Positions 1-64,000 of a stretch of DNA of 64,000 nucleotides are shown here, in pieces; within the stretch, counting starts at the first letter, position 1; the number at the start of each line of letters is the position of its first letter. The DNA is taken from NCBI GenBank assembly GCA_963738245.1, contig CAVTWB010000010.1, positions 161,603-225,602 of the forward strand. Direction: 5' to 3'. Source of the DNA: an uncultured Verrucomicrobiae bacterium (GTDB lineage Bacteria > Verrucomicrobiota > Verrucomicrobiia > Limisphaerales > UBA11358). The position numbers and the translations under genes were made by a program. Under the pieces are notes generated by a model. The model saw nothing but the letters and a program-made list of their open reading frames with translations. It did not search any database and had not been told where the DNA came from.

Positions 1-996
1 TCATCCGTCCAGTGCGCCGGATGAGTGTAAAGCAGGCGGATCCAGAAATCGCCTTTCAACGAATTCAGCTCGCGCAGCAGCGTGCAAATGGTTGCGGCAT
101 CGGCGGGCAGCGATTTGGCGGCGGCGGAAAATTTCTCCGGCGACGAAATCGCGCGCGAATGGTTCGGGCGCAAATCGAGACCGTAATAAGTCGAATCCTG
201 CGAAATCAGATTGATTTCCTTCACGCCATCGGCAATCAAGGCTTTTGCTTCCTTGACGATGTCGCGTTGCGTCCGGCTGCGGTGCGAGCCACGCATCCGG
301 GGAATAATGCAGAAGCTGCACGGATGATTGCAGCCCTCGGCGATTTTCAGATACGCAAAATGTTTCGGCGTCAGCCGGAAGCGCGGCGTGCTAAAATCGG
401 GGATGAAAACCGGGCGCGCGGTCACGTCCAGAATTGCGGATTGGGGCACGATGACGGTTTTTGTTTTCCCGAATTTGTCCGTGCCGCGCAGGGATTCTTC
501 TTTTTCGAGGGCGGACAAGTCGCGGGATTTTTCCAGTTCGTTCAAACGCGAAACAACTGTGCCTTTCTGGACTTTGGGCTTTGGGCTTTGGATTTTGGAC
601 TCCCGGTTGGCAATCGCCTTGCCCACGATGTCGCCGACCTGCGCGACCTGGTCAATGCCCATGAACGCGTCCACTTCGGGCATGAGCTTGGGCAGCTCCT
701 CGCGAAACCGCTGCGAGAGGCAGCCGGAAACGATGACGGCCTGGCCGCGCCGGCTCGCGTCGCGCAACTCGACGGATTCAAGAATGGTGTCCACGCTTTC
801 TTCCTGCGCGGAATCAATGAAGGAGCAGGTATTGACGATCACGGCATCGGCCTGCGACGCGTCGTTCGTGATCTCCACGCCGCTTTTCATCAACGAGCCG
901 AGCATGATTTCTGCGTCCACCAGATTCTTGGCGCAGCCGAGCGAAATCAAGCCGACGCGCAACGGACGGTTTTTTAATTTTTTGTCTTCAGTCACG
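1..996 (-). CDS. rimO: ribosomal protein S12 methylthiotransferase RimO (3' end runs off the window; 5' end frame-broken as assembled)
   Basis: The minus-strand frame is open from 974 to 3. It reads RVGLISLGCAKNLVDAEIMLG...IVSGCLSQR...YLKIAEGCNHPCSFCIIP (radical-SAM CxxxCxxC)...THPAHWTD. A plausible N-terminus VTEDKKLKNRPL (GTG at 996) is in the neighbouring frame, implying one extra base near 958-962. Confidence 0.85.
567..599 (-). repeat. 33-nt four-heptamer word element (CCAAA-type variant) in-frame inside rimO
   Basis: The coding strand reads TCCAAAA TCCAAAG CCCAAAG CCCAAAG TCCAG, which is 4x7+5 nt and encodes SKIQSPKPKVQ. It lies within a roughly 50-aa K/E-rich linker expansion between the MTTase N-domain and the radical-SAM domain. 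Confidence 0.7.
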
Positions 997-1035
997 GAAG
1001 AATAAGCCTACGCGAACCGGCGGCTATGGTCGAAA

Positions 1036-2589
1036 TTAATTCGCGGCGGAGTTGGTTGTGACAGTCTCAACAGCGTTCGTCACCGCCGCGGGCGGCGTGT
1101 TGGTGGAAACGGGTCCGACAACCGGCGCGACGGTTTCAGCGGGCAAACTGAGCTGGGTTCGCAAAACGGCGCGCATGGCGTAGGGCATGCCTTTCTGCGG
1201 ATCGAGCAGGTCGTTCAGCACGGTGCGATTGTAAACCTCAAACGGCGACAAACCGACACGCGCGAGGTTGCTCTGCATCTTGGAAATCTTCTTCTGATAG
1301 TTGTCATAAACTTTTCGCGCGAGCAGCCGGAAGCCGGCGGAACGGTCGTCCTGCCCGATGGCCAGCTCGTAATAAGACCGCGCCAGCAGCCCTTCGATGA
1401 CCCCGGTGATGCGTTCCTGCGAGGTGTCGCCGACCTCCGATTGCACGCGCGCCACGGCGTATTCGTCGAGCGTGAGATTGCGCGGCAAGGAATTTTGGTC
1501 GTTGTCCAAAATGGGCTTGTCCGGATATTTTTCGCCGAGGATTTTATACCACTTGGCGGCGTCGGCTGCGCGGTTGTTTTCGTAGAGAAAATAAACCGCG
1601 TCCTTCAGAAAATTCCGGTGGGCGTTGCTGATGTGGTCGCGGTTTTTCGCGTCCTCCCGCATCATGGTTTCATACGCATCATTGACTTTGGCAACCAAAT
1701 CCAGATTCGGCTCCAGCGAGGCGGTTTTGGCAAAGGGATCCTTGATGATGCGCCCGTGATGAAACGCCTGGAGCATGGACTGGTAAATAATGCGGCGCAA
1801 AGTGATCACATCATCGGCCTTCACCTTGTCCGGATTTTCCTTCGCTTTTTGCAATCCGAGCGCGCCCCAGTAAATCGCCTGTGCTTCCGGCAGCCGCCAG
1901 TCGAGCGGACCCCATTCCTCGTTCACTTTTTCGGCAAAGGCCGGGTCCATCTTGAATTTTTCGCGCAGCACGAGCGCATTTGTCCGGGCTTCGGCAGACG
2001 TCGGATTGATCAACTCGGAGAAATTCGTCCCGTCGGCGCCAAAAAACGGCTCCATTTCCATCGCCCATTGCTGTTTGTAATACGCATTCGCGTCGTCAAG
2101 ATTTTGCCCCATCTTGTGCTGGAAAAACCACGCCAGTTCGCGATAAATCAAAAGGTCGTTCGGATTGTAGCGCAGGCCTTCGTCGCGCAGCAGTTCGATG
2201 CCGCGCTCGACCCAGCGCCAGCGGTCGGGAAAATCCTTGAACTTGACGGAAATGTTGTAGGCCATGTTCCAGCCTTGAAACAGCCAGACCTGCGTGAAGC
2301 TCGGCTCCAGATCCGTGATCCAGGTGGCGAGCTGCGCCGCCTCGAAAAACTTGTCGTCGTTCTGCAAATCGTTGGCACGAATCCAGAGCGCATTGGCGAT
2401 CAGCCCGCGAAAGCCGCCCAGCGCGACCGTGGTGAACGCCAGCACCGGCGGCGCATTTTCCAGCGCGTTCATGCGCGTCAGGCCGAGCTGTTCGCGGTCG
2501 CGGTTCAGGGCATTTTGCAACTGGCCGGAACCCGCCAGCAAAATTGCCGCGAGCAGGAGCAGAAGAAATTTTTTGGCGCGGGCGTTCAT
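1036..2589 (-). CDS. conserved hypothetical membrane-anchored/exported protein (517 aa)
   Basis: Long ORF with an N-terminal signal/TM (MNARAKKFLLLLLAAILLAG) and a second hydrophobic segment. A 4-nt ATGA overlap with the upstream permease gene suggests an operon. No family recognised. Confidence 0.65.
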   Translation of the reverse strand: MNARAKKFLLLLLAAILLAGSGQLQNALNRDREQLGLTRMNALENAPPVLAFTTVALGGFRGLIANALWIRANDLQNDDKFFEAAQLATWITDLEPSFTQVWLFQGWNMAYNISVKFKDFPDRWRWVERGIELLRDEGLRYNPNDLLIYRELAWFFQHKMGQNLDDANAYYKQQWAMEMEPFFGADGTNFSELINPTSAEARTNALVLREKFKMDPAFAEKVNEEWGPLDWRLPEAQAIYWGALGLQKAKENPDKVKADDVITLRRIIYQSMLQAFHHGRIIKDPFAKTASLEPNLDLVAKVNDAYETMMREDAKNRDHISNAHRNFLKDAVYFLYENNRAADAAKWYKILGEKYPDKPILDNDQNSLPRNLTLDEYAVARVQSEVGDTSQERITGVIEGLLARSYYELAIGQDDRSAGFRLLARKVYDNYQKKISKMQSNLARVGLSPFEVYNRTVLNDLLDPQKGMPYAMRAVLRTQLSLPAETVAPVVGPVSTNTPPAAVTNAVETVTTNSAAN

Positions 2590-3974
2590 TGCGTTCCCTG
2601 CGCCGTCGCCAGTTCACGGCGATGAAACAGCGCGATGCCCGCCAGCGCGACGATGCCGCCGAGCAGCAAAACGATTTGCCCGAACGCCAGCCCCAGTTCA
2701 CTCCAGGTGATGGCCCGGCCGGTGCTCAACGAGTCGATCGGCGAAAAATTTTGCACCAGCCGCGTGACGGCCAGAATGCCCTTGAACATCGGGATCAGCA
2801 CCGCATCCGCGCCCGAATGCCCCATCACGCCGGTCTCCTCGTTGCCGCCCACGACCGTGCCGGACTCGACCGCGTCCGCCAGCGTGCCGCTCGACAGAAT
2901 GACGACCAGCATCGCCAGCGAGAAAAATGCAGCGACCGGAAACGAAAGAAAACTTGCCGCCGCCAGCCCCAGCGCCGCCATCAGCGCCATCCAGCAGAAA
3001 ATGATGCCCAGCCCGCGCGCAAAATTCAGCGCGAAGCCGCCTTCGGGATACAAAACCTCCATGCCGTCCTCGAGCGGGAACAGCAGCGCCGTTTCGTTCG
3101 GGTTCACAAAAATGATGGTGAGCACGCCGTTCGTGTCGAACAGATTCGGCGGGATTTCAAACTCGTGGAACGTGTCCGCCGCGAGGCTCATCGGCATTTG
3201 CGTCTGCCACAGCTTCGTGCTGCCCGGCACGCCGGCCTGCCACAAGGCAAGATAGGTGCCCGACGCGGTTTTCTGCGCCGCGTTGAATTTCACCCGCAGT
3301 TGCAGCGGCTTGTCCTGCAGAAAATTTTTGGCGAACCCCAGGTCAATCTGCCATTCGTGCTGATAGCCTGGCGGCACCACCTGCCATTCGGCCTTGACCT
3401 GCTCGCGAATCTGCTTTTCCACTTCCGGCAGGTCCGCCGTTGTGACCGGGCTGGATTTTAACCGCTCCTGCAAAACCTGTTTCGCCTCGGCGTCAATTTC
3501 CGCGTCGTGACTTTGCTCCTTCGCCGAACCACGCGCGACCAGCACCTGCTCGCGCAAAATTTTTTGTTCCGCCGCCGGCAATTTCCCCGCGCGCCATTGC
3601 AGCAATCCCAAAACGCACACGCCGGAAATCGCCAGCAACACCGCGTTCAGCGACACGATGCCGAGCCACTTGCCGAGCCAGATCTGCCAGCGCGCAATCG
3701 GCTTCGTCGCGACGACCTGGATCTGGCATTCCTCGATGTCGCGCGCCAGCGTGCCGCACGCCAGCCACAACGTCGAAAGCCCGAGCAGCGCCGTGATGGC
3801 GCTCAACGTGTAAGTCAGGATGATCTGCGTGAAACCCTGCGCCGTGCCGTCGTCCTGGATAACGAGCGGCAAACCGACCACCGCCAGGATCAGTAGCACC
3901 GCGATGACGAGGAACAGCTTGAACCGCAGCGCGGCCTTCCAAGTCAACCAGGCAATGGCGAGAATTCTTTGCAT
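2586..3974 (-). CDS. ABC-2/NosY-like transporter permease with a large central extracytoplasmic domain
   Basis: Multiple TM segments at both ends, and an ABC-2-like motif ARDIEECQIQVVATKPIARWQ. It lies downstream of an ABC ATPase gene. Confidence 0.65.
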   Translation of the reverse strand: MQRILAIAWLTWKAALRFKLFLVIAVLLILAVVGLPLVIQDDGTAQGFTQIILTYTLSAITALLGLSTLWLACGTLARDIEECQIQVVATKPIARWQIWLGKWLGIVSLNAVLLAISGVCVLGLLQWRAGKLPAAEQKILREQVLVARGSAKEQSHDAEIDAEAKQVLQERLKSSPVTTADLPEVEKQIREQVKAEWQVVPPGYQHEWQIDLGFAKNFLQDKPLQLRVKFNAAQKTASGTYLALWQAGVPGSTKLWQTQMPMSLAADTFHEFEIPPNLFDTNGVLTIIFVNPNETALLFPLEDGMEVLYPEGGFALNFARGLGIIFCWMALMAALGLAAASFLSFPVAAFFSLAMLVVILSSGTLADAVESGTVVGGNEETGVMGHSGADAVLIPMFKGILAVTRLVQNFSPIDSLSTGRAITWSELGLAFGQIVLLLGGIVALAGIALFHRRELATAQGTQ

Positions 3975-3983
3975 TAAAATTCA

Positions 3984-4054
3984 GTCAGACACGAATTTCA
4001 CGGATTGACACGAATTAAAATCTGGTTGGTGAAAACTCGTGCAACTCGTGTCTC
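3984..4054. repeat. inverted pair of tandem-word arms (acacgaatt-type words), hairpin-forming
   Basis: cagacacgaatttcacggattgacacgaatt ... aaactcgtgcaactcgtgtctc. It fills the spacer between the ABC ATPase stop and the permease start. Confidence 0.55.
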
Positions 4055-5243
4055 ATTTTGGTTTTCCCAGCAGCGACGAAAGTTTCTCATCCGCCTTCGA
4101 CAAATCCACCGGCTTCGATTCCGGTGCAGGTTTGGCCGTTTGCGGGGCTGGCTGGCTGGCCTGTGCCAGCGCTTCGAGTTTTTTGGCATCCACTTTCGGC
4201 GCGGCCGTTGGCAACACCGGCTTGGCTTCAACGGCCACCGGCGCAGCCTGCGGCAGCGACAGCTTTTCCAGAACTTTCTCCGCCGCCGGTTTTGCCTCCA
4301 TGCCGCCGCGCAAATATTCCGCCACGCGCGCCCCGGATTGCGCGCCGCTGGTTTCATGCGCCGCCGTGCGCGCCTTCGCCACCACGTCGAGAAAATAGCT
4401 CTCGAGATTCTGCGTCGGATTGTCCACGCGCACTTCGCCGGTCGAAACGTCCTTGCGGATGATTTCCAAAACCCGTTCCAAAGTTTCGCGCGGAAGCACC
4501 GGCGTGGTGATTTGCAGCGTGTCCGGCGTCGCCAGCAAATCCTTCAGCGTGCCGGCGGCCTGGATTTTTCCGCCATAATAAATCACCACGCGGTCGCAAA
4601 CATCTTCGACATCGGAAAGCAGGTGGCTGCTCAAAATCACCGTCTTGCCGCGCCGCGCCAGCGCGATGATCAAATCCTTCACCTCACGGCAGCCAATCGG
4701 GTCAAGCCCGGCGGTCGGCTCGTCGAGAATCACCAGATCCGGATCATTGATGAGCGCCTGCGCCAGCCCGATGCGGCGCTGCATGCCTTTGGAAAATTCG
4801 CCGACCGCACGCGTCTGCGTTTTGCCGAGGCCAACCATTTCCAGCAATTGTTCCGCGCGACTGTCGCGCTCGCCTTTCGAGAGATGAAACAGGTTTCCGA
4901 AAAAATCCAGCGTCTCGCGCGAATTAAGATAGCGATACAAATATGATTCTTCCGGCAGATAGCCGATGCGCGATTTCGTCTGCACATGTCGTGGCGAATG
5001 GTCGAAGACCTCGATGTGACCCTTGGTCGGATTCAGCAAGCCGAGCAGCAGCTTGACCGTCGTGGATTTGCCGGAACCGTTCGGGCCAAGCAATCCGAAA
5101 ACTTCGCCGCGCCGGACTTCAAAATCCACATTGTCCACCGCGCGCGCCTTCGGGCGGTTCCAGAAATCCTTGAAGACTTTGGTCAGGCCACGAACAGAAA
5201 CAACAACTTCTCCGTTAGATTTCGGATGCGACTCGGCGGACAT
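4053..5243 (-). CDS. ABC transporter ATP-binding protein with a low-complexity A/P/K-rich C-terminal tail
   Basis: Walker A GPNGSGKST, signature-like FSKGMQRR, Walker B LVILDEPTAGLD. The tail reads ...AKPAAEKVLEKLSLPQAAPVAVEAKPV... Confidence 0.9.
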   Translation of the reverse strand: MSAESHPKSNGEVVVSVRGLTKVFKDFWNRPKARAVDNVDFEVRRGEVFGLLGPNGSGKSTTVKLLLGLLNPTKGHIEVFDHSPRHVQTKSRIGYLPEESYLYRYLNSRETLDFFGNLFHLSKGERDSRAEQLLEMVGLGKTQTRAVGEFSKGMQRRIGLAQALINDPDLVILDEPTAGLDPIGCREVKDLIIALARRGKTVILSSHLLSDVEDVCDRVVIYYGGKIQAAGTLKDLLATPDTLQITTPVLPRETLERVLEIIRKDVSTGEVRVDNPTQNLESYFLDVVAKARTAAHETSGAQSGARVAEYLRGGMEAKPAAEKVLEKLSLPQAAPVAVEAKPVLPTAAPKVDAKKLEALAQASQPAPQTAKPAPESKPVDLSKADEKLSSLLGKPK

Positions 5244-5261
5244 AAATCAATAGGTTGAGAT

Positions 5262-7253
5262 TCACGCCATCTTCGGCGTCAATTGACCGGCGGACGGACG
5301 TTCCGGTGTTTCCATTTCGGGATGGAAATGTTCCAGTTCCTCGCCTTTGCGCACGAGCCGGGCGCTGTTGAAAATCACGATGAGCGAGCCGATGTTGTGC
5401 AGCAGCGCCGCCACAATCGGGCCAATGTAGCCGAACGCCGTTGCCGCCAGGCCGACAATAATGAACACGACGCCGAAGGCAAAATTCTGGTTGATGACCG
5501 CGCGCGTGCTGCGAGAGAGATTCACCAAAAACGGGAGGCGGCGCAGATCATTGTTCATCAGCGCAATTGTCGCGCTGTGGATGGCCACTTCGCTGCCCGC
5601 CGCGCCCATCGCGATGCCGATGTCGCCGGCAGCAAGCGCAGGCGCGTCGTTCACGCCGTCGCCGATGACCGCGACTTTGTAGCCTTTCGCTTTCATGGCG
5701 CGGACAAATTCAACTTTGTTCTGCGGCAGACAATCGCCCTTCGCTTCTTCGCAGCCGATCTCGGCGGCGACGCGCGTGGCGACGACTTGCCGGTCGCCGG
5801 AAATCATCGCGACGCGGCGGACGCCGGCTTCTTTCAATTCCGCCAGCGCTTCCTTCGCCTCGGCGCGCGTCTGATCCTGCAGACCGACCCAGCCGACGCA
5901 CTTCCCGTTTTGCGCGACGAAAATCAGGCTCCAGCCTTCGGTTTCGTTCAAGTCCACCGATTTCTCGAAGCTCGCATCAATGCCGTTGTCCTTGAGCCAT
6001 TGCGCGCGGCCAACGAGAATTGTTGCGCCGTGGATTTGCGCCTTCACGCCGCGACCGGCGGTTTCGGCAAAATCTTTCGGCTCGGCCAGCGGAACGCCGG
6101 CTTCGCCGGCGAGCGTGGCGAGGGCCTTGGCGGTCGGGTGGTTGCTGTATTTTTCAGCGGACGCGGCGAGCAGCAAAAGTTCGGCCGGCTTGGTTTCACC
6201 AATTGGCGCGAGGCGGCTGACGGCGAGTTGGCCGGTGGTCAGCGTGCCGGTTTTGTCGAAGACGAACGCGTTGATCTTCGCCGCAAGTTCGATGTCGGCG
6301 ACGTTCTTGATTAAAATTCCCAGACGCGCGGCGGCGGACAGCGCGGCGACCATCGCGGTCGGCGTCGCGAGAATGAAGGCGCACGGACAGGAAACGACGA
6401 ACACGGCGATGACGCGGTTCAAATCGTGCGTGAACGCCCAGACCAGCGCGCCGATGACCAGCACCAACGGCGTGTAAAAACCCATGTATTGATCCACGAT
6501 TTTCTGGATCGGCAATTTGGTTTTTTCGGCGGCGATAATCAGTTCACGCACGCGGCCCAGCGTCGTGTCTTCGCCGGCGCGGCTGACTTTGATTTCCAGA
6601 ACGCCGGTCAGATTTTGCGTGCCGGCAAAAACTTCGTCGCCGGTAATTTTTTCGGCGGGCAAAGATTCACCGGTGATGGTGGCCTGATTGAAGGAGCCTT
6701 GGCCGTTCACAATAATTCCGTCGGCAGCAACATTATCACCGGGACGAATTCTGATTACATCGCCAACCGCAAGCTGGCTCGCGGCGACTTCTTCTTCATT
6801 TCCGTCTTTCAAAATGCGACGCGCTTTCGTCGGAGCTAATTTGATTAAAGATTCGATGGAATTGCGCGCGCCCTCGGCGGTGCGGGTCTCGATGATTTCG
6901 CCGGTGAGCATGAAGAAGGCGACGATGCCGGCGGTCTCGTAATTGCCGGAGGCGAACGCGGCGAGCACGGCGATGGCGACGAGTTCGTTGATGCTCAAAC
7001 GGCCGACACGCAAATCCTTGATGGCGGTCACGACGATTGGATAGCCAAGAATAATCGAGCCGATCATGGCGCTGGCGCTGGCGAGCGTGGTGCCGGATTC
7101 AAACAGCCAGTCCACAATGAAGGCGTTGAGGACAAAGACGACGCCGAGAACCGCCTGCCCGATATGCACAACGGAATGTTCGTGGTCGTGGCCGCAGCCG
7201 CATTCCGGCCCGTGCTCGTGTTCGTGATGGCTCAATAGCGACGTGACTTGCAT
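5262..7253 (-). CDS. heavy-metal translocating P1B-type ATPase with a His-rich N-terminus
   Basis: SCPCAF (CPC) in the TM helix, DKTGTLT phosphorylation site, GDGVNDAPAL hinge. N-terminus SHHEHEHGPECGCGHDHEH. The last TM carries HNIGSLIVIFNS. Confidence 0.92.
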   Translation of the reverse strand: MQVTSLLSHHEHEHGPECGCGHDHEHSVVHIGQAVLGVVFVLNAFIVDWLFESGTTLASASAMIGSIILGYPIVVTAIKDLRVGRLSINELVAIAVLAAFASGNYETAGIVAFFMLTGEIIETRTAEGARNSIESLIKLAPTKARRILKDGNEEEVAASQLAVGDVIRIRPGDNVAADGIIVNGQGSFNQATITGESLPAEKITGDEVFAGTQNLTGVLEIKVSRAGEDTTLGRVRELIIAAEKTKLPIQKIVDQYMGFYTPLVLVIGALVWAFTHDLNRVIAVFVVSCPCAFILATPTAMVAALSAAARLGILIKNVADIELAAKINAFVFDKTGTLTTGQLAVSRLAPIGETKPAELLLLAASAEKYSNHPTAKALATLAGEAGVPLAEPKDFAETAGRGVKAQIHGATILVGRAQWLKDNGIDASFEKSVDLNETEGWSLIFVAQNGKCVGWVGLQDQTRAEAKEALAELKEAGVRRVAMISGDRQVVATRVAAEIGCEEAKGDCLPQNKVEFVRAMKAKGYKVAVIGDGVNDAPALAAGDIGIAMGAAGSEVAIHSATIALMNNDLRRLPFLVNLSRSTRAVINQNFAFGVVFIIVGLAATAFGYIGPIVAALLHNIGSLIVIFNSARLVRKGEELEHFHPEMETPERPSAGQLTPKMA

Positions 7254-7282
7254 AACAAATTTTTAAGTTTTCAATTTGCGAA

Positions 7283-8371
7283 TTACGGATTCGCCGCCGG
7301 TTTCGGTTCCGGCGGTTCACGATTTAATTGTAGCCGAAGTTCGCGCGGTTTGCCATCGGCGCGCTGGGACAAAAACCATTTGTCCTGCACATTCGTAAAC
7401 GCCGGCCCAATCACCTGCACGAACGTCTGCTGCACGAACAGGCTCGAATTGGCCTCGTATTGCGGCAGCAGGTCGCCGAACCGCTTCGCCTCGGCGGTGA
7501 TGGACTCGACATAGCGCACGCGCTCGGCGGCGGCGGCGTTCGTGATGGACGTGGCCTGCGCACCGGACTGGTTCAAGACCTGGTTCTCGTAGCTGTGCGC
7601 GTCGTTGAGCAGCTTGTTGCGGTTTTCGCGCGCGTCGGTGACCAGCGCGAACACCGGCTGCAACTGGCGCGGCGGAATGCTCTGCACCTCGCAATTGTCA
7701 ATGACGATGCCCAACTGCGCCCGTTCCACCAAATCGCTGACGCGCTGCTGCACGGCTTCGCGAAAACCTGACACGTCGCGCGTGAGGATGTCGTCCACGT
7801 TGAACTTTGCGGCGGTGTAGAGCAGCGCGTTGTCCAGCGCGTTCTGCACGGCGTTCGAGGCGGCCACGAAATCGAACACATAATGAATCGGGTCATCAAT
7901 GTGATAATACAGCGTCGCGCGGGTGTGGATGATGTTGTGGTCGGCGGTGATGACATAGCCGTCCACCGCCGGGTTCAGCGACGGGCCGGCGGGCATTTCC
8001 TCGCCGCTCAATTCCGCCTCCGGCGTGGTCAGATACCAGCCGTTGTTGGAGGAAACTTTCTGAATTTCCGTGATGGGTATCCGCACCACCTCGTCAATCG
8101 GATATGGCAGCGACCAGTGCAATCCCGCCGTCAGCAAGGCTTTTTGTCCTTCGCCGACCGGCTTGCCGAAGCGGAGAATCACCGCCTTTTCCTGCGGGCC
8201 GACGGTAAAAAAACCGGAGCAGAAAAACGCGACGACCATCAGCGCCATGACGACTTTGACAATCGCAAAACTGCTGCTCAACGCCTCGGCCAGCGCCTGC
8301 GAGCCGGCGTCATCCGCGTGAACCGGCGCGGCGTGCTCGTGCTCGTGATGATGTTCGTGCTCGTCGCTCAT
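7283..8371 (-). CDS. SPFH/band-7 (HflK-like) membrane protein with a His-rich cytoplasmic N-terminus
   Basis: MSDEHEHHHEHEHAAPVH..., then one TM, then an SPFH-type start VGPQEKAVILRFGKPVG. It lies 29 nt upstream of the P-type ATPase gene. Confidence 0.8.
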   Translation of the reverse strand: MSDEHEHHHEHEHAAPVHADDAGSQALAEALSSSFAIVKVVMALMVVAFFCSGFFTVGPQEKAVILRFGKPVGEGQKALLTAGLHWSLPYPIDEVVRIPITEIQKVSSNNGWYLTTPEAELSGEEMPAGPSLNPAVDGYVITADHNIIHTRATLYYHIDDPIHYVFDFVAASNAVQNALDNALLYTAAKFNVDDILTRDVSGFREAVQQRVSDLVERAQLGIVIDNCEVQSIPPRQLQPVFALVTDARENRNKLLNDAHSYENQVLNQSGAQATSITNAAAAERVRYVESITAEAKRFGDLLPQYEANSSLFVQQTFVQVIGPAFTNVQDKWFLSQRADGKPRELRLQLNREPPEPKPAANP

Positions 8372-8372
8372 G

Positions 8373-9278
8373 TCAGTGAATCGGCGGATTGGCGGGAATG
8401 CCGGTGAACAAATCGAACGGCGGCGTGCGCTCGTCGAAAATCAAAGTCGAGCGCTGGTTGAGCGCCTGTTGCAGCGCGTCAATCCGCAGGAGGAAATTCG
8501 CCAGATCGGGATTCTGCTGGAACACCGGCAGCACCTTGGCGGCCTCGGCCTCGCCTTCGCCGCGGATGCGCGTGGCGTCGGCCACGGCGTTGTTGACGGT
8601 CTCGGACGCCTGCCGGTCGGCGGCGGACTTGATTTTCTGAGCTTCGGCCTCGCCCTCGTATTGAAACTGGTTGATGAGAATCTGCCGGTCGGAAGTCATG
8701 CGCGCAAAAACCGCCTGCGTGATGCTTTCCGGCAAACCGATTTTTTTGAAGCCGAGAAATTCCAGCCTGATACCGCAATTGTTCGTCTCCAACTGCGCCT
8801 GGACGGCCTGCTCGATTTCACCTTCAATCGCGTCGAACTGCAATTCCTTCGGATCCGCGTTCACAAACTCGGAGAGCGTGTGCTTGCCGATGACGGCGCT
8901 CTTGGCGCTGCGCAACATGCTTTCAAGCATCCGCTGCGCAGCCGGCACGGAGCCGCCGGCGAATTTCGGGAAGAATGTTTGCGCGTCGGAAATTTTCCAG
9001 CCGACATAAACGCTCGTAAGCAGATTATTATTATCCGCCGTCAGGTTTTCGCTGAACTTGTCCTCGAAATTCTGGACGCGCTGGTCGAATTTATAAACTT
9101 TCTGGACCGGCCACGGCCATTTGAAATACGCGCCCGGCTCGGTCAGGTCGCGCACCGGCTTGCCGAACGTGGTGACGACGGCGACCTCGGACTGGCGCAC
9201 TTGAAACACAAACAGCAGCAGCGCGAAAATGACAATCAGCACTGCGCCGATGACGACGGTTAACAAATTTCTTTTCAT
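8373..9278 (-). CDS. SPFH/band-7 protein, HflC-like
   Basis: N-terminal TM, then VRQSEVAVVTTFGKP, and a C-terminal EGEAEAQKI...GEGEAEAAK coiled region typical of HflC/HflK. Tightly packed with its neighbours. Confidence 0.85.
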   Translation of the reverse strand: MKRNLLTVVIGAVLIVIFALLLFVFQVRQSEVAVVTTFGKPVRDLTEPGAYFKWPWPVQKVYKFDQRVQNFEDKFSENLTADNNNLLTSVYVGWKISDAQTFFPKFAGGSVPAAQRMLESMLRSAKSAVIGKHTLSEFVNADPKELQFDAIEGEIEQAVQAQLETNNCGIRLEFLGFKKIGLPESITQAVFARMTSDRQILINQFQYEGEAEAQKIKSAADRQASETVNNAVADATRIRGEGEAEAAKVLPVFQQNPDLANFLLRIDALQQALNQRSTLIFDERTPPFDLFTGIPANPPIH

Positions 9279-10390
9279 GGCGATTGACTGTTGGGAACGT
9301 TCAGGTTCAAAAGGTCTTCACGGATTTTATCCTCCAGATCGAAAATCACGACGTCCTGCGTGTTGGTGACGAGCAAAATGTATTTGCGCGCGTTGGCCGT
9401 GGCGCTGGCGAAGGTCTGAAAATACGCGCGCTGCCGGTAAACCGATGGCGCAGCCTCGAAAGCCGGAATCTGGTTGGTGAACAGCGCCGCGCGCGCGAGC
9501 GCCTGGACTTCGAGCCGCTGGCGCGTCGCCTCGGCGACATTGGTCGTCGTGAACGCCAGCGCGCCGGCGAGCGCGTTCGTCTGGATGGCGTAGGCTTTGG
9601 CGTAATTGTTGGTCGTAATCGCCAACTGCTCTGCGCCGACGACTTTTTCATAGTCGCCCGCCACCTTCACCGGCGGATGGATGTCCTGCAGCCCGACAAA
9701 CAAAATTTTCACACCCAGCTTGCGCGCGTCTGCGGCAGCCTGGATTTGATCGCGCAAGGTTTGCGCGGCCTCCAGCCTCGCCTTGGACATGACGGAGTTC
9801 AAATCCACGCCGGCGAGGAAATGCACCACCGCCCGCGTGGCCAGATCCTGTAGCAGATTTGTCGGGTCGGCATTTTGATAGGCCCACGCCATCACGTCGT
9901 TGATCTGGAATTGCACCGGAATGCTGACGGTGATAAGGCTGACCGGCGGCGCCTTCAGCGTGTCGTTGGTGCCGGCATTGGCGTCCTGAATCGTCACCGC
10001 TTCGCGGTTGCCGACGAGAAAATTTTCCTCCTTCGCGTGGGCAACGCTCCACAAAATCGTGTTTGCATTTTCGCTTTGCGCATCCGGCGTGTAGCCGACA
10101 TCGAAGGTCTGGATCTGCTCCGTGCGATATTGATAAACCCGATCCGCGGGCCACGGCAGCTTGAAATGCGCGCCCGGCGTCAAAACGCCGCCTGCCACCG
10201 GCTTGCCGAACCGTTCCAGGACGGCCTGCTCGCCCGCGTCCACGAAAACGACGCAGGTGGACAACAGCAGCACGAGCAATTGCAGCAGCAGCAGCCAGAC
10301 AAGATTTTTTTTTACCAGTTGAAAAAACCAGGTTTCGGAAACATTGAAGCCAAACTGGTAATCAATGGTCTTGGCCGCCGTCGTGAACAA
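9275..10390 (-). CDS. SPFH/band-7 protein, HflK-like
   Basis: TM LVWLLLLQLLVLLLSTCVVFV followed by DAGEQAVLERFGKPV. 4-nt overlap with the next SPFH gene. Confidence 0.8.
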   Translation of the reverse strand: MFTTAAKTIDYQFGFNVSETWFFQLVKKNLVWLLLLQLLVLLLSTCVVFVDAGEQAVLERFGKPVAGGVLTPGAHFKLPWPADRVYQYRTEQIQTFDVGYTPDAQSENANTILWSVAHAKEENFLVGNREAVTIQDANAGTNDTLKAPPVSLITVSIPVQFQINDVMAWAYQNADPTNLLQDLATRAVVHFLAGVDLNSVMSKARLEAAQTLRDQIQAAADARKLGVKILFVGLQDIHPPVKVAGDYEKVVGAEQLAITTNNYAKAYAIQTNALAGALAFTTTNVAEATRQRLEVQALARAALFTNQIPAFEAAPSVYRQRAYFQTFASATANARKYILLVTNTQDVVIFDLEDKIREDLLNLNVPNSQSP

Positions 10391-11159
10391 ACTTTCCGGC
10401 TGGCCGAGCAGGCCGATCGAGGCGGCTGTCGTAAATCAGCCGGGAAATTTTCCCCTTCACGCGCGGCCGGTAAATTTCCAGCAGCAGCGTGATGAGGATT
10501 TCCGCCGCCATCAGGCCGAGCAAAACGCACAGGGCTTTCGCGACGTAGTAATCCAGCCGCGGCAGCTCCGTTTTGGTGCCGGCGATGGCCAGCGCCGTGG
10601 CGAAACAAATATACGCGCCCAGCAAAATGAAACTCGCGCCGGGCCGGAGCAGCCGGTTGTTTTCCAGCCGCGCCATCGTCACGGAAAACCGGCCAAACAA
10701 AAACAGCAGCAGCGCGAAAATGGCAAACAGCGAGAGCGCCGGCATCGCGCGGTCGGGCGCGATCACGCTGGTTGCATTGGCAATCCAGCGCCAGAGCAGC
10801 CACGCGCCGCCCGCTTCGAGCAGCAGCAGCAGCACGCCAAAGCCCGGCACGAAAAATTTCTCGAACTGCTCGCGGGCGCGGCGGGCCGGAAAAACCTCCG
10901 ATTCTTTCGCGTCAAAAAGGTTTGAGCCGCCCTTGGTGCGGGGCAGTTCGTCAATTTCCAGTTTTTCCAGCCGTTCGTTTTCCTCGAGCCGCATCTGGAA
11001 CCAGCTCGCGAATGCGACCAGCGCCGCGAGTCCGAGGAAGATCGAGGCCGCCTGGCCAGCCAGCGAGCGGACATAAGTCGTCACGACAAACGCGGCGACA
11101 AAAATCATCGCCGCCGCGAGCAGGTTCACCAGCCCGTTTTTTTGAACATTGCGTTCCAC
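10362..11159 (-). CDS. polytopic membrane protein of unknown function (first gene of the SPFH block)
   Basis: At least 6 hydrophobic segments. The 3' end overlaps the SPFH gene by 29 nt, and the upstream part of the SPFH frame is also open, so a fusion or frame error cannot be excluded. Confidence 0.55.
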   Translation of the reverse strand: MERNVQKNGLVNLLAAAMIFVAAFVVTTYVRSLAGQAASIFLGLAALVAFASWFQMRLEENERLEKLEIDELPRTKGGSNLFDAKESEVFPARRAREQFEKFFVPGFGVLLLLLEAGGAWLLWRWIANATSVIAPDRAMPALSLFAIFALLLFLFGRFSVTMARLENNRLLRPGASFILLGAYICFATALAIAGTKTELPRLDYYVAKALCVLLGLMAAEILITLLLEIYRPRVKGKISRLIYDSRLDRPARPAGKFVHDGGQDH

Positions 11160-11164
11160 GTTTT

Positions 11165-11250
11165 GTTAAATCGTTAAATCGTTACTTTGTTAAATCGTTG
11201 CACCGGGATTTGCCGAACCGGTTTAACGATTCGACCATTCAACAATTTAG
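11165..11250. repeat. inverted pair of tandem-word arms (gttaaatc words)
   Basis: gttaaatc gttaaatc gttacttt gttaaatc gttgcaccgg ... ccggtttaacgattcgaccattcaacaattt. Occupies the spacer between two minus-strand genes. Confidence 0.6.
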
Positions 11251-11253
11251 CTT

Positions 11254-12216
11254 TCAGCTTAATTCCCGCTCTTCAAATAGCGCCGTGCCGGCCGCGAGCG
11301 CCGCGCCGGCGTAACAAATCATGTAGCCGAACGCCTTGCCGACATAACCCCATTGAAAGGTGTTTTTGCCCATGTCGAGCGCGTCGCCGAGCCAGAAAAG
11401 TTGCCAGTTCGGGACGACGCTGTAAAGCGTCGAAGCCCACCAACTGCCTTTGGACGCCGGCAATCCGAAAAAATAATCCGACATCAGCCCGAGCAGAAAA
11501 ATCGCCGAACAGATGGCCAGCGTCGGAATCGTGTCGAACCGCGTCGAACATGCCAGCGCCACCGCCGCAAGAATCCACAGCGCGAATAAAATTAAAATTC
11601 CCGCCGGCAGCAGGTTCCAGTTCACCCGCGCCTGCGTGCCAAGGCTTTCCTGCTGCGTTGTAAATTGGAAAATGATGAATGCCGCGAGCGTTGCAAAAAT
11701 CAGCATCGCAAAAACCGCGTCGCTCACGAACGGACGGCGCAGAAAGAAATTGCTGAACCCGGCGAACGCGTAGGCGACGGCGATGCCACCGCCAAAAATG
11801 CCGACCGCCGGCAAATCCGTTTTTCCGTAGGCGTCGAACGCCATGCGGCTGGCGAGCAGCACCCCGACCATGTTCACATACGTCAGCACCGTCAGCGCCG
11901 CGGCGAGTCCGGCGAACTTCGCGAGCAAAAACTGCGCGCGGCTCACCGGTTTGGACAGGACGGCCAGTGCCGTGCCGCTGCGGATTTCCCGCGCGAGCGA
12001 CGACGACGCGCTCAACACCGCGCCGAACAGCCCGGACAGGAGCATCACCGCCAGCGCGCTGTTTTCCACCAGCTTTGGCTCGTCGCCGAACGCGAAGTAA
12101 TAGGGAACGGCCAGAAAAATCTCGAACATCACGGAACCCGTCATCAACAGCAGAAAAATCGGCTGCCGGATGAGTTCCATGAAGGCGTTGACCGCGATGT
12201 TGCAAAATTGACGCAT
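11254..12216 (-). CDS. ABC-2 family (NosY-like) transporter permease
   Basis: Six or more TM segments and the motif SLAREIRSGTALAVLSKPVSRAQ typical of ABC-2/NosY-type permeases. Confidence 0.75.
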   Translation of the reverse strand: MRQFCNIAVNAFMELIRQPIFLLLMTGSVMFEIFLAVPYYFAFGDEPKLVENSALAVMLLSGLFGAVLSASSSLAREIRSGTALAVLSKPVSRAQFLLAKFAGLAAALTVLTYVNMVGVLLASRMAFDAYGKTDLPAVGIFGGGIAVAYAFAGFSNFFLRRPFVSDAVFAMLIFATLAAFIIFQFTTQQESLGTQARVNWNLLPAGILILFALWILAAVALACSTRFDTIPTLAICSAIFLLGLMSDYFFGLPASKGSWWASTLYSVVPNWQLFWLGDALDMGKNTFQWGYVGKAFGYMICYAGAALAAGTALFEERELS

Positions 12217-12317
12217 GAACGTCCGACCAGCTTACAAACCGCGCGCACGTTTGCAAACGGTTATTCAGCTTGGGCAAGGAAGTTGAGGTGGAAAATGACG
12301 TTTGCGTTCAAAAAAAG

Positions 12318-14808
12318 TTACGCCATCGCGCGGGCGATGCTGTTCCACCACGCGTCGTGCAGTTCGGTGAGCGGGGCGGAGAATTCGCCGCTGGCGGTTT
12401 TCACCGTCAGCTTGTCGCCGCCGACTTTGCCGATTTGCACCGCGGGCACGCCCATGAGCTTGGCGCGTTCGACGACTTTCACGGCGTCGAGCGCCTTGCA
12501 ACTGATGACGATGCGCGATTGCGTTTCGCCGAAGAGCAACGCGTCGAGGCGCGTAGTGGTAGGGACGCGTTCCACCGCGTCCCCATCTTCCAGTTTGGGA
12601 CGACGTGGAAGTCGTCTCTACCAACGAAAGATCAATCGTCGCGCCGATAAGGCGCGGCGTTTCGCGGGCGATGAGTTGGCTAATGCAGCTTTCCGCGAGC
12701 GCGACGGCGAGGCCGCCTTCGCTGCAATCGTGCGCGCTCTTCACGAGGCCGGATTGGATCAGGCCGATGAGCGTGGTGTGCAGCGTCTTCGCGACTTCAA
12801 GGTCGCAGCGCGGCGGCGAACCGTTCTTCTTGCCGTGGACGACTTGCAGATACGCGCTGCCGCCGAGGCCGAAAATCGGATCGTCTTTGTCCACCGCTTC
12901 GCCGAGCAGGATGATGGCGTCGCCTTCGTCCTTGAACCATTGCGTGGTGACGTGCTCCAGCTTCTCGATGAGGCCGACGACGGAAATCGTGGGCGTCGGA
13001 TCAATCGGGCCGGCGGGGCTTTGATTGTAGAGCGAGCAATTGCCGCCGGTGACGGGCGCGTTGAAGGCTTTGCAACCTTCCGCCAGACCGCGCACGGATT
13101 CCTTGATCTGCCAGAACAGCTCGGGCTTGAGCGGGCTGGGCATGTTGAGATTGTCCGTCGCGCCGAGCGGAATCGCGCCGGAGCAAGCGAGATTGCGGCA
13201 CGCTTCGGCCACGGCGATTTTCGCGCCTTCGTAGGGATCGAGATAAACGTAACCGCCGTTGCAATCCACGGTCATGGCGATCAACTTCTCGGAAACTGTC
13301 GGGTCGCCAACTTTCGCGGCGAGTTCCGCGCTCATCACGGGCAACGAATCCGTCTTGATGCGGATGACCGCCGCGTCGCTGCCGGGCAGAACGACTGAGC
13401 CGTCGCGCACTTGATGATCGTATTGGCGATAGACCCAGTTCTTCGACGCGATGCTCGGCCACGCCAAAAGCTTTATCAAATCGTCAGACGGGAGATTGGG
13501 TATCGGGAATATCCGTCCAGCCGGAACGCTCGAACATCTTTCAGATACGCCGGCTCAACGGCTTCGCGCTGATACACCGGCGATTCGTCGGCAATTTTCC
13601 GCGCGGGAATATCCACGACGAGTTTGCCGCCGTGCCGCACCTTCATGTGGCCGGTGTCGGTGATGATGCCGATCTCGGACCACGGCAAATCCCACTTGTC
13701 GAAAATGCGTTTCACTTCCTCTTCGCGGCCCTTGTGGACGACGATGAGCATGCGCTCCTGCGATTCCGAAAGCATGATCTCGTAGCTGCTCATGTTCGGC
13801 GCGCGTTGCGGAACTTTGTCGAGTTCGATCTCGATGCCCGTGCCGGCGCGCGCCGCCATTTCGCAGGTGGAACAGGTCAAACCCGCCGCGCCCATGTCCT
13901 GCATGCCGGCGACGCAACCGGTGGCGAGCAGTTCGAGGCACGCTTCGCACACGAGTTTTTCCATGAACGGATCGCCGACCTGCACCGCGCCGCGCTGTTG
14001 CTCGGCGGATTCCTCGGTCAAATCCTGCGACGCAAACGCCGCGCCCGCGAGACCGTCGCGACCCGTCGCCGGGCCGACGTAAAACACGGGATTGCCCACG
14101 CCCTTGGCCGCGCCGCGCGTGATCTGTTCGTGGCGCAGCACGCCGAGGCAGAACGCGTTCACGAGCGGATTGCCTTGATACGTCTTGTCGAAATACACCT
14201 CGCCCGCGACGGTCGGGATGCCGAAGCAATTCCCGTAATGCGCGATGCCGCTGACGACGCCGGCGAACAGGCGGCGGTTGTTGCGATTTCGATTTTGTGC
14301 TTTGGGGATCACGCGCCCTCGGCGTTGCGACGACCCCGTCGTTCGAATTTCGATTGACGAGGCGTCACCGCGACGGTCGCGCTCCCGTTTATTCGTCCGT
14401 GATCGGCCCAAAGCGCAGCGAGTTCACCGCGCAGACCGGCCGCGCGCCCATCGTGAAAATGTCGCGCACGATGCCGCCGACGCCGGTGGTCGCGCCCTGA
14501 AACGGCTCGACCGCGCTCGGATGGTTGTGCGACTCGATCTTGAACGCGATGGCGATGCCGTCGCCGATGTCAATGATGCCGGCATTTTCCTCGCCCGCGC
14601 CGACGAGGATTTTCGGCGACTTGGTGGGGAAGGTCTTGAGCAGCGGCTTGGTGTTTTTGTAGCTGCAATGCTCGCTCCACATCACGGAAAAGATGCCGAG
14701 CTCGGTGTAGCTCGGCGTGCGGCCGAGGATTTCCACGGCGTGGGCGTATTCTTCCGGCGTGAGGTTGTGCTTGGCAACCAACTCTGGGGTGATGGCGGGT
14801 TCGGTCAT
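12318..14808 (-). pseudogene. purL: phosphoribosylformylglycinamidine synthase subunit PurL, split over four frames as assembled
   Basis: Pieces read in order: [11 protein letters not shown]...CSYKN...[24 protein letters not shown]...[10 protein letters not shown]; then [26 protein letters not shown]...; then LLAWPSIASKNWVYRQYDHQV...PVTGGNCSLYNQ...; then RLDALLFGETQSRIVISC...WWNSIARAMA*. The breaks are near 14389, 13480-13520 and 12575-12610. Confidence 0.88.
14281..14307 (-). repeat. heptamer-word repeat inside purL (part of an insertion of about 110 nt)
   Basis: The coding strand reads CCCCAAA GCACAAA ATCGAAA TCGCAAC and encodes PKAQNRNRN immediately before the conserved [11 protein letters not shown]. 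Confidence 0.55.
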
Positions 14809-14969
14809 GGAAAAAATTTTAATTCAATTAAACTTGGCAGCTCGCGCGTCAATTTCCGGGCGAAACTCAATTTCAATCCGGTCAAAGTAAAACTTTCAGT
14901 CGCGCTTGGAAATCAAAAACCAAAAGCCGTGAGCCACGGCAGGCAATGGCCAACCGCAAGGTTCAAAAC

Positions 14970-14996
14970 GGCCTTTAGAAACGGAGGCCTTTTTTT
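14970..14996 (+). terminator. orphan plus-strand intrinsic-terminator-like hairpin upstream of brnT
   Basis: GGCCT ttagaaacgg AGGCC followed by T7. No plus-strand gene lies upstream of it. Confidence 0.4.
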
Positions 14997-15033
14997 GTTT
15001 GCAGCCACGGCTTCCGTCGGTTCAACTTTCCCC

Positions 15034-15315
15034 ATGCTCACGTTTGAATGGGACGCGAACAAGGCCAGAGCCAATCTGACCAAGCACGCCGTCAGCTTTC
15101 AGGAGGCCACCACGGTTTTTGGCGATCCGGTTTCCATCACCATTCCCGACCCGGCGCACTCGCAGGCCGAGAACCGGTTCATCATTTTGGGCAAGTCGCA
15201 TCAGGGCAGAATTCTGGTTGTCGCCCACACCGAACGCGGCGATAATATCCGTGTCATCAGCGCGCGACCCGCGAGCCGCCGCGAAAGAAAACAATATGAG
15301 CAAGCCATCAGCTAA
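15034..15315 (+). CDS. brnT: BrnT-family (DUF497) toxin
   Basis: MLTFEWDANKARANLTKHAVSFQEATTVFGDP...RFIILGKS..GRILVVAHTERGDNIRVISARPASRRERKQY, which is the characteristic BrnT pattern. Confidence 0.8.
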   Translation: MLTFEWDANKARANLTKHAVSFQEATTVFGDPVSITIPDPAHSQAENRFIILGKSHQGRILVVAHTERGDNIRVISARPASRRERKQYEQAIS

Positions 15316-15517
15316 ATCAGCAGATAAAGAAATGCAGCCGGAATATGATTTTTCAGCCGGTGTGCGTGGCAAGCATTTCCGGCGCTACCAGCGCGGCACG
15401 AACGTGGTGGTGCTCGATCCGGACGTGGCCAAGTTTTTTTCCAACGCCGAAACCGTGAACGATTCGCTGCGCGCACTCGCGGGCATCATCCGCCGCCAAA
15501 AAGTTGTGGTGAAATAA
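15296..15517 (+). CDS. brnA: BrnA-like antitoxin
   Basis: Overlaps the brnT 3' end by 20 nt. Contains PEYDFSAGVRGKH...VVVLDPDVAKFF...SLRAL, typical of antitoxins partnered with BrnT. Confidence 0.65.
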   Translation: MSKPSAKSADKEMQPEYDFSAGVRGKHFRRYQRGTNVVVLDPDVAKFFSNAETVNDSLRALAGIIRRQKVVVK

Positions 15518-15519
15518 TT

Positions 15520-16134
15520 ATGAAGAAAACCTGTATTGTGATGGTTGCGATTATTTTGGTCGCAATTCTCAATCAGGGATGCTCCTCTCTTGGTGAACTG
15601 CCGTCCGGCAAGGTATGGTATAAGCCCGGAATAAGCGAAGATCAAACACAGTTGGATTGGTTGATTTGCCAACAAGTAGCATTGCAAAACGGCTCTCTTC
15701 AAGCAGCCCCCAATCAAATACAAGCAACACCCAGCCAATCTTACAATCCACCTACCACTGTTCAACCGAATGCTTACGGTTTGGGAGTCAATGCCGACCA
15801 ATATGGCCGGCCAAGCACCTACCAGTTGCAAAATGGCCAACAACTCGATCCGATATTCAACGCAGGTGTGAAGCAAAACGCGTATGGACCAGGCGTTGGG
15901 CAAGACCAGTTTGGGAGACCTGTTTATAATACTCCATACGATAATGCTGCATCTGGAAATTATGGACAGGGAAGTGATGCCGGGGGACAGATTGCCTTAA
16001 ACATGCTAAATGTGATGGCAGAAAACGGCAGAGCCAAAAGCTTAATGACGGCAAAGGGGTATCGTTTAGTAAGCACAAATTCACCTTCGCTGATAAACAG
16101 ACCGCTGCATTTTACTGACGCGGACTTTAAATGA
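15520..16134 (+). CDS. lipoprotein of unknown function, Q/N/G/P-rich with a duplicated NAYGxGVxxDQ[YF]GRP motif
   Basis: Lipobox ILNQGC. Starts 2 nt after the brnA stop. Visibly lower GC than the flanks. Confidence 0.6.
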   Translation: MKKTCIVMVAIILVAILNQGCSSLGELPSGKVWYKPGISEDQTQLDWLICQQVALQNGSLQAAPNQIQATPSQSYNPPTTVQPNAYGLGVNADQYGRPSTYQLQNGQQLDPIFNAGVKQNAYGPGVGQDQFGRPVYNTPYDNAASGNYGQGSDAGGQIALNMLNVMAENGRAKSLMTAKGYRLVSTNSPSLINRPLHFTDADFK

Positions 16135-16170
16135 ACGACAAGGGCGGCCAGTGTTACAAAAACACTGCTT

Positions 16171-16641
16171 ATGAATAAACCAGCGGCTGTCATTGATAAA
16201 TCGCTGTTGCAGGCCATTTGCGAACAAAAGGCAGAGAAACGGAGTGCTTATTACAAAGCATTGTCCAAGCACTATCAAGTAGTCGTTACGCTGGTTTTGG
16301 TTGAAGAAATTTGGGTCAACATTGCAAAACCTAACGAAAAAACACCGCCAACGGTTCTTGCAAACTTGCAGGATTTTCTTCGATTACACGATTCGTGGAT
16401 TGCTGATCCTTTAGAAATTGCGTTTGCCGAGCTTGTAAAAGGAGAGTCAGTTAAAATCCTTCCACGACCAGCTAATAATTTGGAGCATAGTTTTTCCATA
16501 CTGCGTCCTGAAAATCCAGCACTGGTAAATTGGGTAGAAATCAGGCGATCAAAATACTTGGCCGTGGATTTCGCGACCAATTTAATAATCTTGCCGATGA
16601 AAGATATGTCCAATCTGCATTGCTGTGTGACCGATTATTAA
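16171..16641 (+). CDS. hypothetical protein (low GC); may continue in the 16530-16766 frame after a frame break near 16540
   Basis: ORF of 156 aa. The overlapping +1 ORF continues in a protein-like way (..AIKILGRGFRDQFNNLADERYVQSALLCDRLL..). No family recognised. Confidence 0.4.
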   Translation: MNKPAAVIDKSLLQAICEQKAEKRSAYYKALSKHYQVVVTLVLVEEIWVNIAKPNEKTPPTVLANLQDFLRLHDSWIADPLEIAFAELVKGESVKILPRPANNLEHSFSILRPENPALVNWVEIRRSKYLAVDFATNLIILPMKDMSNLHCCVTDY

Positions 16642-16851
16642 CGCGTGACAAAGGAATGCACAATGTTATGACACTGCTCAAAGATTGCGGGTTTTGGGAT
16701 GGAATATCTGTCTTCATTGATCCCAAAAAAGACATGGAAATTCAAATTTCTCAAAGCCTAATCTAGTTTTAGAAAAATTCTTCCACCCATTCTGCATTCG
16801 TTCAAGCGCGGGCAATTCATCCAAGATTTTCTGGATGACTGCCCTTCGGAA

Positions 16852-17136
16852 TTACTGCCCCGCATCCAGCCGCAGCAGGCAATGGCCGAAATCCACCACC
16901 GGCTGGCCGGGCGTGGGCAGATATTGGCGCACGATCTGGTAGACGCCGCCGCGCCCCCGCTCCACCAGTCCCGCCTTCTGCAAAACTTGCAGATGTTTGA
17001 CGCTGCTGTCGTAGCTGCAACCGCCCACCGCCGCCAGTTCGGCAATCGTCCGCGCCTCGCCGCAGGTCAATTCCTTGAGCATCTTCCAGCGCGACATCTG
17101 GTTGATGGCTTGAAGCGCCCGTTTGAGGTCGGGCAA
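16852..17136 (-). CDS. ArsR/SmtB-family winged-helix transcriptional regulator
   Basis: RWKMLKELTCGEARTIAELAAVGGCSYDSSVKHLQVLQKAGLVERGRGGVYQI matches the ArsR-type HTH pattern. TTG start. Confidence 0.7.
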   Translation of the reverse strand: MPDLKRALQAINQMSRWKMLKELTCGEARTIAELAAVGGCSYDSSVKHLQVLQKAGLVERGRGGVYQIVRQYLPTPGQPVVDFGHCLLRLDAGQ

Positions 17137-17220
17137 CGGCTTGACGATGGCATTTTTCGCGTGTTCTAGGTGTTGAATTCATGCAGAAAACCTTAAATAA
17201 TGGGGAAATCAATGTCAACT

Positions 17221-17525
17221 GACGGATCGCTTATTCTGTTGACAGGATGGCTTCTTCTGTCAGGCGAGGAATGGAATTTTTATCGGCGGGAATGCTTTTT
17301 CCATAGGAGGGACGTAAACATTTTCTACAGAAGAGATGGCATTCTTCTTCGGCGGGATGGAATTGTTTGCTGGCAGGATTTTGCCTAAGATTGTCGGCGA
17401 GATTGCTTTGTTTGTCGGCCGGAATGCCTTTTCTTTCAGCCGGATTGCTTATTACTCGGGCCGGCCGGCCTTTTCGTTCCGGCGGATTCGCCTTTAATCA
17501 CGGCGCGAGTCCATTTGCTCATGCC
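17221..17525. repeat. tandem array A1: about 14-15 degenerate units of about 21 bp (GGCGGGA-type dyad core plus T-tract)
   Basis: Unit starts at 17221, 17241, 17263, 17285, 17306, 17330, 17351, 17372, 17396, 17417, 17438, 17459, 17481 and 17502. Example units: ggcgggaatgctttttccata, ggcaggattttgcctaagattgtc, ggcggattcgcctttaatcac. The right end is 8 nt from the purQ stop. Confidence 0.85.
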
Positions 17526-17533
17526 TTTCATGC

Positions 17534-18244
17534 TCACGCCGCCTGCGCGACGGCTTTGTTTTTGAGCGCGGCGAAGATGCTTTCGAAAATCCATTTGCCG
17601 TCGTCGCTGCCGAGGAGTGGTTCGCAGGCGCGTTCGGGATGCGGCATCAGGCCGGCCACGTTGCGCTGTTCATTGCAGATGCCGGCGATGTTTTGCAGCG
17701 CGCCGTTGGGATTCGCGGTGTCGGTCAGGTTTCCGCTGGCGTCGCAGTATTGCCAGAGCACCTGGCGGTGGGCCACCAAGCTGTCGAGCGTCTCTTTATC
17801 AGCGTAGTAGCAGCCTTCGCCGTGGGCGATGGGCACGCGGAGGATTTTGCCCGCCGGAATCTTGCTGGTGAACGGCGAATCGTTCGTGGCGGTCTTGAGG
17901 TGGATGAATTCGCAGTGAAATTTCAGGTCGCGGTTGCGGATGAGCGCGCCGGGCAGCAAGCCGGCTTCGGTGAGGACTTGAAAGCCGTTGCAGATGCCGA
18001 GGACGAGGCCGCCGTTGTCGGCGAATTGTTTCACGGCCTGCATGACGGGGCTGAACCGCGCGATGGCGCCGCAGCGCAGATAATCGCCGTAGCTGAAACC
18101 GCCGGGGACGATGACGCAGTCGGTGTCGCCGAGGGAGGCGTCCTTGTGCCAGACGAGCCGCGCGGAATGGCCGAGCAGGCGGACGGCGTGGACGGCGTCC
18201 TGGTCGCAGTTGCTGGCGGGGAATTGTAAAACAGCGAAGTTCAT
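17534..18244 (-). CDS. purQ: phosphoribosylformylglycinamidine synthase I (glutaminase) PurQ
   Basis: MNFAVLQFPASNCDQD...VIVPGGFSYGDYLRCGAIA...GICNGFQVL...PHPER. Confidence 0.94.
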   Translation of the reverse strand: MNFAVLQFPASNCDQDAVHAVRLLGHSARLVWHKDASLGDTDCVIVPGGFSYGDYLRCGAIARFSPVMQAVKQFADNGGLVLGICNGFQVLTEAGLLPGALIRNRDLKFHCEFIHLKTATNDSPFTSKIPAGKILRVPIAHGEGCYYADKETLDSLVAHRQVLWQYCDASGNLTDTANPNGALQNIAGICNEQRNVAGLMPHPERACEPLLGSDDGKWIFESIFAALKNKAVAQAA

Positions 18245-18333
18245 AATTTAGGCGCGGGGCGCGGGGCTTTAGGCAGTGGGCTTCTGAATTCGGGCCTCTA
18301 GCCCAAAGCCTCGCGCCTCGTGCCTCGCAAATT
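18245..18333. repeat. inverted pair of 33-nt four-heptamer arms filling the whole purS-purQ spacer
   Basis: AATTTAG GCGCGGG GCGCGGG GCTTTAG GC ... GCCCAAA GCCTCGC GCCTCGT GCCTCGC AAATT. Confidence 0.7.
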
Positions 18334-18575
18334 TATTCAATTTCCAGTTTGTAATCTTCGATCACCGGATTGCTCAACAGCTTGTACGCCGCGTCGTTCA
18401 AGGCTTTCCGCGCGGCGGCCTTGTCGGTGCCGGGCGCGAGGTCAATCTCGATGTATTTGCCGATGTGGACGCCGGTGACGCCGGTGTAGCCCATGTGTTC
18501 GAGGGCGTTCTGGACGGTTTTGCCCTGCGGATCCAGGACGGCCTTTTTCGGGGTGATGATGATTTTTGCTTTCAT
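18333..18575 (-). CDS. purS: phosphoribosylformylglycinamidine synthase subunit PurS
   Basis: MKAKIIITPKKAVLDPQGKTVQNALEHMGY...IEDYKLEIE. Typical 80-aa PurS. Confidence 0.9.
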   Translation of the reverse strand: MKAKIIITPKKAVLDPQGKTVQNALEHMGYTGVTGVHIGKYIEIDLAPGTDKAAARKALNDAAYKLLSNPVIEDYKLEIE

Positions 18576-18677
18576 GCTCGCGCGCAAAGATTTTGCCGGA
18601 AGCGAGCGCGCCGTGCGAGATTTTTTTAGAAAGGAGAAACATTGAAATCCGCCGCCGTTTGCGCGAAAGTTGCGGCC

Positions 18678-20228
18678 ATGCGAATTTTGAATTCACCGAA
18701 TAAGGCCGCCGGCGGCAACGGCGACCGCAAAAGCCTCGACGCGTGCACCATCGTCATATTTGGCGCGAGCGGCGACCTGACGGCGCGCAAGCTGATTCCC
18801 GCGCTCTACCATTTGTTCAAGGAAAAGCAGATGCCATCCGCGTTTCGCGTGGTCGGCTTCGCGCGCCGCGAGAAGACCGACACCTCGTGGCGGCAGGAGT
18901 TGCGCACGGCGCTTGACCAATTTTCCCGCACCAAGCCGGTGGACGATAAAGTCTGGACGGTGTTCGCGGAAAATCTTTTTTACTGCCAGGGTGATTTGAC
19001 CGACGATGCGGCCTACAAAAAGCTGGAGGCGCAGTTGACCGAGTTCGGCAGCGGGCCGCTGCGCGAAAACCTGTTGTTTTATCTGGCGATTTCGCCCAGC
19101 CAGTTCGGCGAAGTAGTCGAGCAAATTCATCGCTGCGGGCTGTTGAACAAAGACGGCGCGGCGTGGCAGCGCATTGTCGTCGAGAAGCCGTTCGGCCACG
19201 ATCTCGCGTCCGCGCAGTCGCTCAACCGCGAACTGACCCGCTACACACACGAGCAGCAGGTATTCCGCATTGATCATTATCTCGGCAAGGAAACGGTGCA
19301 GAACATTTTGATGTTCCGATTTTCCAATTCGATTTTTGAAAAGCTCTGGAACCGCAATTCCGTGGACCACGTCCAAATCACCGTCAGCGAAAAACTCGGC
19401 GTGGGCGAGCGCGGCGGATATTACGAGGAAGCCGGCGCGCTGCGCGACATGGTGCAAAATCACATGCTGCAGGTGCTGTCGCTCATCGCCATGGAACCGC
19501 CGGTGTCGCTCGAAGCCGAGGCTGTGCGCGATGAAAAGGTGAAATTGCTCAAATCCATCCGCGCGCTCGAGTCGGACGACGTGGCCAGACAAATTGTGCG
19601 CGGCCAATACTTCGCCGGCACGGTGGACGGCCAGCCGCGGCCCGGCTACCGGCAGGAGCCCAAGGTGAATCCAAACTCAAACGTGGAGACATTTGTCGCG
19701 CTGAAATTATTTATTGATAACTGGCGCTGGAGCGAGGTGCCGTTTTATCTGCGCATGGGAAAAAATCTGCCGATGAGCGCCAGCGAGGTGCGGATTCAAT
19801 TCCGGCCCACGCCGCATGTTTTGTTCGCCGCCCAGTGCGGACAGAAATTGGACGCCAACGCGCTCACGCTCCGGCTCCAGCCGAACGAAGGCATTTCGCT
19901 GCGCTTCAACGGCAAGATTCCGGGCACGACGCTCGGCTTGCGGCCGGTGCGGATGCACTTCAGCTACGATTCCGAGTTTGGCGCCTACACGCCCGAAGCT
20001 TACGAACGGCTGCTGCTGGAAGCCATCGCTGGCGACGCGACGCTGTTCATCCGCCGCGACGAAGTCGAAACCGCGTGGCGAATCGTAGACTCCATCCGCA
20101 AAGGCTGGGAAGGCAAGGCGCTGACGAACCGCGAATTTTATTCCGCCGGCACCTGGGGCCCGATTGCCGCCGACGATTTGCTCGCGCAGCTCGGCCACAC
20201 CTGGCACGAGCCGCTGGTGATCAAGTAA
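18678..20228 (+). CDS. zwf: glucose-6-phosphate 1-dehydrogenase
   Basis: IFGASGDLTARKLIPALYHL, RIDHYLGKE, EKPFGHDL motifs. The ATG at 18678 is preferred to the TTG at 18642. Confidence 0.94.
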   Translation: MRILNSPNKAAGGNGDRKSLDACTIVIFGASGDLTARKLIPALYHLFKEKQMPSAFRVVGFARREKTDTSWRQELRTALDQFSRTKPVDDKVWTVFAENLFYCQGDLTDDAAYKKLEAQLTEFGSGPLRENLLFYLAISPSQFGEVVEQIHRCGLLNKDGAAWQRIVVEKPFGHDLASAQSLNRELTRYTHEQQVFRIDHYLGKETVQNILMFRFSNSIFEKLWNRNSVDHVQITVSEKLGVGERGGYYEEAGALRDMVQNHMLQVLSLIAMEPPVSLEAEAVRDEKVKLLKSIRALESDDVARQIVRGQYFAGTVDGQPRPGYRQEPKVNPNSNVETFVALKLFIDNWRWSEVPFYLRMGKNLPMSASEVRIQFRPTPHVLFAAQCGQKLDANALTLRLQPNEGISLRFNGKIPGTTLGLRPVRMHFSYDSEFGAYTPEAYERLLLEAIAGDATLFIRRDEVETAWRIVDSIRKGWEGKALTNREFYSAGTWGPIAADDLLAQLGHTWHEPLVIK

Positions 20229-20283
20229 ATTCTCCGGTTCAATGCCACCTTGACCCGCGATTCTGAATAAATTTTAATCTAAT

Positions 20284-20319
20284 CCGGCAAGTAACCAGAC
20301 GGTTAAAACCCGGCTTTTT
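20284..20319 (+). terminator. zwf intrinsic terminator; contains the GTAACC-agac-GGTTA palindrome
   Basis: CCGG caa GTAACC agac GGTTA aaac CCGG followed by CTTTTT. Confidence 0.6.
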
Positions 20320-20394
20320 CGCTAAAACACCAGCAAAATGCGGGTTTTTGCCGGCTTCAAATAAAATTTGCTTTTTTTTGAACCAAATACGAGG

Positions 20395-20588
20395 TTGCCC
20401 GGTCTGATATTACGAATGGGTTTGGGATTTCGCTGTTCGTTTAGGGTTGGCATAGGGATTTTGCTCGTGGTGCGGCTCGGACAGCGACCCCAAGTTGGCC
20501 GCACCACCCTTCTGAGCGCCCGGGTGAGGGCGTATAAATCTCGTCACCCAGAGAGGCCGGACGCAAGTCCGGCCTTTCGCTTTTTTTT
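20395..20588 (+). ncRNA. candidate structured small RNA or leader of unknown class
   Basis: Three consecutive stem-loops (GGTGCGGC...GCCGCACC; GCGCCC gggtga GGGCGT; GGGTGA...TCACCC), then a strong terminator AGGCCGGAC gcaa GTCCGGCCT plus T8 at 20554-20588. There is no convincing ORF, and the 5' end is unknown. Confidence 0.25.
20554..20588 (+). terminator. rho-independent terminator
   Basis: 9-bp GC-rich stem AGGCCGGAC/GTCCGGCCT, GCAA loop, ttcgc then T8. Confidence 0.75.
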
Positions 20589-20651
20589 ACATGAATAACC
20601 GGCGGAAATCCGCATTGATTCAGCCGGAAAAGCCGCTAAACTTCCCAACGC

Positions 20652-21656
20652 ATGAAACATCAGCTTGATTTCGAAAAGCCGATCACGGAATTGCAGAACA
20701 AGCTGGACGAACTCCGGCTGCATCCCGAAAAGCATTCCTTGGGCATCAGTTTTGAAGAGGAAATCCAGCTCATCGAAAAAAAACTGGAAGAAACCCGGCG
20801 GCAGACCTTCCTGAACCTCACCGCCTGGCAACGCGTCCAGCTCGCGCGCCATCCCAAGCGCCCTTACACGCTGGATTACATCAAACATGCCTTCACGGAT
20901 TTTCAGGAACTTCACGGTGACCGCCTGTTTTCCGAGGACCGCGCAATGGTCGGCGGTTTTGCCAGGCTGGGTGAACATCGCGTCGTCGTTATTGGCACGC
21001 AAAAGGGCCGCGACACCAAGGAAAACATTTCGCGCAACTTCGGCTCCGCGCATCCGGAAGGCTACCGCAAGGCGCTGCGCCTGATGCGGCTCGCGGACAA
21101 ATTTGGCCTGCCCATCATCACGCTTATTGACACGGCTGGCGCGTATCCCGGCGTTGCGGCGGAGGAACGGCATATCGCCGAGGCCATCGCGGTGAATCTC
21201 CGCGAAATGACTTTGCTCGAAGTGCCCATCATCGCCGCCGTCATCGGCGAAGGCGGTTCCGGCGGCGCGCTGGGCATCGGCGTGGCCGACCGCGTTTTGA
21301 TTTTGGAGAACGCCTATTATTCCGTCATCAGCCCGGAAGGCTGCGCGGCGATTTTGTGGAAGGACCGCGCCAACGCCGCCAAGGCCGCCGCCGCGCTGAA
21401 AATCACCGCGAAAGATTTGTTCAAATTCAAGCTCGTGGACGATGTGGTGCCCGAACCGCTCGGCGGCGCGCACACGGACGCCGTCGGCACCGCCGCGAAT
21501 CTGAAAACCCATCTGCTGAAACATCTCGAAGAAGTGCTCGCGTTGCCCGTCGCGGAACGGTTGAAATTACGTTACGAAAAATTCCGCGCGCACGGGCATT
21601 TTTCCGAAAAAATTGAATCCACGGAAAACGGCGTCGTGCCGCAGGCCGCCCGTTAA
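20652..21656 (+). CDS. accA: acetyl-CoA carboxylase carboxyltransferase subunit alpha
   Basis: LDFEKPITELQNKLDEL...ARHPKRPYTLDYI...TLIDTAGAYPGVAAEERHIAEAIA..GEGGSGGALG. Confidence 0.94.
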   Translation: MKHQLDFEKPITELQNKLDELRLHPEKHSLGISFEEEIQLIEKKLEETRRQTFLNLTAWQRVQLARHPKRPYTLDYIKHAFTDFQELHGDRLFSEDRAMVGGFARLGEHRVVVIGTQKGRDTKENISRNFGSAHPEGYRKALRLMRLADKFGLPIITLIDTAGAYPGVAAEERHIAEAIAVNLREMTLLEVPIIAAVIGEGGSGGALGIGVADRVLILENAYYSVISPEGCAAILWKDRANAAKAAAALKITAKDLFKFKLVDDVVPEPLGGAHTDAVGTAANLKTHLLKHLEEVLALPVAERLKLRYEKFRAHGHFSEKIESTENGVVPQAAR

Positions 21657-21662
21657 CCAGCC

Positions 21663-22637
21663 GTGCTTTATCCACTCATTTTCCAGCCGGCCTTCAAGGA
21701 GCGCGTCTGGGGCGGACGCGAACTGGAGCGGCTTTACGGCAAAAAACTTCCGCCCGGCGCGGCCATCGGCGAGTCGTGGGAAATTTCCGACCGGCCCGGC
21801 GACGCCAGCGTCATTGCCAACGGCCCGCTCGCCGGAAAAACTCTCCGCTGGCTCATGGAAAATCACGCGGCGGAAATTCTCGGCGGCGCGAAGCCGGCGG
21901 CGGCAGGAAGATTTCCGCTGCTCTGCAAAATTCTCGACGCGCGTGAAAAACTGTCGCTCCAAGTCCATCCGCCGGCCAGCAAAGCCGCCGAACTCAAAGG
22001 CGAACCGAAAACTGAAATGTGGTTCATCGCCGACGCCGCACCGGATGCGAGTTTGTATGTCGGCCTGAAACGCGGCGTGACGCGCGCGAGGTTCGAGAAA
22101 AAAATTGCCGACGGCAGCGTGGCGGATTGTTTTCACCGGATTCCGGTCAAGGCCGGCGATACGATGTTTCTGCCGAGCGGTCGCGTCCACGCCATCGGCC
22201 ACGGCCTGGTGATTTTTGAGATCCAGCAGAATTCCGACACGACCTACCGCGTGTTCGACTGGAACCGCGTCGGTCTGGACGGCAAGCCGCGTGAACTGCA
22301 CATCGCGCAATCGCTGGCGAGCATTGATTTCACCGACTTCGAGCCGAAGCTGGTGGAAACCCAGTTTGTCACCGACGGAAAAATCCAAAAGCGCGCGCTG
22401 GTGAATGATCCGCTGTTCAATGTCGAAACATGGAAACTGAACTCCGGCGCGCGTGGTTTGTTGAAACCGAAAGAATTGCAAATCGTCGCGGTGACGGCGG
22501 GCGAAGTTGAAATCAAAAGCGGTGCGACGGCGGTGAATTTGTCCGCCGGCCAGTTAAGCGTGATTCCCGCGAGCTTGGAGCGGACCGAAGTTTTGGCGAA
22601 GTCAGACGCAGTCCTGTTGCGCGTCGAGGCCAATTGA
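21663..22637 (+). CDS. manA: class I mannose-6-phosphate isomerase
   Basis: LYPLIFQPAFKERVWGGRELE...GESWEISD...LSLQVHP...HAIGHGLVIFEIQQNSDTTYRVFDW. GTG start. Confidence 0.85.
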   Translation: MLYPLIFQPAFKERVWGGRELERLYGKKLPPGAAIGESWEISDRPGDASVIANGPLAGKTLRWLMENHAAEILGGAKPAAAGRFPLLCKILDAREKLSLQVHPPASKAAELKGEPKTEMWFIADAAPDASLYVGLKRGVTRARFEKKIADGSVADCFHRIPVKAGDTMFLPSGRVHAIGHGLVIFEIQQNSDTTYRVFDWNRVGLDGKPRELHIAQSLASIDFTDFEPKLVETQFVTDGKIQKRALVNDPLFNVETWKLNSGARGLLKPKELQIVAVTAGEVEIKSGATAVNLSAGQLSVIPASLERTEVLAKSDAVLLRVEAN

Positions 22638-22638
22638 T

Positions 22639-22845
22639 TTACCACAAAGTTTTTGCCGACGGCTCATGCCCTTCTTTTCTGCGCTGAAAAAACTCCCGTT
22701 GCATTTGGAATTTGATTTTCAGCTTTTTGAGCGGCGATGCCGCCGCAAGCTCTCCAGCATACTTTGCCTGGATGGACTTCCATAGGCTGGATTCTTTGCC
22801 CCGGGCAAATTCAAATGCACCGTGCGAATGAAATCCATTTTTCAT
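22639..22845 (-). CDS. small hypothetical protein (68 aa)
   Basis: Only an ORF with protein-like composition lying between convergent and adjacent genes. No family recognised. Confidence 0.3.
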   Translation of the reverse strand: MKNGFHSHGAFEFARGKESSLWKSIQAKYAGELAAASPLKKLKIKFQMQREFFQRRKEGHEPSAKTLW

Positions 22846-22849
22846 AGGT

Positions 22850-23425
22850 TCAGTTCAGTGACAAATCATCCGGCATCTGCGAGAGGAGCCTGTTTTTCCA
22901 GCCGCCCTTGGTTTTCAAGATTTTCGACCAGAGCTGGTCGGGCGGCGTTTCAAAGACGAGCTCGAGCGACGCCGGAAACGTGAGCCAGGATTTACGCTTC
23001 ATTTCATTCTCAAGCTGGCCGGGCGACCAGCCGGCGTAACCGGCGAATAATTTGACTTTTTTCGCGGCGGAAAACGACTCACCGACCTCCACCAGTTCAT
23101 CCAGCGAATGGCCGAGGTTCAGGTTTGGAAAAACATTCGCGTCGGGAATGAAATTGTCCGCGTGCAGGAAACTCAAAGCGGTCGGCTGCACCGGCCCACC
23201 GAGAAACAGCGGCGCATCCTTGAGCAGATCGGGCAGATCGGCGACGACGAGTTCGCCGACCTTGCTGCCGCTGGAACGGTTCAGCACGAGGCCGAACGCG
23301 CCCTCGGCATTGTGCTCGCAGACGAGCAGCACGGTGCGATGGAAAAACGACCCGCCCAAATCACCGCCGTCCAGCAGCAATTTTCCCTTGAGAATTTTCC
23401 CCGGATCGCTCATTGCCACGGACAA
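22850..23425 (-). CDS. YqgE/AlgH-family protein (UPF0301)
   Basis: GSFFHRTVLLVCEHNAEGAFGLVLNR...FLGGPVQ...LFAGYAGWSPGQLENE. Confidence 0.85.
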   Translation of the reverse strand: MSVAMSDPGKILKGKLLLDGGDLGGSFFHRTVLLVCEHNAEGAFGLVLNRSSGSKVGELVVADLPDLLKDAPLFLGGPVQPTALSFLHADNFIPDANVFPNLNLGHSLDELVEVGESFSAAKKVKLFAGYAGWSPGQLENEMKRKSWLTFPASLELVFETPPDQLWSKILKTKGGWKNRLLSQMPDDLSLN

Positions 23426-23450
23426 TGTGCCTCATAAAGCCAGATCTGGC

Positions 23451-23487
23451 AAAAAGAAAACCGGCGTGAGAATTGGCTCGAGCCGGC
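23451..23487 (-). terminator. probable tkt terminator
   Basis: The minus strand reads CCGGC tcgagccaattctcac GCCGG ttttcttttt. Confidence 0.45.
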
Positions 23488-23506
23488 TTGAGTTCGATTT
23501 TAACGA

Positions 23507-25336
23507 TCAGAGCGATTTCACTTTTTTCACAATCGCCGCCGCATCAATCCCGAATTTTGCAAGCAGTTCCTCGGCCTTGCCGGAATGCGGGATGCCGATC
23601 ACGGCGAGCTTGTGGACCTTGATGCCTTCCACGCTCAATTCGCCGGCCACCGCGTCGCCGAGTCCGCCTTCGGAATAATGATCTTCCACGGTGATGACGG
23701 TATTGCCGGTTTTTTTCGCCGCCGCGAGAATAACGTCCTTGCCGAGCGGCTTGATGCTGTAAGCGTCAATCACGGTGACATTGATGCCATCGGCCTTCAA
23801 CGTATCGGCGGCTTTCAATGCCTCAAACAACGTGACGCCAGCGCTCACAATGGTGACTTTGTCGCCTTCGCGCAAAACCTTCGCGCCGCCAACGGGGAAT
23901 TTTTCGTCGTTGCCGTAAATCACCGGCGTCTTGGGCCGCGAGGTGCGCAGGAAACAGACGCCTTTTATCAGCGCCATCTCCTCCAGCAATTTTTCCGTGG
24001 CGACGGCGTCGCTCGGATACAAAACCGTGCTGCCGACAATCGCGCGCATCATCGCCAGATCTTCCAGCGCCATTTGCGACGGGCCGTCCTCGCCGATGCT
24101 CACGCCGACATGCGAGCCAACCAGCTTGATGTTCGACTGCGAAATGCCCGCAACGCGGATGTGGTCGAAGGCGCGGGTGAAAAAGGTGGCAAACGTGGAG
24201 GCGAAAGGCACCTTGCCGCGCGCACCCAAACCCATCGCGACGCCAACCATGTTTTGCTCGGCGATGAAACATTCGGTGGAGCGTTCCGGAAATTTCTTGA
24301 AAAACTTGTCCGCGAACGTGGAATTTTTCGTGTCGCCGTCAACCGCGACAATACGCAAATCCGCTTCACCAATGCGCGCGAGCGCGGTGCCGTAGGCTTC
24401 GCGCGTGGCGACTTTGTCGCCGAGATTATAACTGACCGGTGGATAGCTCGCCGGAATCGCATTGGCCGGAGCTGGCAGCGAATTCGGCGCTGGAATCGCG
24501 ACGCCGAGGCCGGACTTCGCGCTGGGCTGAAGTTCAGCAATGGCTTTGGCGGCTTCTTCCTTGTTCAACGGTTTGCCGTGCCAGCCTTCCTTGTCCTGCA
24601 AAAATGAAACGCCCGCGCCCTTGTAAGTTTTGGCGATGATGGCGAGCGGCTTGTCGTCGAGACCGACGCCGCCGAGCACTTCGGCAATTTCCTCGATGTC
24701 GTGGCCGTCAATATCCTCCACGCGCCAGCCGAACGCTTCAAAGCGGTCGCGATAAACGCCGATGTCGTGGCCGAACGCCGTGGCTTCGCTCTGGCCGAGC
24801 CGGTTCGCGTCAACAATCGCGATTAAATTATTCAATTTGTAATAGCCCGCGAGCGACGCGGCTTCCCAGACGGCGCCTTCGGCGATTTCGCCGTCGCCGA
24901 GCAGGACGTAGGTGTTGTAATCCAGTTTGTCAAAACGAGCGGCGCGCGCCATGCCGACGCCGACACCAAGACCCTGGCCGAGCGAGCCGGTCGCCACGTC
25001 CGCGAACGCGAGGCGCGGCGTGGGATGGCCTTCGAGTTCGCTGGTGAACTGCCGGAGCGTCAGCAATTCCGGAATCGGCACAAAACCATTTTCCGCCCAC
25101 GCGGCGTAAAGCAGCGGCGCGGCGTGGCCCTTGGAAAGGATGAAACGGTCGTTGTTGTAAAAGTGCGGGTTCTTTGCGTCGTAACGCATCTGGCCGAAAA
25201 ACAGCACGGCCACGAGGTCCGCCGCCGAGCAGCACGAAGTCGGGTGCCCGCTGCCCGCCGCCGTGGTTGCCTCGATGGAATGGATGCGCAGTTGGTTTGC
25301 GATGCCCTTCAACAGTTCAGTATCGGTGTCAATCAT
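23507..25336 (-). CDS. tkt: transketolase
   Basis: AAGSGHPTSCCSAADL..., GDGEIAEGAVWEA, FIAEQNMVGVAMG, 609 aa. Confidence 0.95.
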   Translation of the reverse strand: MIDTDTELLKGIANQLRIHSIEATTAAGSGHPTSCCSAADLVAVLFFGQMRYDAKNPHFYNNDRFILSKGHAAPLLYAAWAENGFVPIPELLTLRQFTSELEGHPTPRLAFADVATGSLGQGLGVGVGMARAARFDKLDYNTYVLLGDGEIAEGAVWEAASLAGYYKLNNLIAIVDANRLGQSEATAFGHDIGVYRDRFEAFGWRVEDIDGHDIEEIAEVLGGVGLDDKPLAIIAKTYKGAGVSFLQDKEGWHGKPLNKEEAAKAIAELQPSAKSGLGVAIPAPNSLPAPANAIPASYPPVSYNLGDKVATREAYGTALARIGEADLRIVAVDGDTKNSTFADKFFKKFPERSTECFIAEQNMVGVAMGLGARGKVPFASTFATFFTRAFDHIRVAGISQSNIKLVGSHVGVSIGEDGPSQMALEDLAMMRAIVGSTVLYPSDAVATEKLLEEMALIKGVCFLRTSRPKTPVIYGNDEKFPVGGAKVLREGDKVTIVSAGVTLFEALKAADTLKADGINVTVIDAYSIKPLGKDVILAAAKKTGNTVITVEDHYSEGGLGDAVAGELSVEGIKVHKLAVIGIPHSGKAEELLAKFGIDAAAIVKKVKSL

Positions 25337-25399
25337 TGAACGTGAAGTTTAGCCGAGAAACGGTGAAAGCCAAGAATGAAAATCGTCGCGACCCAAATT

Positions 25400-26038
25400 T
25401 CACGGCGGCGGCACCTGCAGCACATGGCCGGGAACCGAGCACGTCGGCAGTGCGCCCACGGCATTGAGCGTGTAGGTGCCGCCCGACGGGCAGGTCGGCA
25501 AAACTCCGCCCGGCAAATACGGCACGATGTCTGGAGCAGTGGGAACGGCCGTCACTGCCTTGTTTTTCTCCAGCGCCCACATTTGTTTGGCCGCGTTAAT
25601 CAGCCGGAGATTGTTGATGCAGGCATCACGCTCGGCCGCTGCCTCCGCCTGGGCCGCCTGGGCCGCCTGCTGGGCCTGCGCCGCCTGCTGGGCCTCCGTA
25701 ATTTGCTGCAACTGCGCCTGCTGCTGCTGTGCGAAGGCGCTGGTGGACTTCAACTGGTCGGTCAATTTCTGGTTCTCCGCGAGCAACTGCTTGATCTGGT
25801 TGCGCAGCCGCGGCAAATCCTGGTTTTCCGCGCGCAGCCGGGAAATCTCCGTTCCTTGCAGGCTGGCGTTGGAACTTTGGAGCGAATCCACCTGCGCCTG
25901 CAAATCGTCCGCGCGCTGTTTTTGCGTCAGGAGGGAAACCCGCGCCGCCTCTTTCTGCCGGAGCGCGGAAAAAAGAAAAATTTCGCTGGCGAGAAACGCC
26001 ACGACCAGCAACCGAACCATCCACTTGTTCAATTTCAT
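25400..26038 (-). CDS. membrane-anchored coiled-coil protein with a C-terminal CINNLR...CPSGGTY domain
   Basis: Start MKLNKWMVRLLVVAFLA (TM), then Q/A-rich heptads, then ACINNLRLINAAKQMWALEKNK...CPSGGTYTL. The 237-aa track ORF over-extends the N-terminus into the tRNA. Confidence 0.65.
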   Translation of the reverse strand: MKLNKWMVRLLVVAFLASEIFLFSALRQKEAARVSLLTQKQRADDLQAQVDSLQSSNASLQGTEISRLRAENQDLPRLRNQIKQLLAENQKLTDQLKSTSAFAQQQQAQLQQITEAQQAAQAQQAAQAAQAEAAAERDACINNLRLINAAKQMWALEKNKAVTAVPTAPDIVPYLPGGVLPTCPSGGTYTLNAVGALPTCSVPGHVLQVPPP

Positions 26039-26083
26039 GGCAGCGCCTGTTTCGTTCTTTTGGGAACCGGCGTCAAATCGGAA

Positions 26084-26160
26084 TGGTGCGCGCGGCGGGA
26101 GTCGAACCCACAACCTTCGGCTTCGGAGGCCGACGCTCTATCCAATTGAGCTACGCGCGC
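26084..26160 (-). tRNA. tRNA-Arg (anticodon CCG), CCA encoded
   Basis: GCGCGCGTAGCTCAATTGGATAGAGCGTCGGCCTCCGAAGCCGAAGGTTGTGGGTTCGACTCCCGCCGCGCGCACCA. It has a 7-bp acceptor stem, anticodon stem TCGGC/GCCGA with loop CTCCGAA, and T-loop TTCGACT. Confidence 0.92.
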
Positions 26161-26213
26161 ACTATGGATTCCACGTTACAGGCCGGCGCGCGTTTGCTCA
26201 AATCATTTTGCAC

Positions 26214-26247
26214 GCGAAAACAAAAAGGGACGGCACGAAGCCGTCCC
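26214..26247 (-). terminator. terminator of the Spy/CpxP-like gene
   Basis: The minus strand reads GGGACGGC ttcgt GCCGTCCC tttttgttttc. Confidence 0.65.
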
Positions 26248-26274
26248 CGGTGTCACTTGTCGGTTGCTGCCAAA

Positions 26275-26700
26275 TCAATTCTGCGGAGGTGGCGAGCCGG
26301 CCGGCGGAGCGCCGGCGGACGGACGATTGCCGCGCGCATGTTTGACCAATTCCTGCCACTTGGTGAATTGATCCGGCGTCAGCAGCGCCTTCATTTGCGT
26401 GGCGATGTCTTCCTGGATGGCCTTGGCCTTGGCCTTTTTATCTTCCGGCGTCAGGCTCGTGTCCTCGCGCAACGCCTTGCGTTTCTCCATCGCGCCTTTC
26501 ATGATCTCCTGAAATTTGGGCTTCTGATCATCCGTGAGATTGAGTTCCTTGGCAATGTCATGGCGTCCGGCCTTCACACCGGAGCCGGTTGCGCCGGAGG
26601 GCGCGGTGTTGGTGGAATCTTGCGCGAGCAGGGACGAACTCCCGGCGAACAATGCGCCCGCAACCAGTGCGGCAATTAACAATGTTTTCTTTGATTTCAT
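26275..26700 (-). CDS. periplasmic Spy/CpxP-like (LTxxQ-motif) protein
   Basis: Signal peptide MKSKKTLLIAALVAGALFAGSSSLLA, repeated LTDDQ / LTPED / LTPDQ motifs, K/E-rich helices. The long 312-aa track ORF was rejected. Confidence 0.7.
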   Translation of the reverse strand: MKSKKTLLIAALVAGALFAGSSSLLAQDSTNTAPSGATGSGVKAGRHDIAKELNLTDDQKPKFQEIMKGAMEKRKALREDTSLTPEDKKAKAKAIQEDIATQMKALLTPDQFTKWQELVKHARGNRPSAGAPPAGSPPPQN

Positions 26701-26786
26701 ATTTTCCGTTTCTTTCTGTTTGTTTGTTTCCGCGCGCCTTAAAAAGCATGCGGGATACGAGGTCAGACGCGGAAAATGAGGAAAGG

Positions 26787-28070
26787 TTACAACCCGCGCA
26801 TGATTTTTGCCGCCGCGCTGACCGTCTTTTCGATCTCCGCCGGCGTGTGCGCCGCCGAAACAAATCCCGCCTCGAACTGCGACGGCGCGAAATAAAATCC
26901 CGCGTCCAGCATCCCGTGGAAAAATTTCTTGAACCGCTCGCGGTCGCTTTTCAACGCGTCGGCCACATTGTGAACCGGCCCGCCCGTGAAATAAGTGCAG
27001 AACATCGAGCCGCAGGAATTGACCTGCACCGGCACGCCGGCGGATTTCGCGGCGTCCTTCATGCCGGCAGCCAGTTGTTCGCCGAGTTTTTCCAATTTGC
27101 CATACGCCCCGCTCGCCGCCAACTCTTCCAGATTCGCGATGCCGGCCGCCATCGCCAGCGGGTTGCCGCTCAATGTTCCCGCCTGATACACCGGACCGAG
27201 CGGCGCGAGACAATCCATGATTTCCGCGCGCCCGCCGAACGCGCCCACCGGCAGCCCGCCGCCGATCACCTTGCCAAACGTGGACAAGTCCGGCGTGATG
27301 TGAAACCGTTCCTGCGCGCCGCCGCGCGCGAGGCGGAAGCCCGTCATCACTTCGTCGAAAATCAACAGCGCGCCGTGCTCTTTCGTAATTTCGCGCAAAA
27401 ATTCCAGGTAGCCCGGCTTCGGCAAATACAAACCGGCGTTGCCCGGCACCGGCTCGATGATGATTCCGGCAATCTGATCCTTGTTCGCCGTGAATGCCGC
27501 CATGACGGCTTCAAAATCATTATACGGCAGAACAATCGTGTGCTGAGTGAACGCCGCCGGCACGCCCGCGCTGTCGGGCTGGCCGAACGTCAGCGCGCCG
27601 CTGCCTGCGCGCACCAGCAGCGAATCCGCGTGCCCGTGATAGCAGCCGTCAAACTTGATGATTTTGTCGCGCCGCGTGAACCCGCGCGCCAGCCGGATCG
27701 CGCTCATGCACGCCTCCGTGCCGCTGCTCGTCATGCGGACTTTTTTCACGCTCGGCACCCGCTCGCAAATCATCTTCGCCATTGTCACTTCCAGCGGATT
27801 GGGAATGCCGAAGCTCGTGCCGTGATCGGCGGCGGCCTTGACGGCGGAAATAATTTTCGGATGTGCGTGGCCGAGAATCGCCGGTCCCCAGGTGCCGACA
27901 TAATCAATCAGTTCGTTGCCGTCCACGTCCCAGATTTTTGAGCCGCTCGCGCGGTTGACAAAAAACGGGTGGCCACCCACGGCGCGAAACGCTCGCACCG
28001 GCGAATTGACGCCGCCAGGAATATATTTCAACGCCTCGGCAAAAAGTTGCTCGGATTGGGTCCGGTTCAT
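26787..28070 (-). CDS. hemL: glutamate-1-semialdehyde 2,1-aminomutase
   Basis: [12 protein letters not shown]...[16 protein letters not shown]...[15 protein letters not shown]...[10 protein letters not shown]... Confidence 0.95.
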
Positions 28071-28297
28071 GCGGATAAATTAACAACGAAGACGCGAGGA
28101 AACAAAGCAGAATGAAATTGGATTAATAGCGGAATTCGCCAAGCCACACGGAAGCCCGAGATCATCGGAGGGACGGGTTCCACGCGCTGGTATCCGATTA
28201 AGGAGGGTGTTAAACGCGCAAAATGGCCATTTGGCAGTAGTATCGTGAGCGTTGAGTGTGTGTGTCGATTCCCCGTCTAAAGGCGATATAATCGCCG

Positions 28298-28531
28298 ATG
28301 CCTGTTTTTAAACCCGTTTTTTCCCAAATTGTCGCTCGTCTCCACAACCATGCTTTTGCCCGGTGTGCCGAGCAGTTCCCAGTGCGGCGCAACCTCCGTC
28401 GTTTTTCTGCTTATGATCATTTTTTAGCACTGTGCTTTGGTCAACTGACTTATCGCGAAAGCCTGTGCGACATCGTTGCCTGCCTCAACGCGCGTCCTCG
28501 ATTGCAATACCACCTTGGGTTTAGGGGGATA
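28298..28531 (+). pseudogene. N-terminal remnant of an IS4-family (DUF4372-type) transposase, cut by the IS630 insertion
   Basis: MPVFKPVFSQIVARLHNHAFARCAEQF..RRFSAYDHFLALCFGQLTYRESLCDIVACLNARPRLQYHLGFRG matches the conserved N-terminus of this transposase type. The reading frame ends at the IS630 left end. Confidence 0.6.
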
Positions 28532-28578
28532 TAGAATTTCATATTGACATTGGGACATAAGCTGATAGGCTTGAGGGC

Positions 28579-29428
28579 ATGAAAGCCTATGCGTTGGACT
28601 TGCGGGAACGGGTGGTGAAATTCATTCAGGGCGGTGGCTCCAAAGCCGAGGCCGCCCGGCGCTTTGAGCTGGCCCGGAGTTCCGTTTATCGGTATCTCGT
28701 TGCCGCTAAAAAGGGCGCGTTGACCCCGAAAAAGAGCTGGGGGCATTGGCGCAAGCTCGACCCCCAAAAACTCCAGGCGCATGTCAAAAAACATCCCGAC
28801 GCCACCCTCAAGGAAATCCAAAGGGTCTTTGGTGTCAGCCATCACGCGGTCTGGGTGCGGTTGGGACAACTGGGCTTCACGTTAAAAAAAACTCACAAAA
28901 TATCGCGAGCGCAACGAAGTGCAACGGTGGCTCTTCCGCCGCGAACTGGAAAAGTTCAACGGCCAGCCCGTCTTTTACCTCGACGAATGCGGCGTGGATC
29001 ACCGCCTGTATCGTGAGTATGGCCGCGCGCCCCGGGGTGAACGGATTTATCAGGCCGTGGCCGGCAAACGGCGGGAACGCACCAGCATCATCTCGGCCTC
29101 GCAACAAGGCAAACTGGTGGCCCCGCTGGTGTTTCAAGGCAGTTGCAACACGGAAGTGGTGGACACTTATTTTGAACAGGTGCTGCTGCCCGAACTGCCG
29201 CCAGGCAGCGTGATCGTTTTGGACAACGCCCGCTTCCATCAATCCCCCACTACGCAGAAGCTGGTCGAAGCCGCCGGCTGTCAGTTGCTTTTTCTGCCGG
29301 CCTACTCCCCCGACCTCAACCCCATCGAACATCTCTGGGCCGCGTTCAAGACCCGCCTGCGCAAAGACCTGGCCACCGCCACCAACCCCTTCCTTTTTAT
29401 CGCCAATATGTCCCAATGTTATTGTTAA
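28579..29428 (+). CDS. IS630-family DDE transposase, in two frames joined at an A8 run
   Basis: N-terminal HTH part MKAYALDLRERVVKFIQGGGSKAEAARRF. Catalytic part with YLDECG, VLDNARFH and NPIEHLW (D,D,E). The second frame is +1 relative to the first. Confidence 0.85.
28884..28891 (+). promoter_or_regulatory. A8 slippery run at the transposase frame junction
   Basis: gttAAAAAAAActc. Removing one A fuses the two frames into ...GFTLKKLTKYRERNEVQRWLF... Confidence 0.5.
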
Positions 29429-29801
29429 TTGCTATAGTGCGTATGGATTATCAGGTAAAAGAAAGCAAGGTGCTGATCCGGGTGGAAGGGACGCCCGCAT
29501 TGTGGTCGCAGGAAAGCTGTCCGCATTGCGCCGCCAAGACTGTGCGCGGTTATCAATTGCATTTTGTCCCGGCTTGAAGAAAAACGCGTAGCGATTGATG
29601 CCGGATTCATTCCGGGCTTGGTGAGCAAATATGAAGTCACGATTGCTTTGAATGGTTGACATGGGCATCGAAGATTCAACAATCAGAACATCTGCATCGA
29701 AGTCAAGATTCGTCTGTGAACTGGCGGTAAAGCGAATCAAAAACACGCCCAAGGCGACAATCCTTGTCAAGCAATCAAGCTTGAAACGCCGGATGCCGCG
29801 T

Positions 29802-29838
29802 AAAAATTAAACGCCGGCCTGAAATTTTCCAGGCCGGC
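29802..29838 (-). terminator. terminator downstream of the lipoprotein cluster
   Basis: The minus strand reads GCCGGCCTG gaaaattt CAGGCCGGC gtttaattttt (9-bp stem). Confidence 0.7.
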
Positions 29839-29862
29839 ATCGGGGCAAAACCATCAGCGCGT

Positions 29863-30459
29863 TCAGAAACCAACGGACGAGCGCGTGCCCTGCTTGGTGA
29901 TTTCTTTCTCACCTTCCCAGACCGCCAGACCGCTCTTGGGATCGGTCAGCGAAAGCTGGAAACTGTAAGTGGACTGGCTGGTGTTGCCGGCCTTGACGGC
30001 GAGCTGGATGATTTTGCCGGAAAGCGTGAAGTCCGGGATGCGGGTGCTTTTCACATCGGACTTGAAATCATTCTCCTGCTGCAATCCCTGGGCCATCGGG
30101 TCTTCGGCGGTGCCGCCCAAGCCCATCGTGGTGGTGGTCACGGCCTTGCCGCTTTGGAGCAGGGCGACGCGGATTTTCTTGGTGAGCAGATCAATGTCAA
30201 TCTGCTGGCCGGTGTTGTTGACAATGCGGCTGATGGCGAGCACGGCAGGCGGATTGGCCACGCGGCCGAGCGCGCCGGACGCGAGCAGCTCGCCTGTCAT
30301 CGCGTCGGCGGCCTGGATGTAATCCTGAATGTTGATCTGGCCGATGGTGACAACGCTTTGGCTGCCGCCGGTCTGGACGTAATGGGCGTTGGTCGCGCAA
30401 CCGCCGCCGATGAGCGGGATGGCCGCGGCTAGAACGGGCATGAGAATTTTATTTTTCAT
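29863..30459 (-). CDS. LpoB-like lipoprotein (COG3417 family)
   Basis: Lipobox LIGGGC. PAVLAISRIVNNTGQQIDIDLLTKKIRVALLQSGK and a C-terminal YSFQLSLTD..SGLAVWEGEKEI pattern. Confidence 0.75.
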   Translation of the reverse strand: MKNKILMPVLAAAIPLIGGGCATNAHYVQTGGSQSVVTIGQINIQDYIQAADAMTGELLASGALGRVANPPAVLAISRIVNNTGQQIDIDLLTKKIRVALLQSGKAVTTTTMGLGGTAEDPMAQGLQQENDFKSDVKSTRIPDFTLSGKIIQLAVKAGNTSQSTYSFQLSLTDPKSGLAVWEGEKEITKQGTRSSVGF

Positions 30460-30475
30460 GAGAGGTTTTGTTTTT

Positions 30476-30893
30476 TTAGTTTAGGATGAACTTGACGCGG
30501 AAATCCCGGCATTCGGGCGTCGGGGCCACGGTGGAAATGAACTTGTCTTCGCCGCCCAGAATCACGTCGGGAATTTCCGCCGTGGTCAGCGTGCTCAATT
30601 GCATTCCGTTGGCGTCGAACCATTCAAAATGATAGCTGAAATTTTGCGGCGAACGCGTGGTGTTCAGCAGTTCAATCTGCACTTTCAGAAATCCACCGGG
30701 CGTCATCGCCGAATTGACGCCGACGATGGAAACTTTTTTGGTGAGGCCCGTGTCGGTGACGGCGCGCTGGTCGGACACCATCTGGCGCTGGCCGGTTTTC
30801 TGGGCGTTCTCGACCGAGTTGACGGACGTTTTGCAGCCGGAAACCACCAGCAGCAGCTGCTCCGGCAAGCGTGAGAAAAAGTCCTGTTTTCAT
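30476..30893 (-). CDS. YcfL-family (DUF1425) lipoprotein; signal peptide in a neighbouring frame as assembled
   Basis: FLKVQIELLNTTRSPQNFSYHFEWFDANGMQL...DFRVKFI. The ATG at 30893 (MKTGLFLTL..) overlaps the upstream stop as ATGA but is one base out of frame with ..VVSGCKTSVNS. Confidence 0.7.
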
Positions 30894-32308
30894 TTCAGTT
30901 TCATTTGCGTCACCAGCAGCGGGCCGGCGGCATTGATGGATTTGACGTAAATCAGGTTAATGGTGCCATCACCAATTGTCATCTGGATTCTTTGACGCCC
31001 GCCGGGCGTTTCCAATTCAATTTTTCTGTCCGGCGGCGTGGGAAAATGGCAGACCTGAAACTGCTTCGGCAGCGTCGTCCAGGTGCGCTCGTCGGCGATA
31101 TTGACGGCGGCCTGATAAATGGCGGTGCCGATTTGCATGAACAGCCCGGCCAGATCATTTTGCTGCCCGGCGGCCTGGTTCGCCGCGTAGGCGGCCACGC
31201 CCTTGACCACCGTGGCCGCGATGGTTTTGGTGATCACAATCGGCATTTCATTTTTGAAATCAATGCCGATGACGCTGTCCATGTCGGAAACCAGCGCCGT
31301 ATTCAAATTCCTGCCGTCCGCTGTCACGGTCAGGCTGGGAATAAAATTCCCCTGCGGCTTGAGCGTGGGAAACGCTGCACCGATGTAGGAAACTTTCGTG
31401 ACGATGATGGGAATATCAATGCGAATCTGGTCGCGCACCGGCGCGCAGCCGGTTTCAAAAATGACAAAAGTGGTCGGCGGCAGCGCTCGGCCGTTGATCA
31501 AATTGTCCACTATCGCCAAATCTTCTCTCGCGTAGCGGTTGTCCGGCGCCATTTCCGTGACCCGCTCAAAAGATTTGCGGGCGCGCTCCAGATCCGAATT
31601 GTCGGCGGCATCCGTCATGAAAAACAGGCCGTCGAGATAAACGGTGAACGGATTGACGTAAGCCGCGTAAGGTTTGAGATTGTTGAGATTCGTGGAGCTG
31701 TTTTGAATTTGCGCCTGCAGGCCCGGATCGTTTTGCGCCCTTTGAATGGCCGCGCTGTCCTTGTTCCGGGCCGCCTCGGCCTGAACTTTTTCAATGCGCT
31801 TCTGATTATCCTGAACGGCATCCTGCTGGCGTTGATAGGCGCGGATGAGTTCGGGCCGGGCCTTGTCCGGCTCGCCCAGTGCGAGATAATTCAGCGCCAT
31901 GTAAGTGTTCAGCATGATGCCGTCGTAGGCACGGCCATCGTAATCCAGGTTGGCCTGATTGGACAGCAGCGCGCCGGTTTCTTGGCCGAGCCGGACCTTG
32001 GCTTTCTGCGCGTAGTCGTCCATTTTTTCCTGCGCAGTTTCAAACGCCTTGTTGCTGTCCTCGTATTGGCCGTTCGCGCGCAGCACCGCGCCCTGCTCCA
32101 GACGCCAGATGACGGCGTCCTTGTTGTCCGCATTTTTATCGGCCGTCTTGGTGGCCACGACCACCGCGTTGGTCAAATCGCCGCGCTGCCAATATTGAAT
32201 GACTTTATTCTGCTCCTGATAAGTTTTGCAGCCGGTCGCCAGCAGCCCGGCCACCGCCGCCAGCAGCAGCGATTGAACGCAGGGCTTGAATCCAGCGAGT
32301 GTTTTCAA
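30890..32308 (-). CDS. large lipoprotein, COG3014-like (TPR-like N-terminus)
   Basis: Lipobox LLATGC. AVIWRLEQGAVLRANGQYEDSNKAFETAQ... It sits between csgG-like and ycfL-like genes, as in the clusters I recall. Confidence 0.55.
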   Translation of the reverse strand: MKTLAGFKPCVQSLLLAAVAGLLATGCKTYQEQNKVIQYWQRGDLTNAVVVATKTADKNADNKDAVIWRLEQGAVLRANGQYEDSNKAFETAQEKMDDYAQKAKVRLGQETGALLSNQANLDYDGRAYDGIMLNTYMALNYLALGEPDKARPELIRAYQRQQDAVQDNQKRIEKVQAEAARNKDSAAIQRAQNDPGLQAQIQNSSTNLNNLKPYAAYVNPFTVYLDGLFFMTDAADNSDLERARKSFERVTEMAPDNRYAREDLAIVDNLINGRALPPTTFVIFETGCAPVRDQIRIDIPIIVTKVSYIGAAFPTLKPQGNFIPSLTVTADGRNLNTALVSDMDSVIGIDFKNEMPIVITKTIAATVVKGVAAYAANQAAGQQNDLAGLFMQIGTAIYQAAVNIADERTWTTLPKQFQVCHFPTPPDRKIELETPGGRQRIQMTIGDGTINLIYVKSINAAGPLLVTQMKLK

Positions 32309-32316
32309 CGGGGAGA

Positions 32317-33264
32317 TTAATTTGCGGGCTGCGCCGGTTTGCGGAGAATGGCGCCCTTGTCAATGCCGGCGTCATCCACGATTTCCGCCGTAGAGGTCTT
32401 CGGGTTCACCTGCGTGATTTTCACCGTGCCGACATTCACCTCTTCGCGGCCGAGCGATTCCTTCGTGTCGGGGTCAATCAATTCCTGGCCGAGCGCATAC
32501 GCATTGAACGTGTCGCCCATGGCCACGCCGCCGCCCTCACCTCGATTGAGGATGACTTGATTATCGCGACGGATGAGAACCTTAATGGGGAAAATCACGT
32601 CCGCAAAATGATTGGCAATTTTCTGCGCCATGTCGCGCGCCACCATGACCATCATCTCGTCGGTCAGATTGCCGTCCTTGATCGAATAGCTCCGGTTTTC
32701 GGAAATGTCCTTGAACGCGTCGTTGCCGGTTTGCAGGTTCGCCGACTCGATCAACTTGCCGGTGCTCGAGTCATAAAGTTTCCCGACAACCGACAGCCGG
32801 AATGCGCGTTTGGTGGCGCTGCGGCCTGTGCCGGCAAACGTGGCCGTCTCGACGTAATCCTGAAAATCGTCCACCGTCGCCACGAGCAGAAAAGTCGCGC
32901 CGGCAAGCTTGCCGGCCTTGGCGGCGGTGTTGCTGGCCACGTTCGTGGACGTGTCGAGCGCCTGTTCATAGAAAATGTCGGACAAATCACTGCGGCTTAC
33001 GACATCGAATTTGCGCGTTGCGTTGATGCGGTCAATCAACTGGCTGTTCATGGACTCAATGATGCGCCCCATCTCCAATCTTTTATCCGGCATAACCGAA
33101 GCGTCCAGCGACGGCGTTGGCTTGATGGATGAGACGGCGATGGTGGCTTTGCCGTCCTGGGCGGCGGCAACCATGGGCAGCAAAATGCCCGCCAGCAAAC
33201 CGGCGCAAATCGCGCGGAACGAACGGTCGCCCGCCGCCGGCAAAAATGGGAAAGACACTCGCAT
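32317..33264 (-). CDS. CsgG/HfaB-family outer-membrane lipoprotein-like protein
   Basis: KATIAVSSIK...RIIESMNSQLIDRINATRKFDVVSRSDL...AGATFLLVATVDDFQ... is the pattern of COG1462/CsgG-like proteins. Confidence 0.7.
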   Translation of the reverse strand: MRVSFPFLPAAGDRSFRAICAGLLAGILLPMVAAAQDGKATIAVSSIKPTPSLDASVMPDKRLEMGRIIESMNSQLIDRINATRKFDVVSRSDLSDIFYEQALDTSTNVASNTAAKAGKLAGATFLLVATVDDFQDYVETATFAGTGRSATKRAFRLSVVGKLYDSSTGKLIESANLQTGNDAFKDISENRSYSIKDGNLTDEMMVMVARDMAQKIANHFADVIFPIKVLIRRDNQVILNRGEGGGVAMGDTFNAYALGQELIDPDTKESLGREEVNVGTVKITQVNPKTSTAEIVDDAGIDKGAILRKPAQPAN

Positions 33265-33290
33265 AATTTTTTCGCGGTTGAAAAATCAGA

Positions 33291-33728
33291 TCACTGGCCC
33301 GTAGCGTTTGTGCCCGGCGGCGTGGCAACGGAAGTGATAGGTGCGGCTTGTGCTGCTGGCGCGACCGGCGGCGGTGCCGGATTGCCGGTCGGAGCCGGCA
33401 TGTGCGCCGGCCGGCCATATTGATCCACCAAAACATCGTAAGGCACTTGGATTGTCCGGCCGTCCGCCGTGGTTTCCGTGCGCCAATAGCGAACCATGTG
33501 ATATTGCGGATCGAAAGTGTAGGCAAAACCATGCGTGGTTCCCTGCACCACGCCCACGCCGGCACCTGCGACGTTCCCCGCCACGACGCCCACGCCCGCG
33601 CCCACGGCCTTGCCCGCCGTCGGTCCGGGCTGATACGGGCTGCCCGTGCCGTAATCGGAGCGGCAGCCGGTGGCAGCCAGAAGAATTATCACACTCGTGA
33701 AGGTTCCGGCGATGATGGTCGTTTTCAT
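33291..33728 (-). CDS. glycine-zipper lipoprotein
   Basis: MKTTIIAGTFTSVIILLAATGC lipobox. GKAVGAGVGVVAGNVAGAGVGVV glycine zipper. P/A-rich tail. Confidence 0.6.
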   Translation of the reverse strand: MKTTIIAGTFTSVIILLAATGCRSDYGTGSPYQPGPTAGKAVGAGVGVVAGNVAGAGVGVVQGTTHGFAYTFDPQYHMVRYWRTETTADGRTIQVPYDVLVDQYGRPAHMPAPTGNPAPPPVAPAAQAAPITSVATPPGTNATGQ

Positions 33729-33756
33729 GGTGTGCCTCTTAATTTGTCGAGTTGTC

Positions 33757-34138
33757 CTAGTTTTGGGGCAACCGATGCCGCCATTCAAGCAAATTATCCG
33801 ACGAAAAACCACCCGCCGGTTCACGACGGGCGGTGACCCTGAAGCCGATTATTGTTTGTCGTATTGCAAGCGCCAGCTTGAGCTGCTCAATGGCCGCGTC
33901 ACATTCCTTCAACGCCGACTCGCGGTGGCCGCCGAAATCATGGTTCGCATTCTTCAAGTCCACCTTCGCCTTTTCCAGCGCGTGGATGGCATTGCGGATG
34001 GCCGGATGCCGCTCGTGAGCTGGGGTTTGTGTGGCTGGCGGCGGCGGGGTGCTTTGCGCCAGAGCCGTGGTGTTGGTGTAAATCGCCGCCCCGGTCAGGG
34101 TCAGCAGCGGTTGCAATCAATGTTATTTTCCGTTTCAT
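33757..34138 (-). CDS. small secreted protein; the start (MKRKITLIA, ATG 34138) is one base out of frame with the body as assembled
   Basis: The body reads ..LLTLTGAAIYTNTTALAQSTPPPP...AIHALEKAKVDLKNANHDFGGHRESALKECDAAIEQLKLAL. The alternative is a TTG start at 34116. Confidence 0.45.
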
Positions 34139-34243
34139 AATGTTGATGTTTGGTCTGTTTGCGGGCAATATGCCCCCGGTTCCATAGACGAGCGAAGTTG
34201 CCAAAAGATTCAAAAAAAACGCGCCTCGTTTTAAGCCGCAAAA

Positions 34244-34993
34244 TCACCGCCAGTAACCACGGTGATAATGCCAGCCGTAGCCATCGTGCCAGCGTCGGCC
34301 AGAAATCCAGACCGCGTTCGGATACGGCGGATAGGCCCAATGCCCGGCAACCCAGAACCAGCCCGCCCCGCCCCACGCCCATTCCCCGCCAATCCAAACA
34401 TAACCCGGCCCAGGCGCAACCACGACCGTTTCCACCGGTGCCGGCGGCGGCGGCGCCTGGACCACCGTGGCGGCAGGCTGGCTTGCCAGCGGAACACTGC
34501 CAGCGGTCTCCGGCGTGTTGATCATGTAATTCACCACTTTATCCGTCACGCCGGCATCGCGTAGATCAATGATTTCCGGCGCGGTCAAATGATAAACCGT
34601 GTGTGAATTCCGGATCTGGCTGATGATGACATCCTCACTGATGCCGGCCTTCGCCAGGGCCTTGACGTCCGTAAGGCTCAACGGCTGCCCTTGGTAAACC
34701 TTCGCATAGGTATCCGGGGACTGCTCGCGCAACCGTGCCTGCTGTTGCTGATCCATCGAGTAGCCGATCAGGCCGCCGCCAACCGCCCCCGCGCCGGCGC
34801 CGATCAATGCGCCCTCGCCGCCATGCTGCGGGCCGCCGATGGCCGCGCCGGAGATCGCCCCCACCGCGCCGCCAATCAGCGCGCCGGAACCGGTGTTGTT
34901 CTGCGTGCCGTCAGGGTTGACACAGCCGGTCAACAACGCCGCCGCACCCGCCGCCGCCAAAACCCAAATATTTGTTTTCATGGTCATTTTCAA
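34244..34993 (-). CDS. lipoprotein with a glycine zipper and a C-terminal W/Y/G-rich (YXWGXW-like) repeat region
   Basis: Lipobox LLTGC. GALIGGAVGAISGAAIGG...GAGAGAVGGGLIG. C-terminus YVWIGGEWAWGGAGWFWVAGHWAYPPYP...GYGWHYHRGYWR. Confidence 0.65.
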   Translation of the reverse strand: MKMTMKTNIWVLAAAGAAALLTGCVNPDGTQNNTGSGALIGGAVGAISGAAIGGPQHGGEGALIGAGAGAVGGGLIGYSMDQQQQARLREQSPDTYAKVYQGQPLSLTDVKALAKAGISEDVIISQIRNSHTVYHLTAPEIIDLRDAGVTDKVVNYMINTPETAGSVPLASQPAATVVQAPPPPAPVETVVVAPGPGYVWIGGEWAWGGAGWFWVAGHWAYPPYPNAVWISGRRWHDGYGWHYHRGYWR

Positions 34994-35011
34994 AATTGTC
35001 TTTTACACGTT

Positions 35012-35030
35012 CAAGTAACCAGACGGTTAC
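35012..35030. promoter_or_regulatory. perfect palindrome GTAACC-agac-GGTTAC in a divergent promoter region
   Basis: caagtaaccagacggttac. The 18-mer caagtaaccagacggtta is identical to 20288-20305. Confidence 0.3.
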
Positions 35031-35152
35031 CCATATTGGAATAGACAGTTGCCAAAACGCGATTATTCAAAAATATCAAGCGAACAGACGCATCGCCGGC
35101 TTACCGGGTGGAATGATTTGATTTGTTTCGCCGCTGCGGCTTCAATGTTCAG

Positions 35153-35928
35153 GTGATTGCAAAACGTGTCATTCCCTGTCTCGACGTCCACGACGGCCAG
35201 GTCACGCGCGGCGTCCAGTTTGGCGTCGCCGAAAAAGGCGGCTTGAAGAATGTCGGCGACCCCGTGGAACTCGCGCTCCGCTACAACGAGCAGGGCGCGG
35301 ACGAAATGGTTTTCTTCGACATCACCGCCACCGCGCACGGCCGCGGCACGATGGTCGAGGTGATCGAACGCGCCGCCGACCAATGCTTCATGCCGCTCAC
35401 CGTCGGCGGCGGCATCAAGTCCGTGGAGGACATGTTCACCATGCTGCGCGCCGGGGCGGACAAGATTTCGCATCAACTCCAGCGCGCTGGCCCGGCCCGA
35501 ACTCATCCGCGAAGGCGCGGAGAAATTCGGCAGCCAGTGCATCGTCGTCTCGATTGACGCCAAGAAGATTGCGCCGGACAAATGGGGCGTGTTCTCGCAC
35601 GGCGGACGCAAGGACACCGGCCTCGACGCGCTTGAATGGGCGCAAGCGCGCCGTGGCGCTCGGCGCGGGCGAAATTGTGTTGAACTCCATTGACGCCGAC
35701 GGCACCAAGGCCGGGTTCGATCTCGTCATCACGCGGCGCGTGAGCGAAGCCGTGGGCGTGCCGGTGGTGGCCAGCGGCGGCGCGGGCACGCTGGAACACA
35801 TGGCCGAAGTGCTGCTGGCCGGCAAAGCCGACGCCGTCCTCGCCGCGAGCATTTTCCATTTCGGCACCTACACCGTCGGCGACGTGAAACAGTTTTTGAA
35901 GCAGAAGAATATTCCGGTGAGGTTATGA
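35153..35928 (+). pseudogene. hisF: imidazole glycerol phosphate synthase cyclase subunit HisF, two +1 frame breaks as assembled
   Basis: [23 protein letters not shown]...[25 protein letters not shown] | [31 protein letters not shown]... | [24 protein letters not shown]...ASGGAG...ASIFHFG. There is an extra base near 35471 and another near 35645-35651. Confidence 0.88.
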
Positions 35929-36194
35929 TTACGCCAAATCCAGACACTGTTAATTCATTCTTATCTGAATGGAACACGTTGGAAAATTATAGGCTTCAAG
36001 AACAATCTCTCAGCTTGTTGTTTAATAAATTTTGCCCCGGAAACGCCACGCTAGAATTTGTGCTCTTAAAAGTCACAGCGCTCAATCAGTTTTATAGCAC
36101 ATATATTCTGGACACCGAGATCGACCAGCGCGCCTATGAGCTTTATGGACTCACGCCGGAAGAAATTAAAATCGAGGGAGGCGCCGCCAAATGA
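35925..36194 (+). CDS. low-GC chimeric remnant ORF with a C-terminus like that of a DNA methyltransferase or type IIG R-M enzyme
   Basis: Ends in ..[21 protein letters not shown], a tail I recognise from N6-adenine MTase/R-M proteins. It is only 89 aa and overlaps the hisF stop (ATGA). Confidence 0.35.
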
Positions 36195-36398
36195 GCCTTG
36201 AAACGGCCAGCCACCGACTGACACGGACAAACAATGACGGGGAAAAAGTTGTCCGTGCCGGCGTCCGTGCATGGCCGCCGCCCCGGACGGATTGGTTTTC
36301 GCTCCTCACCGGCTGACTTTCCCCCACGAACGATTCGCCTCCGCATCCACCTCGTCCGGCTTTCAGCCACCTTCTCCCCAGAGCGGAGGAGTTAACCT

Positions 36399-38546
36399 CT
36401 AATCCCGGTGGCTGAATTCCAGAATCGCGCCGCGCCACCAGGCCGCGAGCGATTCACCGGGCCGCTGCCAGGTTTGCTGGTGCAGCCAGACCATCACGCG
36501 CTGGTCGGCCATGACGAGCATCCGTTCGGCGGCGGTTAATTTGTCCGGCCCTTCGGCCAGCAGTTTTTCACCCAGCGCCTGGACCACCTCGCCGCCGCAG
36601 CCGAGCTTGGAAAATTGCTCGGCATAGACCGGGTTGAGCTGTTTCTCGCGCAGCAGCGAGACGTGGATGGCGTTGACGTAAGGATCAAGAATCACCTCGG
36701 CCAATCCGGCGTGCGGACGGGGCGGAGTGGGATCGCCGGTGAGTTCGTGGATTTTTAACTGTGCGCGCAGCGAAACCAGTTCCACCGGCGGTCTGGTTTC
36801 TTCCGGTGTCAGGCAAAAACCGAGCCGCCGGGCGTGCGCTCCGAGGCTGCGGCGGCTGGTCAGGACGCTCAACGGAATGGACAGGGCCATGCCGGCCAGC
36901 ACGGGCGTGAACCACCAGAACAGGGTCGGATCCAGCCGCCACATGAACGCGCCCCATACGACGCCGATGAGCGTATGGCCCCAGTGCCGTTGCGCCGCGT
37001 AAAGCCAGGCGGTGCCGTCGGCGGCGCGTTTCTGCGCCGCCCAGCCGACGCTGATGCCGAGAATGTTGGTCAGCACGAAGCGCGTGTGCCAGAGCATGAG
37101 CATGGGCGCGTGCAGCGTGGAAAAAACGGTTTCGCCGACCACGCCGGAGGCGGCCCGCGCCAGTCCGCCGAACGCACGGCGGCGTTCCCAGTCGTTGGCG
37201 AGGTCAATGAGAGCCAGGAATTTTGGCAGCATGATGACGACCATGCAGATGATGAAAATCAGCAGCGCGTGCGCCGTGCCGCTCATGCCGCTCAAATACG
37301 GATTGAACGCCGGCACGGTGATGTTGGAAAGTTCGGTGTATTTTTGATACGCGTAAATATAATTAAACGTCAGCAGAAACGCCAGCCACAGCGGGCCAGC
37401 GAGATAACCGCAGATGCCGAGGATCAAATGCATCCGGCTGACACCGCGCAAGCCTTTCGCGAACAGGACGAGGCCGTGCTGCAAATTGCCCTGGCACCAG
37501 CGACGTTCGCGCTGCGCATTTTCAATGAGCGCCTGCGGCGCCTCCTCATAGCTGCCTTCGAGGTCGTAGGCGAACCAGACCTCCCAGTTTTCGCGGAGCA
37601 GCAGCGCCGCCTCGACAAAATCGTGGCTCAAAATCTGGCCGCCGAACGGCTTGCGACCGGGCAGTTGCGGCAGGTCGCAGCATTGCATGAACGGCTCGGT
37701 GCGGATGATGGCGTTGTGGCCCCAATAATTCCCGAGGTCGAGCGCCCAGTAATTCAGCCCGGCGATGAAGATCGGCGCGTAAAGGCGGTTGGCAAACTGC
37801 TGGATGCGGCCGAACAGCGATTCCGCGTTCACGAGCGCGGGCACGGTCTGGATCAGGCCGGCGGCCGGATGAGCCTCCATCAATTTCACCAAATCCACGA
37901 GCGTTTCGCCGCGCATCACGCTGTCGGCGTCGCAACAAATAAAATAGCGGTAGCGGCGGCCCCAGGTGTTAAGAAAATCGCGCACATTGCCGCTCTTGCG
38001 GGCTTCGTTGACCAGGCGGCGGCGGTAATAAATTTTTCCGAGCGCGTCGAGTTCGCGGATCAAGTCATACCACCGGCGTTCCTCCTCGATCCATTTGTCC
38101 GGGTCGGTCGAGTCGCTCAGGATGAAAAAGTCGAACCGCTCCAACTGGCCGGCTTTGGCGAGCGATTCATAGGTTGCGCGCAGGCCTTCGTAAACGCGGA
38201 CGACATTTTCATTGTAGATCGGGAACACGATCGCGGTGCTGATACCGTCAATGTTCTGGCCGCGAAAATTTGCCAGGTTCGTGATGCGGCGTTTGTCGCC
38301 AAAGGTCCGCAGAAAAAACCCATACACGCCATGCACGCAGCCGATGGCGGCGAACGAGAATAAAATCACGAAGAGCACCAGCAGCACGGTGCGGGCGGCG
38401 GACCAGCCGGTGCGCCAGAGCAGGTCGGCAAAAAGCATCGAAACGAGGCCGGTGAGCAGCAGCGCGCAGGAATAAAAAACGAAGACGCGCCAGCCCCGCC
38501 GAAGGCGAGGGGCCGCCGCAACGGAAATTTTCGGTGCGTCAGCCAT
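36399..38546 (-). CDS. opgH: glucans biosynthesis glucosyltransferase H
   Basis: AIVFPIYNE...FFILSDSTD...GNVRDFL...FICCDADSVM...QRERRWCQGNLQH plus multiple TM segments. ATG 38546 is preferred over the track start. Confidence 0.92.
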   Translation of the reverse strand: MADAPKISVAAAPRLRRGWRVFVFYSCALLLTGLVSMLFADLLWRTGWSAARTVLLVLFVILFSFAAIGCVHGVYGFFLRTFGDKRRITNLANFRGQNIDGISTAIVFPIYNENVVRVYEGLRATYESLAKAGQLERFDFFILSDSTDPDKWIEEERRWYDLIRELDALGKIYYRRRLVNEARKSGNVRDFLNTWGRRYRYFICCDADSVMRGETLVDLVKLMEAHPAAGLIQTVPALVNAESLFGRIQQFANRLYAPIFIAGLNYWALDLGNYWGHNAIIRTEPFMQCCDLPQLPGRKPFGGQILSHDFVEAALLLRENWEVWFAYDLEGSYEEAPQALIENAQRERRWCQGNLQHGLVLFAKGLRGVSRMHLILGICGYLAGPLWLAFLLTFNYIYAYQKYTELSNITVPAFNPYLSGMSGTAHALLIFIICMVVIMLPKFLALIDLANDWERRRAFGGLARAASGVVGETVFSTLHAPMLMLWHTRFVLTNILGISVGWAAQKRAADGTAWLYAAQRHWGHTLIGVVWGAFMWRLDPTLFWWFTPVLAGMALSIPLSVLTSRRSLGAHARRLGFCLTPEETRPPVELVSLRAQLKIHELTGDPTPPRPHAGLAEVILDPYVNAIHVSLLREKQLNPVYAEQFSKLGCGGEVVQALGEKLLAEGPDKLTAAERMLVMADQRVMVWLHQQTWQRPGESLAAWWRGAILEFSHRD

Positions 38547-39189
38547 CTTGCCGGAACCAGTCAATGACGTGGAACAGTTTGGCTTTGGCTTGCTCGATCC
38601 CGGCGTGGGTAAGCCAGAAAATGGCGACGAGCAGCAGCGCAAACAGGGTCCACGCCAGCACCATCCGGAAATAAGGCAGCCGGCCGAGGTTGGTCAGCGT
38701 CGTGATCGGGCCGAGATCCAACGGGCGCGGCGTCATCTTGGAAAGCTGGAAATCCGGGCCGGCGCGCAGAAACGTTTCACGCATGGCGCTGGTGAATTCC
38801 TCCGGCCACGGCCCGGGCCGCAGGAATTGGTCCTGCCATTTTCCCGGCATGTCGGCGAGCAGCAGCGCGAGCCGGCCGCGCGTGGAAAGGGTCTGGTCGG
38901 TGTTCGTCGGCGAGACCTGGAGCACTTCGGAAAACCATTCGGTCACGATGCGGTCCATTTCCTCGGCGGCAAGCTGCGTGGCGGAACGGCCCGGCTCGGC
39001 GGGCGCGCGGCGCTGGGCGCGTTCGAGCACGCGCAGGACAAGCTGGCCGAGCAGCGGTTTGTTCCGGATGCGGAGCGCGTGAAAGTAGCTTTCCACTTTC
39101 GCATAGGCGGCATTCCATTCTTCCAGCGGACGACCGGCAAGCTGGCCGGATTCATCGGGCAAAATCGCGGGGTTCACGGCGGACTCCAT
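38539..39189 (-). CDS. uncharacterised single-pass membrane protein encoded between opgG and opgH
   Basis: MESAVNPAILPDESG... soluble N-domain, then C-terminal TM MVLAWTLFALLLVAIFWL. Overlaps the opgG end by 16 nt and the opgH start by 8 nt. Confidence 0.6.
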   Translation of the reverse strand: MESAVNPAILPDESGQLAGRPLEEWNAAYAKVESYFHALRIRNKPLLGQLVLRVLERAQRRAPAEPGRSATQLAAEEMDRIVTEWFSEVLQVSPTNTDQTLSTRGRLALLLADMPGKWQDQFLRPGPWPEEFTSAMRETFLRAGPDFQLSKMTPRPLDLGPITTLTNLGRLPYFRMVLAWTLFALLLVAIFWLTHAGIEQAKAKLFHVIDWFRQDG

Positions 39190-40739
39190 TGATAAGTCCA
39201 GGTCTCGCCCACAACATTGGTGCCCTGTTGCAGCGAGCAGCGCAAATCCACGGGATCCACATTGCCGGGCTTGGGCTGCATTTTCAAAATCACGCGCCAG
39301 GTCCCCAAATCTTCGTTGCGGATGACCTGGTTGTCCAAAATCGCGGCGTTCGTGCTGCAATTGGCGATGGCCACCGGCGGCGTGTTTTCTGGAATGGCGT
39401 CCAGCTTCGGCCCGTCGAAATCAATCACGATCTGCCGGCAATCCTTGCAGTTCAAATCCAGCCCGATGCGCGTGGCCACCGCCCGGTTCTCGGACAATTT
39501 CGTGTCGTTCTCCCGCGTCCAGTAAAGCGTGTAGCCGAAATGATACGGCTGCAACGGCGCGGGCTTTTCCTTGGGATCCCAGAACGCGACGATGTTGTCC
39601 AGGCCCTCAAACTCGGCGTTTAATTCCACCAGGTGCAGATCGCCTTCGCCCCAATTGCCATGCGGCTCGACCCAGACACTCGGCACCAGATGATATGGGT
39701 TGAAGCTGTCCTGATACGCCGCGAAGGAGCGTTCGCGCTGCATCAGCCCGAAGCCGCGGATGTTCGGCGCGTAAAAAACCTGGTGCCGCATCACCGACGG
39801 ATTGTCGAGCGGACGCCAAATCACCTCGCCATTGTCCATCCGGGCCAGCAAGCCGTCGCTGTCGTGGACTTCCAAACGGTAATCGTCCGGCTTGCGCTCG
39901 GTGGTTTTGCCAAACCAGAACATGCTCGTCAGCGGCGCAAGGCCGAGGGTTTTAACCGGCTGCCGTTTGGCATCCACTTCATGAATCTTGTTCGTCTGGC
40001 GCAAATACAAAATGGCTTCCACGTCGCAGACGGTCGTTTCGCCGGGGCGGATGAGGAATTCATACGCGCCCACGCAGCTCACGCTGTCGAGAATCGCGAA
40101 GAGCCGCAGTTCCGTGTCCTCCTTTTGCGGCTTGCCGAGCCACCAGTCGGTGAAGATGGGAAATTCCTCCGGCCGGTCCGGCTCGCCGCTGTCCAGCGCC
40201 AGCCCGCGCGCGGACATGCCGTAACGCTGGTCCTTGCCGAGCAGCCGGAAATAGCTCGCGCCCAAAAACGCGCCGAGTTCGTCCAGTTGATTCGTCTGGT
40301 TCAGCGGATACAAAACGCGGAAACCCGCATAGCCCGTGTTGACCGGAATCTCGTTTTGAATTTTCAGGTCGCCGTAATCAAAAAAATCCTGCACGAAGCG
40401 GATCGGCTGGACGTGCGTCAGCGTGAATTCGTAAATGTGAACCGGCTCCTGGTAAAGATAGCCCGGATGAAAAAATTCGATGCGGAACGGCAGGTCGTCC
40501 GCCGTCCAGAGCGCGCGGTCGCGGCGGAACCGGATTTCGCGGTATTTGTCGTAATCAAGATTGTCCTGACGCAAAACCTTCGGCAAATCCGCGCGCGGCG
40601 AGTGAAACGGCTTCTCGGCGCGTTCCAGCGCCCGCTTCGCCACATAATCGAGGTTCACCTCGGCGGATTCCGAGGCGGCGCAGACCGACGCGATCAGCAG
40701 ACTTCCGGTCAAAATCAAACGCCTATGGGCTTGCCACAT
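39174..40739 (-). CDS. opgG: periplasmic glucans biosynthesis protein G
   Basis: Signal peptide, then FRIEFFHPGYLYQEPVHIYE..., GFRVLYPLN, FRGFGLMQRE. 521 aa. Confidence 0.9.
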   Translation of the reverse strand: MWQAHRRLILTGSLLIASVCAASESAEVNLDYVAKRALERAEKPFHSPRADLPKVLRQDNLDYDKYREIRFRRDRALWTADDLPFRIEFFHPGYLYQEPVHIYEFTLTHVQPIRFVQDFFDYGDLKIQNEIPVNTGYAGFRVLYPLNQTNQLDELGAFLGASYFRLLGKDQRYGMSARGLALDSGEPDRPEEFPIFTDWWLGKPQKEDTELRLFAILDSVSCVGAYEFLIRPGETTVCDVEAILYLRQTNKIHEVDAKRQPVKTLGLAPLTSMFWFGKTTERKPDDYRLEVHDSDGLLARMDNGEVIWRPLDNPSVMRHQVFYAPNIRGFGLMQRERSFAAYQDSFNPYHLVPSVWVEPHGNWGEGDLHLVELNAEFEGLDNIVAFWDPKEKPAPLQPYHFGYTLYWTRENDTKLSENRAVATRIGLDLNCKDCRQIVIDFDGPKLDAIPENTPPVAIANCSTNAAILDNQVIRNEDLGTWRVILKMQPKPGNVDPVDLRCSLQQGTNVVGETWTYQWSPP

Positions 40740-40817
40740 CTTGGGAACATGAGAACCGAAACCGGCCCGGTTTGCAAGTTTAGTGCGAAAACCCCTTATT
40801 TTTAAAATGAAAATGGG

Positions 40818-41957
40818 TTAATCCAGCGTCTGCCGGTAGCGTTTGATGCCGATGACCAGCATCACGACCAGAAACAACGCGATGGGCCACAAATCCGGCG
40901 CGATTTCGGCCAGGCCATTTCCCTTCAGCAAAATGCCGCGCACGACACGCAGAAAATGCGTGAGCGGCAGGCATTCGCCGACATCCTGCGCCCAGACCGG
41001 CATCCCGCGAAACGGAAACATGTAGCCCGACAGCAGCAGCGACGGCAGGAAAAAGAAAAACGCCATCTGCACCGCCTGGAGCTGGTTTTTGGCGATGGTC
41101 GAAAATGTGATGCCGACCGCGAGGTTGGCGACGATGAAGAGAAACGTCATCACCACGAGCAGCAGCAGGCTGCCGACCATCGGCACATCGAACAAAAACT
41201 TGGCGGCGACCAGAATGAGCGCGACCTGGATGTAGCCGACCGCGATGTAAGGCACGATTTTGCCGATGAGCACCTCGCCGGGCCGCACCGGCGTGGAGAG
41301 CAGGTTTTCCATCGTGCCGCGTTCGCGTTCGCGCGTGATGGCCAGCGCGGTGATCATCACCATCGTCATCGTCAGCATCACGCCCATCAAACCGGGCACG
41401 ATGTTATACTGCGTGATGTTTTCCGGGTTGTAACGCTGCTGGACGACGAGATTGAACGGCGTGGCGCTGGGCTGAAGTTTTGCCAGCGGCCCCGTCAAAT
41501 CACGGTTCAAGACCGTCGGCGTGAGTGAATTCATCGCCGCGATCGCATAACCCACCGCCGTCGGGTCGGTGGCGTCGGCTTCCAACAGCAAATCTGGTTT
41601 TTCGCCGCGCAGCAGCTTGCGCGAAAAATCCACCGGAATGGTCACAGCGAACTGCACGGCGTTTTCCGCCAGCAGCGTGTTGATCTCCGCCTCGTTTCTC
41701 GGCTCGAGTGTGATGTCGAAGTAGCTGCTATTGCGCATTCCCCAGACGATGCTGCGCGCGAACACGCTGTTGTCCGCCGAATAAACCGCCGTCGGCAGGT
41801 GCTTCGGGTCGGAATTAATGGCGTAGCCGAACAGGATGAGCTGGATCATCGGCACGCCGATCATCATGCCGAACGTCAGCCGGTCGCGGCGCATCTGGAT
41901 GAATTCCTTGCGGATCACCGCGCAAAACCGACGCCAGTTGAATTCGTGCAGCTTCAC
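40818..41957 (-). CDS. ABC-2 type efflux permease
   Basis: GTG start overlapping the ATPase stop (GTGA). RRFCAVIRKEFIQMRRDRLTFGMMIGVPMIQLILFGYAI..., REREGTMENLLSTP-like motif (RERERGTMENLLSTPV). Confidence 0.85.
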   Translation of the reverse strand: MKLHEFNWRRFCAVIRKEFIQMRRDRLTFGMMIGVPMIQLILFGYAINSDPKHLPTAVYSADNSVFARSIVWGMRNSSYFDITLEPRNEAEINTLLAENAVQFAVTIPVDFSRKLLRGEKPDLLLEADATDPTAVGYAIAAMNSLTPTVLNRDLTGPLAKLQPSATPFNLVVQQRYNPENITQYNIVPGLMGVMLTMTMVMITALAITRERERGTMENLLSTPVRPGEVLIGKIVPYIAVGYIQVALILVAAKFLFDVPMVGSLLLLVVMTFLFIVANLAVGITFSTIAKNQLQAVQMAFFFFLPSLLLSGYMFPFRGMPVWAQDVGECLPLTHFLRVVRGILLKGNGLAEIAPDLWPIALFLVVMLVIGIKRYRQTLD

Positions 41958-42880
41958 GAGAAATTGTCCTCCGCCGTGTCCATCAGGCTGATGAAAACAT
42001 CTTCCAGCCCGGATTGAATTTGCGTCCAATGATATTCGCCGGTCATCCACGGACTCACACTCGCGCGCAATTTTGCCGCGTCGCGCCCGCTGACATGCAG
42101 CGCCGTGCCAAACGCGACAACCTGTTCCACGCCGGGCAGGCCGCGAATTTTTCCCGCCAGCGCGGCAAGATTTTTTCCAGAAACCTCCCACGTTGTCAGC
42201 GCGGCGGTTTTCACCACCTCGTCCACCGCGCCGCTGGCGAGCAGGTTTCCGTAGGCAATATAAGCAAGCCGATGGCAACGCTCGGCTTCGTCCATGTAAT
42301 GTGTCGTGATGAGCACCGTCAGACCGCTGGCGGCGAGCTTGTGGATTTCGTCCCAGAATTCACGGCGCGCTTTCGGGTCAACGCCGGCCGTCGGTTCGTC
42401 GAGCAGCAGCAGTTGCGGTTCGTGAATCAGGCAGGCCGACAGCGCGAGTCGCTGTTTCCAGCCGCCGGAAAGCGTGCCGGCCAGTTGCTTGCGCCGTTCC
42501 ACCATGCCGAGGCGCTCCAAACTTTTTTCCACGGCGGCCTTGCGCAGCGGAATTTCGTAAAGCCGCGCGATGAAATCCAGATTCTCCTCGATGCTCAAAT
42601 CCTCGTAGAAGCTGAACCGCTGGGTCATGTAGCCGACGCGCTTTTTGATCTCGCCGCTTTGCGTGCGGAAATCCAGACCGAGGCAGCTTCCTTCGCCGCC
42701 GTCCGGCTTAAGCAGGCCGCAGAGCATCCGCAGGAACGTCGTCTTGCCGCTGCCGTTCGGACCGAGGAAGCCATAAATTTCGCCGGGCCGCACCTGCATG
42801 GCGATGTGGTTGACGACGGTGCGCGCGCCGAATTTTTTCGTGACGCCGCGCACGTCAATGACGAAATCGGTGGCATTCAT
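41954..42880 (-). CDS. ABC transporter ATP-binding protein
   Basis: GFLGPNGSGKTT, LSGGWKQRLALS, LLLLDEPTAGVD. Start at MNATDFVIDVRG. Confidence 0.9.
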   Translation of the reverse strand: MNATDFVIDVRGVTKKFGARTVVNHIAMQVRPGEIYGFLGPNGSGKTTFLRMLCGLLKPDGGEGSCLGLDFRTQSGEIKKRVGYMTQRFSFYEDLSIEENLDFIARLYEIPLRKAAVEKSLERLGMVERRKQLAGTLSGGWKQRLALSACLIHEPQLLLLDEPTAGVDPKARREFWDEIHKLAASGLTVLITTHYMDEAERCHRLAYIAYGNLLASGAVDEVVKTAALTTWEVSGKNLAALAGKIRGLPGVEQVVAFGTALHVSGRDAAKLRASVSPWMTGEYHWTQIQSGLEDVFISLMDTAEDNFS

Positions 42881-42891
42881 TCGCAGAACTT

Positions 42892-43431
42892 TTACATGGT
42901 TCGCTGGCCCTCTTCTCTGCAAAGGTTCTTGATTGCTTCGCTCGTGCGCAAGTAAGTGCCAAATTCCCCCGCGAATTTAACGCGCGAAGCCTCATAAACC
43001 AACGACCAGATTATGCTGGACGCTCGTTGCCCCAGCGGCTTTTCAGCAAGAACTCTTTGAAGATTTAAGACGCAAACGCCTGTCCCCATATATCTACAAA
43101 CGTTGCTTTGTTTCCATCGAGAACCGTTATTTTCCATCGGCCTAATATAAATTATTCGGATGTGCTTTATTACCAGTTCAAACTTTTCTTTATCATACCG
43201 ATTTAATAGCTCTAACGCTGTGTAAACTTTGATGTGATTAATCCAAGTTCCATCATCTTCGAGAGCGACCACACGAATTCCAAATTCTTCGAAGGCTGAC
43301 GGATATGGCTTTAAGCAGAACGCCCAAATAACTAACTGGCAACTTCGGAGAAAGCGAAACGGCAAATAGAACGGCAGAAGCACGAAATATCTTATTCTGC
43401 GAGACTTTTCAGATTTAACATCCGCTTTCAC
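42892..43431 (-). CDS. low-GC hypothetical protein embedded between the hlyD-like and ABC ATPase genes
   Basis: 179-aa ORF. The GTG start overlaps the HlyD stop (GTGA), and the stop is 11 nt before the ATPase start. Hydrophobic N-terminus YFVLLPFYLPFRFL..VIWAFCL. Clearly more AT-rich than the flanks. Confidence 0.55.
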   Translation of the reverse strand: MKADVKSEKSRRIRYFVLLPFYLPFRFLRSCQLVIWAFCLKPYPSAFEEFGIRVVALEDDGTWINHIKVYTALELLNRYDKEKFELVIKHIRIIYIRPMENNGSRWKQSNVCRYMGTGVCVLNLQRVLAEKPLGQRASSIIWSLVYEASRVKFAGEFGTYLRTSEAIKNLCREEGQRTM

Positions 43432-44237
43432 TTTGCGTTCAGCTTCACATCCACCGGCTGGCCGGGCCGGAGATCCGCCGCGTCCGCCGGTGAAAATGTC
43501 GCCTCGACCATGAACACCAGCTTCGCGCGGTTTTCGCGATTGTAAATCACCGGCGGCGTGAATTCAATCTGCGTGGAAATATAACTAATGGTCGGAGAAT
43601 AATTTTTTGCCGCACCGTCGAAAATGACTTTCACCGTCTCGCCCGTTTTAATTTTCGGCAACACTTCCTGGGGCACGAAAAACCGCACCTTGAGATTTTC
43701 CGGCGGCAGCAAAACCACGACCGGATTTCCCGCCGCGACCCATTCGCCCTGCCGATAAAGCGTGTCCTGCACAAACGCGTTTGTCGGCGCGAACTGCTGC
43801 TTCTGGTCGAACGACCACGCCGCCTTGTCGAGCGCGGCCTGTTGCGACGCGACCGCCGCCGCATCGGCGTCGCGCTGCGCGCGGGCCTGATCCAGTTCTT
43901 CGACGGAAATCACGCCATTGGCGTCACGCAATTGCTGCCGGCGGGAATAATTGGCATCGGAAAGCGCGAAGCTGGCCTTTGCCTGCGCCAGATTTTTTTT
44001 GGCCTCATCCAGCGCGGCGGCTTCGGAGCCGCGTTCCAGCGCGAAGAGCAGTTGCCCGGATTTCACTTCATCGCCGCGCGCGACGGCGAGATTGGTGAGC
44101 GCGCCGCCGAGCGGCGAGGCGACGTAAACATATTCGCCTTCGACATAACCTTGAAATTCATCCGGCGAATTGCGCGAGCAGCCGGTGACGAATGCGGCCG
44201 CCAAAACGAACAGGCTCAAGCTGGAGAAAATTTTCAT
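43428..44237 (-). CDS. HlyD-family membrane fusion (periplasmic adaptor) protein
   Basis: Lipoprotein-like start ..AAAFVTGC. EGEYVYVASPLGGALTNLAVARGDEVKSGQLLF, coiled-coil segment, VKVIFDGA..., PGQPVDVKL. Confidence 0.85.
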   Translation of the reverse strand: MKIFSSLSLFVLAAAFVTGCSRNSPDEFQGYVEGEYVYVASPLGGALTNLAVARGDEVKSGQLLFALERGSEAAALDEAKKNLAQAKASFALSDANYSRRQQLRDANGVISVEELDQARAQRDADAAAVASQQAALDKAAWSFDQKQQFAPTNAFVQDTLYRQGEWVAAGNPVVVLLPPENLKVRFFVPQEVLPKIKTGETVKVIFDGAAKNYSPTISYISTQIEFTPPVIYNRENRAKLVFMVEATFSPADAADLRPGQPVDVKLNAK

Positions 44238-44335
44238 GCAAACTTCGCGTGCATCCTAGCAGGAAGGCAATTTTTGACGAGCGAAACGATTCATTCGACT
44301 TTCAACTTACCGAATGGTAGGATTCTTCCGCTGTT

Positions 44336-45715
44336 ATGAAAAAATTGACGCTGCTTTCACTGTTTTTGGGCTTCACTTTCGAGGTTGTCGCCGCCGACAC
44401 CAACGCGCCGTCGTGGCTAACGCGGCCGCTTTCGCTCGCGGACTGCCTGAACATCGCGCTCGCGCAGAACGCCACGATTCTCAAGGCGAAAAATGATCTC
44501 GAAGCGCAATACGGCGTGGTCGTGCAGACGCGCGCGGTGGCGCTGCCGCAATTGCAGGCGACCGGCCAGTTCAAGGACACGGATCCAAGCGCGATCGAGA
44601 GTTTTCCCGGCACCAGCACGCCAAATCAAAACTGGACCGCCGGCGTGCAACTGGTGCAAACCATTTATCAGGGCGGCAAACTGCTGGCGGCGGTGCGCGC
44701 GGCCAAGGTCACCAAGGAGCAGGCGCTGGCGCAATACCAGACGACGCTCGCGGACACATTGCTGTCCGTGCGGCTGGCGTATTATGACATTCTGCTGGCG
44801 GCGGAGCAAATCACCGTGAACGAGACTTCCGTCAACCTGCTGCAAAAGGAACTGGACGACCAGCAGCGCCGATACGACGCGGGCACCGTGCCGCATTTCA
44901 ACGTGCTGCGCGCCAAGGTTTCCGTGGCCAACGCGAAGCCGCCCTTGCTCCAGGCGCAAAATAATTATCGCATCACCAAGAATAATCTGTCGAATCTGCT
45001 CGGCTACAATTTGCCGCGCGACATCTGGGAAAACATTCCGCTGACGCTCACCGACTCGCTCGATGCCGAGCCGTATCCCATCAACCTGTCCGACGCGCTG
45101 CAACAGGCGCTGAACCGGCGCCCCGAACTGGTCGCGCTGCGCAAATCCGAGGAACTGCAACGGTTGAGCATCACCGACGCGTCGTCTGGCTACAAACCGA
45201 GCGTCCAGGTTTTCGCCGGTTACAACTGGTTCAACCAGCAATTCAGTATCCCGACCGCCAGCCAGCCCAACCCGTCATCCCCGGGCCTCAATGAATATCT
45301 CGACGGCTGGAACGCCGGCGCGCAGGTGAGCTGGGACATTTTCGACGGAATGTTGACGCACGGAAAAGTCGTCCAAGCCAGGGCGCTTTACGAAAAATCC
45401 AAGACCGCCGTGGACGAAGAATCGCGCAACATCGAGCTGGAAGTGCGCACGACCTATTCCGATTTTCTCGAGGCGCAGCAGGTTTTGGAATCGCAAAAAA
45501 CCGTGCAGGAAGAGGCCGAGGAATCCTTGCGCGAAGCCAACGCCCGCGCCGACGCCGGCACCGGCACGCAGCTCGACGTGCTCGACGCCGAAAACCAGCT
45601 CACGCAGGCGCGCAGCACGCAGGTGCAGGCGCTGCATGATTACGACGCCGCCCGCGCGCGTTTTGAACGCGCCATCGGCGCGGAAATCGTCCAGAACTCA
45701 ATTTCAAAACCGTGA
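44336..45715 (+). CDS. TolC-family outer membrane efflux protein
   Basis: Signal peptide. LSLADCLNIALAQNATILKAKNDLE and duplicated alpha-helical repeats (RRYDAGTVPHFNVLRA...; ARADAGTGTQLDVLDAENQL). Confidence 0.88.
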   Translation: MKKLTLLSLFLGFTFEVVAADTNAPSWLTRPLSLADCLNIALAQNATILKAKNDLEAQYGVVVQTRAVALPQLQATGQFKDTDPSAIESFPGTSTPNQNWTAGVQLVQTIYQGGKLLAAVRAAKVTKEQALAQYQTTLADTLLSVRLAYYDILLAAEQITVNETSVNLLQKELDDQQRRYDAGTVPHFNVLRAKVSVANAKPPLLQAQNNYRITKNNLSNLLGYNLPRDIWENIPLTLTDSLDAEPYPINLSDALQQALNRRPELVALRKSEELQRLSITDASSGYKPSVQVFAGYNWFNQQFSIPTASQPNPSSPGLNEYLDGWNAGAQVSWDIFDGMLTHGKVVQARALYEKSKTAVDEESRNIELEVRTTYSDFLEAQQVLESQKTVQEEAEESLREANARADAGTGTQLDVLDAENQLTQARSTQVQALHDYDAARARFERAIGAEIVQNSISKP

Positions 45716-45759
45716 TTTGATGTTGCGGCGGCGGCGGGATTCTAGGATTTTGTCCGCTC

Positions 45760-47310
45760 ATGACAAAAATTCAACGCGCGCTCATTTCGGTCTCCGACAA
45801 AACCGGTTTAATTCCCTTCGCACAAATTCTGGCCCAAACCGGAATTGAAATCATTTCCACCGGCGGCACGGCAAAAACTTTGCGCGAGGCCGGGCTTGCG
45901 GTGAAAGACGTCAGCGAACACACCGGTTTTCCCGAAATGCTCGACGGCCGCGTGAAGACGCTGCACCCGAAAGTCCACGGCGGATTGCTTTACATCCGCG
46001 GCAATGAAACGCACGAAAATGCCGTGAAAGCCCACGGCATTTCGCCGATTGATCTCGTGGTCGTGAATCTTTATCCGTTCGAGGCGACGGTCGCCAAGCC
46101 AAACGTCGCGCTGCACGAAGCGATTGAGAACATTGACATCGGCGGGCCTTCGATGCTCCGCAGCGCGGCTAAAAATCACGCCAGCGTCACGGTCGTGGTT
46201 GACCCGCTGGATTACGCAGAAGTGGCGAAACAAATTTCTGAAAGCGGCAACACGACTTTGGAATTGCGCCGCAAATTATGCGCGAAAGTTTATGCGCGCA
46301 CGGCGGCTTACGACGCGGCGATTGCGGCGCATCTGCAAAGGGAATTTGCCGCCGATAAAAATTCTTTGCCGCAGGTGCTGACGATTTCTGCGCCGCTGGC
46401 GCAACCATTGCGCTACGGCGAAAATCCGCACCAGACTGCCGCGCTCTACGGCAAATTCCACGAATATTTCAAGCAGCTCCACGGCAAGGAACTTTCCTAC
46501 AACAATATTCTGGACCTGACCGCCGCGACCGCGCTCATCGCGGAATTTCGAGATGACGCGCCGACGCTGGCGATTTTGAAACACACAAATCCGTGCGGCG
46601 TCGGCCAGGGCGCGATTTTGCGCGAGGCCTGGGAAAAGGCGTTCGCGACGGACAAACAGGCGCCGTTCGGCGGAATCATCGCCGTGAACAAAATTCTCGA
46701 CGGCGCGTGCGCCGATGCCATCGCGGAAATTTTCAGCGAGGTCATCGTCGCGCCGGATTTTTCGGCCGAGGCGCTGGCGGTTTTGCAGAAGAAAAAAAAT
46801 CTGCGGCTGCTTAAAATTTTGAAGTCACCGCTGGAAGCCGGCGCATTTGATTTGCGGAGCGTCGGCGCGGATTCATTTTTGTTGCAGCAGCGCGACTTGA
46901 AAGTGACGGCGGTGGCGGATTTGAAAATCGTCACCAAGCGGCAGCCAACCGAAACAGAATTGAAGGCGATGCTGTTCGGCTGGCGCGTGGTGAAGCACTT
47001 GAAATCAAATGCGATTCTTTACGCCGGCGAAGGCCGGACGCTCGGCGTCGGCGCGGGCCAGATGAGCCGTGTGGATTCCAGCCGCATTGCGGTCTGGAAG
47101 GCGGGCGAGGCTAAACTGCCGCTGGCCGGCAGCGTGGTTTGCAGCGATGCATTTTTCCCGTTTCCTGACGGGCTGATCGCGGCGGCGGAGGCGGGCGCGA
47201 CGGCGGCCATCCAGCCGGGCGGCTCCGTGCGCGATGCGGAAGTGATTGCAGCCGCAGACGAACGCGGCATGGCAATGGCGTTCACCGGCACGCGGCATTT
47301 CCGGCATTGA
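45760..47310 (+). CDS. purH: bifunctional AICAR transformylase / IMP cyclohydrolase
   Basis: [12 protein letters not shown]...STGGTAK...[11 protein letters not shown]...VVNLYPF...[15 protein letters not shown]...KHTNPCG...GTRHFRH. Confidence 0.95.
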
Positions 47311-47312
47311 AA

Positions 47313-47393
47313 CGGATTGATGGATTATTGGATGAATGGATTGCTGAAAGGCTGCCAATTCATTTATCCACCAATCCTAACATCCGTTCATCC
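47313..47393. repeat. inverted pair of four-word arms (ggattgat-type 8-mers) downstream of purH
   Basis: ggattgat ggattatt ggatgaat ggattgct ... caattcat ttatccac caatccta acatccgt tcatcc. Confidence 0.65.
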
Positions 47394-47400
47394 AGTTGTT

Positions 47401-47790
47401 TTATCCGAGCAGCCAGTAAATCAGCGCCATTTGACCGGCGGTGACACCGGCCAGCAGCGCCCACACAAAATTTTCGCGGACGGCCAGGCGGCCCTGCCGG
47501 GCGGCGGCGAGCCAGAACTGGATTTTTACCGAACCGACCGTGATGGTGTCACCGTTGCGGAGCAGCGCGTTTTGAACCGGCCCGCCGTTGACGGCGGCAA
47601 GCGCCCCGGCGGCGGTGATCAGCTTAAACCCCGACTCCGAATGGAATTCCAGAGTGGCGTGACGATCCCAGATGCCATCATCCTCCAGTTGCAGTTCGTT
47701 TCCCGGCGCGCGCCCGATGCGGAAAGGAAAACGGCGGGCCACCGTCTGGGTGCCCGCCTGTTTGCCGGAAAGAATGCTTAATTGAATCAT
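47401..47790 (-). CDS. FHA-domain protein with a C-terminal TM anchor
   Basis: FPFRIGRAPGNELQLEDDGIWDRHATLEF...ALLRNGDTITVGSVKIQF, then TM FVWALLAGVTAGQMALIYWLL. The start overlaps the wza-like stop by 1 nt. Confidence 0.7.
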   Translation of the reverse strand: MIQLSILSGKQAGTQTVARRFPFRIGRAPGNELQLEDDGIWDRHATLEFHSESGFKLITAAGALAAVNGGPVQNALLRNGDTITVGSVKIQFWLAAARQGRLAVRENFVWALLAGVTAGQMALIYWLLG

Positions 47791-48440
47791 CAGAAAATCC
47801 GGCGCGGCACGACGATTTGATCGCCGGGATAAACCTGCGGGTCGAGCGACGGATCCTCCAGGGCTTTGTCCACATTCACCTTGACGCGCTCGCCGTTGGC
47901 GCGGATGAGCCACACCTTGTGGCTGGCGAAATCGGTGAAGTCGCTGGCGGAGGTAATGGCTTTGGTGACGGTGGTTTCCCCGACATAAATCTCGCGGCCG
48001 GGCTGCTTGACTTCGCCGCGCACATAATAAATGAGGTCGCCCGGTTTCACCACGACGTTCAGACGGACATAATATTTCGGAACGTAAAGACCGTGGATTG
48101 CGTTCTGCAATTCGCCGGCAGTTTTGTCAGCCGCCTGGACCGAGCCGATCAGCGGCAAAGTAATGTTGCCGTCCTCCTTGATGGTTTCTTCATGCGGAGG
48201 GAATTCTGTCGGATCGGGCGTCCCGGAAAAAATGATGTTGACCGTTTCACCGACGTGAAACCGGGCGACTTCGGTATTAGTCTGGCCTGCATCGGCAGCG
48301 GACAGGCCGGCCGGAGCATTGGTTTGAACTCCGCCGGTGTCGGGGATGCTGGACAGCGACGTCGGCGTGGAGCAACCGGTGAAGACCAGACTGGCGGCCA
48401 TCAGACTCGAACCAATCAATCCGTAAACAAATAATTTCAT
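47790..48440 (-). CDS. polysaccharide export protein (Wza-like; Poly_export plus SLBB)
   Basis: Lipobox LVFTGC. GDLIYYVRGEVKQPG, ITLPLIGSVQAADKTAGELQNAI, VYPGDQIVVPRR. Confidence 0.8.
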   Translation of the reverse strand: MKLFVYGLIGSSLMAASLVFTGCSTPTSLSSIPDTGGVQTNAPAGLSAADAGQTNTEVARFHVGETVNIIFSGTPDPTEFPPHEETIKEDGNITLPLIGSVQAADKTAGELQNAIHGLYVPKYYVRLNVVVKPGDLIYYVRGEVKQPGREIYVGETTVTKAITSASDFTDFASHKVWLIRANGERVKVNVDKALEDPSLDPQVYPGDQIVVPRRIF

Positions 48441-48474
48441 TGGGCTAATCGTTTTAAAATAATCCTGGGCGGAA

Positions 48475-50646
48475 TCAATATTTTTGTTTGATTCCGACTT
48501 TGTCCGGGTCGCCAGAAACTTTGGGCGTCGCCGCTTCCTGATCCTTGGCATTTCCGGAATAATAATAATCGTGGTAATAACCGCTGTAGTAATAATAGCT
48601 CTCGTCCTGCGACATATTGATGTTGTTCAGCACGATGCCGAGGAAGGTGCCGCCGACTTTTTCAATCACCTGTTTGGCGCGGAGGTTCATCGGCTGCGGA
48701 TAGCGGCGGTATTGGATGACCTGGATGACCATGTCCACTTCGCTGGCCAGAACCGAGGCGTCACTCACGCCCAAAATGGGCGGTGAATCAAAGAAAACAA
48801 AATCGTAGCGGCGCTTCAATTCAGTGATCATGTCCTTCATCTGCACCGAATTCAGGATGCTCATGGAACTGCTGGGCAGCTTGCCGCTGGCCATGAAGTT
48901 GAGCATGGGCACGCCGGTGGTCTGGATAACTTCTTCCAGCGAATTTTGCTTGAGCAGATAATTTGTAAGGCCGATATCGTTGGCGACGTGCAACAGTTTG
49001 TGCAAAGTGGGACGGCGCAGATCCGAATCTACGATCAAAACGCGGATGCCGGCCTGGGCGAAAACCGTGGCCAGATTGAGCGCGGTGGTGGATTTGCCTT
49101 CGCCCGCACCCGCGCTGACCAGGACAATGGTGGTGAGCGACTCGTCCTTGCGCGCGAACAGAATATTGGTGCGCAATACCCGGTAGGCCTCGGCGTAACG
49201 GCTCTCGACCCCTTCGTCCGCCAGAATGCCGACGTTTTGCGGAATGACGCCAACAACCGGTGCCTGGAACGAGCGTTCAACATCGTCAATGGTCTTGACG
49301 CTCGTGTCGAGATACTCGATGAAGAAGGCGAGACCGACGCCGACAATGAGACCAAAAATGATGCCCAAACCGATGTTGAGCGGTTTGTTGGGCCGGACGG
49401 GATCCTTGCCCGGCTCGGCAACCGTGGTGATCTCCACCACGGACGTTTTGGGAATGGCGAGGTCAATTTTTTCCGCCTCAATCCGGGCGGCGAGAATCTT
49501 GTGAAAATCCACCAGGTTGGCCAGTGTGCGCTTTTCCTCCCAATAAGGCTGGCCGCGGGTGGCTTCTTCGCGATCTTTCTGAATGGCGGCGTCAACCTGG
49601 TCTTTGAGCGTGTCCAGCGCGGCCTTTTCAGTGTTCAAATTATTTTCCAGGCCGGCCATGATGCCGTCAACCCGGTCGTTGATCTGCCGGTTCACCTCGT
49701 CAATCGTGGACTGAAGCCGGATGACTTCCGGGTGGTCAAGCGCATAATCATTGGTCTTGCTGGCATACGCCTGTTGCGCCTCGTGCAATTTGTCCAGCAG
49801 CCCGGTCAATGCACTGTCGGGACTGGTGCTGATGGATGGCAAGACATCCCTGAGTTTCTCCGGTGATAATACCTTGAGCTGATCCAGTTGCTCCTTGAAC
49901 CGGTTATAGCGGGTCTGGCCTTCCATCATCGTGTCGTTGTATTGGCGCAGTTGCTCTTCGGTCAACGTGGGCGTGGGGACAAGGGATTGCGGGTCGTTGT
50001 CGGTGATGTCCAGCTCTTTGCGCAAGCTGTCCACTTTCTCCCGCATCATCTGGAGTTGTTGCTCTTCCGACTGGTATTGTTCTTCCAAAACCTTGATGCC
50101 GCCGACCGTCAATTGTGTGTGCCGTCCAAGCCGGTATTCTTGATAGGCTTTGGCGATAGAGTTGGCAATGTCCGCCGCCTCTTTTTTGTCTGCATCATAA
50201 ACGGTGATGTCCACCAGAGTGGTATTGCGGACGGGACTGACACTGACATAGTGCTTCAAAAATTCCATTGTCTCGGACGTTTTAAGCGTGTCCACGCCGT
50301 ATTTTTTCCCCCACACCGAGTTCAGATTCAGCTTCTCAATCACTTTGTCCAAAACCTCCGGACCTTGAAGAATTTCCAGTTCCGTTTGGAGGAAATAAGG
50401 ATCGTATGCGGGGCTGACGGACGTCATGGCGTTCATGCTCGGAATGTCCGAGCCGGTGTCCGGCTCAATTTTAATCTGGGCCGTGCTGGAATAGGCAACC
50501 GGCAGAATGAAAGTGACCGCCGTGGCAATGATCGCCGTGATCAAAAATACGGTGATGATGATGGCTTTGCGGATGCGGATGATGCGCCAGTAATCCAGAA
50601 AGTGCAGTCTGGCTTCTTGTGGCGGCTGATTTTGTGGCGAATCCAT
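48475..50646 (-). CDS. polysaccharide chain-length determinant / tyrosine autokinase (Wzc/GumC-like)
   Basis: N-terminal Wzz-like domain with coiled coil. C-terminal P-loop SAGAGEGKSTTALNLA, VLIVDSDLRRP. Tyr-rich tail YYYYSGYYHDYYYSG. Confidence 0.88.
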   Translation of the reverse strand: MDSPQNQPPQEARLHFLDYWRIIRIRKAIIITVFLITAIIATAVTFILPVAYSSTAQIKIEPDTGSDIPSMNAMTSVSPAYDPYFLQTELEILQGPEVLDKVIEKLNLNSVWGKKYGVDTLKTSETMEFLKHYVSVSPVRNTTLVDITVYDADKKEAADIANSIAKAYQEYRLGRHTQLTVGGIKVLEEQYQSEEQQLQMMREKVDSLRKELDITDNDPQSLVPTPTLTEEQLRQYNDTMMEGQTRYNRFKEQLDQLKVLSPEKLRDVLPSISTSPDSALTGLLDKLHEAQQAYASKTNDYALDHPEVIRLQSTIDEVNRQINDRVDGIMAGLENNLNTEKAALDTLKDQVDAAIQKDREEATRGQPYWEEKRTLANLVDFHKILAARIEAEKIDLAIPKTSVVEITTVAEPGKDPVRPNKPLNIGLGIIFGLIVGVGLAFFIEYLDTSVKTIDDVERSFQAPVVGVIPQNVGILADEGVESRYAEAYRVLRTNILFARKDESLTTIVLVSAGAGEGKSTTALNLATVFAQAGIRVLIVDSDLRRPTLHKLLHVANDIGLTNYLLKQNSLEEVIQTTGVPMLNFMASGKLPSSSMSILNSVQMKDMITELKRRYDFVFFDSPPILGVSDASVLASEVDMVIQVIQYRRYPQPMNLRAKQVIEKVGGTFLGIVLNNINMSQDESYYYYSGYYHDYYYSGNAKDQEAATPKVSGDPDKVGIKQKY

Positions 50647-50685
50647 ATAAAAAATAATGGGAGCCTTGAAAAAGTCCTGGCTCCC
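50647..50685 (-). terminator. hairpin plus T-run between the OM-barrel gene and wzc (terminator or attenuator)
   Basis: The minus strand reads GGGAGCC aggactttttcaa GGCTCCC attatttttt, directly abutting the wzc ATG. Confidence 0.45.
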
Positions 50686-50724
50686 GTCTCAAGTTCTCAA
50701 AACATTGTATTCCAATCCATTGGC

Positions 50725-52023
50725 TTAATAGGCTGCGGTAACACCCACATAAACAACGTTTCTCGAATAAGCACCAACTGCTGTTGCTGCACTGGCTGAT
50801 TGGAGATCATCAAAGTTGTAACCCAAATCAGCCGAAAGGTGCGGGTTAAAGGTGTATGTTAAATTTACCCCGACGGTGTAAAATTGTTCCGTGTCGTTGT
50901 TGTAGGCTCCTTGATTGAATTGGGACAACTGTGCACTGGCGATGATTGAACCCATCAGCTCCGCCGTTATCTCTTGATTGACTGACGCGGAAATCACCGT
51001 GCTTTGCTGGTTTTGAGTGATTTGTCCTCTGCTGTTTGCCGTCACGATGGAGGTAGCATTTTGCATGTGCTGGACGCCCAACTGCGCATAGCTGCCTTCA
51101 GCGTAGGTATAGCTTAACGAACTGTTCACCCATGGTGTGACATAATTCTGCCCGCTGGCGGAGGTATTACTGAATTCGGTAATTTGCGCGCCAACCTTGG
51201 TCGAAACATTGAGATTGGCCAAAAATGAATGCTGAAAACCGACGTAAGGAATGTAGGATTGGTTGTTGCGAGCACTGCTATATTCGGTGACGCCATTTGG
51301 TCCAAATGCAATCGGTTCATTGCCAAGATAGTTCACCCATTGATATGAAAATCCAGCCAAAATCATCGTTTCCGGGGCCACGCTCCACTGCGGCTGCAGT
51401 GAAACGGTTTGTTCCATGCGGGTGAGCAAACCGTTTTGGCTTGGATTGGACGCCGTCCCACCGTTTTGTTGATAATCGTAATAGCCGTTTTCGTAAGACA
51501 ACACCGTGCTGAAGAGCCGCGTCCAATCCGTGGTCAGCGCCACATTGGCGTCGTTGACGATGTTGTTGCCGTTGACGCGCAACGGCTGCGCATTTGCTGC
51601 TCCGCTGGGATTCAGTAATCCCGGTTCCTGACCAACGACAAAAGTGTCATGCACGGTTGACTGCCAGCGTTCGGTAAACGCATGATCCAGCCACAAGTCC
51701 ACCTGATGGGTTTGATCATACGGATCATTTCCCTGATTCCGCCGTTCTTGATAATAATACAAACCGTAAGTGTAACGGACATCAAATTCCGTCTGCTGCA
51801 TCGGCACGGCAAAGCTCACCGAGGGGCTGACTTCATAACCGGCGCTGCCCTGCTTCTGTCCATTCGGCGCCGTGTTGTAGTTGTCGTCGTAAAATCCACG
51901 CAAGGTGCCGGACACGCTCCAAAACTTCGTGGTCTGCATGGAATTCAAACCCGGCGCATAATCTGCATGCAAACTGGCCGTTCCGGCTGCAACCAGCCCC
52001 ATGGAGATAAAAAGTTTCTTCAT
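50725..52023 (-). CDS. putative outer-membrane beta-barrel protein of the polysaccharide export locus
   Basis: Signal peptide MKKLFISMGLVAAGTASLHA. Alternating-hydrophobicity strands throughout. C-terminal ..VVYVGVTAAY (aromatic terminus). Lower GC. Confidence 0.6.
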   Translation of the reverse strand: MKKLFISMGLVAAGTASLHADYAPGLNSMQTTKFWSVSGTLRGFYDDNYNTAPNGQKQGSAGYEVSPSVSFAVPMQQTEFDVRYTYGLYYYQERRNQGNDPYDQTHQVDLWLDHAFTERWQSTVHDTFVVGQEPGLLNPSGAANAQPLRVNGNNIVNDANVALTTDWTRLFSTVLSYENGYYDYQQNGGTASNPSQNGLLTRMEQTVSLQPQWSVAPETMILAGFSYQWVNYLGNEPIAFGPNGVTEYSSARNNQSYIPYVGFQHSFLANLNVSTKVGAQITEFSNTSASGQNYVTPWVNSSLSYTYAEGSYAQLGVQHMQNATSIVTANSRGQITQNQQSTVISASVNQEITAELMGSIIASAQLSQFNQGAYNNDTEQFYTVGVNLTYTFNPHLSADLGYNFDDLQSASAATAVGAYSRNVVYVGVTAAY

Positions 52024-52158
52024 AACTCGTTTGGATGTTCAATTTTGACCGCCCGCAACTCTTTCTATTCAAAGAAAGTGACAACAGCTTATGACAAATT
52101 TGAGATTAGCAGTTAAGCGAGCCGCCCGTCAAAACAATTTTTGCGGTTAAACCGGGTG

Positions 52159-52185
52159 AAAAAAACACCGCCATTTCCAGGCGGT
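52159..52185 (-). terminator. polX terminator
   Basis: The minus strand reads ACCGCC tggaaat GGCGGT gttttttt. Confidence 0.65.
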
Positions 52186-52194
52186 TTTCCCGGC

Positions 52195-53937
52195 TCAAAT
52201 GTCGCGTTTCAACTGCTTCACCAACACCGCCGCCGCCGATACATTGACGACATCCGTTTTTTCCAGCCAGCCCTTGCGCGCAATGCCAGCGCCCAGCCGC
52301 AGAAATCCCGCGTGCGCGTTCCGGTGCGCGTCGGGATTGATGACACACTTCACGCCTTTGCTTTTCGCGTGCGGCCAGTGCCGCCAGTCCAAATCCAGCC
52401 GGTGCGGATTGCAATTCAATTCAATCCACGTCCCCGTCGCCGCGCACGCGTCAATCACCGCCGGCACGTTCACCGGATACGGCTCGCGCTCCAACAGCAG
52501 CCGTCCGGTCAGGTGACCGAGAATATGGACAAACGGATTTTCCGCCGCGCGAATCAGCCGCTTTGTGTTCTCGGCCTCGCTGCTGCTCGGAACGTGCAGG
52601 CTCGCCACCACCACCTCCAGTTCCGCCAAAACATCGTCGTCAAAATCCAGCTTGTCCTTGAGAATGTCCACCTCCGTTCCCGTCAACAGCCGGAACTTGC
52701 GGCCTTCGCCGGCCAGCCGGTCGTTTAATTTTTTGATTTCCTGGATTTGCGACCGCAGCCGTTTCGCGTCCAGCCCGTTGGCCTGATAAGATGCTTTCGA
52801 GTGATCCGTGATCGCCCAATATTCAAGCCCTAAATCTTCCATGTAGTCGGCAATTTCCTCCAGCGTGTTGTGGCCGTCGCTCCAGTTCGAATGGTTGTGC
52901 AGCGCGCCTTTCAAATCCGTCCACTCGATCAATTTCGGCAAGTCATTTTTTCCGCCCGCCAAAAATTCACCGTGGTCCTCGCGGATTTCCGGCGGAATGT
53001 AAGGCAGCTCCAGCTTCGCAAAAATGTCCTCCTCCGCTTCGCACGGCACGAGCAGTTTCGGATCGCGCGTCTCCTCCTTGGATTTGAACAGACCGTATTC
53101 ATTCAGCCGCAGCCCGCGCTGGATGGCCCGCTGGCGCATAACGATGTTGTGCTCCTTGCTGCCGGTGAAATACGCCAGCGCGAACGGAAACTCCGCGTCG
53201 CTCACCACGCGCAAATCGCACTGGATGCCGCCGTCCAGAATCACACTCGCCTTCGTCTCGCCTTTGGCGATGACTTTCAAAATGCCCGGCTGCGAAACAA
53301 AATGCTCAATCACCGCCACCGGTTTCTTCGACGACGCCAGCAAATCAATGTCGCCGATGACCTCCTTGAACCGCCGCAGGCTGCCCGCCGTGCTGCACCG
53401 GATCACGTCGGGATGTTCGCGCAGATTTTCCAGCAACGTCTCGGCGGCCGGCAGCGCCTCGCTCAACAAATGTTTGCTCGCGTAAGTCCGTTTGCGCGCG
53501 ATGCCTTCCAAAATGTTTGCCTGCGTCTTCTCGCCAAATCCGTCCAGCTCCGCCACCTTGCCCGCCTTGCAGGCCGCCTCCAGTTTTTCAATCGAATCCA
53601 CGCCGAGCTTTTTGTTCAGCGCCTGGATTTTTTTCGGGCCAAGCCCGGAAATTTCCAGCATCTCGATCAAGCCCGGCGGAATGGAAGCCTTCAGCTCGTC
53701 GTAGTATTTCAATTTTCCCGTCTCGACCAGCTCCGTAATTTTTTGTTCCAGCGCCTCGCCGATGCCCTTGATTTCACCGAGCCGTTTTTCGGCGACGAGC
53801 GTTGCCAGCGGTTCGCTCAAGCCCTCCAGCGTCCGCGCCGCGTTCGCATAGGCGCGGGTTTTGAACGGATTTTCGCCCTTCAATTCCAGCAGCGTTCCGA
53901 TTTCCACCAAAATCTCGGCAACCTTGTCTTTGTCCAT
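52195..53937 (-). CDS. polX: DNA polymerase/3'-5' exonuclease PolX (Pol-beta-like plus PHP domain)
   Basis: NPFKTRAYANAARTLE, HhH motifs (GIGEALEQKI, GLGPKKIQ), GSLRRFKEVIGDIDLL, PHP His cluster ALHNHSNWSDG...DHS... Confidence 0.88.
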   Translation of the reverse strand: MDKDKVAEILVEIGTLLELKGENPFKTRAYANAARTLEGLSEPLATLVAEKRLGEIKGIGEALEQKITELVETGKLKYYDELKASIPPGLIEMLEISGLGPKKIQALNKKLGVDSIEKLEAACKAGKVAELDGFGEKTQANILEGIARKRTYASKHLLSEALPAAETLLENLREHPDVIRCSTAGSLRRFKEVIGDIDLLASSKKPVAVIEHFVSQPGILKVIAKGETKASVILDGGIQCDLRVVSDAEFPFALAYFTGSKEHNIVMRQRAIQRGLRLNEYGLFKSKEETRDPKLLVPCEAEEDIFAKLELPYIPPEIREDHGEFLAGGKNDLPKLIEWTDLKGALHNHSNWSDGHNTLEEIADYMEDLGLEYWAITDHSKASYQANGLDAKRLRSQIQEIKKLNDRLAGEGRKFRLLTGTEVDILKDKLDFDDDVLAELEVVVASLHVPSSSEAENTKRLIRAAENPFVHILGHLTGRLLLEREPYPVNVPAVIDACAATGTWIELNCNPHRLDLDWRHWPHAKSKGVKCVINPDAHRNAHAGFLRLGAGIARKGWLEKTDVVNVSAAAVLVKQLKRDI

Positions 53938-54001
53938 GCCCCTAAAATGGCCGTGCAAGTTCCAAGTTTCAAGTTGTCGTTTGCTCCGCTAAATTTACCG
54001 C

Positions 54002-54891
54002 ATGTTAAAACGCAAAGAACTGCCCGTTGCGCTCACCATCGCCGGCTCGGACAGCGGCGGCGGCGCGGGCGTTCAGGCCGATCTGAAAACGTTTGCCGCG
54101 CTTCGGCGTCCACGGCACCAGCGCGATTGCCTGCCTCACCGCGCAAAATCCAAAACAGGTTTTGGCGGCCGAGCCGTGTTCGCCCAAAATGCTGCGGCGG
54201 CAGATCGAAGCCGTGTTTGCCGAACTGAAACCGGCGGCGGTGAAAACCGGAATGTTGTTTTCGGTGGAAAACATTTCCGTCGTCGCGGATTTCTACCGCA
54301 ACTCGAAACTGAAAACTAAAAACTCAAAACTGATCGTGGATCCGGTCATGGTATCCACCAGCGGCGCTAAATTGCTCCAGCCGGCGGCGGTAAAAATCCT
54401 GACGGGAAAAACTGCTGCCACTGGCCGCGCTCGTCACGCCGAATCTGGACGAGGCGGAAATTCTGGCGGAACAAAAAATTTCGTCGCCGGAGGATTTGCG
54501 TGCCGCCGCGCGGAAAATCCAGGCGCGTTTCGGCTGTGCGGTTTTGGTGAAAGGCGGCCACCTGAAAAATTCCCGCGAGGCAATTGACGTTTTCTTCGAC
54601 GGAGAAACGGAACTGCTGCTGTCCGCTCCGTTTGTGAAGGGCGTTTCGACGCACGGCACCGGCTGCACTTATTCCGCCGCGATTTGCGCCGCGCTGGCGC
54701 TCGGCCACGATTTGCCGCACGCGGTGGAGATCGGGAAAAATTTCATCACGGCAGCTATCGCCGGCAGCTTCCGCATCGGAAAACATTTCGCGCTCGGATA
54801 TTTTCCGCTCAAAGATCCGGCCAGCTCAACTGGTAAAACTGGTTCGCATTTGTCGCGTTCAGGAAAATGTAATTGCTGCCGTTCGCGATGA
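54002..54891 (+). pseudogene. thiD: hydroxymethylpyrimidine/phosphomethylpyrimidine kinase ThiD, two +1 frame breaks as assembled; true 3' end uncertain
   Basis: [24 protein letters not shown] | [15 protein letters not shown]...KTGML...IVDPVMVSTSGAKLL... | LLPLAALVTPNLDEAEIL...VLVKGGHL...GTGCTYSAAICAALA. There is an extra base near 54101-54105 and one in the A-run at 54407-54411. Confidence 0.85.
54300..54332 (+). repeat. 33-nt four-heptamer element E1, in-frame in thiD
   Basis: AACTCGAAACTGAAAACTAAAAACTCAAAACTG encodes [11 protein letters not shown] directly before the conserved IVDPVM. Confidence 0.85.
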
Positions 54892-56445
54892 CCGGCGCCG
54901 GAAGATTGTTCGTCGTCCAGGCGACGGGCGGCGTCAAACCGGCCGTGGCTTCTAGCTGAAATCCGGCGGGATAAACCGGCCAGGCGAGCGTCACGTTCGT
55001 TTCCGTGGCGGCGATGTTCAGCGACTGCGAGAAAAAGGCCCACGCGAGCGCGTAGGTTTCGCTCGCGCTGACGGTCGTTCCGCCGTGTTTCAAAACCTGC
55101 AAGTCATAGCGGCTCTGCGGCAACTGCGGCAGCCAGAGGTGCTCGACGTTGTCCACCATGCTCGTGCTGCACGCGACGAGATTGCTGTTGGCGCAATCGT
55201 AAAGAAACAGATCCAGGTTGTTGATGCCGGTCTGGTTTTGCTGCCGGTTCCAGACGAGCGTGGCGGTGGCGGTGAATTGCGCGGCGTTCAAATTGTTCGT
55301 GACGTTGAAATAATAATGTTTCACGCCGTCGGTGGTGGCGCTGCTGGTGTTGGTGTTGAAATCCCAGCCGCTCAATACGTTGATGGTTCCCGTCGCGCCG
55401 GTCGGCAGATGCGGGCTGTTGGTGGTGACGATAGCGAAAGCGATGTAACCCTGTTTTCCACCCGCGAGCTGTTCGTAGGAATTAAAAAGATTCACCACAC
55501 CCGCGCCGTAGCGGAAGTCCAGCGGCGAAGGCGCAATATTCGTCCAGTCGGCAGGCTTGACCGCGCCGTTTAATAATAGCGCCTTCACCGTGCGGATGTC
55601 GGCGGCGGCATTGGTGCTGCTCCCGCCGTCGCCGCGCAAACCGGCCTGCATCAGCACCGCTGCCGCGCCGGCAACGTAGGGCGTGGAAAAACTCGTCAGT
55701 CTCGCCAGGCCCGGCGCGGTGATGTCCGGCTTGCAGCGGCCGTTGTCCACCGTCGGGCCGACGCTCGAAATTGTGGAACCGTTGATAAGCGCCGACGCTG
55801 ATGCAATTGTAACCCGTTGCCCGGCGCGCCGACCGGAACCCGTCCGTTGTTTCCTGCACCGGAGACAAAAAGCGTGCTGTATTTGGCGGCGTAATTATCA
55901 AACTTGTGAATCCAACTGACTGTTGCATGCCCACGGTGATATAGCCCGGTGGCGGGGAATTGTTGGTGGTGACATAACCAAAAATGAAACTTTGATTGAC
56001 GACCCGATCATTGATGTTCGCGGTCGCCGGCACGACGAAATGTGCTGTAAAAAAAATCGGCCTCGAAATTGTCCACATGCATCACGTTCGTGGCCACGCC
56101 GCCGGGGGTCGGCCATACAAATTGTGGTGCCGTAAAAATCCCCACCGCGTCCGCGTGGCCTGACTCATCGCCAAGGCCATTGGGAAAGCTGGTGCTGGTG
56201 CCTGAAGCGGAAGTGTAAGTAAAAAGCCCGTCGGCTGGCCGACCGCAGCGGGATTAACTTCCCAGTGTTTGTCCCGTGAACCATTGGTATCGCCGTTATT
56301 GGCTTCCGCCTGCGCCACGCGGATGCCCGTGCCATCCAGATTAGTCGTCACCGCTCGCAAAGTGGTCACGCCGATTTCATCCAGATATTGCGTCCGTGCC
56401 GTCAGGCTGCCCGGAAAACACGGCGTAAAAAAACACTAGTCCCAT
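54809..56445 (-). pseudogene. subtilisin-like (S8) serine peptidase, heavily frame-broken
   Basis: Fragments in at least 4 frames: ..LDGTGIRVAQAE.., ..DESGHADAVGIF.., ..LFVSGAGNNG.., ..YNCISVGAY.., ..LTSFSTPYVAGAAAVLMQAG.. (His and Ser boxes), plus an intact 313-aa C-terminal region. Confidence 0.7.
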
Positions 56446-56563
56446 TTCGTTTCCATAATTTCCTCATAAATTTGCTCGGCACACCATAACTCATCTCTGG
56501 CAAAAATCCAAACCCGTTTGAATAATTCTGTTTAATTTTGCCGGTTCCGTTTAATTTTAGGCG

Positions 56564-57307
56564 ATGTCCGACACGCTCGTCGTCAACGAAGTCTATTTGA
56601 GCCTGCAGGGTGAAAGCACCTTCGCCGGGCTGCCGTGCATTTTCATCCGGCTCACCGCGTGCGACTTGCGCTGCTCCTACTGCGACACCGCCTACGCCTT
56701 CACCGAAGGCAAAAAGAAAACGCTCGCGGAAATTCTGGCGGAAGTCCGTCGGCAGGCCGCGCCGTTTTTGAATTCAAAATTAAATATTCAAAATTCAAAA
56801 CTGCCCTTGGTGGAACTGACCGGCGGCGAGCCGCTGCTCCAGAAAAATTCCCTGCCGCTGATGAAATCGCTCTGCGACGACGGCTTCACCGTTTTGCTCG
56901 AGACCAGCGGCGCGCATGACATTTCCAAAATTGACCCGCGCGTCCGCCGCATCATGGACTTGAAATGCCCGTCCAGCGGCGAAGTTGCCCGCAACCGGTT
57001 TGAAAACATTGCGCACCTGAAAGCCACGGACGAAATCAAATTCGTCATCGGCACGCGGGAGGATTATGATTGGGCCAAGCTGCAAATTGCCGAGCACCAG
57101 CTTGCTTCCGTCTGCCCGCTGCTGTTTTCCTGGGTGCATCCGCTCACGCCGGCGCAGCAGAGCAAGGTGCTCAAAAAAGTTCCCGCCGGGCACACGCCGA
57201 TTTCCCGCCGGGAGCTCGCGGAAAAAATCATCGCCGACGCGCTGCCGGTGCGTTTCCAAATCCAGCAGCACAAAATCATCTGGCCGCCGGAACAGCGCGG
57301 CGTTTAG
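56564..57307 (+). CDS. queE: 7-carboxy-7-deazaguanine synthase QueE (radical SAM)
   Basis: VNEVYLSLQGESTFAGLPCIFIRLTACDLRCSYCDT...ELTGGEPLLQ... Confidence 0.88.
   Translation: MSDTLVVNEVYLSLQGESTFAGLPCIFIRLTACDLRCSYCDTAYAFTEGKKKTLAEILAEVRRQAAPFLNSKLNIQNSKLPLVELTGGEPLLQKNSLPLMKSLCDDGFTVLLETSGAHDISKIDPRVRRIMDLKCPSSGEVARNRFENIAHLKATDEIKFVIGTREDYDWAKLQIAEHQLASVCPLLFSWVHPLTPAQQSKVLKKVPAGHTPISRRELAEKIIADALPVRFQIQQHKIIWPPEQRGV
56771..56803 (+). repeat. 33-nt four-heptamer element E2, in-frame in queE
   Basis: AATTCAAAATTAAATATTCAAAATTCAAAACTG encodes NSKLNIQNSKL directly before PLVELTGGEP. Confidence 0.85.
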
Positions 57308-57308
57308 C

Positions 57309-57388
57309 AATTTACGATTTACGATTGCCGATTTACGATTGGCAAAACAGCGGCGCGTAAATCGTAAATCAAAAATCGTAAATTCGTG
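57309..57388. repeat. inverted pair of 33-nt four-heptamer arms (atttacg words) filling the queE-aminotransferase spacer
   Basis: AATTTAC GATTTAC GATTGCC GATTTAC GATTG gcaaaacagcggcg CGTAAAT CGTAAAT CAAAAAT CGTAAAT TCGTG. The right arm includes the GTG start at 57386. Confidence 0.75.
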
Positions 57389-57714
57389 ACCACAACAGAG
57401 ACTTTTCAATTACTCCGCGACTACGAATCGCGCAACATCGTGTTCATTGAGCCCGACGGCTCGTGGCCGATTGTCTGGGAACGCGCCAAGGGCGTTCACG
57501 TCTGGGATGCGGAGGGCAAAAAATATCTGGATCTGACCGCCGCGTTCGGCGTCGCCGCCGCCGGCCACGCGAATCCAAACGTCGTTCGCGCCGGGACAGA
57601 AACAGATGGCCAAACTGCTGCACGCGATGGGCGATGTGCATCCGCACGCGCTCAAGGCCGAACTCGCGCGGGAATTGAGCCGCATCACTTTCGAGCGGTG
57701 GAGCAGCCTGTCAG

Positions 57715-57747
57715 AACTCAAAACTAAAAATTCAAAATTCAAAACTG
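57715..57747 (+). repeat. 33-nt four-heptamer element E3, in-frame in the aminotransferase but in a different codon phase
   Basis: AACTCAAAACTAAAAATTCAAAATTCAAAACTG is read as (E)LKTKNSKFKT(G) directly before KVIFSNSG. Confidence 0.85.
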
Positions 57748-58448
57748 GAAAAGTGATTTTCTCCAACTCCGGTTTCGAAGCCGTCGAATCCGCGCTGAAA
57801 ACCGCGATGCTCGCCACCGGCAAACGCGGCGTCATTGCGTTTGAGGGCGCGTATCACGGCCTCGGCTACGGAGCACTGAACGCCACGCACCGCGAACATT
57901 TCCGCAGCCCGTTCCGCTCGCAACTGCGCGAATTTGGAAGTTTTGTGACGTTTCCGAATCAACCGGCACAGCTCGCGGCAATTGAAAAAGACATCCGCCA
58001 GATTTTCCGCCGCAAGAAAATCGGCGCGATTCTCGTCGAGCCGGTGCAGGCGCGCGGCGGCATCAACATCCCGCCGACGGAATTTCTGCCGCTGCTCCGC
58101 AAACTTTGCGACAAATTTGGCGCGTTGCTCATCCTCGACGAAATTTACACCGGCTTTGGCCGCACCGGCAAATGGTTCGCGTGCGAGCACAGCGGCGTGG
58201 TTCCTGATTTGATCTGCCTCGGCAAGGCGCTGACCGGCGGTTTTCCGCTGTCGGCCTGCGTCGGCCGCGCGGATTTGATGGACGCCGCGTGGCCGACCTC
58301 GACCGGCGAGGCGATTCACACCAGCACATTCCTCGGCCATCCCGTCGGCTGCGCGATGGCGCTGGCGCAAATCTCTGAAATCCGCCGGCTGAAACTTTGC
58401 GAACGCAGCGCGGTGCTCGGAAAATTTCTTGTTGAACGAGCTTGCTTC

Positions 58449-58483
58449 AATTCAAAATTCAAAATTCAAAATTCAAAATTCTG
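58449..58483 (+). repeat. 35-nt variant E4 of the four-heptamer element, coinciding with an aminotransferase frame break
   Basis: AATTCAAAATTCAAAATTCAAAATTCAAAATTCTG. Compared with the canonical ...CAAAACTG end it has 2 extra nt (TT at 58479-80). Confidence 0.8.
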
Positions 58484-58702
58484 CTGCGCGGCCTCGGTTT
58501 GATGGCCGGCGTGGAATTGACATTGCCCGACGGCAAGCCCGCCACCGAAACGGCGTTGCGCGCGATCAAAACACTGTTGCATCGCGGCTACATTTTCCTG
58601 CCGGAAGGCGAATTTGCCAACGTCATCAGCTTCACGCCGCCGCTGACAATTACCAAAGTCGCAGCTTGCAAAAGCCGTTGCCGCGCTGGCGGAGGTTTTG
58701 CA

Positions 58703-59632
58703 ATGACGCTCACCGAAATGCGCGCGTTGCTGGCGAAACGCGACATCCAACTGACGCGCTCGCTCGGCCAGAATTTTCTCCACGACGGCAACCAACTCCG
58801 GCGCATCGTGGACGCGGCGGAAATCACGCCGGCGGATAAAATTCTGGAAATCGGGCCGGGGCTGGGGCCGTTGACGGAATTGCTTTTGGAAAAAGCCGGC
58901 GAGGTGCTGGCGATTGAAATGGACGCGCGGCTGGTGGATTTTTTGTGCGAGCGGTTCGGCACGGAACAACGGAATCGCCGATTTGCTGGTCGGACGCAGT
59001 TGAGCCGGCCAGCCAGAAAAGCTGTCCGAGCCGGAGCAGAGTGCGGCGTTCCATCTATTGCACGATGACGCGCTGGCATTTCTCAAGCGCGAGCCGCGCG
59101 ACTGGAGCGATTGGAAGCTCGTGGCGAACCTGCCGTATTCCGTCGCCTCGCCGATTTTGGTGGAACTCGCCGCCGGCCCGCGCGCGCCGAAGATGATCGT
59201 CGCCACGCTGCAACTGGAAGTCGCGAAGCGGCTGATGGCGCAGGCGGACGACGACGATTACGGCATCCTGACGCTGCTGGTGCAGCTTGATTTTGAGCCG
59301 CGCGGCAGCTTCAAGATTCCGCCGGAATGTTTTTTCCCGTCGCCGGACGTGGATTCCGCGTGCGTGTGCCTGCGTGCGCCGCGCGACGCCGCTGCTGCCG
59401 GAAAATCTCCGCGCCGACCTTCGTAAAAATCGTCAAGCGCGGCTTCTCGCAACGGCGCAAGATGATGCTGAAATTGTTGAAACAGGATTGGGCGGCGGAC
59501 AAACTGGCGGCCGCGTTTGCCGAATTAAAAATCTCGCCGCAGGAACGCGCGGAGAAATTGAGCTTGGAACAGTTTGTGGCGCTCACGCAATTCTTGAGTA
59601 GCCACAACTTTATGAATAAAAAATTGTTGTAG
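58703..59632 (+). pseudogene. rsmA: 16S rRNA (adenine1518/1519-N6)-dimethyltransferase RsmA/KsgA, multiple frame breaks as assembled
   Basis: MTLTEMRALLAKRDIQLTRSLGQNFL...ILEIGPGLGPLTELLL | ..FHLLHDDALAFL...LVANLPYSVASPIL...FFPSPDVDSACVCL | ..PLLPENL.. | FVKIVKRGFSQRRKMM... Confidence 0.82.
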
Positions 59633-60285
59633 ATATGGAAATCACAGGCATGAAGCATGTCGTAATCGAACGATCACTTGCCGATCTGTTGAATGGAGCT
59701 CTAAAGACAAACCAAGTGCTTGGCGACAAGCTTGATTCAGAAATCCAAACCCTGAATACCGTGCATTCCATTGAATCAATGGAAAGATTTTAGAAGATCG
59801 AATCTCTCCGGTGTGCTCAAACTCATGCAGTCATCATCAAAGTTGCTGAAATTAGTGGAGTCGAAGCTCTCGCAAATTTAATCTTGGACATTTAAATGCG
59901 ACTGGAGAACTAGTTGAGCACGTGGATACGTTAAGCGACTTGGAGCAATTGGTGGTCCAAACCAGAAATTGATTCTGAAAACAATATGAATTGCGCAAAA
60001 GGTGAAACACTTTACGTGAAATTAAAACTAGCTTCATAAATTAAGAAGAGTTGTACCCAAAGCGAAATTCGATAAAGAGTGAAATAATCTATTAAGGAAA
60101 TCGCCGAACGCACTTCGGGCATGGAGCTAAGTCTGAATATTGTGGCGTTCCCAGCCGAATCGGTTAAGAATTTGGAATTATGATAAGAGCATGGCTGCGC
60201 GTTTATTTTAGAAACAGCGACTTTAGTAATACATTTATACTTGAAAATTCAAAAGACGAAAGCGCAATTAATCCAAGTGTAAAAA

Positions 60286-60350
60286 ATGAGCGAAGAAATT
60301 TTTGACATCGTCAACGAGCGCGACGAGGTGATTGGGCAGAACACGCGGCG
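60286..60350 (+). repeat. direct repeat DR1: truncated duplicate of the nudix 5' end
   Basis: 63 of 65 nt are identical to 60950-61014 (ATGAGCGAAGAAATTTTTGACATCGTCAACGAGCGCGACGAGGTG..GGGCAGAACACGCGGCG). Confidence 0.9.
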
Positions 60351-60389
60351 GATGCTTGATTTATTCTGCAACTGCCATAATTTGACTGC

Positions 60390-60599
60390 ATGAAGAACTG
60401 GATTGTCGCTGACCCGGAGCATTTGGGCGGAAGCCCGCGTGTGCGCGGCACGCGCATTTCCGTGGCGCTCATCCTGGAGTCGCTCGCCGCCGGCCTGTCG
60501 GTCGCCGACATCGTGGATGCGTATCCGAGCCTGACCGAGGAATCGGTGCGCGGCGCGCTGGCGGAACTGGCGCATCAGAAAGAACTGCAACCGGCGTGA
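60390..60599 (+). CDS. DUF433-family putative antitoxin
   Basis: ADPEHLGGSPRVRGTRISVALILESLAAGLSVADIVDAYPSLTEESVRGAL is the DUF433 (COG2442) pattern. Confidence 0.8.
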   Translation: MKNWIVADPEHLGGSPRVRGTRISVALILESLAAGLSVADIVDAYPSLTEESVRGALAELAHQKELQPA

Positions 60600-60925
60600 A
60601 AATCCTGCTGGACGAGAACCTGCCGCGAAAACTCGTCGCCGCGTTGCGCGCGGAAGGCCACGAAGTCGAGTCGGTCATCACGCTGCGGATGCAGGGCTTG
60701 GACAACGGCAAACTCTACCAATTCGCGATCCAAAATTTCGAGATCTGTTTCACGCGCGATTTTGGTTTTATCAACAATGTTCGTCAGGGCAAATCGCCGG
60801 AGAAATTCAAATTGCTCCGCGTGACGCTGGAGCAAAAGCCGCAGGACGAATTCGTCAGGGATTTCATCGCCGCATTTCGCGCGGCGGATTTGAAAAAGTT
60901 TCAGCACGGCGACGACTGGCCGTAA
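60596..60925 (+). CDS. DUF5615 / PIN-like (Mut7-C-like, COG4634) putative toxin
   Basis: MKILLDENLPRKLVAALRAEGHEV... It has a 4-nt overlap with the DUF433 gene, the usual partner. Confidence 0.75.
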   Translation: MKILLDENLPRKLVAALRAEGHEVESVITLRMQGLDNGKLYQFAIQNFEICFTRDFGFINNVRQGKSPEKFKLLRVTLEQKPQDEFVRDFIAAFRAADLKKFQHGDDWP

Positions 60926-60949
60926 ATTTTATTTCCACAAAACTGCCGC

Positions 60950-61465
60950 ATGAGCGAAGAAATTTTTGACATCGTCAACGAGCGCGACGAGGTGGTCGGG
61001 CAGAACACGCGGCGCGAGGTTCATGCGCGCGGGTTGTGGCATCGCGCGGTGCATGTGCTGGTGTTCAATGCGCGCGGCGAGGTGTTTCTCCAGAAGCGCT
61101 CGATGAAAAAGGACATCGCCGCCGGCAAATGGGATTCGTCGGCGTCCGGCCATCTGGACAGCGGCGAGGCTTACGACGCGTGTGCGGTGCGCGAGGTGCG
61201 CGAGGAGATCGGACTGAACATTGTGACGACAGACAGCCGCACGCGGCTTTTCAAGATTGACGCGCGCAAGGAGACGGGCTGGGAATTCTGCTGGATTTAC
61301 CGCTGCGAAAACGAAGGGCCGTTCGTTTTGCATCCCGATGAAATCGAGACGGGCGCGTGGTTCGCGCCGGACGCGGTGACGAAGTGGGTGAACGAAAAGC
61401 CGCAGGATTTTGCGAGCGCGTTTGTGCTGATCTGGAAAACATTCGTTAAATCGTTGAAGTGTTGA
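60950..61465 (+). CDS. Nudix hydrolase
   Basis: Nudix box GKWDSSASGHLDSGEAYDACAVREVREEIGL. The 5' 65 nt form DR2. Confidence 0.85.
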   Translation: MSEEIFDIVNERDEVVGQNTRREVHARGLWHRAVHVLVFNARGEVFLQKRSMKKDIAAGKWDSSASGHLDSGEAYDACAVREVREEIGLNIVTTDSRTRLFKIDARKETGWEFCWIYRCENEGPFVLHPDEIETGAWFAPDAVTKWVNEKPQDFASAFVLIWKTFVKSLKC

Positions 61466-61515
61466 ATTGTTATATCGCCCGCAAAATTTCGATTCAACGA
61501 TTCAACAATTTAACC
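61444..61515. repeat. inverted pair of tandem-word arms overlapping the nudix 3' end
   Basis: cgttaaatcgttgaagtgttgaattgtt ... tcgattcaacgattcaacaatttaacc. The left arm encodes the last residues FVKSLKC*. Confidence 0.6.
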
Positions 61516-61569
61516 ATTCAGCGATTCTTCCACACTTTACTTGCGGCGAAAATGGAGTAGTTATTTCCC

Positions 61570-62196
61570 ATGCAAAATTATTTCGTTCCGATTGTGGTGG
61601 AGCAGACCGGGCGCGGTGAGCGGAGCTGGGACATTTATTCCCGCCTGCTCGTGGACCGCATTCTTTTCCTCGGCACGCCGGTGGATGACAACGTCGCCAA
61701 CATCATCATCGCGCAGCTTTTGTTTCTCCAGATGGCCGACCCGAAGAAGGACATCCATCTCTACATCAATTCGCCCGGCGGCAGCGTCACGGCGGGGCTG
61801 GCGATCTACGACACCATTCAATACATGACCTGCGACGTGAACACCTATTGCGTCGGGCAGGCGGCGAGCATGGGCGCGGTGCTGCTGGCGGCGGGCACGA
61901 AGGGCAAGCGTTACGCGCTGCCGAATTCCAACGTCATGATCCACCAGGTGCTCGGCGGCGCCGAAGGGCAGGCGAGCGACGTGGAAATTCGCGTGAAGCA
62001 CATGCTCAAGCTCAAGCAGACGCTGAACGCCATCCTCTCGAAACACACGGGCAAGCCGGTGGAACAGGTGGAGAAGGATTGCGACCGCGACAATTTCATG
62101 ACGGCCGACGAAGCGAAAGCCTACGGCCTCGTGGATCACGTCGTGCAGTCGCGCCGGGAAATTCCCGGCGCGGAAAAAAGCTCCGTGGTGGTTTGA
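61570..62196 (+). CDS. clpP: ATP-dependent Clp protease proteolytic subunit
   Basis: [31 protein letters not shown]...[17 protein letters not shown]...[11 protein letters not shown]...IHQVLGG. Confidence 0.95.
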
Positions 62197-62253
62197 GAAA
62201 ATCAGGTTGTCAGTCGCGCAGCCAATGAAAGCGGCGTAGTTGGGGCAATTTTC

Positions 62254-62590
62254 CCCTGCGCGCGGGGTAAATTCACCTTCGTGCGGGCATATTTCGTTCC
62301 CGTGCGGGCATCATTTACCCCCGTGCGCCTTGTTTTCGCCTCCATACAGGTGTTTTTCACTCCCCATCGCCTGTTTTCGGCTCCGTGCGGGGCATTTGCT
62401 GGTTCGTGCGGGCGTTTTTCACTCCGTGCGGGCCATCGGCCCGTCCGTGCGCCCGTTTTTCGGTTCGTGCGGAGGATTTGCCGCTCCGTGCGGACCAACT
62501 CCCGCTCCGTGCGGGCGGCCTCGGCTGCCGAACAGCCATTTCCCGTTCCGTGCGGCTGTGCAGAAAAATATTGCGCCCGTCCGCAACCGG
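62254..62590. repeat. tandem array A2: about 16 slots of 20-21 bp (CCGTGCGGGC dyad core plus T-tract)
   Basis: GTGCG cores at 62281, 62302, 62323, 62385, 62406, 62426, 62447, 62467, 62488, 62509 and 62550 (spacings 21, 21, 62, 21, 20, 21, 20, 21, 21, 41). Example units: ttcgtgcgggcgtttttcac, tccgtgcgcccgtttttcgg. Confidence 0.88.
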
Positions 62591-62662
62591 CGTATAAATC
62601 ATTTCTCAATCACTTCGCTCGTTCAGGAAGGAAAACTTAAGCAAATCGAAACGCACACTTCT

Positions 62663-63349
62663 ATGAAACAAAAAATCATCAGTCTTCTAGCGACCTTCAA
62701 ATCCACCGACGCCTTCGGCATCAAATACGCTGCCGACTATCCTGCCGGCAGCGTCGGCGCGACGCAATTCGCCCTCGTTCACGCCGCCGTGCCGCAGACC
62801 AGCACCCTCGGCGCCGCGCAGGTTTCCAGTTCCGAACAAATTGACAGCGCCGTGCTGGGCAAGGTCGCCGGACGATTGCATCTGCGGCAGGACATGCTCG
62901 GCATCACCGACGCCGTTCATTCCCTCGTCCTGCTCGGCACGCCGGGACTCGACGGAAAATTTCACATGCCGCGCAGCGCGGGCGACCAGGCCCTGCTCAA
63001 TTCCGCCCGCGCCTTTGCTGCGGACGCCCCGGCCTTCTCCGCGCCATTCATCAGCGTCGGCCTCGCCGCCGATTTCATCGCCCATCTCACCAGCGACATC
63101 GCCGATTTTGAAACCGTCATTGGCAGCAAAAACACCGGCACCGGCACGGAAGCCGCCGCCACCGGCGGCATGGACGACACCGCGCAAAAAGCCGCCGTGG
63201 CGTTGCATGTGCTGAACACCGTCGTGAAGAACACCTGCAAAAACGACCCGGCTAAGCTCGCCGAATGGGCCACCGCCAGCCATGTCGAAAAACACACGCC
63301 CGTCCCGCGCGCCAAACCGGCTCCGGCTCCGGCGGCGACACAGAAATAA
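62663..63349 (+). CDS. hypothetical protein (228 aa), alanine-rich, no signal peptide
   Basis: ATG-initiated ORF starting 73 nt after array A2, with protein-like composition. The track ORF from 62240 reads through the repeat array and was trimmed. Confidence 0.55.
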   Translation: MKQKIISLLATFKSTDAFGIKYAADYPAGSVGATQFALVHAAVPQTSTLGAAQVSSSEQIDSAVLGKVAGRLHLRQDMLGITDAVHSLVLLGTPGLDGKFHMPRSAGDQALLNSARAFAADAPAFSAPFISVGLAADFIAHLTSDIADFETVIGSKNTGTGTEAAATGGMDDTAQKAAVALHVLNTVVKNTCKNDPAKLAEWATASHVEKHTPVPRAKPAPAPAATQK

Positions 63350-63397
63350 GACAATTGTGAAACTCTTTGCGAGTTTTCACCAAACGGCAAAACTTTT

Positions 63398-64000
63398 ATG
63401 AAACTGCATCTAACTTGCTCAACGTTTATATTTGGGTTTGTGTCATTTATAAACTGCGCAATCGCCGACACCATCTCGTTTGATACCACCACAGCTACAG
63501 GCTGGACTGCAACTGCCGGCGGGGCAATGAACGCCAATCCATTTGTTGTCTATGCTCAAGAGACAATCGGGTCGGGAGGAAATCAATATCATGACTTTTT
63601 GAGCGTCACGAGCACCGGCGACAATAGCGGAACATTTTTGCAAGGTGGGAGCATTGGGAATTTTACTGGCTTCTGGATAGCAGACTACTCCTTTGTTTTA
63701 CCACAAAATGCAACAGGTGTTAATTTCAGCTACGATAATTTTTTTGCGGATGACCGCGCTGTTCTTTACGTGAATGGGCAAGCCATCACCGCAACCGGCA
63801 TTTACGCCGATCAGGGTGGCGGGGAAATGGTTTTAACCGACGGCGGCAATCCACAGTCATATTCATTTACCAGTGCAATTTCTGGAACAACAAGCAGCGG
63901 TTTTAACATCGGTGGAGAAAACACCATTGAGGTCATTGTCAATAATACCGGGCAGGGCATTTATGGCTCCAACAAGAATGTCTCGCAGGGAGATAATACT
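63398..64000 (+). CDS. secreted hypothetical protein (partial, runs off the window)
   Basis: I translated it by hand: MKLHLTCSTFIFGFVSFINCAIADTISFDTTTATGWTATAGG...NFFADDRAVLYVNGQAI...IEVIVNNTGQGIYG. There is no stop up to 64000, it is lower in GC, and it is not in the supplied track (which seems to omit ORFs lacking an in-window stop). Confidence 0.6.
   Translation, partial: MKLHLTCSTFIFGFVSFINCAIADTISFDTTTATGWTATAGGAMNANPFVVYAQETIGSGGNQYHDFLSVTSTGDNSGTFLQGGSIGNFTGFWIADYSFVLPQNATGVNFSYDNFFADDRAVLYVNGQAITATGIYADQGGGEMVLTDGGNPQSYSFTSAISGTTSSGFNIGGENTIEVIVNNTGQGIYGSNKNVSQGDNT

Follow-up and report, generated by a model that had tools for sequence, protein, structure and literature searches.

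A heptanucleotide array translated within the RimO linker of an uncultured Verrucomicrobiae bacterium is likely an in-place simple sequence repeat that changes by whole units under a reading-frame filter

Results

The rimO locus and its heptanucleotide array

The DNA analysed here (64,000 nucleotides, referred to as the window) begins within the 5' part of a rimO gene, which occupies positions 1–995 on the minus strand, starts with a GTG codon at 995 and runs past the window start. The complete ORF, located at 825–2495 of the extracted locus L001, encodes a protein of 556 amino acids (aa). Pfam analysis of this ORF revealed a UPF0004 domain (PF00919, E 7.5e-26), i.e. the MTTase N-terminal domain, at aa 14–113 (window 657–956, minus strand), and a Radical_SAM domain (PF04055); translation, Pfam and alignment with a solved structure place the start of the radical-SAM core and its CNHPCSFC motif at aa 218 onward (window 1–344, minus strand). 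The closest solved structure was that of T. maritima RimO (4jc0, E 1.7e-91), with MiaB far behind (E 4.4e-44). The radical-SAM core, in which the CxxxCxxC motif is present, aligns to 4jc0 residues 131–384, and a third stretch of the protein aligns to residues 382–426, corresponding to the C-terminal TRAM domain. As judged from its sequence, the predicted product agrees with RimO in every feature tested, namely the N-domain, the radical-SAM core, the TRAM domain and a closer relationship to RimO than to MiaB.

Between the N-domain and the radical-SAM core, the gene carries a heptanucleotide tandem array, designated site 1 (window 567–601, minus strand; aa 132–143). On this strand positions 599–567, preceded by (A)G, read TCCAAAA TCCAAAG CCCAAAG CCCAAAG TCCAG, and in the rimO frame gag TCC AAA ATC CAA AGC CCA AAG CCC AAA GTC CAG is translated as E SKIQSPKPKVQ. 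Tandem Repeats Finder (TRF) reported the array at 568–601 with a period of 7, 4.9 copies, 85% matches and a score of 47. The pattern (YCCAAAR)x3 gave three overlapping matches at site 1, where 0.03 were expected from 100 shuffles, and was absent from the rest of the window. The repeat at 599–567 and its peptide SKIQSPKPKVQ, both described in an earlier note on this DNA, were thus confirmed by the sequence, by TRF and by the shuffles; the K/E/S-rich stretch mentioned there (ESKIQ...GKTKT) was found at 602–456 as claimed, and the placement of the repeat between the two domains was borne out by Pfam and the 4jc0 alignment. The ends of the array are fuzzy, its length being 33–35 nt depending on the register, and the value of 33 is not sharply set. 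No inverted partner or hairpin was found for the array in window 300–900, that is, within 300 nt of it. Nor does the array carry the four GGG or GGGG tracts typical of a G-quadruplex, as its TCCAAAG and CCCAAAG units (complement CTTTGGA and CTTTGGG) hold at most one GGG each, and this in two units only.

The linker that harbours the array measures 82 aa compared with 21 aa in 4jc0, the alignment of the N-domain ending at query residue 123 (chain residue 110) and that of the core restarting at query residue 205 (chain residue 131). From DAFMGID to RFRLTPKHF the distance is 105 aa in this protein and 98–129 aa in the seven further orthologues that this alignment includes from the order, as opposed to 43–61 aa in RimO of other orders in the class and phylum (25 genes); the linker is therefore indeed shorter in distant homologues, as the earlier note had it. 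The long type was found in every orthologue from 24 genomes of the genus and from 16 further families in the order, the ORFs measuring ∼540–600 aa. The order in question is Verrucomicrobia subdivision 3 (Pedosphaerales/Limisphaerales), whose named records include Pedosphaera and Limisphaerales MAGs from soil, peat, lakes and groundwater. According to the alignments and an AF2 model, the order-specific insertion comprises ∼60 aa (window 426–605, minus strand) with a conserved core, RLNELEK..EKEESLRGTDKFGKTKT, between two variable segments, and across the order this core is kept as RLNELEK...HEKEESLRGTEKFGKTKT. On the strength of these alignments, the linker expansion is an old, order-level character. 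As the expansion is common to the whole order and has a conserved core, it was not created by the repeat, and the view of a ∼50-aa expansion produced by the repeat had to be given up. It had further been proposed to align RimO orthologues and to look for a linker shared at full length and with conserved sequence: the long linker and its core are kept throughout the order, but the segment under the array is hypervariable in sequence.

The AF2 model, calculated for the 331 aa encoded in the window (mean pLDDT 62), predicted helices at residues 114–135 and 144–156 with a pLDDT of ∼70, and the array corresponds to the end of the first helix and the loop before the second, likewise with a pLDDT of ∼70. 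Residues 161–210 had values below 50. The model thus supports disorder for residues 161–210, though not clearly for the array itself. Two other insertions relative to the T. maritima protein were noticed, one of ∼22 aa in the radical-SAM core (aa 277–300, window ∼96–167, NHSRAISSPEKFSAAAKSLPADAAT) and one of ∼25 aa before the TRAM domain (aa 482–506, beyond the window), both of which are conserved throughout the order.

The array sites in related genomes

In an alignment of 29 orthologues, the hypervariable segment at site 1 was very often found to consist of a heptamer array with another word, and always in frame. Within the genus, a perfect (AAGTCAG)x5.4 array was present in G003, (GAATTCA)x4.4 in G008, (GAAAGCG)x4.6 in G007 and (AAAGTCC)x4.4 in G012, while other families carried (CCAGAAG)x3, (AAGGCAA)x4 and (AAGCCCG)x3, and words of the TCAACNN and AAAATTN types also occurred among the orthologues. 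In a RimO tree built without the linker, the sister genomes G000 (this genome) and G003 (support 97/89) carry different words, and so do G008 and G010 (support 93/89), which are joined by very short branches. Period 7 was detected at site 1 with at least 14 matched positions in 23, and at least 10 in 28, of the 81 species-level orthologues; none of the other periods from 3 to 12 gave 14 or more matched positions there, with period 9 reaching 10 in one orthologue, and a control segment from the N-domain showed a period-7 array in none of the orthologues. The rimO alignments were made without L024, L064 and one of L119–L198, for which extraction gave no ORF.

The site 1 segment is 24–30 aa long, and in orthologues devoid of an array it is as long as or longer than in those bearing one, so that no insertion footprint in the form of a length difference between filled and empty sites was found among them. 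The lengths vary by 1–6 aa and never by 7. Evidence for unit steps at this site consists of 5.4 versus 4.4 units with an offset of 1 nt. The words found at site 1 differ from one another by a mean of 2.71, as against 3.03 for random in-gene words of this genome (p ∼0.013, relatedness ignored), a likeness too weak to be taken as proof of in-place descent, though the word may plausibly have drifted gradually in place.

A second array position in the linker, site 2, follows KFGKTKTV. In many relatives it holds arrays such as (CCATCCT)x4.1, (ATCCCGC)x4.4, (AACTCAA)x4.4, (CAATCGG)x4.6 and others, and in the present genome a collapsed array, CAATCCG CAAT, located within PQSAIL (window 433–443, minus strand) and corresponding to 1.6 units of AATCCGC. 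Three states of site 2 were observed between near-identical flanks. The interval ACCGTC..TTCTGGA measures 19 nt in G000 (1.6 units, in frame) and 40 nt in L130 (4.6 units, in frame, with an additional 21 nt encoding 7 aa, IRNPQSA), and the 4.6-unit array is found in L128 as well. In G016 the interval is 33 nt (3.6 units, +14 nt) and the frame is broken at the array. The rimO frameshift in this genome (G016:C303, L117, ∼820–870) coincides exactly with (AATCCGC)x3.6, an array that exceeds the G000 state by 14 nt and falls 7 nt short of the one with 4.6 units. The assembly consists of 360 contigs, and the allele is either genuinely broken (or ‘off’) or the result of a slip of the assembly in the repeat. 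Copy number at site 2 thus varies between relatives by whole units (1.6, 3.6 and 4.6), and these alleles are direct evidence for whole-unit change and for a frame filter that leaves states three units apart. Arrays of alternating words (A B A B), namely TCAACGC TCAACAT x2 and CAATCGG CAATCGC x2, were encountered at both linker sites and point to 14-nt duplications.

Heptanucleotide arrays in the genome

The assembly, which represents a soil or freshwater bacterium, comprises 3.44 Mb in 18 contigs and has a G+C content of 57.5%. A genome-wide search yielded 93 tandem runs of period 7, as against 1–13 for each other period between 1 and 15. Perfect period-7 arrays of at least three units numbered 75, with 41 of 3.x, 30 of 4.x and 4 of 5.x units. 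No perfect period-7 array of six or more units was present in the genome. The shuffles gave no perfect array of three or more units, and other periods gave almost none. A typical array has 3–5 units, with a ceiling at ∼5.4. The array lengths extend over 21–38 nt (21–37 nt for the perfect arrays, with a flat distribution between 21 and 33 nt), and a length of exactly 33 nt was found in only 4 of the 75 perfect arrays; the strict rule of ‘4x7+5 = 33 nt’ put forward in the earlier note was therefore rejected. The words are many, AAATCGT being the commonest, followed by AAAATTC, ACCCGTC, AATCCGC, ACTCCGC and others, and most are without G-runs. The rimO array, with head-to-tail 7-nt units beyond chance and a genome-wide excess of the same period, has the properties by which long simple sequence repeats (LSSRs) were tested here.

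Approximately 61 of 297 period-7 arrays detected by TRF lie inside coding sequence, a census that rests on a crude gene map of our own based on ORF scoring. By the same rough map, the ratio of 4.x to 3.x arrays was 36:11 in coding and 38:44 in intergenic sequence (odds ratio 3.8, p 0.0009). Ten proteins bearing in-gene arrays were examined using Pfam. Nine were recognized as ArgJ, GlnRS, NadE (NAD synthase), MutL, a zinc ADH, a GT9 heptosyltransferase, an aminotransferase, Sua5 and PdxJ, and the tenth had no Pfam match. In NadE the array is situated between the two domains of the protein, and in MutL just past the DNA_mis_repair domain. In PdxJ the form with an array exceeds the one without, which is apparently ancestral, by 4 aa (12 nt). 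Much larger inserts of 10–22 aa at the array site are carried within the genus by the PdxJ orthologues L077, L083, L085, L086 and L088, partly composed of (CTCTCGA)n, and one PdxJ with a large insert (G011) has a TAG inside the match.

Near-identical arrays of 28–31 nt were found in three genes of this genome, at C10:162174–162201 (window 572–599, rimO), C12:136415–136442 (mutL) and C9:8285–8312 (an ADH-like gene). The rimO array matches that of the ADH-like gene at 30 and that of mutL at 29 of 31 nt, and the rimO and mutL arrays are read in the same frame, giving ESK[IV]QSPKPKV. Orthologous arrays of other species are less alike, and this likeness between three unrelated genes within one genome suggests an exchange between arrays. 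The zinc-ADH-like gene (C9:7573–8754, L203; orthologues L041 and L099–L116) has four in-frame array sites, which are kept between G000 and G003 with different words at each. The site following KKFGAKW has an entirely different content in each of 20 genomes of the genus, including hairpins of an array plus its inverted partner that are translated in frame.

Discussion

We consider it likely that the array in rimO is an in-place heptanucleotide simple sequence repeat which is translated and which gains and loses whole units by slippage under a reading-frame filter. The observations underlying this reading are the repeat itself, its genome-wide class, the conservation of the site in spite of a turnover of its words, the unit-step alleles and one frameshifted allele. 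This genome, its genus and the order would be prone to form 7-nt tandem arrays of ∼3–5 units, and in RimO such an array would sit in a weakly constrained, order-specific linker and merely be translated, presumably into a neutral peptide. Strand slippage, the molecular process that we infer, would add or remove whole units, with variant units spreading or vanishing within the array, and in genes only those states that keep the downstream frame would last. Since 7 and 3 have no common factor, states that are in frame should lie three units apart (21 nt, or 7 codons) or be accompanied by a compensating indel. Such a filter may also underlie the preference for 4.x units in genes, which would be what the earlier note captured as ‘4x7+5’. 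A heptamer array yields the same cyclic 7-aa peptide in any frame, and therefore only stop-free words with tolerable (K/S/P/Q/E-rich) residues would survive on the coding strand. The array shows no sign of a special role and is probably functionless.

A universal rule of ‘+3 units’ was rejected, as it holds at rimO site 2 but PdxJ differs by 12 nt. The 12-nt difference in PdxJ and the steps of 1–6 aa at site 1 therefore require extra indels or another process. The ceiling of ∼5.4 units in intergenic arrays lies outside what a frame filter explains.

The near-identity of the rimO, mutL and ADH-like arrays raises the possibility that the array is a copy of a dispersed element, i.e. one half of a heptamer hairpin of the MITE or REPIN kind, that spread by insertion or ectopic gene conversion, an origin that we regard as unlikely. 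It would account for the order of units TCC, TCC, CCC, CCC, TCC that the three arrays share, while the rimO and mutL orthologues elsewhere have other orders, and for the ADH-like copy having an inverted partner 10 nt away, another word at the same site in the G003 orthologue and a wholly different site content in each of 20 species of the genus. Of 61 genomes of the genus, 23 carry the word AAGTCAG (x3) at 1–3 loci and none carries the reversed control word; the vocabulary is therefore restricted and shared. Dispersed near-identical copies within one genome (29–30 of 31 nt) are what a mobile element should leave, but at rimO the other marks of a mobile palindromic element were not found: there is no palindrome, no inverted partner within 300 nt and, with array-bearing and array-less segments of equal length, no insertion footprint. 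Besides, arrays of the TCCAAAG type occupy the rimO site in many species as well as in other families of the order, which speaks for an old array, and the MutL array, which does not follow the rimO word, has been retained in G000, G012 and G003, where it has undergone ordinary point changes. A genome-wide co-variation of words, with rimO and mutL sharing one, was not seen, since G003 has AAGTCAG in rimO and TCCCAAG/CCCAAAG in mutL. Rickettsia palindromic elements (RPEs) are palindromic mobile insertions of ∼100–150 bp that lie in frame in protein genes and are polymorphic in presence or absence. The rimO array resembles them in that repeat DNA is translated into extra loop residues of housekeeping proteins, but it differs in being a 33-nt tandem repeat with neither a palindrome nor an insertion footprint. 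With slight probability, array sites, including those in essential genes, may instead be fixed ‘slots’ into which a new word is written time and again, in ∼4.5 units, by something other than plain slippage. Such rewriting might draw on other arrays as templates, or on a repair or polymerase function that works in a 7-nt register. If true, slot rewriting would explain the restricted vocabulary, the three near-identical arrays, the replacement of words between sister species and the ceiling of ∼5.4 units outside genes. The generic, non-mobile mechanism advocated in the earlier note accordingly remains the better reading for rimO, in view of the many words at the site and the unit-step alleles at site 2, but some copying between loci is possible given the 31-nt sequence present in three of them.

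Two functional explanations appear very improbable to us. One is a contingency switch, in which slips of one or two units would frameshift rimO ahead of the radical-SAM domain and thereby turn the methylthiolation of S12 off and on; a unit length that is not a multiple of 3 and the G016 gene, which loses its frame through 14 extra nt precisely at site 2, would fit such phase variation. However, the array has only 4–5 units, G016 provides the one frameshifted allele among ∼120 rimO orthologues, and in the ∼120 other genes the frame is kept across both arrays, the few interruptions (G018, L181 and L191) being error-like, away from the arrays or ambiguous. Similar arrays in ArgJ, PdxJ and the GlnRS gene, the last expected to be essential, would make switching off costly or lethal, and nothing was seen that connects the arrays with surface, restriction or antigen genes. 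Equally improbable is a selected K/S/P-rich peptide, for example a basic flexible tether docking RimO on the ribosome or uS12, to which the nucleotide period would be incidental. The hydrophilic, lysine-rich composition is kept across words, as in SKIQSPKPKVQ, KVRSQKSEVRSQK and IESGKRKAESGK, and in the AF2 model the segment falls at the end of a helix and in a loop, predicted with moderate confidence (pLDDT ∼70). Against this, the peptide is replaced outright from one sister species to the other with the nucleotide period remaining exactly 7, the same peptide is found in the MutL linker, and some orthologues have, in place of a repeat, an unrelated sequence of equal length.

In itself, the rimO array belongs to a known class of repeats, among which it is nothing out of the ordinary. 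Of the LSSRs of repeat-rich prokaryotes, those with heptanucleotide units are the most frequent, and it has been suggested that they arise when the polymerase slips in a 7-nt register (Mrazek, Guo and Shah, 2007, as summarised in PMC4679880). The tandem 7-nt units, the excess of period 7 and the many loci described here agree with that summary, as would slippage in a 7-nt register. The same survey, in the accounts given by PMC4679880 and PMC4692102, found coding-region SSRs to have mostly units of a multiple of three, whereas in the present genome about one-fifth of the heptamer arrays lie in frame in genes, several of them core metabolic or informational. As far as our literature search reached, Verrucomicrobia subdivision 3 was not found among the lineages described with LSSRs.

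In Xanthomonas and Nostoc, GGGNATC repeats tend to have four units, a preference attributed to G-quadruplexes; they stay at the same positions from one species to the next and are depleted in genes (Rehm et al., 2015; PMC4692102). The arrays described here resemble these GGGAATC and GGGGA(C/T)T repeats in being heptamers of about four units at kept positions with length differences, and in occurring both singly and as inverted pairs (PMC4692102). They differ in comprising dozens of words that are mostly not G-rich (TCCAAAG, AAATCGT and AAAATTC, for instance); G-quadruplex formation can therefore not explain the four-unit preference here, and, with about one-fifth of the arrays in genes, the G-quadruplex account of PMC4692102 does not transfer. 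Dispersed short heptamer runs are also known as the TAACTGA repeats of marine Beggiatoaceae (MacGregor, 2015; PMC4679880) and as the cyanobacterial STRR of Calothrix (in PMC4692102), which resemble the present arrays in having a few copies inside ORFs, mostly outside functional domains, but consist of one or a few fixed words that for the most part precede start codons and for which a role in regulation was proposed. In its forward orientation, TAACTGA has stops in all frames (PMC4679880).

The rimO linker offers a clean and datable example of this repeat class, with two array sites in one conserved gene that can be followed through ∼120 genomes of the order. Together the two sites show persistence of the site, turnover of the word, alleles exactly three units apart and a frameshifted intermediate. 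They make the proposal of replication slippage in a 7-nt register testable, and offer a testable reason, other than G-quadruplexes, for the clustering of in-gene arrays near four units. For annotators, such in-gene runs represent translated repeat DNA rather than protein motifs, and are likely sites of real or apparent frameshifts.

Some minor observations were made in addition. In L181 and L191 the radical-SAM motif is missing from the rimO ORF, which could reflect a frameshift or truncation, and the frame breaks of rimO in G018 lie away from the arrays; one G018 break examined looks like a single-base error, and the G018 breaks were excluded from the evidence. A 222-nt block at C12:150049–150270 consists solely of long A, T and A homopolymer runs and probably reflects either an error of assembly or a highly unusual tract. 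Within the window, further period-7 arrays of 4–5 units with AT-rich words were found at 54306–54333, 56771–56800, 57310–57383, 57711–57746 and 58449–58481, and 8-mer arrays at 11165–11199, 47314–47342 and 61490–61527. The AT-rich arrays of period 7, and some of period 8, cluster at 54–62 kb; they are the arrays to which the description of a ‘33-nt architecture’ had referred, and their actual lengths are 28–36 nt. Those at 57310–57340 and 57356–57383 form an inverted pair (ATTTACG/CGTAAAT).

Follow-up and report, generated by a model that had tools for sequence, protein, structure and literature searches.

A probable worn relic of a dispersed palindromic element in a permissive PurL loop of an uncultured Verrucomicrobiae bacterium

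The purL gene analysed in this study lies on the minus strand of a 64-kb stretch of DNA from an uncultured Verrucomicrobiae bacterium (64,000 nt, referred to below as the window), and its coding sequence is spread over several reading frames. The overall reading that we regard as probable is that a worn, non-autonomous palindromic mobile element occupies a permissive loop of the PurL protein, and that a likely indel error in the sequence accompanies it. The identity of the insert is strongly supported by comparison with related sequences, which argue for a worn relic of a dispersed palindromic element of 102 or 108 nt at a variable position of PurL (site 1, after SLRFG). The most interesting by-product of the analysis is a population-level insertion hot spot in PurL. 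The features concerned are listed here, with positions counted from the first letter of the window.

12318..14808, minus strand: purL (FGAM synthase II, PurL subunit), from the ATG at 14808 to the stop codon at 12320-12318
12318..14808, minus strand: frame segments of purL, from translations; frame 0 at 14808-14392, frame 1 to about 13510, frame 2 briefly, frame 0 to about 12595, and frame 1 to the stop at 12320-12318
14387..14406, minus strand: left junction of the insert, CCGATCACGGACGAA-TAAAC, from frame analysis
14389..14391, minus strand: TAA stop of the upstream reading (frame 0), directly after …PITDE and in phase with the ATG at 14808 (417 nt, or 139 codons)
14365..14367, minus strand: second stop of the upstream frame, a TGA within the hairpin of the element (GGTGACGCC), from translation
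14303..14386, minus strand: degenerate 84-nt copy of the 102/108-nt palindromic element, from a 17-copy family alignment, BLAST and folds
14277..14302, minus strand: right flank of the element, AAGCACAAAATCGAAATCGCAACAAC, from alignments
13480..13517 (13517-13505 and 13495-13480), minus strand: two net +1 frame changes in the variable inter-domain linker, RLDG → IPDTQSP → … (compare P0002/L082, NIPDTQSPISDLLKLL)
12559..12621, minus strand: inverted GTAG-headed REP doublet, GTAG-AGACGACttccacGTCGTCC…GGGACGCGgtggaaCGCGTCC-CTAC, at hot spot 3 of PurL, from alignment and folds

A preliminary description, made from the window alone, had reported that the upstream reading of purL ends at the TAA at 14391-14389, that the insert is free of stops in the downstream frame, and that a one-base change would restore the reading. 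All three points were borne out. The segment from SLRFG to LFAGV measures 166 nt in the window, which is 3n+1, and the insert contains no stop in the frame in which the remainder of the conserved PurL is read. Because 28% of shuffled versions of the insert are equally free of stops in a given frame, the open downstream frame was not used as evidence of coding. The single-base discrepancy is most economically placed at 14387-14406, where the loss of one base of GAATAAAC would give an in-frame reading; relatives read PITDE(K/R)… at this junction (P0040, P0123). In total purL shows four frame changes: one at the junction of the element, two in the linker and one in a second insert. With the frames joined and the inserts removed, the repaired protein shares 86–95% identity with 120 database PurL proteins, of which the labelled members are from Verrucomicrobia and are described by Pfam FGAR-AT_linker, AIRS and AIRS_C, and it matches the PurL of T. 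thermophilus (PDB 3VIU) at E = 2e-173.

The insertion had been described as about 110 nt long, made up of an imperfect hairpin followed by 'heptamer words'. The hairpin part stands, as one long imperfect hairpin of 84 nt at 14386-14303 (GACGCCTCGTC / GACGGGGTCGTC around AATCGAAATTCGAA), but the heptamer words at 14302-14277 are what is left of an older loop, which encodes …STKAEIANN… in relatives, and are shorter by 2 nt than the L081 version. BLAST aligned the window copy to the copies in L081 and L084 with 85.5% identity over 76 nt (E = 3e-13). It reads GGG where the family has GGGG, lacks 10 nt of the left arm, and has lost shorter pieces of the loop and the right arm; set against the family consensus in the alignment, it is an old copy worn down by several real deletions. 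Its remaining structure is modest: the RNA fold of the 131-nt segment reaches −51.8 kcal/mol, a small gain over shuffles (z = −2.3), and the DNA fold of the 84-nt copy gives z = −2.65 against shuffles. The right-flank, or basal-loop, DNA has no significant fold in the version found in relatives (L099, z = 0.05). The idea that the older 21-residue loop had been a palindromic landing pad was dropped, as its DNA folds no better than shuffles at that same value.

Alignment of 17 copies of the element revealed sharp family boundaries, with GGGGAGCGC…GCTCCCCA at the ends, a right end of the form G(Y)G(C/A)TCCCCA, and clear inverted termini that are seen also in the folds. Full copies are 102 or 108 nt long, both multiples of three, and fold into a long stem with a pair of 10-bp hairpins at its top (z = −10.3 for 108 nt and −7.5 for 102 nt). 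The family is open in four of the six reading frames; the single closed forward frame is set by a TGA that matches the one at 14367-14365 of the window. Every in-phase genic copy uses the same frame, GSA-A-AVDASST…DGAS-ATREGA-(A/D)PQ, which is also the site-1 insert type that matches the window DNA (in P0006, P0044, P0058 and P0061), and the predicted product of such copies would be a segment rich in Ala, Ser, Gly and Asp.

Copies of the hairpin segment elsewhere, proposed earlier as something to look for, were absent from the window itself, where BLAST with a word size of 7 returned only chance matches of at most 18 nt. Before the metagenome scan, a search of about 120 kb of DNA from the clade had found the signature peptides of the insert types only in purL. 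Metagenome contigs were then a richer source. A scan with the core motif TGACGCCYCGTCAA-N8-30-ACGACGGGG gave 14 loci, 13 of which carry the element, in at least five contexts: PurL site 1 (four copies); a nucleoside-phosphorylase-like PNP_UDP_1 protein, read in frame (four copies); an Eco57I/N6_Mtase-type methylase, with one in-frame copy directly ahead of GFDVVIGNPPY in L091, where the orthologue L096 is empty; another site in this methylase, filled in L096 and L089 and empty in L091; and the 3' end of a HAD+NUDIX gene (two copies). The methylase copy in L089 has GGG for GGGG, like that of the window, and is read in the TGA frame, which truncates the gene. No target-site duplication was visible at the clean filled and empty methylase pair, L091 and L096, in which the flanks have diverged. 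A tblastn search of the window found no homologue of Y1_Tnp. As a separate observation, L082 carries a Y1_Tnp gene 1.3 kb upstream of purL, bordered by hairpins of its own.

In this Limisphaerales clade, the site at which the window copy lies is highly variable. The 120 PurL proteins span 772 to 872 residues, and the length differences fall at three spots. Site 1 ranges from 8 to about 76 residues; it most often reads PITANGESDISNSKAEIANNR, and it accommodates at least ten unrelated insert types, among them the GTAG…CTAC REP doublets of types B and F. The loop had been described as normally short, and this is what is found: the empty allele in close relatives is ELTDPAVR, 8 residues long (P0005, L100, L001, L010), and the equivalent in T. 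thermophilus PurL is a few residues. The HMMER alignment to 3VIU breaks exactly at the insert. An AlphaFold model of P0044, made from an input alignment of near-identical rows only, was unusable (mean pLDDT 28). The inserted segment would form an extra surface loop that PurL tolerates, and we infer this tolerance because the length of the loop varies among otherwise near-identical, intact orthologues.

Four relatives (L081–L084) have the same element at the same PurL codon position, in segments of 213, 192, 183 and 198 nt, all of them 3n. To say that the insertion 'interrupts' purL, as had first been done, is misleading, since this type of insertion is compatible with an intact gene. Whether orthologues would reveal the segment as ancestral had also been raised, and the alignment answers this by halves: the element is common at site 1 to a subclade (L081–L084, L087, L092, L094 and L095), but it is absent there from P0005, P0066 and P0089, which are 94–95% identical to the repaired window PurL, and from the outgroups L001 and L010.

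Site 3, before RLDALLFGE, is also highly variable among the 120 proteins, and in the window it holds the second insert. This doublet is a plain member of the known intragenic GTAG REP class. The same doublet is present in frame in L099 (P0016), as LVGTTSTSSQTKNGDAVERVPTTT, and the in-frame reading in P0011, P0012 and P0016 is LVGTTSTSSQT(G/K)NGDAVERVPTTT. The spacer (12596-12585) is 12 nt long in the window and not 11 nt as in the in-frame L099 copy, which accounts for the fourth frame change of purL. The folds give z = −3.9 for the window and −5.9 for L099. Other site-3 alleles are likewise GTAG…CTAC doublets, and three different doublets share the left boundary DLS-x-V. When GTAG-headed hairpins in general were sought with lax criteria, hits were no more numerous than in shuffles (9 against 5–18); only the strict class, with an 8-bp stem and a 4-nt loop, is informative.

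A scheme for the origin of the site-1 insert can be proposed. The element would land between the strand that ends in SLRFG and the next helix, a loop of PurL that is presumably permissive, and it may transpose as DNA. Y1 (HUH) transposases are the usual suspects for hairpin elements, and a transposase of the RAYT or TIRYT type would be the candidate mobiliser. In an essential gene, only copies that are in phase within the permissive loop would be expected to survive, and once fixed they could wear down by small deletions that have to keep the frame.

The frame break beside the window copy is then the point at issue. The preliminary description had offered two options, an in-frame palindromic insertion together with a consensus error or a real disruption of the gene; a palindromic insertion in a short loop is strongly supported, and of the two options the error is favoured. 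Beyond purL, three more conserved genes of the window carry at least five further frame changes between them. In a Band_7-like gene a conserved stretch is longer by one base (CTCGATCGGCCTG, compared with CTCG-TGGGCCTG), a class-III aminotransferase (Aminotran_3) changes frame at 57590-57605 and again within a perfect (TTCAAAA)x4 array at 58451-58478, and ksgA (RrnaAD) is spread over at least two frames. Long genes elsewhere in the window are intact. With frame changes in several genes, and no other decay in purL, an artefact is favoured over a dead purL, and the break would most probably be one of many single-base indel errors of the assembly; a consensus from mixed strains, or from poorly polished long reads, would fit such a pattern. 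The exact junction allele of the window was found in frame in no database sequence (the best match was 74%), and the same search returned many short, frameshift-scarred PurL fragments on contigs of 27–104 kb from related bacteria. Scarred fragments of this kind are frequent in the databases, and therefore such assemblies are common. Several observations run against an artefact. The frame changes are clustered, with four in purL, at least four in the region 57.3–59.6 kb and one in the Band_7-like gene, and none of them lies in a homopolymer. The in-frame reading of the window insert is a very basic loop rich in R, K and N, unlike the Ala/Ser/Asp-rich loops of relatives. Natural out-of-phase copies of the element exist, as in the dispensable methylase that is truncated in L089.

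The strongest rival is that purL is a genuine and recent pseudogene, in which real mutations account for the relic, the TAA and the three remaining frame changes alike, and that purines or FGAM synthase come from elsewhere. In its favour, purL as sequenced changes frame four times and meets two stops in its upstream reading, the truncating copy in L089 comes from an independent metagenome contig, and several more genes of the window are broken, as they would be in a decaying genome. This explanation is nevertheless unlikely, as there is no decay in purL beyond the indels. Over 648 columns with conservation of 97% or more, the repaired PurL has a single private amino-acid change, which lies at a splice junction of the repair and leaves essentially none, against a median of two in its intact relatives. 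Counted at sites that are invariant in eight relatives, the repaired gene has four private nucleotide substitutions, three of them at third codon positions, compared with 23–49 for each intact relative. No excess of private non-synonymous or nonsense changes, as expected under relaxed constraint, was found in purL, and its conserved parts contain no in-frame nonsense substitutions. Four independent indels without substitutions are unlike neutral decay, the adjoining purQ and purS are intact, and the pseudogene explanation would require the simultaneous death of ksgA and of the conserved Band_7-like gene.

A more far-reaching proposal concerns the loops themselves. Both could be preferred landing pads, into which many palindromic families have repeatedly been inserted, or swapped, as translated cassettes among strains whose PurL proteins are otherwise about 90% or more identical. 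A possible route would be through Y1 transposases that cut and rejoin at the conserved heads of the elements, for which the left boundary shared by the site-3 doublets may be compared. This is at present a speculative suggestion that we think doubtful; were it true, purL would offer a natural system in which to study how insertions are targeted, and the frame kept, in a free-living bacterium. A more modest version would see real slipped-strand switches in some of the frame changes, for example at the (TTCAAAA)x4 array of the aminotransferase.

Two further explanations have very little to recommend them. The first is recoding, in which programmed frameshifting, or a bypass of the hairpin like that of phage T4 gene 60, keeps purL expressed. 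A take-off GAA is indeed followed by the TAA and the hairpin, and a matching GAA occurs in the downstream frame 40 nt on (ATC-GAA-ATT), but chance alone would be expected to supply a matching Glu codon within 40 codons, the hairpin is weak here (z about −2.5), the reading frame of relatives runs straight across the element, and the other three changes in purL, like those in other genes, have no stop plus hairpin, so that the protein would still be broken; recoding is thus highly improbable. Equally hard to credit is that the hairpin is a functional RNA or regulatory signal within purL (an attenuator, terminator or sRNA) and not selfish DNA: its fold beats most shuffles, and hairpins of heptamer-like words occur at gene ends elsewhere in the window, but no Rfam family matched the element at gathering thresholds or even at E ≤ 1, the window copy has lost most of the pairing of the family (z = −2.65 as against −10.3), the same element occurs in one fixed reading frame within unrelated coding sequences, and element-free alleles are common among close relatives.

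Returning to a worn mobile element combined with a likely indel error, the case has practical consequences for annotation, as a mobile palindrome in an essential gene, together with indel noise, mimics a pseudogene. Gene callers will fragment purL in such sequences and may wrongly report purine auxotrophy. The comparisons also define a previously unnamed family of 102/108-nt elements with a fixed translated frame. Among very close strains, one enzyme loop has taken up ten or more element families, and the PurL loop alleles represent a natural data set on the tolerance of a protein to insertion and on the site choice and survival of the elements.

Several known classes of repeats invite comparison. 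Like bacterial MITEs (ERIC, BOX, QMITE1 and Nezha; PMC10969869), the site-1 element is small and dispersed, has terminal inverted repeats and no coding of its own, and occasionally forms translational fusions. It differs from MITEs in forming a single palindrome from end to end, where MITEs have a unique core between short terminal inverted repeats, and in that L091 and L096 show no visible target-site duplication. Intragenic REPs are mostly dimers that code for 20–30 residues (Di Nocera et al. 2013, PMC3733652); two inserts are found in some ORFs, and the recB genes of two Xanthomonas species have different REPs at about one site (PMC3733652). The site-3 insert of the window at 12559-12621, and several of the site-1 and site-3 inserts of its relatives, are intragenic GTAG/CGTC REP dimers of just this kind, in the form of GTAG…CTAC inverted doublets. 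Unlike GTAG REPs and the REPINs mobilised by RAYTs, the site-1 element has no GTAG at its heads and consists of a single palindrome with two inner hairpins that contain CGTC. It resembles the TIRYT-linked 'TIR' repeats (PMC3733652), GGGGAGCG being not an exact match to GGGGWSAS.

The closest parallel is with the Rickettsia palindromic elements (RPEs; Ogata et al.), in-frame palindromic repeats in genes, as they are portrayed in the passages of PMC10969869 and PMC3733652 that deal with them. According to these passages, RPEs are likewise palindromic, non-autonomous repeats of about 100–150 nt that are found in frame in unrelated housekeeping genes; each family has a conserved peptide, insertion is thought to occur at sites that the host protein tolerates, and filled and empty orthologues are seen. 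The site-1 element shares with RPEs the long hairpin, the dispersal over unrelated loci, and the filled and empty orthologous sites. In-frame insertion of 3n nucleotides is present in the PurL, PNP_UDP_1 and methylase genes of relatives, whereas the window as sequenced is 3n+1, with a TAA and a TGA in the host frame, a departure that we put down to a probable indel error. The two kinds of element have no sequence relation, and in PurL, unlike in RPEs, many different families share one loop among very close strains. Their hosts also differ, as RPEs belong to obligate intracellular alphaproteobacteria and the present element to a free-living, GC-rich member of the Limisphaerales (Verrucomicrobiota). 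Intragenic REPs are known also in another verrucomicrobium, Opitutus terrae, and the pattern of selfish DNA translated within housekeeping proteins, seen in Rickettsia and in O. terrae, now reaches the environmental Limisphaerales.

The palindromic insert after SLRFG is not the only irregularity in purL, and two further places in the gene change frame:

12559-12621, minus strand: another palindromic purL insert, lying N-terminal of RLDALLFGE and consisting of two GTAG-headed REPs arranged as an inverted doublet
13480-13517, minus strand: variable linker between the domains of purL, with two net +1 changes of frame (RLDG / IPDTQSP / SDDLIKLL)

In relatives the REP doublet is in frame and reads LVGTTSTSSQT.NGDAVERVPTTT, whereas the window copy has one extra base in its spacer, which shifts the frame. 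The two linker changes lie about 20 nt apart and are found without any insert. A third hot spot for insertion into PurL occurs at about residues AAKV/GDPKVSE, where the proteins of three relatives (P0038, P0109 and P0120) carry SGRAELPLG(R/Q)DAQQRVPTI in place of GDPKVSE; this looks like another translated REP-type element, and the window has the empty form (around 13300). At the site before RLDALLFGE, called PurL hot spot 3, the relative P0023 carries a 50-residue insert, QFPVFAMTQEQVQKVFEKMLIPSKVQEILNSPTKQIDCEALKRIKPKDSF, that is non-palindromic in appearance and differs from all other inserts.

Copies of the 102/108-nt element also lie in other genes. On a 1.75-kb metagenome contig (L089), one is found towards the C-terminus of an Eco57I-type methylase, where the stop-containing frame is used (…ERTRLACGG*), and it has GGG for GGGG in common with the purL copy of the window. 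The L089 copy is a natural out-of-phase insertion by which the methylase gene is truncated. A second contig, L096, has a copy at the same methylase site that is itself cut short. A small PNP_UDP_1 protein (loci L088 and L097) carries two inserts, the first being the 102-nt element and the second, about 30 residues downstream, belonging to a different repeat type (…RRRGDESQIKEKSETPHVVSY…).

Frame changes are also present in other genes of the window:

10409-10421, minus strand: a single additional base within a conserved part of a gene (~9278-11165) whose product is a membrane protein with a Band_7 (SPFH) domain
57590-57605, plus strand: second shift in a class-III aminotransferase gene, at GCCGGG-A-CAGAAACAG
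58451-58478, plus strand: frame change in the same aminotransferase gene, within an array of four perfect tandem heptamers, (TTCAAAA)x4, read as the peptide FKIQNSKFKI
~58750-59630, plus strand: ksgA (RrnaAD, Pfam profile match), split over at least two frames

The single extra base in the Band_7 gene (window CTCGATCGGCCTG, orthologue CTCGTGGGCCTG) splits it into two ORFs, and in ksgA positions 5-76 of the RrnaAD profile fall in one ORF and 79-189 in the next. Since one unit more or two units fewer would restore the aminotransferase frame, the shift in the heptamer array is due either to an assembly in which the repeat has collapsed or to slipped-strand variation.

The window purL shares 92-93% identity with each of its counterparts in the relatives L081-L084, yet it has only 4 private substitutions, compared with 23-49 in each of eight relatives. 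Judged from these substitutions, the gene resembles a consensus, or a mosaic, drawn from the diversity of the clade, as would be expected under either a mixed-strain consensus or frequent recombination.

Repeated words also build hairpins between genes, and a variable island separates purQ from purL:

3987-4053; 11163-11245; 57309-57384; 61438-61529: intergenic hairpins with arms of repeated heptamer-like words
14850-17530: variable island between purQ and purL, at the same position in L081, L082, L084, L099, L101 and L102

The hairpin arms contain ATTTACG/CGTAAAT, TAAATCG and similar words, and folding is significant for 57309-57384 (z = -3.2) and 61438-61529 (z = -3.7). The hairpins lie where genes end, and they may act as terminators or represent a further family of repeats. 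The window island holds a BrnT toxin gene (15034-15315), a likely antitoxin and small unknown ORFs; the alternatives in relatives are HigB, HicAB with an N6/N4 methylase, SLFN_AlbA_2/HATPase_c_4, DUF1016/YhcG, or PDDEXK_3 with a Y1 transposase.

Follow-up and report, generated by a model that had tools for sequence, protein, structure and literature searches.

On comparative sequence evidence, the repeat array A1 and the small ArsR-like gene lying directly downstream of it are the two parts of a conserved, previously undescribed module in Verrucomicrobia; no published description of this pairing of an array with a winged-helix (wHTH) gene was found in the literature. A1 lies at 17221-17525 of the window (the whole 64,000-nt stretch of DNA that was analysed). 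It is probably the cis half of a self-contained unit, the other half being the product of the adjacent gene, which would coat the array cooperatively on one face of the DNA.

The linkage of array and gene across relatives carries this reading. A metagenome scan with an alignment of the wHTH protein gave 80 loci, 72 of which could be tested. In 71 of these 72, autocorrelation over the 370 nt preceding the wHTH gene peaks at a lag of 21 or 42; a lag-21 identity of at least 0.40 is reached by 67 of the 72 upstream regions and by none of 75 downstream controls. The pairing also holds at four of four genome loci, on six further contigs, and for five of five distant homologs, representatives at about 30-35% identity which retain the signature C-terminus of the family. 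It is kept for two paralogs 13 kb apart on one contig and in four contigs of an ftsK-linked subfamily, the set with this pairing running from L161 to L168. In L165-L168 (about 2040-5330) the subfamily module lies directly downstream of ftsK on four independent contigs, and its AT-rich core ends in TGACAA. Two of 80 genome loci, L010 and L055, share with the window copy both the array, orthologous unit by unit, and the wHTH gene, again downstream of purQ, and in them the gene starts at the ATG of a conserved block, TTGACA-N17-TAAGGT-N7-ATG; a 57%-identical paralog at another locus, L007, has its own 21-bp array, unrelated in sequence, directly upstream. The only family gene without an array is that of L118 (431-1396 and 1582-1899; L119 is identical), where an IS-type DDE transposase (PF01609, E = 7e-28) stands in the array's place and the wHTH gene has an in-frame stop. 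Array loss and gene loss are coupled. The original prediction, that these are non-coding phased sites and that the neighbouring ArsR-like protein is their binder, draws strong support from this comparative linkage, with binding itself as the conditional element.

A1 is itself a genuine array, as had been claimed. Its lag-21 identity is 0.486 (z = 8.8 against 500 shuffles), autocorrelation harmonics appear at 42/45 and 63/66, and the arrays of relatives are likewise periodic at 21. Autocorrelation, weight-matrix segmentation and ortholog comparison together place about 14 head-to-tail 21-bp units at 17217-17519 on the - strand; over this span 11 units score 6 bits or more with a class-specific weight matrix and three are decayed (17385-17369, about 17326-17303 and 17281-17259), in agreement with the 14-15 units counted at the outset. 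Cutting at the unit starts first proposed gives units 20-24 nt long in which a T-tract follows a GC-rich core on the + strand; read on the - strand, which is the sense of the wHTH gene, the consensus of what we call the class-1 unit is a.AAaAAgc.atCCcgccga. The copies are only about 50% alike, which is why Tandem Repeats Finder reports the first two units alone (17220-17260). A comparable 21-periodicity is found at one further place in the 64-kb window, 62.2-62.6 kb. The partial dyad symmetry ascribed to the core did not hold up: the self-reverse-complement similarity of the A1 consensus is 0.10 (p = 0.94), and dyad symmetry of the unit lies within chance in 58 of 61 related arrays, the three that exceed the 95% control level being the number due to chance. 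The placement of all cores and T-tracts on one face of the helix also fails for the window copy, because cumulative indels (+1, +2, +3, +3, +1) make the register drift by about 9 nt across the array; its spacing is irregular (22, 28+17, 45, 23).

The putative wHTH promoter, read from sequence on the - strand, consists of a -35-like hexamer, TTGACA, at 17213-17218, which the promoter-proximal unit overlaps, and a -10-like hexamer, TAAGGT, at 17190-17195, which is separated from the -35 by 17 nt and from the ATG by 7 nt and is conserved in class-1 loci. Such close placement of the -10-like hexamer to the start codon implies a leaderless mRNA. The ancestral ATG, which L010 and L055 allow to be recognised at 17180-17182 (- strand), stands 1 nt out of frame with the remainder of the gene: the interval from ATG to TTG codon is 46 nt in the window and 45 nt in those two relatives, locating a +1 insertion between 17137 and 17179. 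A leaderless transcript in the window would thus be translated in the wrong frame. From the TTG start there extends a 94-aa ORF (16852-17136, - strand), assigned to the ArsR-like winged-helix proteins through Pfam, NCBIfam and PDB profiles, AlphaFold2 with Foldseek, and family alignments; it ends in the family-specific C-terminus PVVDFGHCLLRLDA, and full-length relatives have 109 aa. Orthologs of the window array, unlike the window copy, are in perfectly regular register. The window module appears to be under relaxed constraint or decaying, unless its indels are assembly errors.

Across the family, about 10-15 clear units, asymmetric and head to tail, make up an array. Of 1167 steps between units, 1043 measure exactly 21 nt; the exceptions lie mostly at the noisy distal ends of segmentations. 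Class-1 units stand at exactly -54, -75, -96 and onward from the ATG. Among 55 unique promoters, 37 have a -35-like TTGNNN whose first base lies 36 nt ahead of the ATG, and nine others have it at 35 nt, so that the wHTH mRNA appears leaderless. Whatever the class, the array stops at the -35, which its last unit overlaps. Similarity between units barely decays with distance (0.545, 0.543, 0.528 and 0.516 at lags of 21, 42, 63 and 84). Within class 1, information content per position is inversely correlated with substitution between orthologs (rho = -0.82, p = 4e-6), which points to selection on a shared consensus and not to recent amplification, and indicates that the unit cores are under purifying selection. 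One very homogeneous array, at about 2650-2960 of L172 (GGCAACTCATCTTCGCCAAAC repeated about 15 times, lag identity 0.66-0.68), suggests recent amplification or homogenisation in at least some lineages. A general 42-bp super-period was considered and discarded, being seen in just 12 of 61 arrays.

Intrinsic curvature had also been predicted for the array, and here the relatives and the window copy part company. Under a Bolshoy-Trifonov wedge model with approximate wedge parameters, strong curvature is predicted for most intact arrays, with ratios of end-to-end to contour length of 0.33-0.70 against 0.92 +/- 0.05 for shuffles, and the predicted curvature disappears once the units are de-phased. 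Arrays of the L120 and L125 types come out as the most curved. The arrays of L010 and L082 come out mildly curved; the window array, at 0.94, is predicted to be straight.

Unit cores differ between protein clades, and their classes track the recognition helix. The core AAAAAGCAATCC.GCCGA goes with the helix CSY(E/A)(S/N)G(I/V)KHLQVL, the core TGCC...TCCATTT with C(S/G)YDNA(S/A)(K/Q)HLA.L, and the core TAa.A.TAT..AT..TGACAA with CSPDMTSKH; L007, with the helix CTRDAASKH, has its own core, which lacks TCC. The co-variation of core and helix is confounded by shared ancestry. Two paralogs of one genome have different cores and nearly identical recognition helices: specificity would then reside partly elsewhere, or the protein would read only a TCC-type sub-motif. 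With occurrences in at least five different genomic contexts, the class-1 core follows the protein rather than the locus.

The family protein, of about 109 aa, falls into roughly 200 clusters at 90% identity per search, and at the 50%-identity level 190 representatives match at E <= 1e-10; members are labelled hypothetical or as generic regulators. Its core is predicted to be an ArsR/SmtB-type winged helix. AlphaFold2 predicts helices at 4-10, 14-23, 31-38 and 42-54 together with strands at 58-60 and 65-68 (pLDDT 91-97); the top Foldseek hits are CadC, CzrA, SmtB and HlyU, at a TM of about 0.6 over 65-70 residues; a PDB profile search gives E = 4e-6, and matches to NF033788 have E values from 1e-7 to 1e-11. 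Proteins of the window and L010 type score under curated cut-offs (HTH_20, 19.8 bits against 27; NF033788, 31-44 bits against 55), and the L007/ftsK-linked subfamily has precomputed PF01022 and PF12840 hits. In the model no helix follows the wing. The place of alpha5 is taken by a Pro-rich linker with short strands (81-83 and 86-88) and a near-invariant PxVDFGHCLLRL, a beta-hairpin tail for which the confidence of the monomer model is low (pLDDT about 45-52). This C-terminal tail would mediate contacts between protomers.

In the mechanism that we propose, one protomer would sit on each asymmetric 21-bp unit and, 21 bp being two helical turns, all protomers would lie on one face of the DNA. Neighbouring protomers would be coupled head to tail, probably through the PxVDFGHCLLRL tail, and the outcome would be a cooperative nucleoprotein array of roughly 300 bp on DNA that, in intact copies, is intrinsically curved. 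Since the last unit overlaps the -35 of the gene's own leaderless promoter, occupancy would feed back on synthesis of the protein, most likely as repression. The sequences themselves establish the periodicity, a near-absolute linkage of gene and array, a constant geometry relative to the promoter, selection on the cores, their divergence between clades and paralogs, and that the array does not code for protein; binding of the protein, its stoichiometry, the part played by the tail, the sign of regulation and any role beyond autoregulation are inferred. Several considerations weigh against the proposal: ArsR proteins are normally dimers on inverted repeats, and the sites here are direct and asymmetric; the confounded co-variation of core and helix, the low confidence of the tail model and the approximate wedge parameters count on the same side; and 21-bp arrays also occur upstream of unrelated genes, which would fit a lineage-wide factor or a mechanism favouring 21-bp arrays.

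Eight arrays of the latter kind, or orphans, among the genome loci and in the window, have the same period and length and no family gene near, so the class of arrays is broader than the sampled wHTH family. One is the second array of the window (62240-62560, + strand, within 62203-62590), with a period of 21/41 bp and the core CCGCACGGAGCGAAAAAC on the - strand, between clpP (61570-62196) and a gene for an unknown 228-aa protein (62663-63346); its architecture is that of A1, its core is different, and it ends at a promoter-like site for the latter gene, TTGCGC-N16-TATAAAT. Orphan arrays in five loci share one orthologous intergenic site, between a YdjM-like gene and an ABC-2 permease gene (L001 14358-14720, L018 18323-18639, L052 18387-18687, L027 10042-10346 and L026 16864-17236), where three unrelated cores are found across species, one of them reversed in orientation; sequence evidently turns over at this site, and position, period and length are kept. 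A family HMM found no divergent wHTH gene adjoining the orphan arrays. Nor do their cores match those of the sampled family members, the best similarity being about 0.5, and the idea that they are trans targets of those members was dropped.

Orphans with the same period, length and promoter-abutting position at unrelated genes, some of them at one orthologous site with unrelated cores between species, speak for another account, in which the arrays are generic promoter-upstream curved DNA or the 21-bp sites of a ubiquitous factor, and the wHTH protein is not the binder. Phased A/T tracts and predicted curvature are common, which fits as well. We consider this account unlikely: the linkage to one small family is near-absolute over a range of about 30-100% identity, array and gene are lost together, the core moves with the protein and not with the locus, the 16-20-nt cores are under purifying selection, for which curvature alone gives no need, and some intact arrays (L010, L082) are only weakly curved in the model. 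An origin of the iteron type, or a plasmid or phage partition centromere left by an integrated mobile element, is less probable still, and we think it very unlikely. Two-helical-turn direct repeats beside a winged-helix gene do resemble the iteron-Rep and tubC-TubR layouts; the module can be the whole of a hotspot insert (790-836 nt, L010 and L055), and accessory or defence genes are often its neighbours. Set against this are a single 109-aa winged helix in place of a two-domain Rep, the lack of an NTPase, GTPase, integrase or conserved partner, the absence of the family from viral contigs, with only generic ArsR hits on plasmids, and the occurrence of paralogous modules amid the housekeeping genes of one chromosome, with no target-site duplication visible.

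Readings in which the function of A1 lies in its transcript or its translation have still less in their favour. The + strand might be a CsrB/RsmZ-like sponge RNA offering GGA to a CsrA-type protein: it has 13 GGA, the - strand has three, 4.4 are expected and none of 5000 shuffles reaches 13, and a sigma70-like TTGAAT-N17-AATAAT on the + strand is directed into the array. Yet the GGA bias of A1 simply mirrors the TCC conserved in class-1 units, which reads as GGA on the other strand, and GGA is missing from the arrays of L007, the ftsK-linked class and L172. The + strand 'promoter' partly coincides with the wHTH start region and lacks conservation; Rfam gives no hit at the gathering score or at E up to 10; fold stability equals that of shuffles on both strands (z = -0.05 and 0.38); the sole terminator found is inside the array and none follows it; no CsrA-like sequence occurs in 1.59 Mb of related DNA; and a rigid 21-nt spacing is not a property of sponge RNAs. 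We put the chances of such an RNA very close to nil, and take it to be effectively refuted by Rfam, by the folds, by the GGA-free classes and by the identity of the conserved block with the wHTH start region. The notion that the array is a live or decayed protein-coding heptad repeat has the least chance of all. It appeals to a period divisible by three (21 nt being seven codons), to long stop-free frames through some arrays, and to ORFs called inside arrays in L163 (5631-5963, 110 aa) and L172 (2652-2945, 97 aa). These last are an annotation artefact, which comes about because the repeat units are stop-free. A fully open frame over the 252-nt core, in any register, exists in just 28 of 61 unique arrays, and no consistent frame is found among the 61; mismatches between orthologs are flat over the three codon positions (1148/1158/1180) and range from 61 to 282 by unit position; conserved positions are contiguous, with no third-base wobble; and steps other than 21 show no preference for multiples of three. 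The codon-position and open-frame figures refute a coding repeat, and the original prediction was right to dismiss the heptad-like peptides as artefacts. The reading that we retain is the two-part module, with the wHTH protein as the candidate ligand of its array.

The setting of the module in the window is that of an insertion. PurQ relatives at 84-93% identity place the window in Verrucomicrobiota, order Limisphaerales. purQ (17534-18244, - strand; PF13507, E = 6e-43; purS is next) is a flanking housekeeping gene outside the module, and A1 is not a read-through extension of it: the in-frame continuation of purQ meets stop codons at once. A low-GC accessory islet (about 14900-16800), containing a toxin-antitoxin (TA)-like pair, a lipoprotein and an unknown ORF, has been inserted with the module between purQ and purL. 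The whole gap (about 14808-17534) comprises the module, the TA-like pair (a DUF497/BrnT-like sequence and a partner ORF at 15119-15517), the lipoprotein ORF and the unknown ORF. Among 61 purQ loci, the purQ-purL gap is 12-15 nt in seven and 136-3760 nt in the 54 others. The junction is a general insertion hotspot in the lineage and the module is one of its many cargos; at this hotspot no insertion scar is recognisable and no target-site duplication is visible. The insert of L010 (790 nt) and that of L055 (836 nt) consist of the module and nothing else. A1 had been described as sitting exactly at the boundary between purQ and a low-GC islet. The step in GC exists, with purQ and purL at 0.62-0.65 and the islet (about 15.3-16.9 kb) at 0.41-0.50; the position is incidental, because the junction is a general hotspot and the module can be there by itself.

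Modules are found in chromosomal settings, next to genes such as purQ, ftsK, clpP and aconitase, and several paralogous modules can lie among the housekeeping genes of one chromosome. The family is absent from viral contigs, and on plasmids only generic ArsR hits were obtained. No conserved partner gene was found near the module: 119 flanking proteins fall into 78 neighbour clusters, and the gene downstream is convergent in 28 and co-directional in 23 unique loci, across gaps of 3-899 nt. Accessory or defence cargo is often beside modules, as in L161-L164, which have a BamHI-like restriction-modification system, toxin-antitoxin pairs and a KAP NTPase.

Repeats of comparable spacing are familiar from the iterons of R6K, pSC101, RK2, F and P1, direct repeats of about 17-22 bp, or about two helical turns, to which a winged-helix Rep binds on one face, with an adjacent, autoregulated rep gene. 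Iterons usually number three to seven and lie beside an AT-rich unwinding element on a replicon, and Rep has two winged-helix domains and a mass of about 30-40 kDa. The module shares the spacing of two helical turns, exact at 21 nt in 1043/1167 steps; unlike the iteron systems, it has a single 109-aa domain and is chromosomal, and no unwinding element, replicon or two-domain Rep is seen. Canonical ArsR/SmtB proteins form dimers through alpha5 helices on one or two 12-2-12 inverted repeats. The family described here has the same winged-helix core as CadC, CzrA, SmtB, HlyU and BigR; it differs in lacking alpha5 and in being associated with 10-15 asymmetric direct repeats instead of an inverted repeat.

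In the TubR-tubC system, a small wHTH gene lies directly downstream of direct repeats, and the complex covers and represses the promoter; the tubC array extends to about 350 bp, over which TubR spreads cooperatively, bending the DNA (PMC6009700). In pBtoxis, tubC is made of 12-bp units, as cited in 10.1101/2022.04.29.490116. The module resembles this arrangement in having its wHTH gene directly downstream of an array that overlaps the promoter. It differs in that its 10-15 units of 21 bp are contiguous, whereas tubC repeats are short and split into blocks; in having no partner of the TubZ type, GTPase or other motor NTPase, whereas TubR works with TubZ in an operon on plasmids and phages; and in being chromosomal, with several paralogs per genome. 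TubR is absent from the top 50 structural matches of the family protein. In the stbS-StbA system of plasmid R388, the gene of a small HTH protein is preceded by direct repeats and autoregulated, and cooperative binding on one face is combined with the lack of a dedicated NTPase (10.1101/2022.04.29.490116). The direct-repeat array upstream of the gene of a small DNA-binding protein is common to both; unlike the module, stbS consists of two sets of five 9-bp repeats with an 11-bp cycle, and StbA has another fold, is plasmid-borne and controls conjugation genes too. Head-to-tail polymers of small proteins without classical dimerisation domains on direct repeats are described for proteins of the BldC and Xis/RdfS types (PMC5859096, PMC11963761); in contrast to the module, these belong to other folds or families, occupy few sites, act on other genes or on recombination sites, and have no dedicated array upstream of their own gene. 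By analogy, then, the layout and the presumed action of the module come closest to the tubC-TubR and stbS-StbA arrays and to iteron-Rep spacing, and on defining features it belongs with none of them.

If the protein binds as proposed, it represents a family with a fixed spacing rule (a protomer every two helical turns, 10-15 of them consecutively, up to the -35) and a recognised sequence that diversifies freely, with orthogonal protein-array pairs coexisting in one genome. Such a family would serve as a model of how cooperative filaments of protein on DNA co-evolve with their specificities, would supply orthogonal, programmable operator-repressor pairs of high cooperativity, and would give a first handle on regulation and chromosome architecture in the Limisphaerales, which are abundant in soil, peat and freshwater and almost unstudied. 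A more far-reaching idea, which we advance as a speculation with the balance tilted clearly against it, is that of a chromosomal nucleoprotein element of a new kind. Monomers of an ArsR-derived protein would join head to tail via a dedicated C-terminal tail along 10-15 sites exactly two helical turns apart, and would wrap about 300 bp of curved DNA into a defined superstructure with a role beyond self-repression; several orthogonal paralog-array pairs per genome would serve as independent addresses, and the orphan arrays would belong to this system too, served in trans. In such a role the element might act as a centromere or organiser that needs no motor, as an ultrasensitive bistable switch, or, where accessory and defence islets begin or end, as an insulator or roadblock. 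Annotation would gain as well, since the 300-bp array regions are at present left unannotated or taken for ORFs, and their proteins go by the name of hypothetical.

The window also contains many short tandem runs of 7-8-nt units, at 568-601, 11165-11199, 47314-47342, 54306-54333, 56771-56800, 57310-57383, 57711-57746, 58449-58481 and 61490-61527. Their units include TGGACTT (x4.9), AATTCAA (x4.7), TCAAAAC (x5.1) and CGATTCAA (x4.8), as well as an inverted ATTTACG/CGTAAAT pair, and the runs are reminiscent of heptad operator arrays.

Follow-up and report, generated by a model that had tools for sequence, protein, structure and literature searches.

In-frame heptanucleotide repeat arrays in predicted surface loops of three conserved enzymes of an uncultured Verrucomicrobiae bacterium

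In a 64,000-nt stretch of DNA from an uncultured Verrucomicrobiae bacterium (the window), four short AT-rich segments, here termed E1 to E4, lie within genes for three conserved enzymes. The original prediction regarded them as a single family of 33-nt elements inserted in frame at four sites. The locus raises the question of whether such segments arrive from elsewhere or arise where they stand, and how they come to share one length and to keep the reading frame.

Results

Four period-7 arrays in thiD, queE and an aminotransferase gene

E1 (54300–54332, plus strand) is located in thiD (54002–54891, plus strand), which encodes a hydroxymethylpyrimidine/phosphomethylpyrimidine kinase (TIGR00097, E = 7e-87). 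It consists of an AACTNNA-type unit in 4.7 copies (33 nt), and its product is 11 residues in the ThiD loop preceding the strand IVDPVM. E2 (56771–56803, plus strand; 33 nt) has an AATTCAA-type unit and lies in the intact gene queE (56564–57307, plus strand) for 7-carboxy-7-deazaguanine synthase, where its product, NSKLNIQNSKL, falls between the helix at residues 54–68 and the strand at residues 82–86. The other two arrays share one host, a class-III (GabT/PuuE-like) aminotransferase gene (57386–58705, plus strand). E3 (57715–57747, plus strand) is composed of AAAACTN/AATTCAA units, with periodicity starting at 57711, and its product ELKTKNSKFKT precedes KVIFSNSG; E4 (58449–58481, plus strand) is a perfect 33-nt run of AATTCAA in 4.7 copies. 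Tandem Repeats Finder returned period 7 for all four, each being a 4.7-copy, 33-nt tandem array of a 7-nt unit in frame. E1–E4 are far beyond chance: a degenerate 32-nt pattern matched only these four arrays, with 0 matches in 100 shuffles, and a looser 3-unit pattern gave 11 matches against 0.04 expected, 10 of them within E1–E4.

When the sequence was re-checked, the coordinates and translations first given for E1, E2 and E3 (including the E3 peptide above) were correct, as was the placement of the arrays ahead of IVDPVM, VELTGGEP, KVIFSNSG and RGLGLMAG. It was also correct that period 7 makes this a feature of the DNA and not of the peptide, that the arrays are kept in frame and that a target-site duplication is absent. 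E4 had been described as a 35-nt variant encoding NSKFKIQNSK(L); the perfect period-7 run is in fact 33 nt, and that translation is in the wrong frame according to close homologues. These read ...LLNELASIQNSKFKIQNS[A/V]RGLG, and the window gives the same reading after deletion of an extra T (~58425) and an extra G (~58487). The apparent frameshift at E4 is therefore due to two flanking 1-nt assembly indels. Such indels are found assembly-wide, with thiD interrupted by two and the aminotransferase gene, which has several, broken at least three times. By comparison with the homologues, the corrected E4 product is SIQNSKFKIQNS, preceding ARGLGLMAG.

Location of the arrays in the proteins

An AlphaFold2 model and alignments to solved structures place E1–E4 in what appear to be tolerant surface loops. 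In the QueE model, array residues 70–80 were non-helical, the 10-residue block 71–80 having a mean pLDDT of 68, and the arrays consistently preceded a core β-strand directly. The notion of net insertion held for E3 alone, which exceeds the shortest orthologues, with their 4-residue loop, by 33 nt. It failed for the ThiD loop with E1, which was 4 residues longer than in array-free relatives and in the solved structure 7R8Y, and for the E4 loop, which was only 1–4 residues longer than in relatives and PuuE. Since the length gain is small in ThiD and at E4, the arrays for the most part replace the sequence of a variable loop that was already there. The loops are permissive, differing widely in length and sequence among orthologues, and in other species in-frame palindromic inserts occupy the same loops.

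Equal-length arrays of different units at orthologous sites

We compared ~200 orthologous loci (80 genome loci and 115 metagenome loci). The same loops held arrays of equal length whose units were AATTCAA, AACTCTC, ACTCCGC, AATCGGC and others. At least 12 different units occurred at the E4 orthologous site, and ThiD orthologues had equal-length arrays of GCAATCC, TCCGCAC or AAATCGG, or an 8-residue Lys-rich loop, FKKQKCPP. Perfect arrays graded continuously into fully decayed, non-periodic loops, all of 33 nt, and in many species the array had decayed in place to an ordinary 11-residue loop; many other orthologues had no array. In the 33-nt class of QueE loops, 25 of 42 arrays were still periodic, and roughly 40% of the species with such a loop retained it after periodicity had decayed. 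Equal-length arrays of quite different units that grade into decayed loops argue against a single inserted 33-nt family. A second length class was present at the E3 loop, which measured 33 nt in locus L001 (TCACGCC x4.7) and 12 nt in L017 (TCACGCTTCACC), a three-unit difference. A whole-unit in-frame step also separated the 12 nt (1.7 copies) of L006 and L060 from 33 nt. No frameshifted allele was found at the QueE array, 115 of 115 metagenome loci being in frame and 0 of 80 genome loci shifted.

Among the 25 periodic QueE arrays of the 33-nt class, units differed by a mean distance of 0.87 within arrays, compared with 3.17 between species. The copies of one array are thus far more alike than arrays of different species, thereby indicating concerted evolution. 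Unit positions 1–5 (AAYTC) were conserved and positions 6–7 variable. Array identity fell steeply with flank identity, from 92% of pairs at 98–100% to 43% at 94–96% and ~2% below 92%. Array turnover was ~10x that of the flanking protein, and the closest differing pairs showed single-residue differences. The arrays are inherited vertically, with fast turnover. Array-free orthologues had AAAACT at the junction, derived from Lys-Leu or Lys-Thr codons, and this junction sequence is likely to be the array seed.

Length and composition of heptamer arrays

A repeat census (arrays of at least 3 copies) covered 1.31 Mb, comprising the window and 80 related loci. Period 7 dominated, accounting for 166 of ~290 arrays with 71 distinct units, and perfect period-7 runs had a second mode at 29–33 nt. 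About 70% of the heptamer arrays in the sampled loci were in frame within conserved enzymes. The sharp cap at ~33 nt was also seen in non-coding arrays, and this length was kept in a QueE loop 9 nt longer (L254, L279); a reading-frame filter alone is therefore insufficient to account for it. In unrelated viral contigs, the array-length mode was 31–32 nt.

A 7-nt repeat passes through all three phases within 21 nt, so a coding array has to lack stops in each of them, which was the case for 102 of 109 coding arrays. The earlier argument that E3 must be inserted DNA, being stop-free in a different codon phase, consequently has no force. The sense strand was A+C-rich and G-poor and the encoded residues were polar; of the 56 units that were stop-free in both orientations, 47 were A+C-rich on the sense strand. 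The arrays were non-palindromic and predicted to be unstructured as RNA, and an Rfam search with them matched no family. The cyclic unit distance between sites of one genome had a mean of 2.63, compared with 3.03 expected (p = 0.004).

Other heptamer arrays in the window

The expected recurrence of the motif was borne out only for heptamer arrays with other units; AAAAYTN itself was confined to a 4.2-kb cluster within the 64-kb window, bar one weak site. The remaining match to the looser pattern is a weak intergenic site at 7259–7278. An in-frame array with an AGTCCAA-type sense unit was present in rimO (568–601, minus strand; identified by NCBIfam model TIGR01125), and its product, SKIQSPKPKVQ, lies in the interdomain linker. 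A short array of CAAGTTC x2.9 (53956–53975, no strand assigned) is located in the spacer upstream of thiD. Between queE and the aminotransferase gene, an inverted pair of arrays (57310–57383, plus strand), ATTTACG x4.4 at 57310–57340 and CGTAAAT x4 at 57356–57383, constitutes a long hairpin that fills the spacer from the queE stop codon to the aminotransferase GTG start. Its RNA fold was −30.8 kcal/mol (z = −4.3), and the hairpin was found in 15 species, with 3 compensatory pairs.

Discussion

Origin of the arrays

We consider it probable that E1–E4 are heptanucleotide simple-sequence repeats that arose in place where ThiD, QueE and the class-III aminotransferase have variable, solvent-exposed loops between a helix and a strand. 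In these permissive loops, an A-rich run of native codons at the 3′ junction, AAA-CTN (Lys-Leu) for QueE and ThiD and AAA-ACT (Lys-Thr) for E3, would have acted as a seed unit and been reiterated upstream. At ~4.7 copies, out-of-register pairing during replication or repair would copy changes from one unit to its neighbours faster than point mutations drive them apart, so that the array stays periodic and its unit drifts neutrally. The pattern is observed; from it we infer length-preserving homogenisation, either by transient misalignment or by unit loss with compensating gain. The copy that overlaps a selected Leu codon serves as a fixed anchor, with positions 1–5 kept and 6–7 free. Selection acts as a filter only, passing length changes in multiples of 3 (21 nt for whole units) and units that contain no stop in any phase and give a polar three-phase peptide (S, R, K, Q, P, N, T). 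Where homogenisation lapses, the array decays in place to the ordinary 11-residue loop. If this microsatellite reading is true, the arrays contribute nothing to the enzymes. Against it, if slippage added one unit at a time, growth from 1.7 to 4.7 copies would need two frameshifted housekeeping alleles, none of which was seen in ~200 loci, and arrays at the E4 site persist across species whose QueE proteins are 65–75% identical, which is long for a neutral repeat. Against purely local growth, the within-genome likeness of units and the recurrence of unit types at many unrelated sites could reflect copying between arrays.

Such templated copying from other arrays of the same genome, by ectopic conversion or by template switching at breaks, would paste an array of ~33 nt whole; we regard it as unlikely. 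Pasting whole arrays bypasses frameshifted stages and transmits the standard length, so it would account both for the zero frameshifted alleles and for the ~33 nt common to coding, non-coding and longer-loop contexts. Units are identical within L008 (QueE and ThiD), L053 and L067 and near-identical in L028, all four window arrays are of AAAAYTN type, and a small set of units (AGTCCAA, AATCGGC, ACTCCGC, AAATCGG, AATTCAA) is found repeatedly at unrelated sites and across species. However, the closer-than-expected likeness of units across sites of one genome may result from base composition, peptide filtering or shared ancestry, no flanking homology exists between the sites to guide conversion, and the closest relatives show single substitutions, not array swaps. 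Unit phase and positions 1–5 are, moreover, bound to the local constrained junction, where a local seed is visible.

Less probable still is that the periodicity is selected as a cis-acting element, either an unstructured C/A-rich, G-poor platform of mRNA or single-stranded DNA for a factor whose modules each read ~7 nt (Rho, or OB-fold proteins of cold-shock or S1 type), or a signal that paces translation ahead of a buried strand. The persistence of same-site arrays across deep divergence, their uniform length, their predicted single-strandedness, their position just before core β-strands and the compensatory changes in the intergenic inverted pair are all consistent with such a role. The A+C richness of the sense strand also exceeds the need for stop avoidance (the 47 of 56 units above), but selection for polar peptides explains this bias equally well, and the counts are not independent because many of the arrays counted are orthologous. 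Unit sequence is not conserved, which excludes a sequence-specific reader; the QueE loops that outlived their periodicity and the many array-free orthologues likewise argue against a cis-acting element.

A mobile 33-nt family with in-frame insertion, akin to a small version of the Rickettsia palindromic elements, is very improbable, and this model is already contradicted. It would fit four near-identical AT-rich segments within 4.2 kb, a clean gain of one array length at E3, true palindromic inserts in the same loops of other species, and the 3′ end AAAAYTCAAAACTG, which is common to three of the four arrays in differing codon phases. Yet the motif is confined to this cluster within the window, orthologous sites carry unrelated units, the ThiD and E4 arrays are not net 33-nt insertions, the arrays have no terminal inverted repeats, target-site duplication or hairpin, and the ACTG end is native sequence found in array-free orthologues. 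Finally, a contingency (phase-variation) switch, turning thiD, queE or the aminotransferase gene off reversibly by gain or loss of one 7-nt unit, is scarcely credible: a non-multiple-of-3 unit in an open reading frame is its classic architecture and E4 appears frameshifted in the window, but that shift stems from flanking assembly errors with unit number unchanged, no metagenome or genome locus showed a shifted frame at the QueE array, and the genes concerned encode housekeeping enzymes and are neither surface nor restriction-modification genes.

Relation to known repeats

As a class, heptanucleotide repeats are already known and over-represented in bacteria. In most prokaryotic genomes, no other long simple-sequence repeat is as abundant (Mrazek, Guo and Shah 2007, as cited in PMC4679880 and PMC4692102), and intragenic repeats in that survey, as summarised, mostly have multiple-of-three units. 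The present arrays resemble the repeats so described in the over-representation of 7-nt units relative to other lengths, in the many units per genome and in the proposed origin by polymerase slippage, and differ in that ~70% are in frame in conserved enzymes. Compared with the survey in its cited form, what is documented here is persistence at orthologous sites, with units that change in concert and a length fixed at 33 nt, and Verrucomicrobia subdivision 3, the host lineage, is not among the lineages highlighted there. TAACTGA direct repeats of Beggiatoaceae, Cyanobacteria and Bacteroidetes are also abundant heptamer repeats (2–6 copies); unlike the arrays here, they have one fixed unit with stop codons, lie mostly just upstream of start codons and are a proposed translation-regulator binding site (PMC4679880). 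Xanthomonas heptamer repeats prefer four units and occupy the same intergenic positions in related species, where their sequence varies, and they form inverted pairs (PMC4692102). [quoted passage not shown] Unlike these, our arrays have a G-poor sense strand, are mostly coding and comprise many units; they cannot form quadruplexes, and quadruplex formation therefore cannot explain the four-unit preference.

STRR heptamers, which occur mainly in intergenic regions of heterocystous cyanobacteria with fixed units of their own, had been rightly suggested as the kind of analogy to seek. Both systems comprise several tandem-heptanucleotide families per genome with no known function, whereas ours occur in Verrucomicrobia, are read in frame within genes and have drifting units. 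With the contingency loci of Haemophilus and Neisseria they share a non-multiple-of-3 unit within a reading frame, but no one-unit alleles were found and the hosts are housekeeping enzymes. Rickettsia palindromic elements are palindromic mobile elements of roughly 100–150 bp with a family consensus. The analogy once drawn with them extends to conserved proteins tolerating in-frame repetitive DNA in their surface loops; it breaks down for the arrays themselves, which are 33 nt long, non-palindromic, unstructured as RNA, without consensus and, in the reading preferred here, grown in place. The in-frame palindromes in the same loops of other species do resemble these elements and represent a phenomenon separate from the arrays.

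Heptamer arrays in thiD, queE and an aminotransferase gene

The region from 54.0 to 58.7 kb of the window, which has an overall G+C content of ~58%, carries thiD (HMP/HMP-P kinase), queE (7-carboxy-7-deazaguanine synthase) and a gene for a class-III GabT/PuuE-like aminotransferase, each identified by solved-structure and NCBIfam matches. Many single-base indels, mostly in short homopolymers, were observed at 54093, 54410, ~57600, ~58425, ~58487 and ~58660 and on the minus strand within 54809–56400. They split thiD, the aminotransferase gene and an S8-like peptidase gene (minus strand, 54809–56400) into several ORFs each. The pattern in the three genes points to an error-prone assembly rather than to pseudogenes.

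Four AT-rich segments had been predicted here, E1 in thiD (54300–54332), E2 in queE (56771–56803) and E3 (57715–57747) and E4 in the aminotransferase gene. A degenerate 32-nt pattern matched exactly these four sites and none in 100 shuffles, and a looser three-unit pattern gave 11 overlapping matches in the window against 0.04 expected, indicating that the arrays are longer than base composition predicts. Each segment was resolved by Tandem Repeats Finder into 4.0–5.1 head-to-tail copies of a 7-nt unit, a size within the 1–11-nt range of simple sequence repeats, and E4 was 100% perfect. Translation confirmed the peptides assigned to E1–E3. E4 lies where it had been placed, but it is not the 35-nt variant originally described, since its perfect periodic run (58449–58481) is 33 nt long, like the others. 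Its close homologues read LLNELASIQNSKFKIQNS[A/V]RGLG, and the window gives the same reading once a surplus T upstream of the array and a surplus G downstream of it are dropped; the 35-nt length and the apparent frameshift are thus artefacts of flanking assembly errors. An Rfam scan of 53800–59000 (E ≤ 1) returned no match, and promoter and terminator consensus scans placed no site on the arrays. The sole motif match in the window outside the thiD–queE–aminotransferase cluster was a weak, degenerate AAAAYTN-like three-unit array in an intergenic spacer (7259–7278, minus strand).

Unit turnover at orthologous sites

More than 100 homologues with 84–93% identity emerged from a protein search with QueE; nearly all were 247 residues long and had an 11-residue segment at the E2 site. 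The segment varied widely (NSKFKIQNSKL, NSQLSTLNSQL, NFKFQISNFKL, NSPLATRHSPL and NPQSAIRNPQL), and DNA from 80 related genomes showed that these peptides are three-phase readings of differing heptamers, such as AATTCAA, AACTCTC, ATCTCAA, ACTCCGC, AATCGGC, CGTCACT and CCTCAAC, with many arrays 100% perfect. The unit likewise changed at the orthologous positions of the ThiD site, both aminotransferase sites and an array in rimO (568–601), and 115 metagenome QueE loci, sampled independently, reproduced the picture. A conserved peptide was rejected as the explanation, because the peptides are wholly different between species at 90% protein identity while the DNA period of 7 is retained. The rimO array (minus strand, AGTCCAA-type) encodes SKIQSPKPKVQ; the linker in which it lies, between the N-terminal and radical-SAM domains, is unusually long.

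Among 42 species with the standard 33-nt QueE loop, an unbroken series led from perfect arrays to 33-nt loops without periodicity. In the 25 arrays that were still periodic, the mean unit distance was 0.87 positions within an array versus 3.17 when array consensus units were compared across species. Within an array, copies are thus closer to one another than orthologous arrays are from species to species, as in concerted evolution of heptanucleotide simple sequence repeats. The arrays turn over ~10 times faster than the flanking protein; identical arrays were found in 92% of the pairs with a flank identity of 98–100%, in 43% at 94–96% and in about 2% below 92%. The length of the QueE segment was constant at 11 residues across the compared flank identities, and the closest differing pairs were one residue apart.

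Positions 1–5 of the unit (AAYTC) agree with AACTG, the partial copy at the array end that overlaps invariant Lys-Leu codons, and positions 6–7 are free. Since AAAACT is already present at the junction in array-free orthologues of QueE and of the E3 region, and the native ThiD loop is rich in Lys, the "ACTG end" shared by the arrays, which had been taken for a feature of the element, is native sequence. This sequence was probably the seed for all three arrays (QueE, E3 and ThiD).

Coding constraints and a model for the arrays

The units were stop-free in all three phases in 102 of 109 coding arrays. The absence of stops in E3, which is read in a different codon phase from the others, had been held to argue for a DNA-level insertion; given this frequency, it is uninformative. 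The sense strand of the coding arrays contained 33% A, 33% C, 20% T and 15% G, and it was the A+C-rich strand in 47 of the 56 units that are stop-free in either orientation, a count in which many arrays are orthologous. The encoded residues were mainly S, R, K, Q, P, L, N and T. This pattern fits selection for harmless polar loops, and an RNA-level preference could also lie behind the A+C-rich sense strand.

Taken together, the array pattern is that of a microsatellite. An array would start as a 1.7-copy seed and grow without frameshifted intermediates, neighbouring units would be homogenised faster than point mutations accumulate, the unit would drift neutrally, and the array would end by decay. 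Slippage, the standard explanation for heptanucleotide repeats, would be the process invoked, and homogenisation that preserves length might proceed by transient misalignment or by loss followed by a compensating gain. Inside a coding sequence, a change in length survives only if it is a multiple of 21 nt, and three-unit steps are those observed. For the birth step, copying from one array to another is a live alternative: different sites within a genome had units modestly more alike than expected (p = 0.004), and a small unit vocabulary recurs widely. A role in phase variation was ruled out at the resolution of consensus assemblies, because no frameshifted allele was found in 115 metagenome loci or 80 genome loci and the shift at E4 is due to flanking indels.

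Across hundreds of related genomes, arrays recur in the same loops of these enzymes. This is a natural experiment in which birth, homogenisation, unit drift and decay can be read along the phylogeny, with the reading frame as a built-in filter. Repeats with a unit that is not a multiple of three can evidently persist for long inside essential-type enzymes.

Array length

In 1.31 Mb of sequence from the lineage, 166 of the ~290 arrays with three or more copies had period 7, in 71 canonical units, and array density away from the thiD–queE–aminotransferase cluster was about one per 26 kb. The lengths of perfect runs did not follow geometric decay but had a second mode at 29–33 nt, and they ended at 33 nt save for two runs of 36 nt. 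Coding arrays peaked at 29–33 nt; non-coding arrays were spread more widely (19–34 nt) with an identical ceiling. Viral contigs (L081–L200) were scanned with a degenerate pattern of three ACTCNNN units followed by ACTC, and nearly all matches were true heptamer arrays, in contigs of 27–70% G+C. Their mode was 31–32 nt with a tail to 129 nt (a few of 80–129 nt), and they were depleted from long reading frames, which contained 33% of them compared with 64% of random windows. The similar mode in the viral contigs indicates that a length of ~4.5 copies is general and not specific to this lineage.

The ceiling may arise because out-of-register homology, which equals the array length minus 7 (~26 nt), is kept below the minimal segment for efficient recombination, a proposal that draws on E. 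coli, in which the minimal efficient processing segment is ~23–27 bp. We consider it improbable that the ~33-nt arrays are a maintained genomic feature and not mutational debris, either written or trimmed to ~4.7 units by a process that measures length or selected by a sequence-independent reader that takes up ~7 nt per module and favours periodic, unstructured, G-poor tracts. If this were so, such tracts would be tolerated even in housekeeping genes, and the mode of 31–33 nt common to coding, non-coding and unrelated viral arrays would be the signature of a ruler. Steps of 21 nt imposed by the reading frame account for the differences between coding arrays, but they fail as the cause of the 33-nt mode in non-coding arrays, in viral arrays outside ORFs and in a longer QueE loop. 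The quadruplex explanation offered for Xanthomonas heptamers cannot cover the sharp cap near 33 nt.

Loops occupied by the arrays

Compared with the shortest orthologues, in which the loop has 4 residues, only E3 showed a net gain of 33 nt. ThiD was 4 residues longer than array-free relatives and structure 7R8Y, and E4 was 1–4 residues longer than its relatives and PuuE. The arrays therefore appear mostly to occupy or overwrite a pre-existing variable loop. In a second length class at E3, the array was 33 nt (TCACGCC × 4.7, related locus L001) versus 12 nt (TCACGCTTCACC, L017), three units apart. At QueE, the loci L006 and L060 carried 12 nt, or 1.7 copies, also three units short of 33 nt. Single-unit length differences were never seen between relatives, and all 115 metagenome loci were in frame.

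Residues 70–80 of QueE lie between a helix (54–68) and a strand (82–86) in the AlphaFold2 model, with a confidence below that of the adjacent blocks; such helix-to-strand loops tolerate polar inserts of ~11 residues. In other species, the same loops contained in-frame palindromic inserts of 60–140 nt, which marks them as unusually permissive. These inserts were found in the QueE loop (related loci L035, L042, L061, L076 and L078), in the aminotransferase E3 loop (L010, L015, L025, L037, L038 and L048; L018, L044–L046, L076, L077 and L080) and in the ThiD loop (L025). They belong to at least three families (RRDELHESQKS..GTRVTRPS, VAANVSSRQ..LTSAAT and LAPGFSP..GLKPGANE) and behave like Rickettsia palindromic elements, a property of the inserts themselves and not of E1–E4. 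In practice, annotation suffers from both arrays and palindromic inserts, which make proteins seem more divergent than they are and split profile matches.

Comparison with known repeats

According to PMC4679880 and PMC4692102, no long simple repeat is more abundant than heptanucleotide repeats in most prokaryotes, and E1–E4 are closest to this kind of repeat. Their best-studied parallel is the G-rich heptamers of Xanthomonas and Nostoc, which resemble the present arrays in preferring about four units, in keeping their positions while varying in sequence and in occurring as inverted pairs, but which, unlike them, are rich in G, form quadruplexes and are depleted from genes. Heptanucleotide repeats have reportedly been known as the commonest long simple repeat in bacteria since 2007; to our knowledge, there is no accepted explanation for the unit length of seven or for the limit on their size.

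The cyanobacterial STRR and the TAACTGA repeats are further relatives. As in STRR, tandem heptanucleotides occurred in several unit families (71 canonical units in 166 arrays). STRR belong to heterocystous cyanobacteria, whereas the nearest public loci to the window, all 80 of them, came from metagenome-assembled genomes of Verrucomicrobia subdivision 3, Limisphaerales or Pedosphaera-like bacteria. The canonical STRR units were absent from the frequent units here.

Rickettsia palindromic elements, MITE/REP sequences and contingency loci each have defining features that were looked for in the arrays and not found. Like the first of these, the arrays lie in frame within surface loops of conserved proteins, but the analogy originally drawn does not hold: RNA folding of E1–E4 gave energies no better than shuffles (z −0.5 to +1.9) with no structure predicted, no hairpin or palindrome was found, and there is no family consensus, the motif being confined to the thiD–queE–aminotransferase cluster within the window and the units differing by site and species. 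Of the MITE/REP features, no terminal inverted repeats, target-site duplication or REP hairpin were visible in the sequence. The diversity of units, the local seeds and the absence of element ends led us to reject a mobile element and leave the original prediction of an inserted 33-nt element family unsupported. The arrays are a system of in-frame heptamer microsatellites that persist at orthologous sites and keep a fixed length of ~33 nt. No description of in-frame heptamer repeats in Verrucomicrobia was found in literature searches, and heptamers were not treated by Lin and Kussell (2012).

Repeat hairpins and other repeats between genes

Between genes, arrays with units of 7, 8 or about 10 nt often formed inverted pairs with the potential for long hairpins. 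One such pair (57310–57383) fills the queE–aminotransferase spacer, with a predicted fold of −30.8 kcal/mol (z = −4.3), and was kept in 15 species with three compensatory pairs. In related loci L001, L007, L011, L029, L042, L044, L046 and L053, a different hairpin of ~10-nt tandem units (ACACAGATGG-type) was found in this spacer just past the queE stop, and more distant species had no spacer. The spacer thus appears to have been colonised by different repeat hairpins in different lineages.

Arrays with 8-nt units (~4 copies, 30–38 nt) were mostly intergenic, for example at 11165–11199, 47314–47342 and 61453–61527 of the window and at 239–332 and 5462–5534 of related locus L002. They often occurred as inverted pairs with hairpin arms of ~30 nt, such as GTTGAAKT / CGATTCAA upstream of clpP. 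Between clpP (61570–62196) and the next reading frame, ~13 copies of the 9–10-nt sequence YCCGTGCGG(G/C) were found at 62240–62560. Their spacing of ~20–21 nt corresponds to two helical turns (Tandem Repeats Finder periods, 21 and 41), and judged by its sequence the series looks like a candidate binding-site array.
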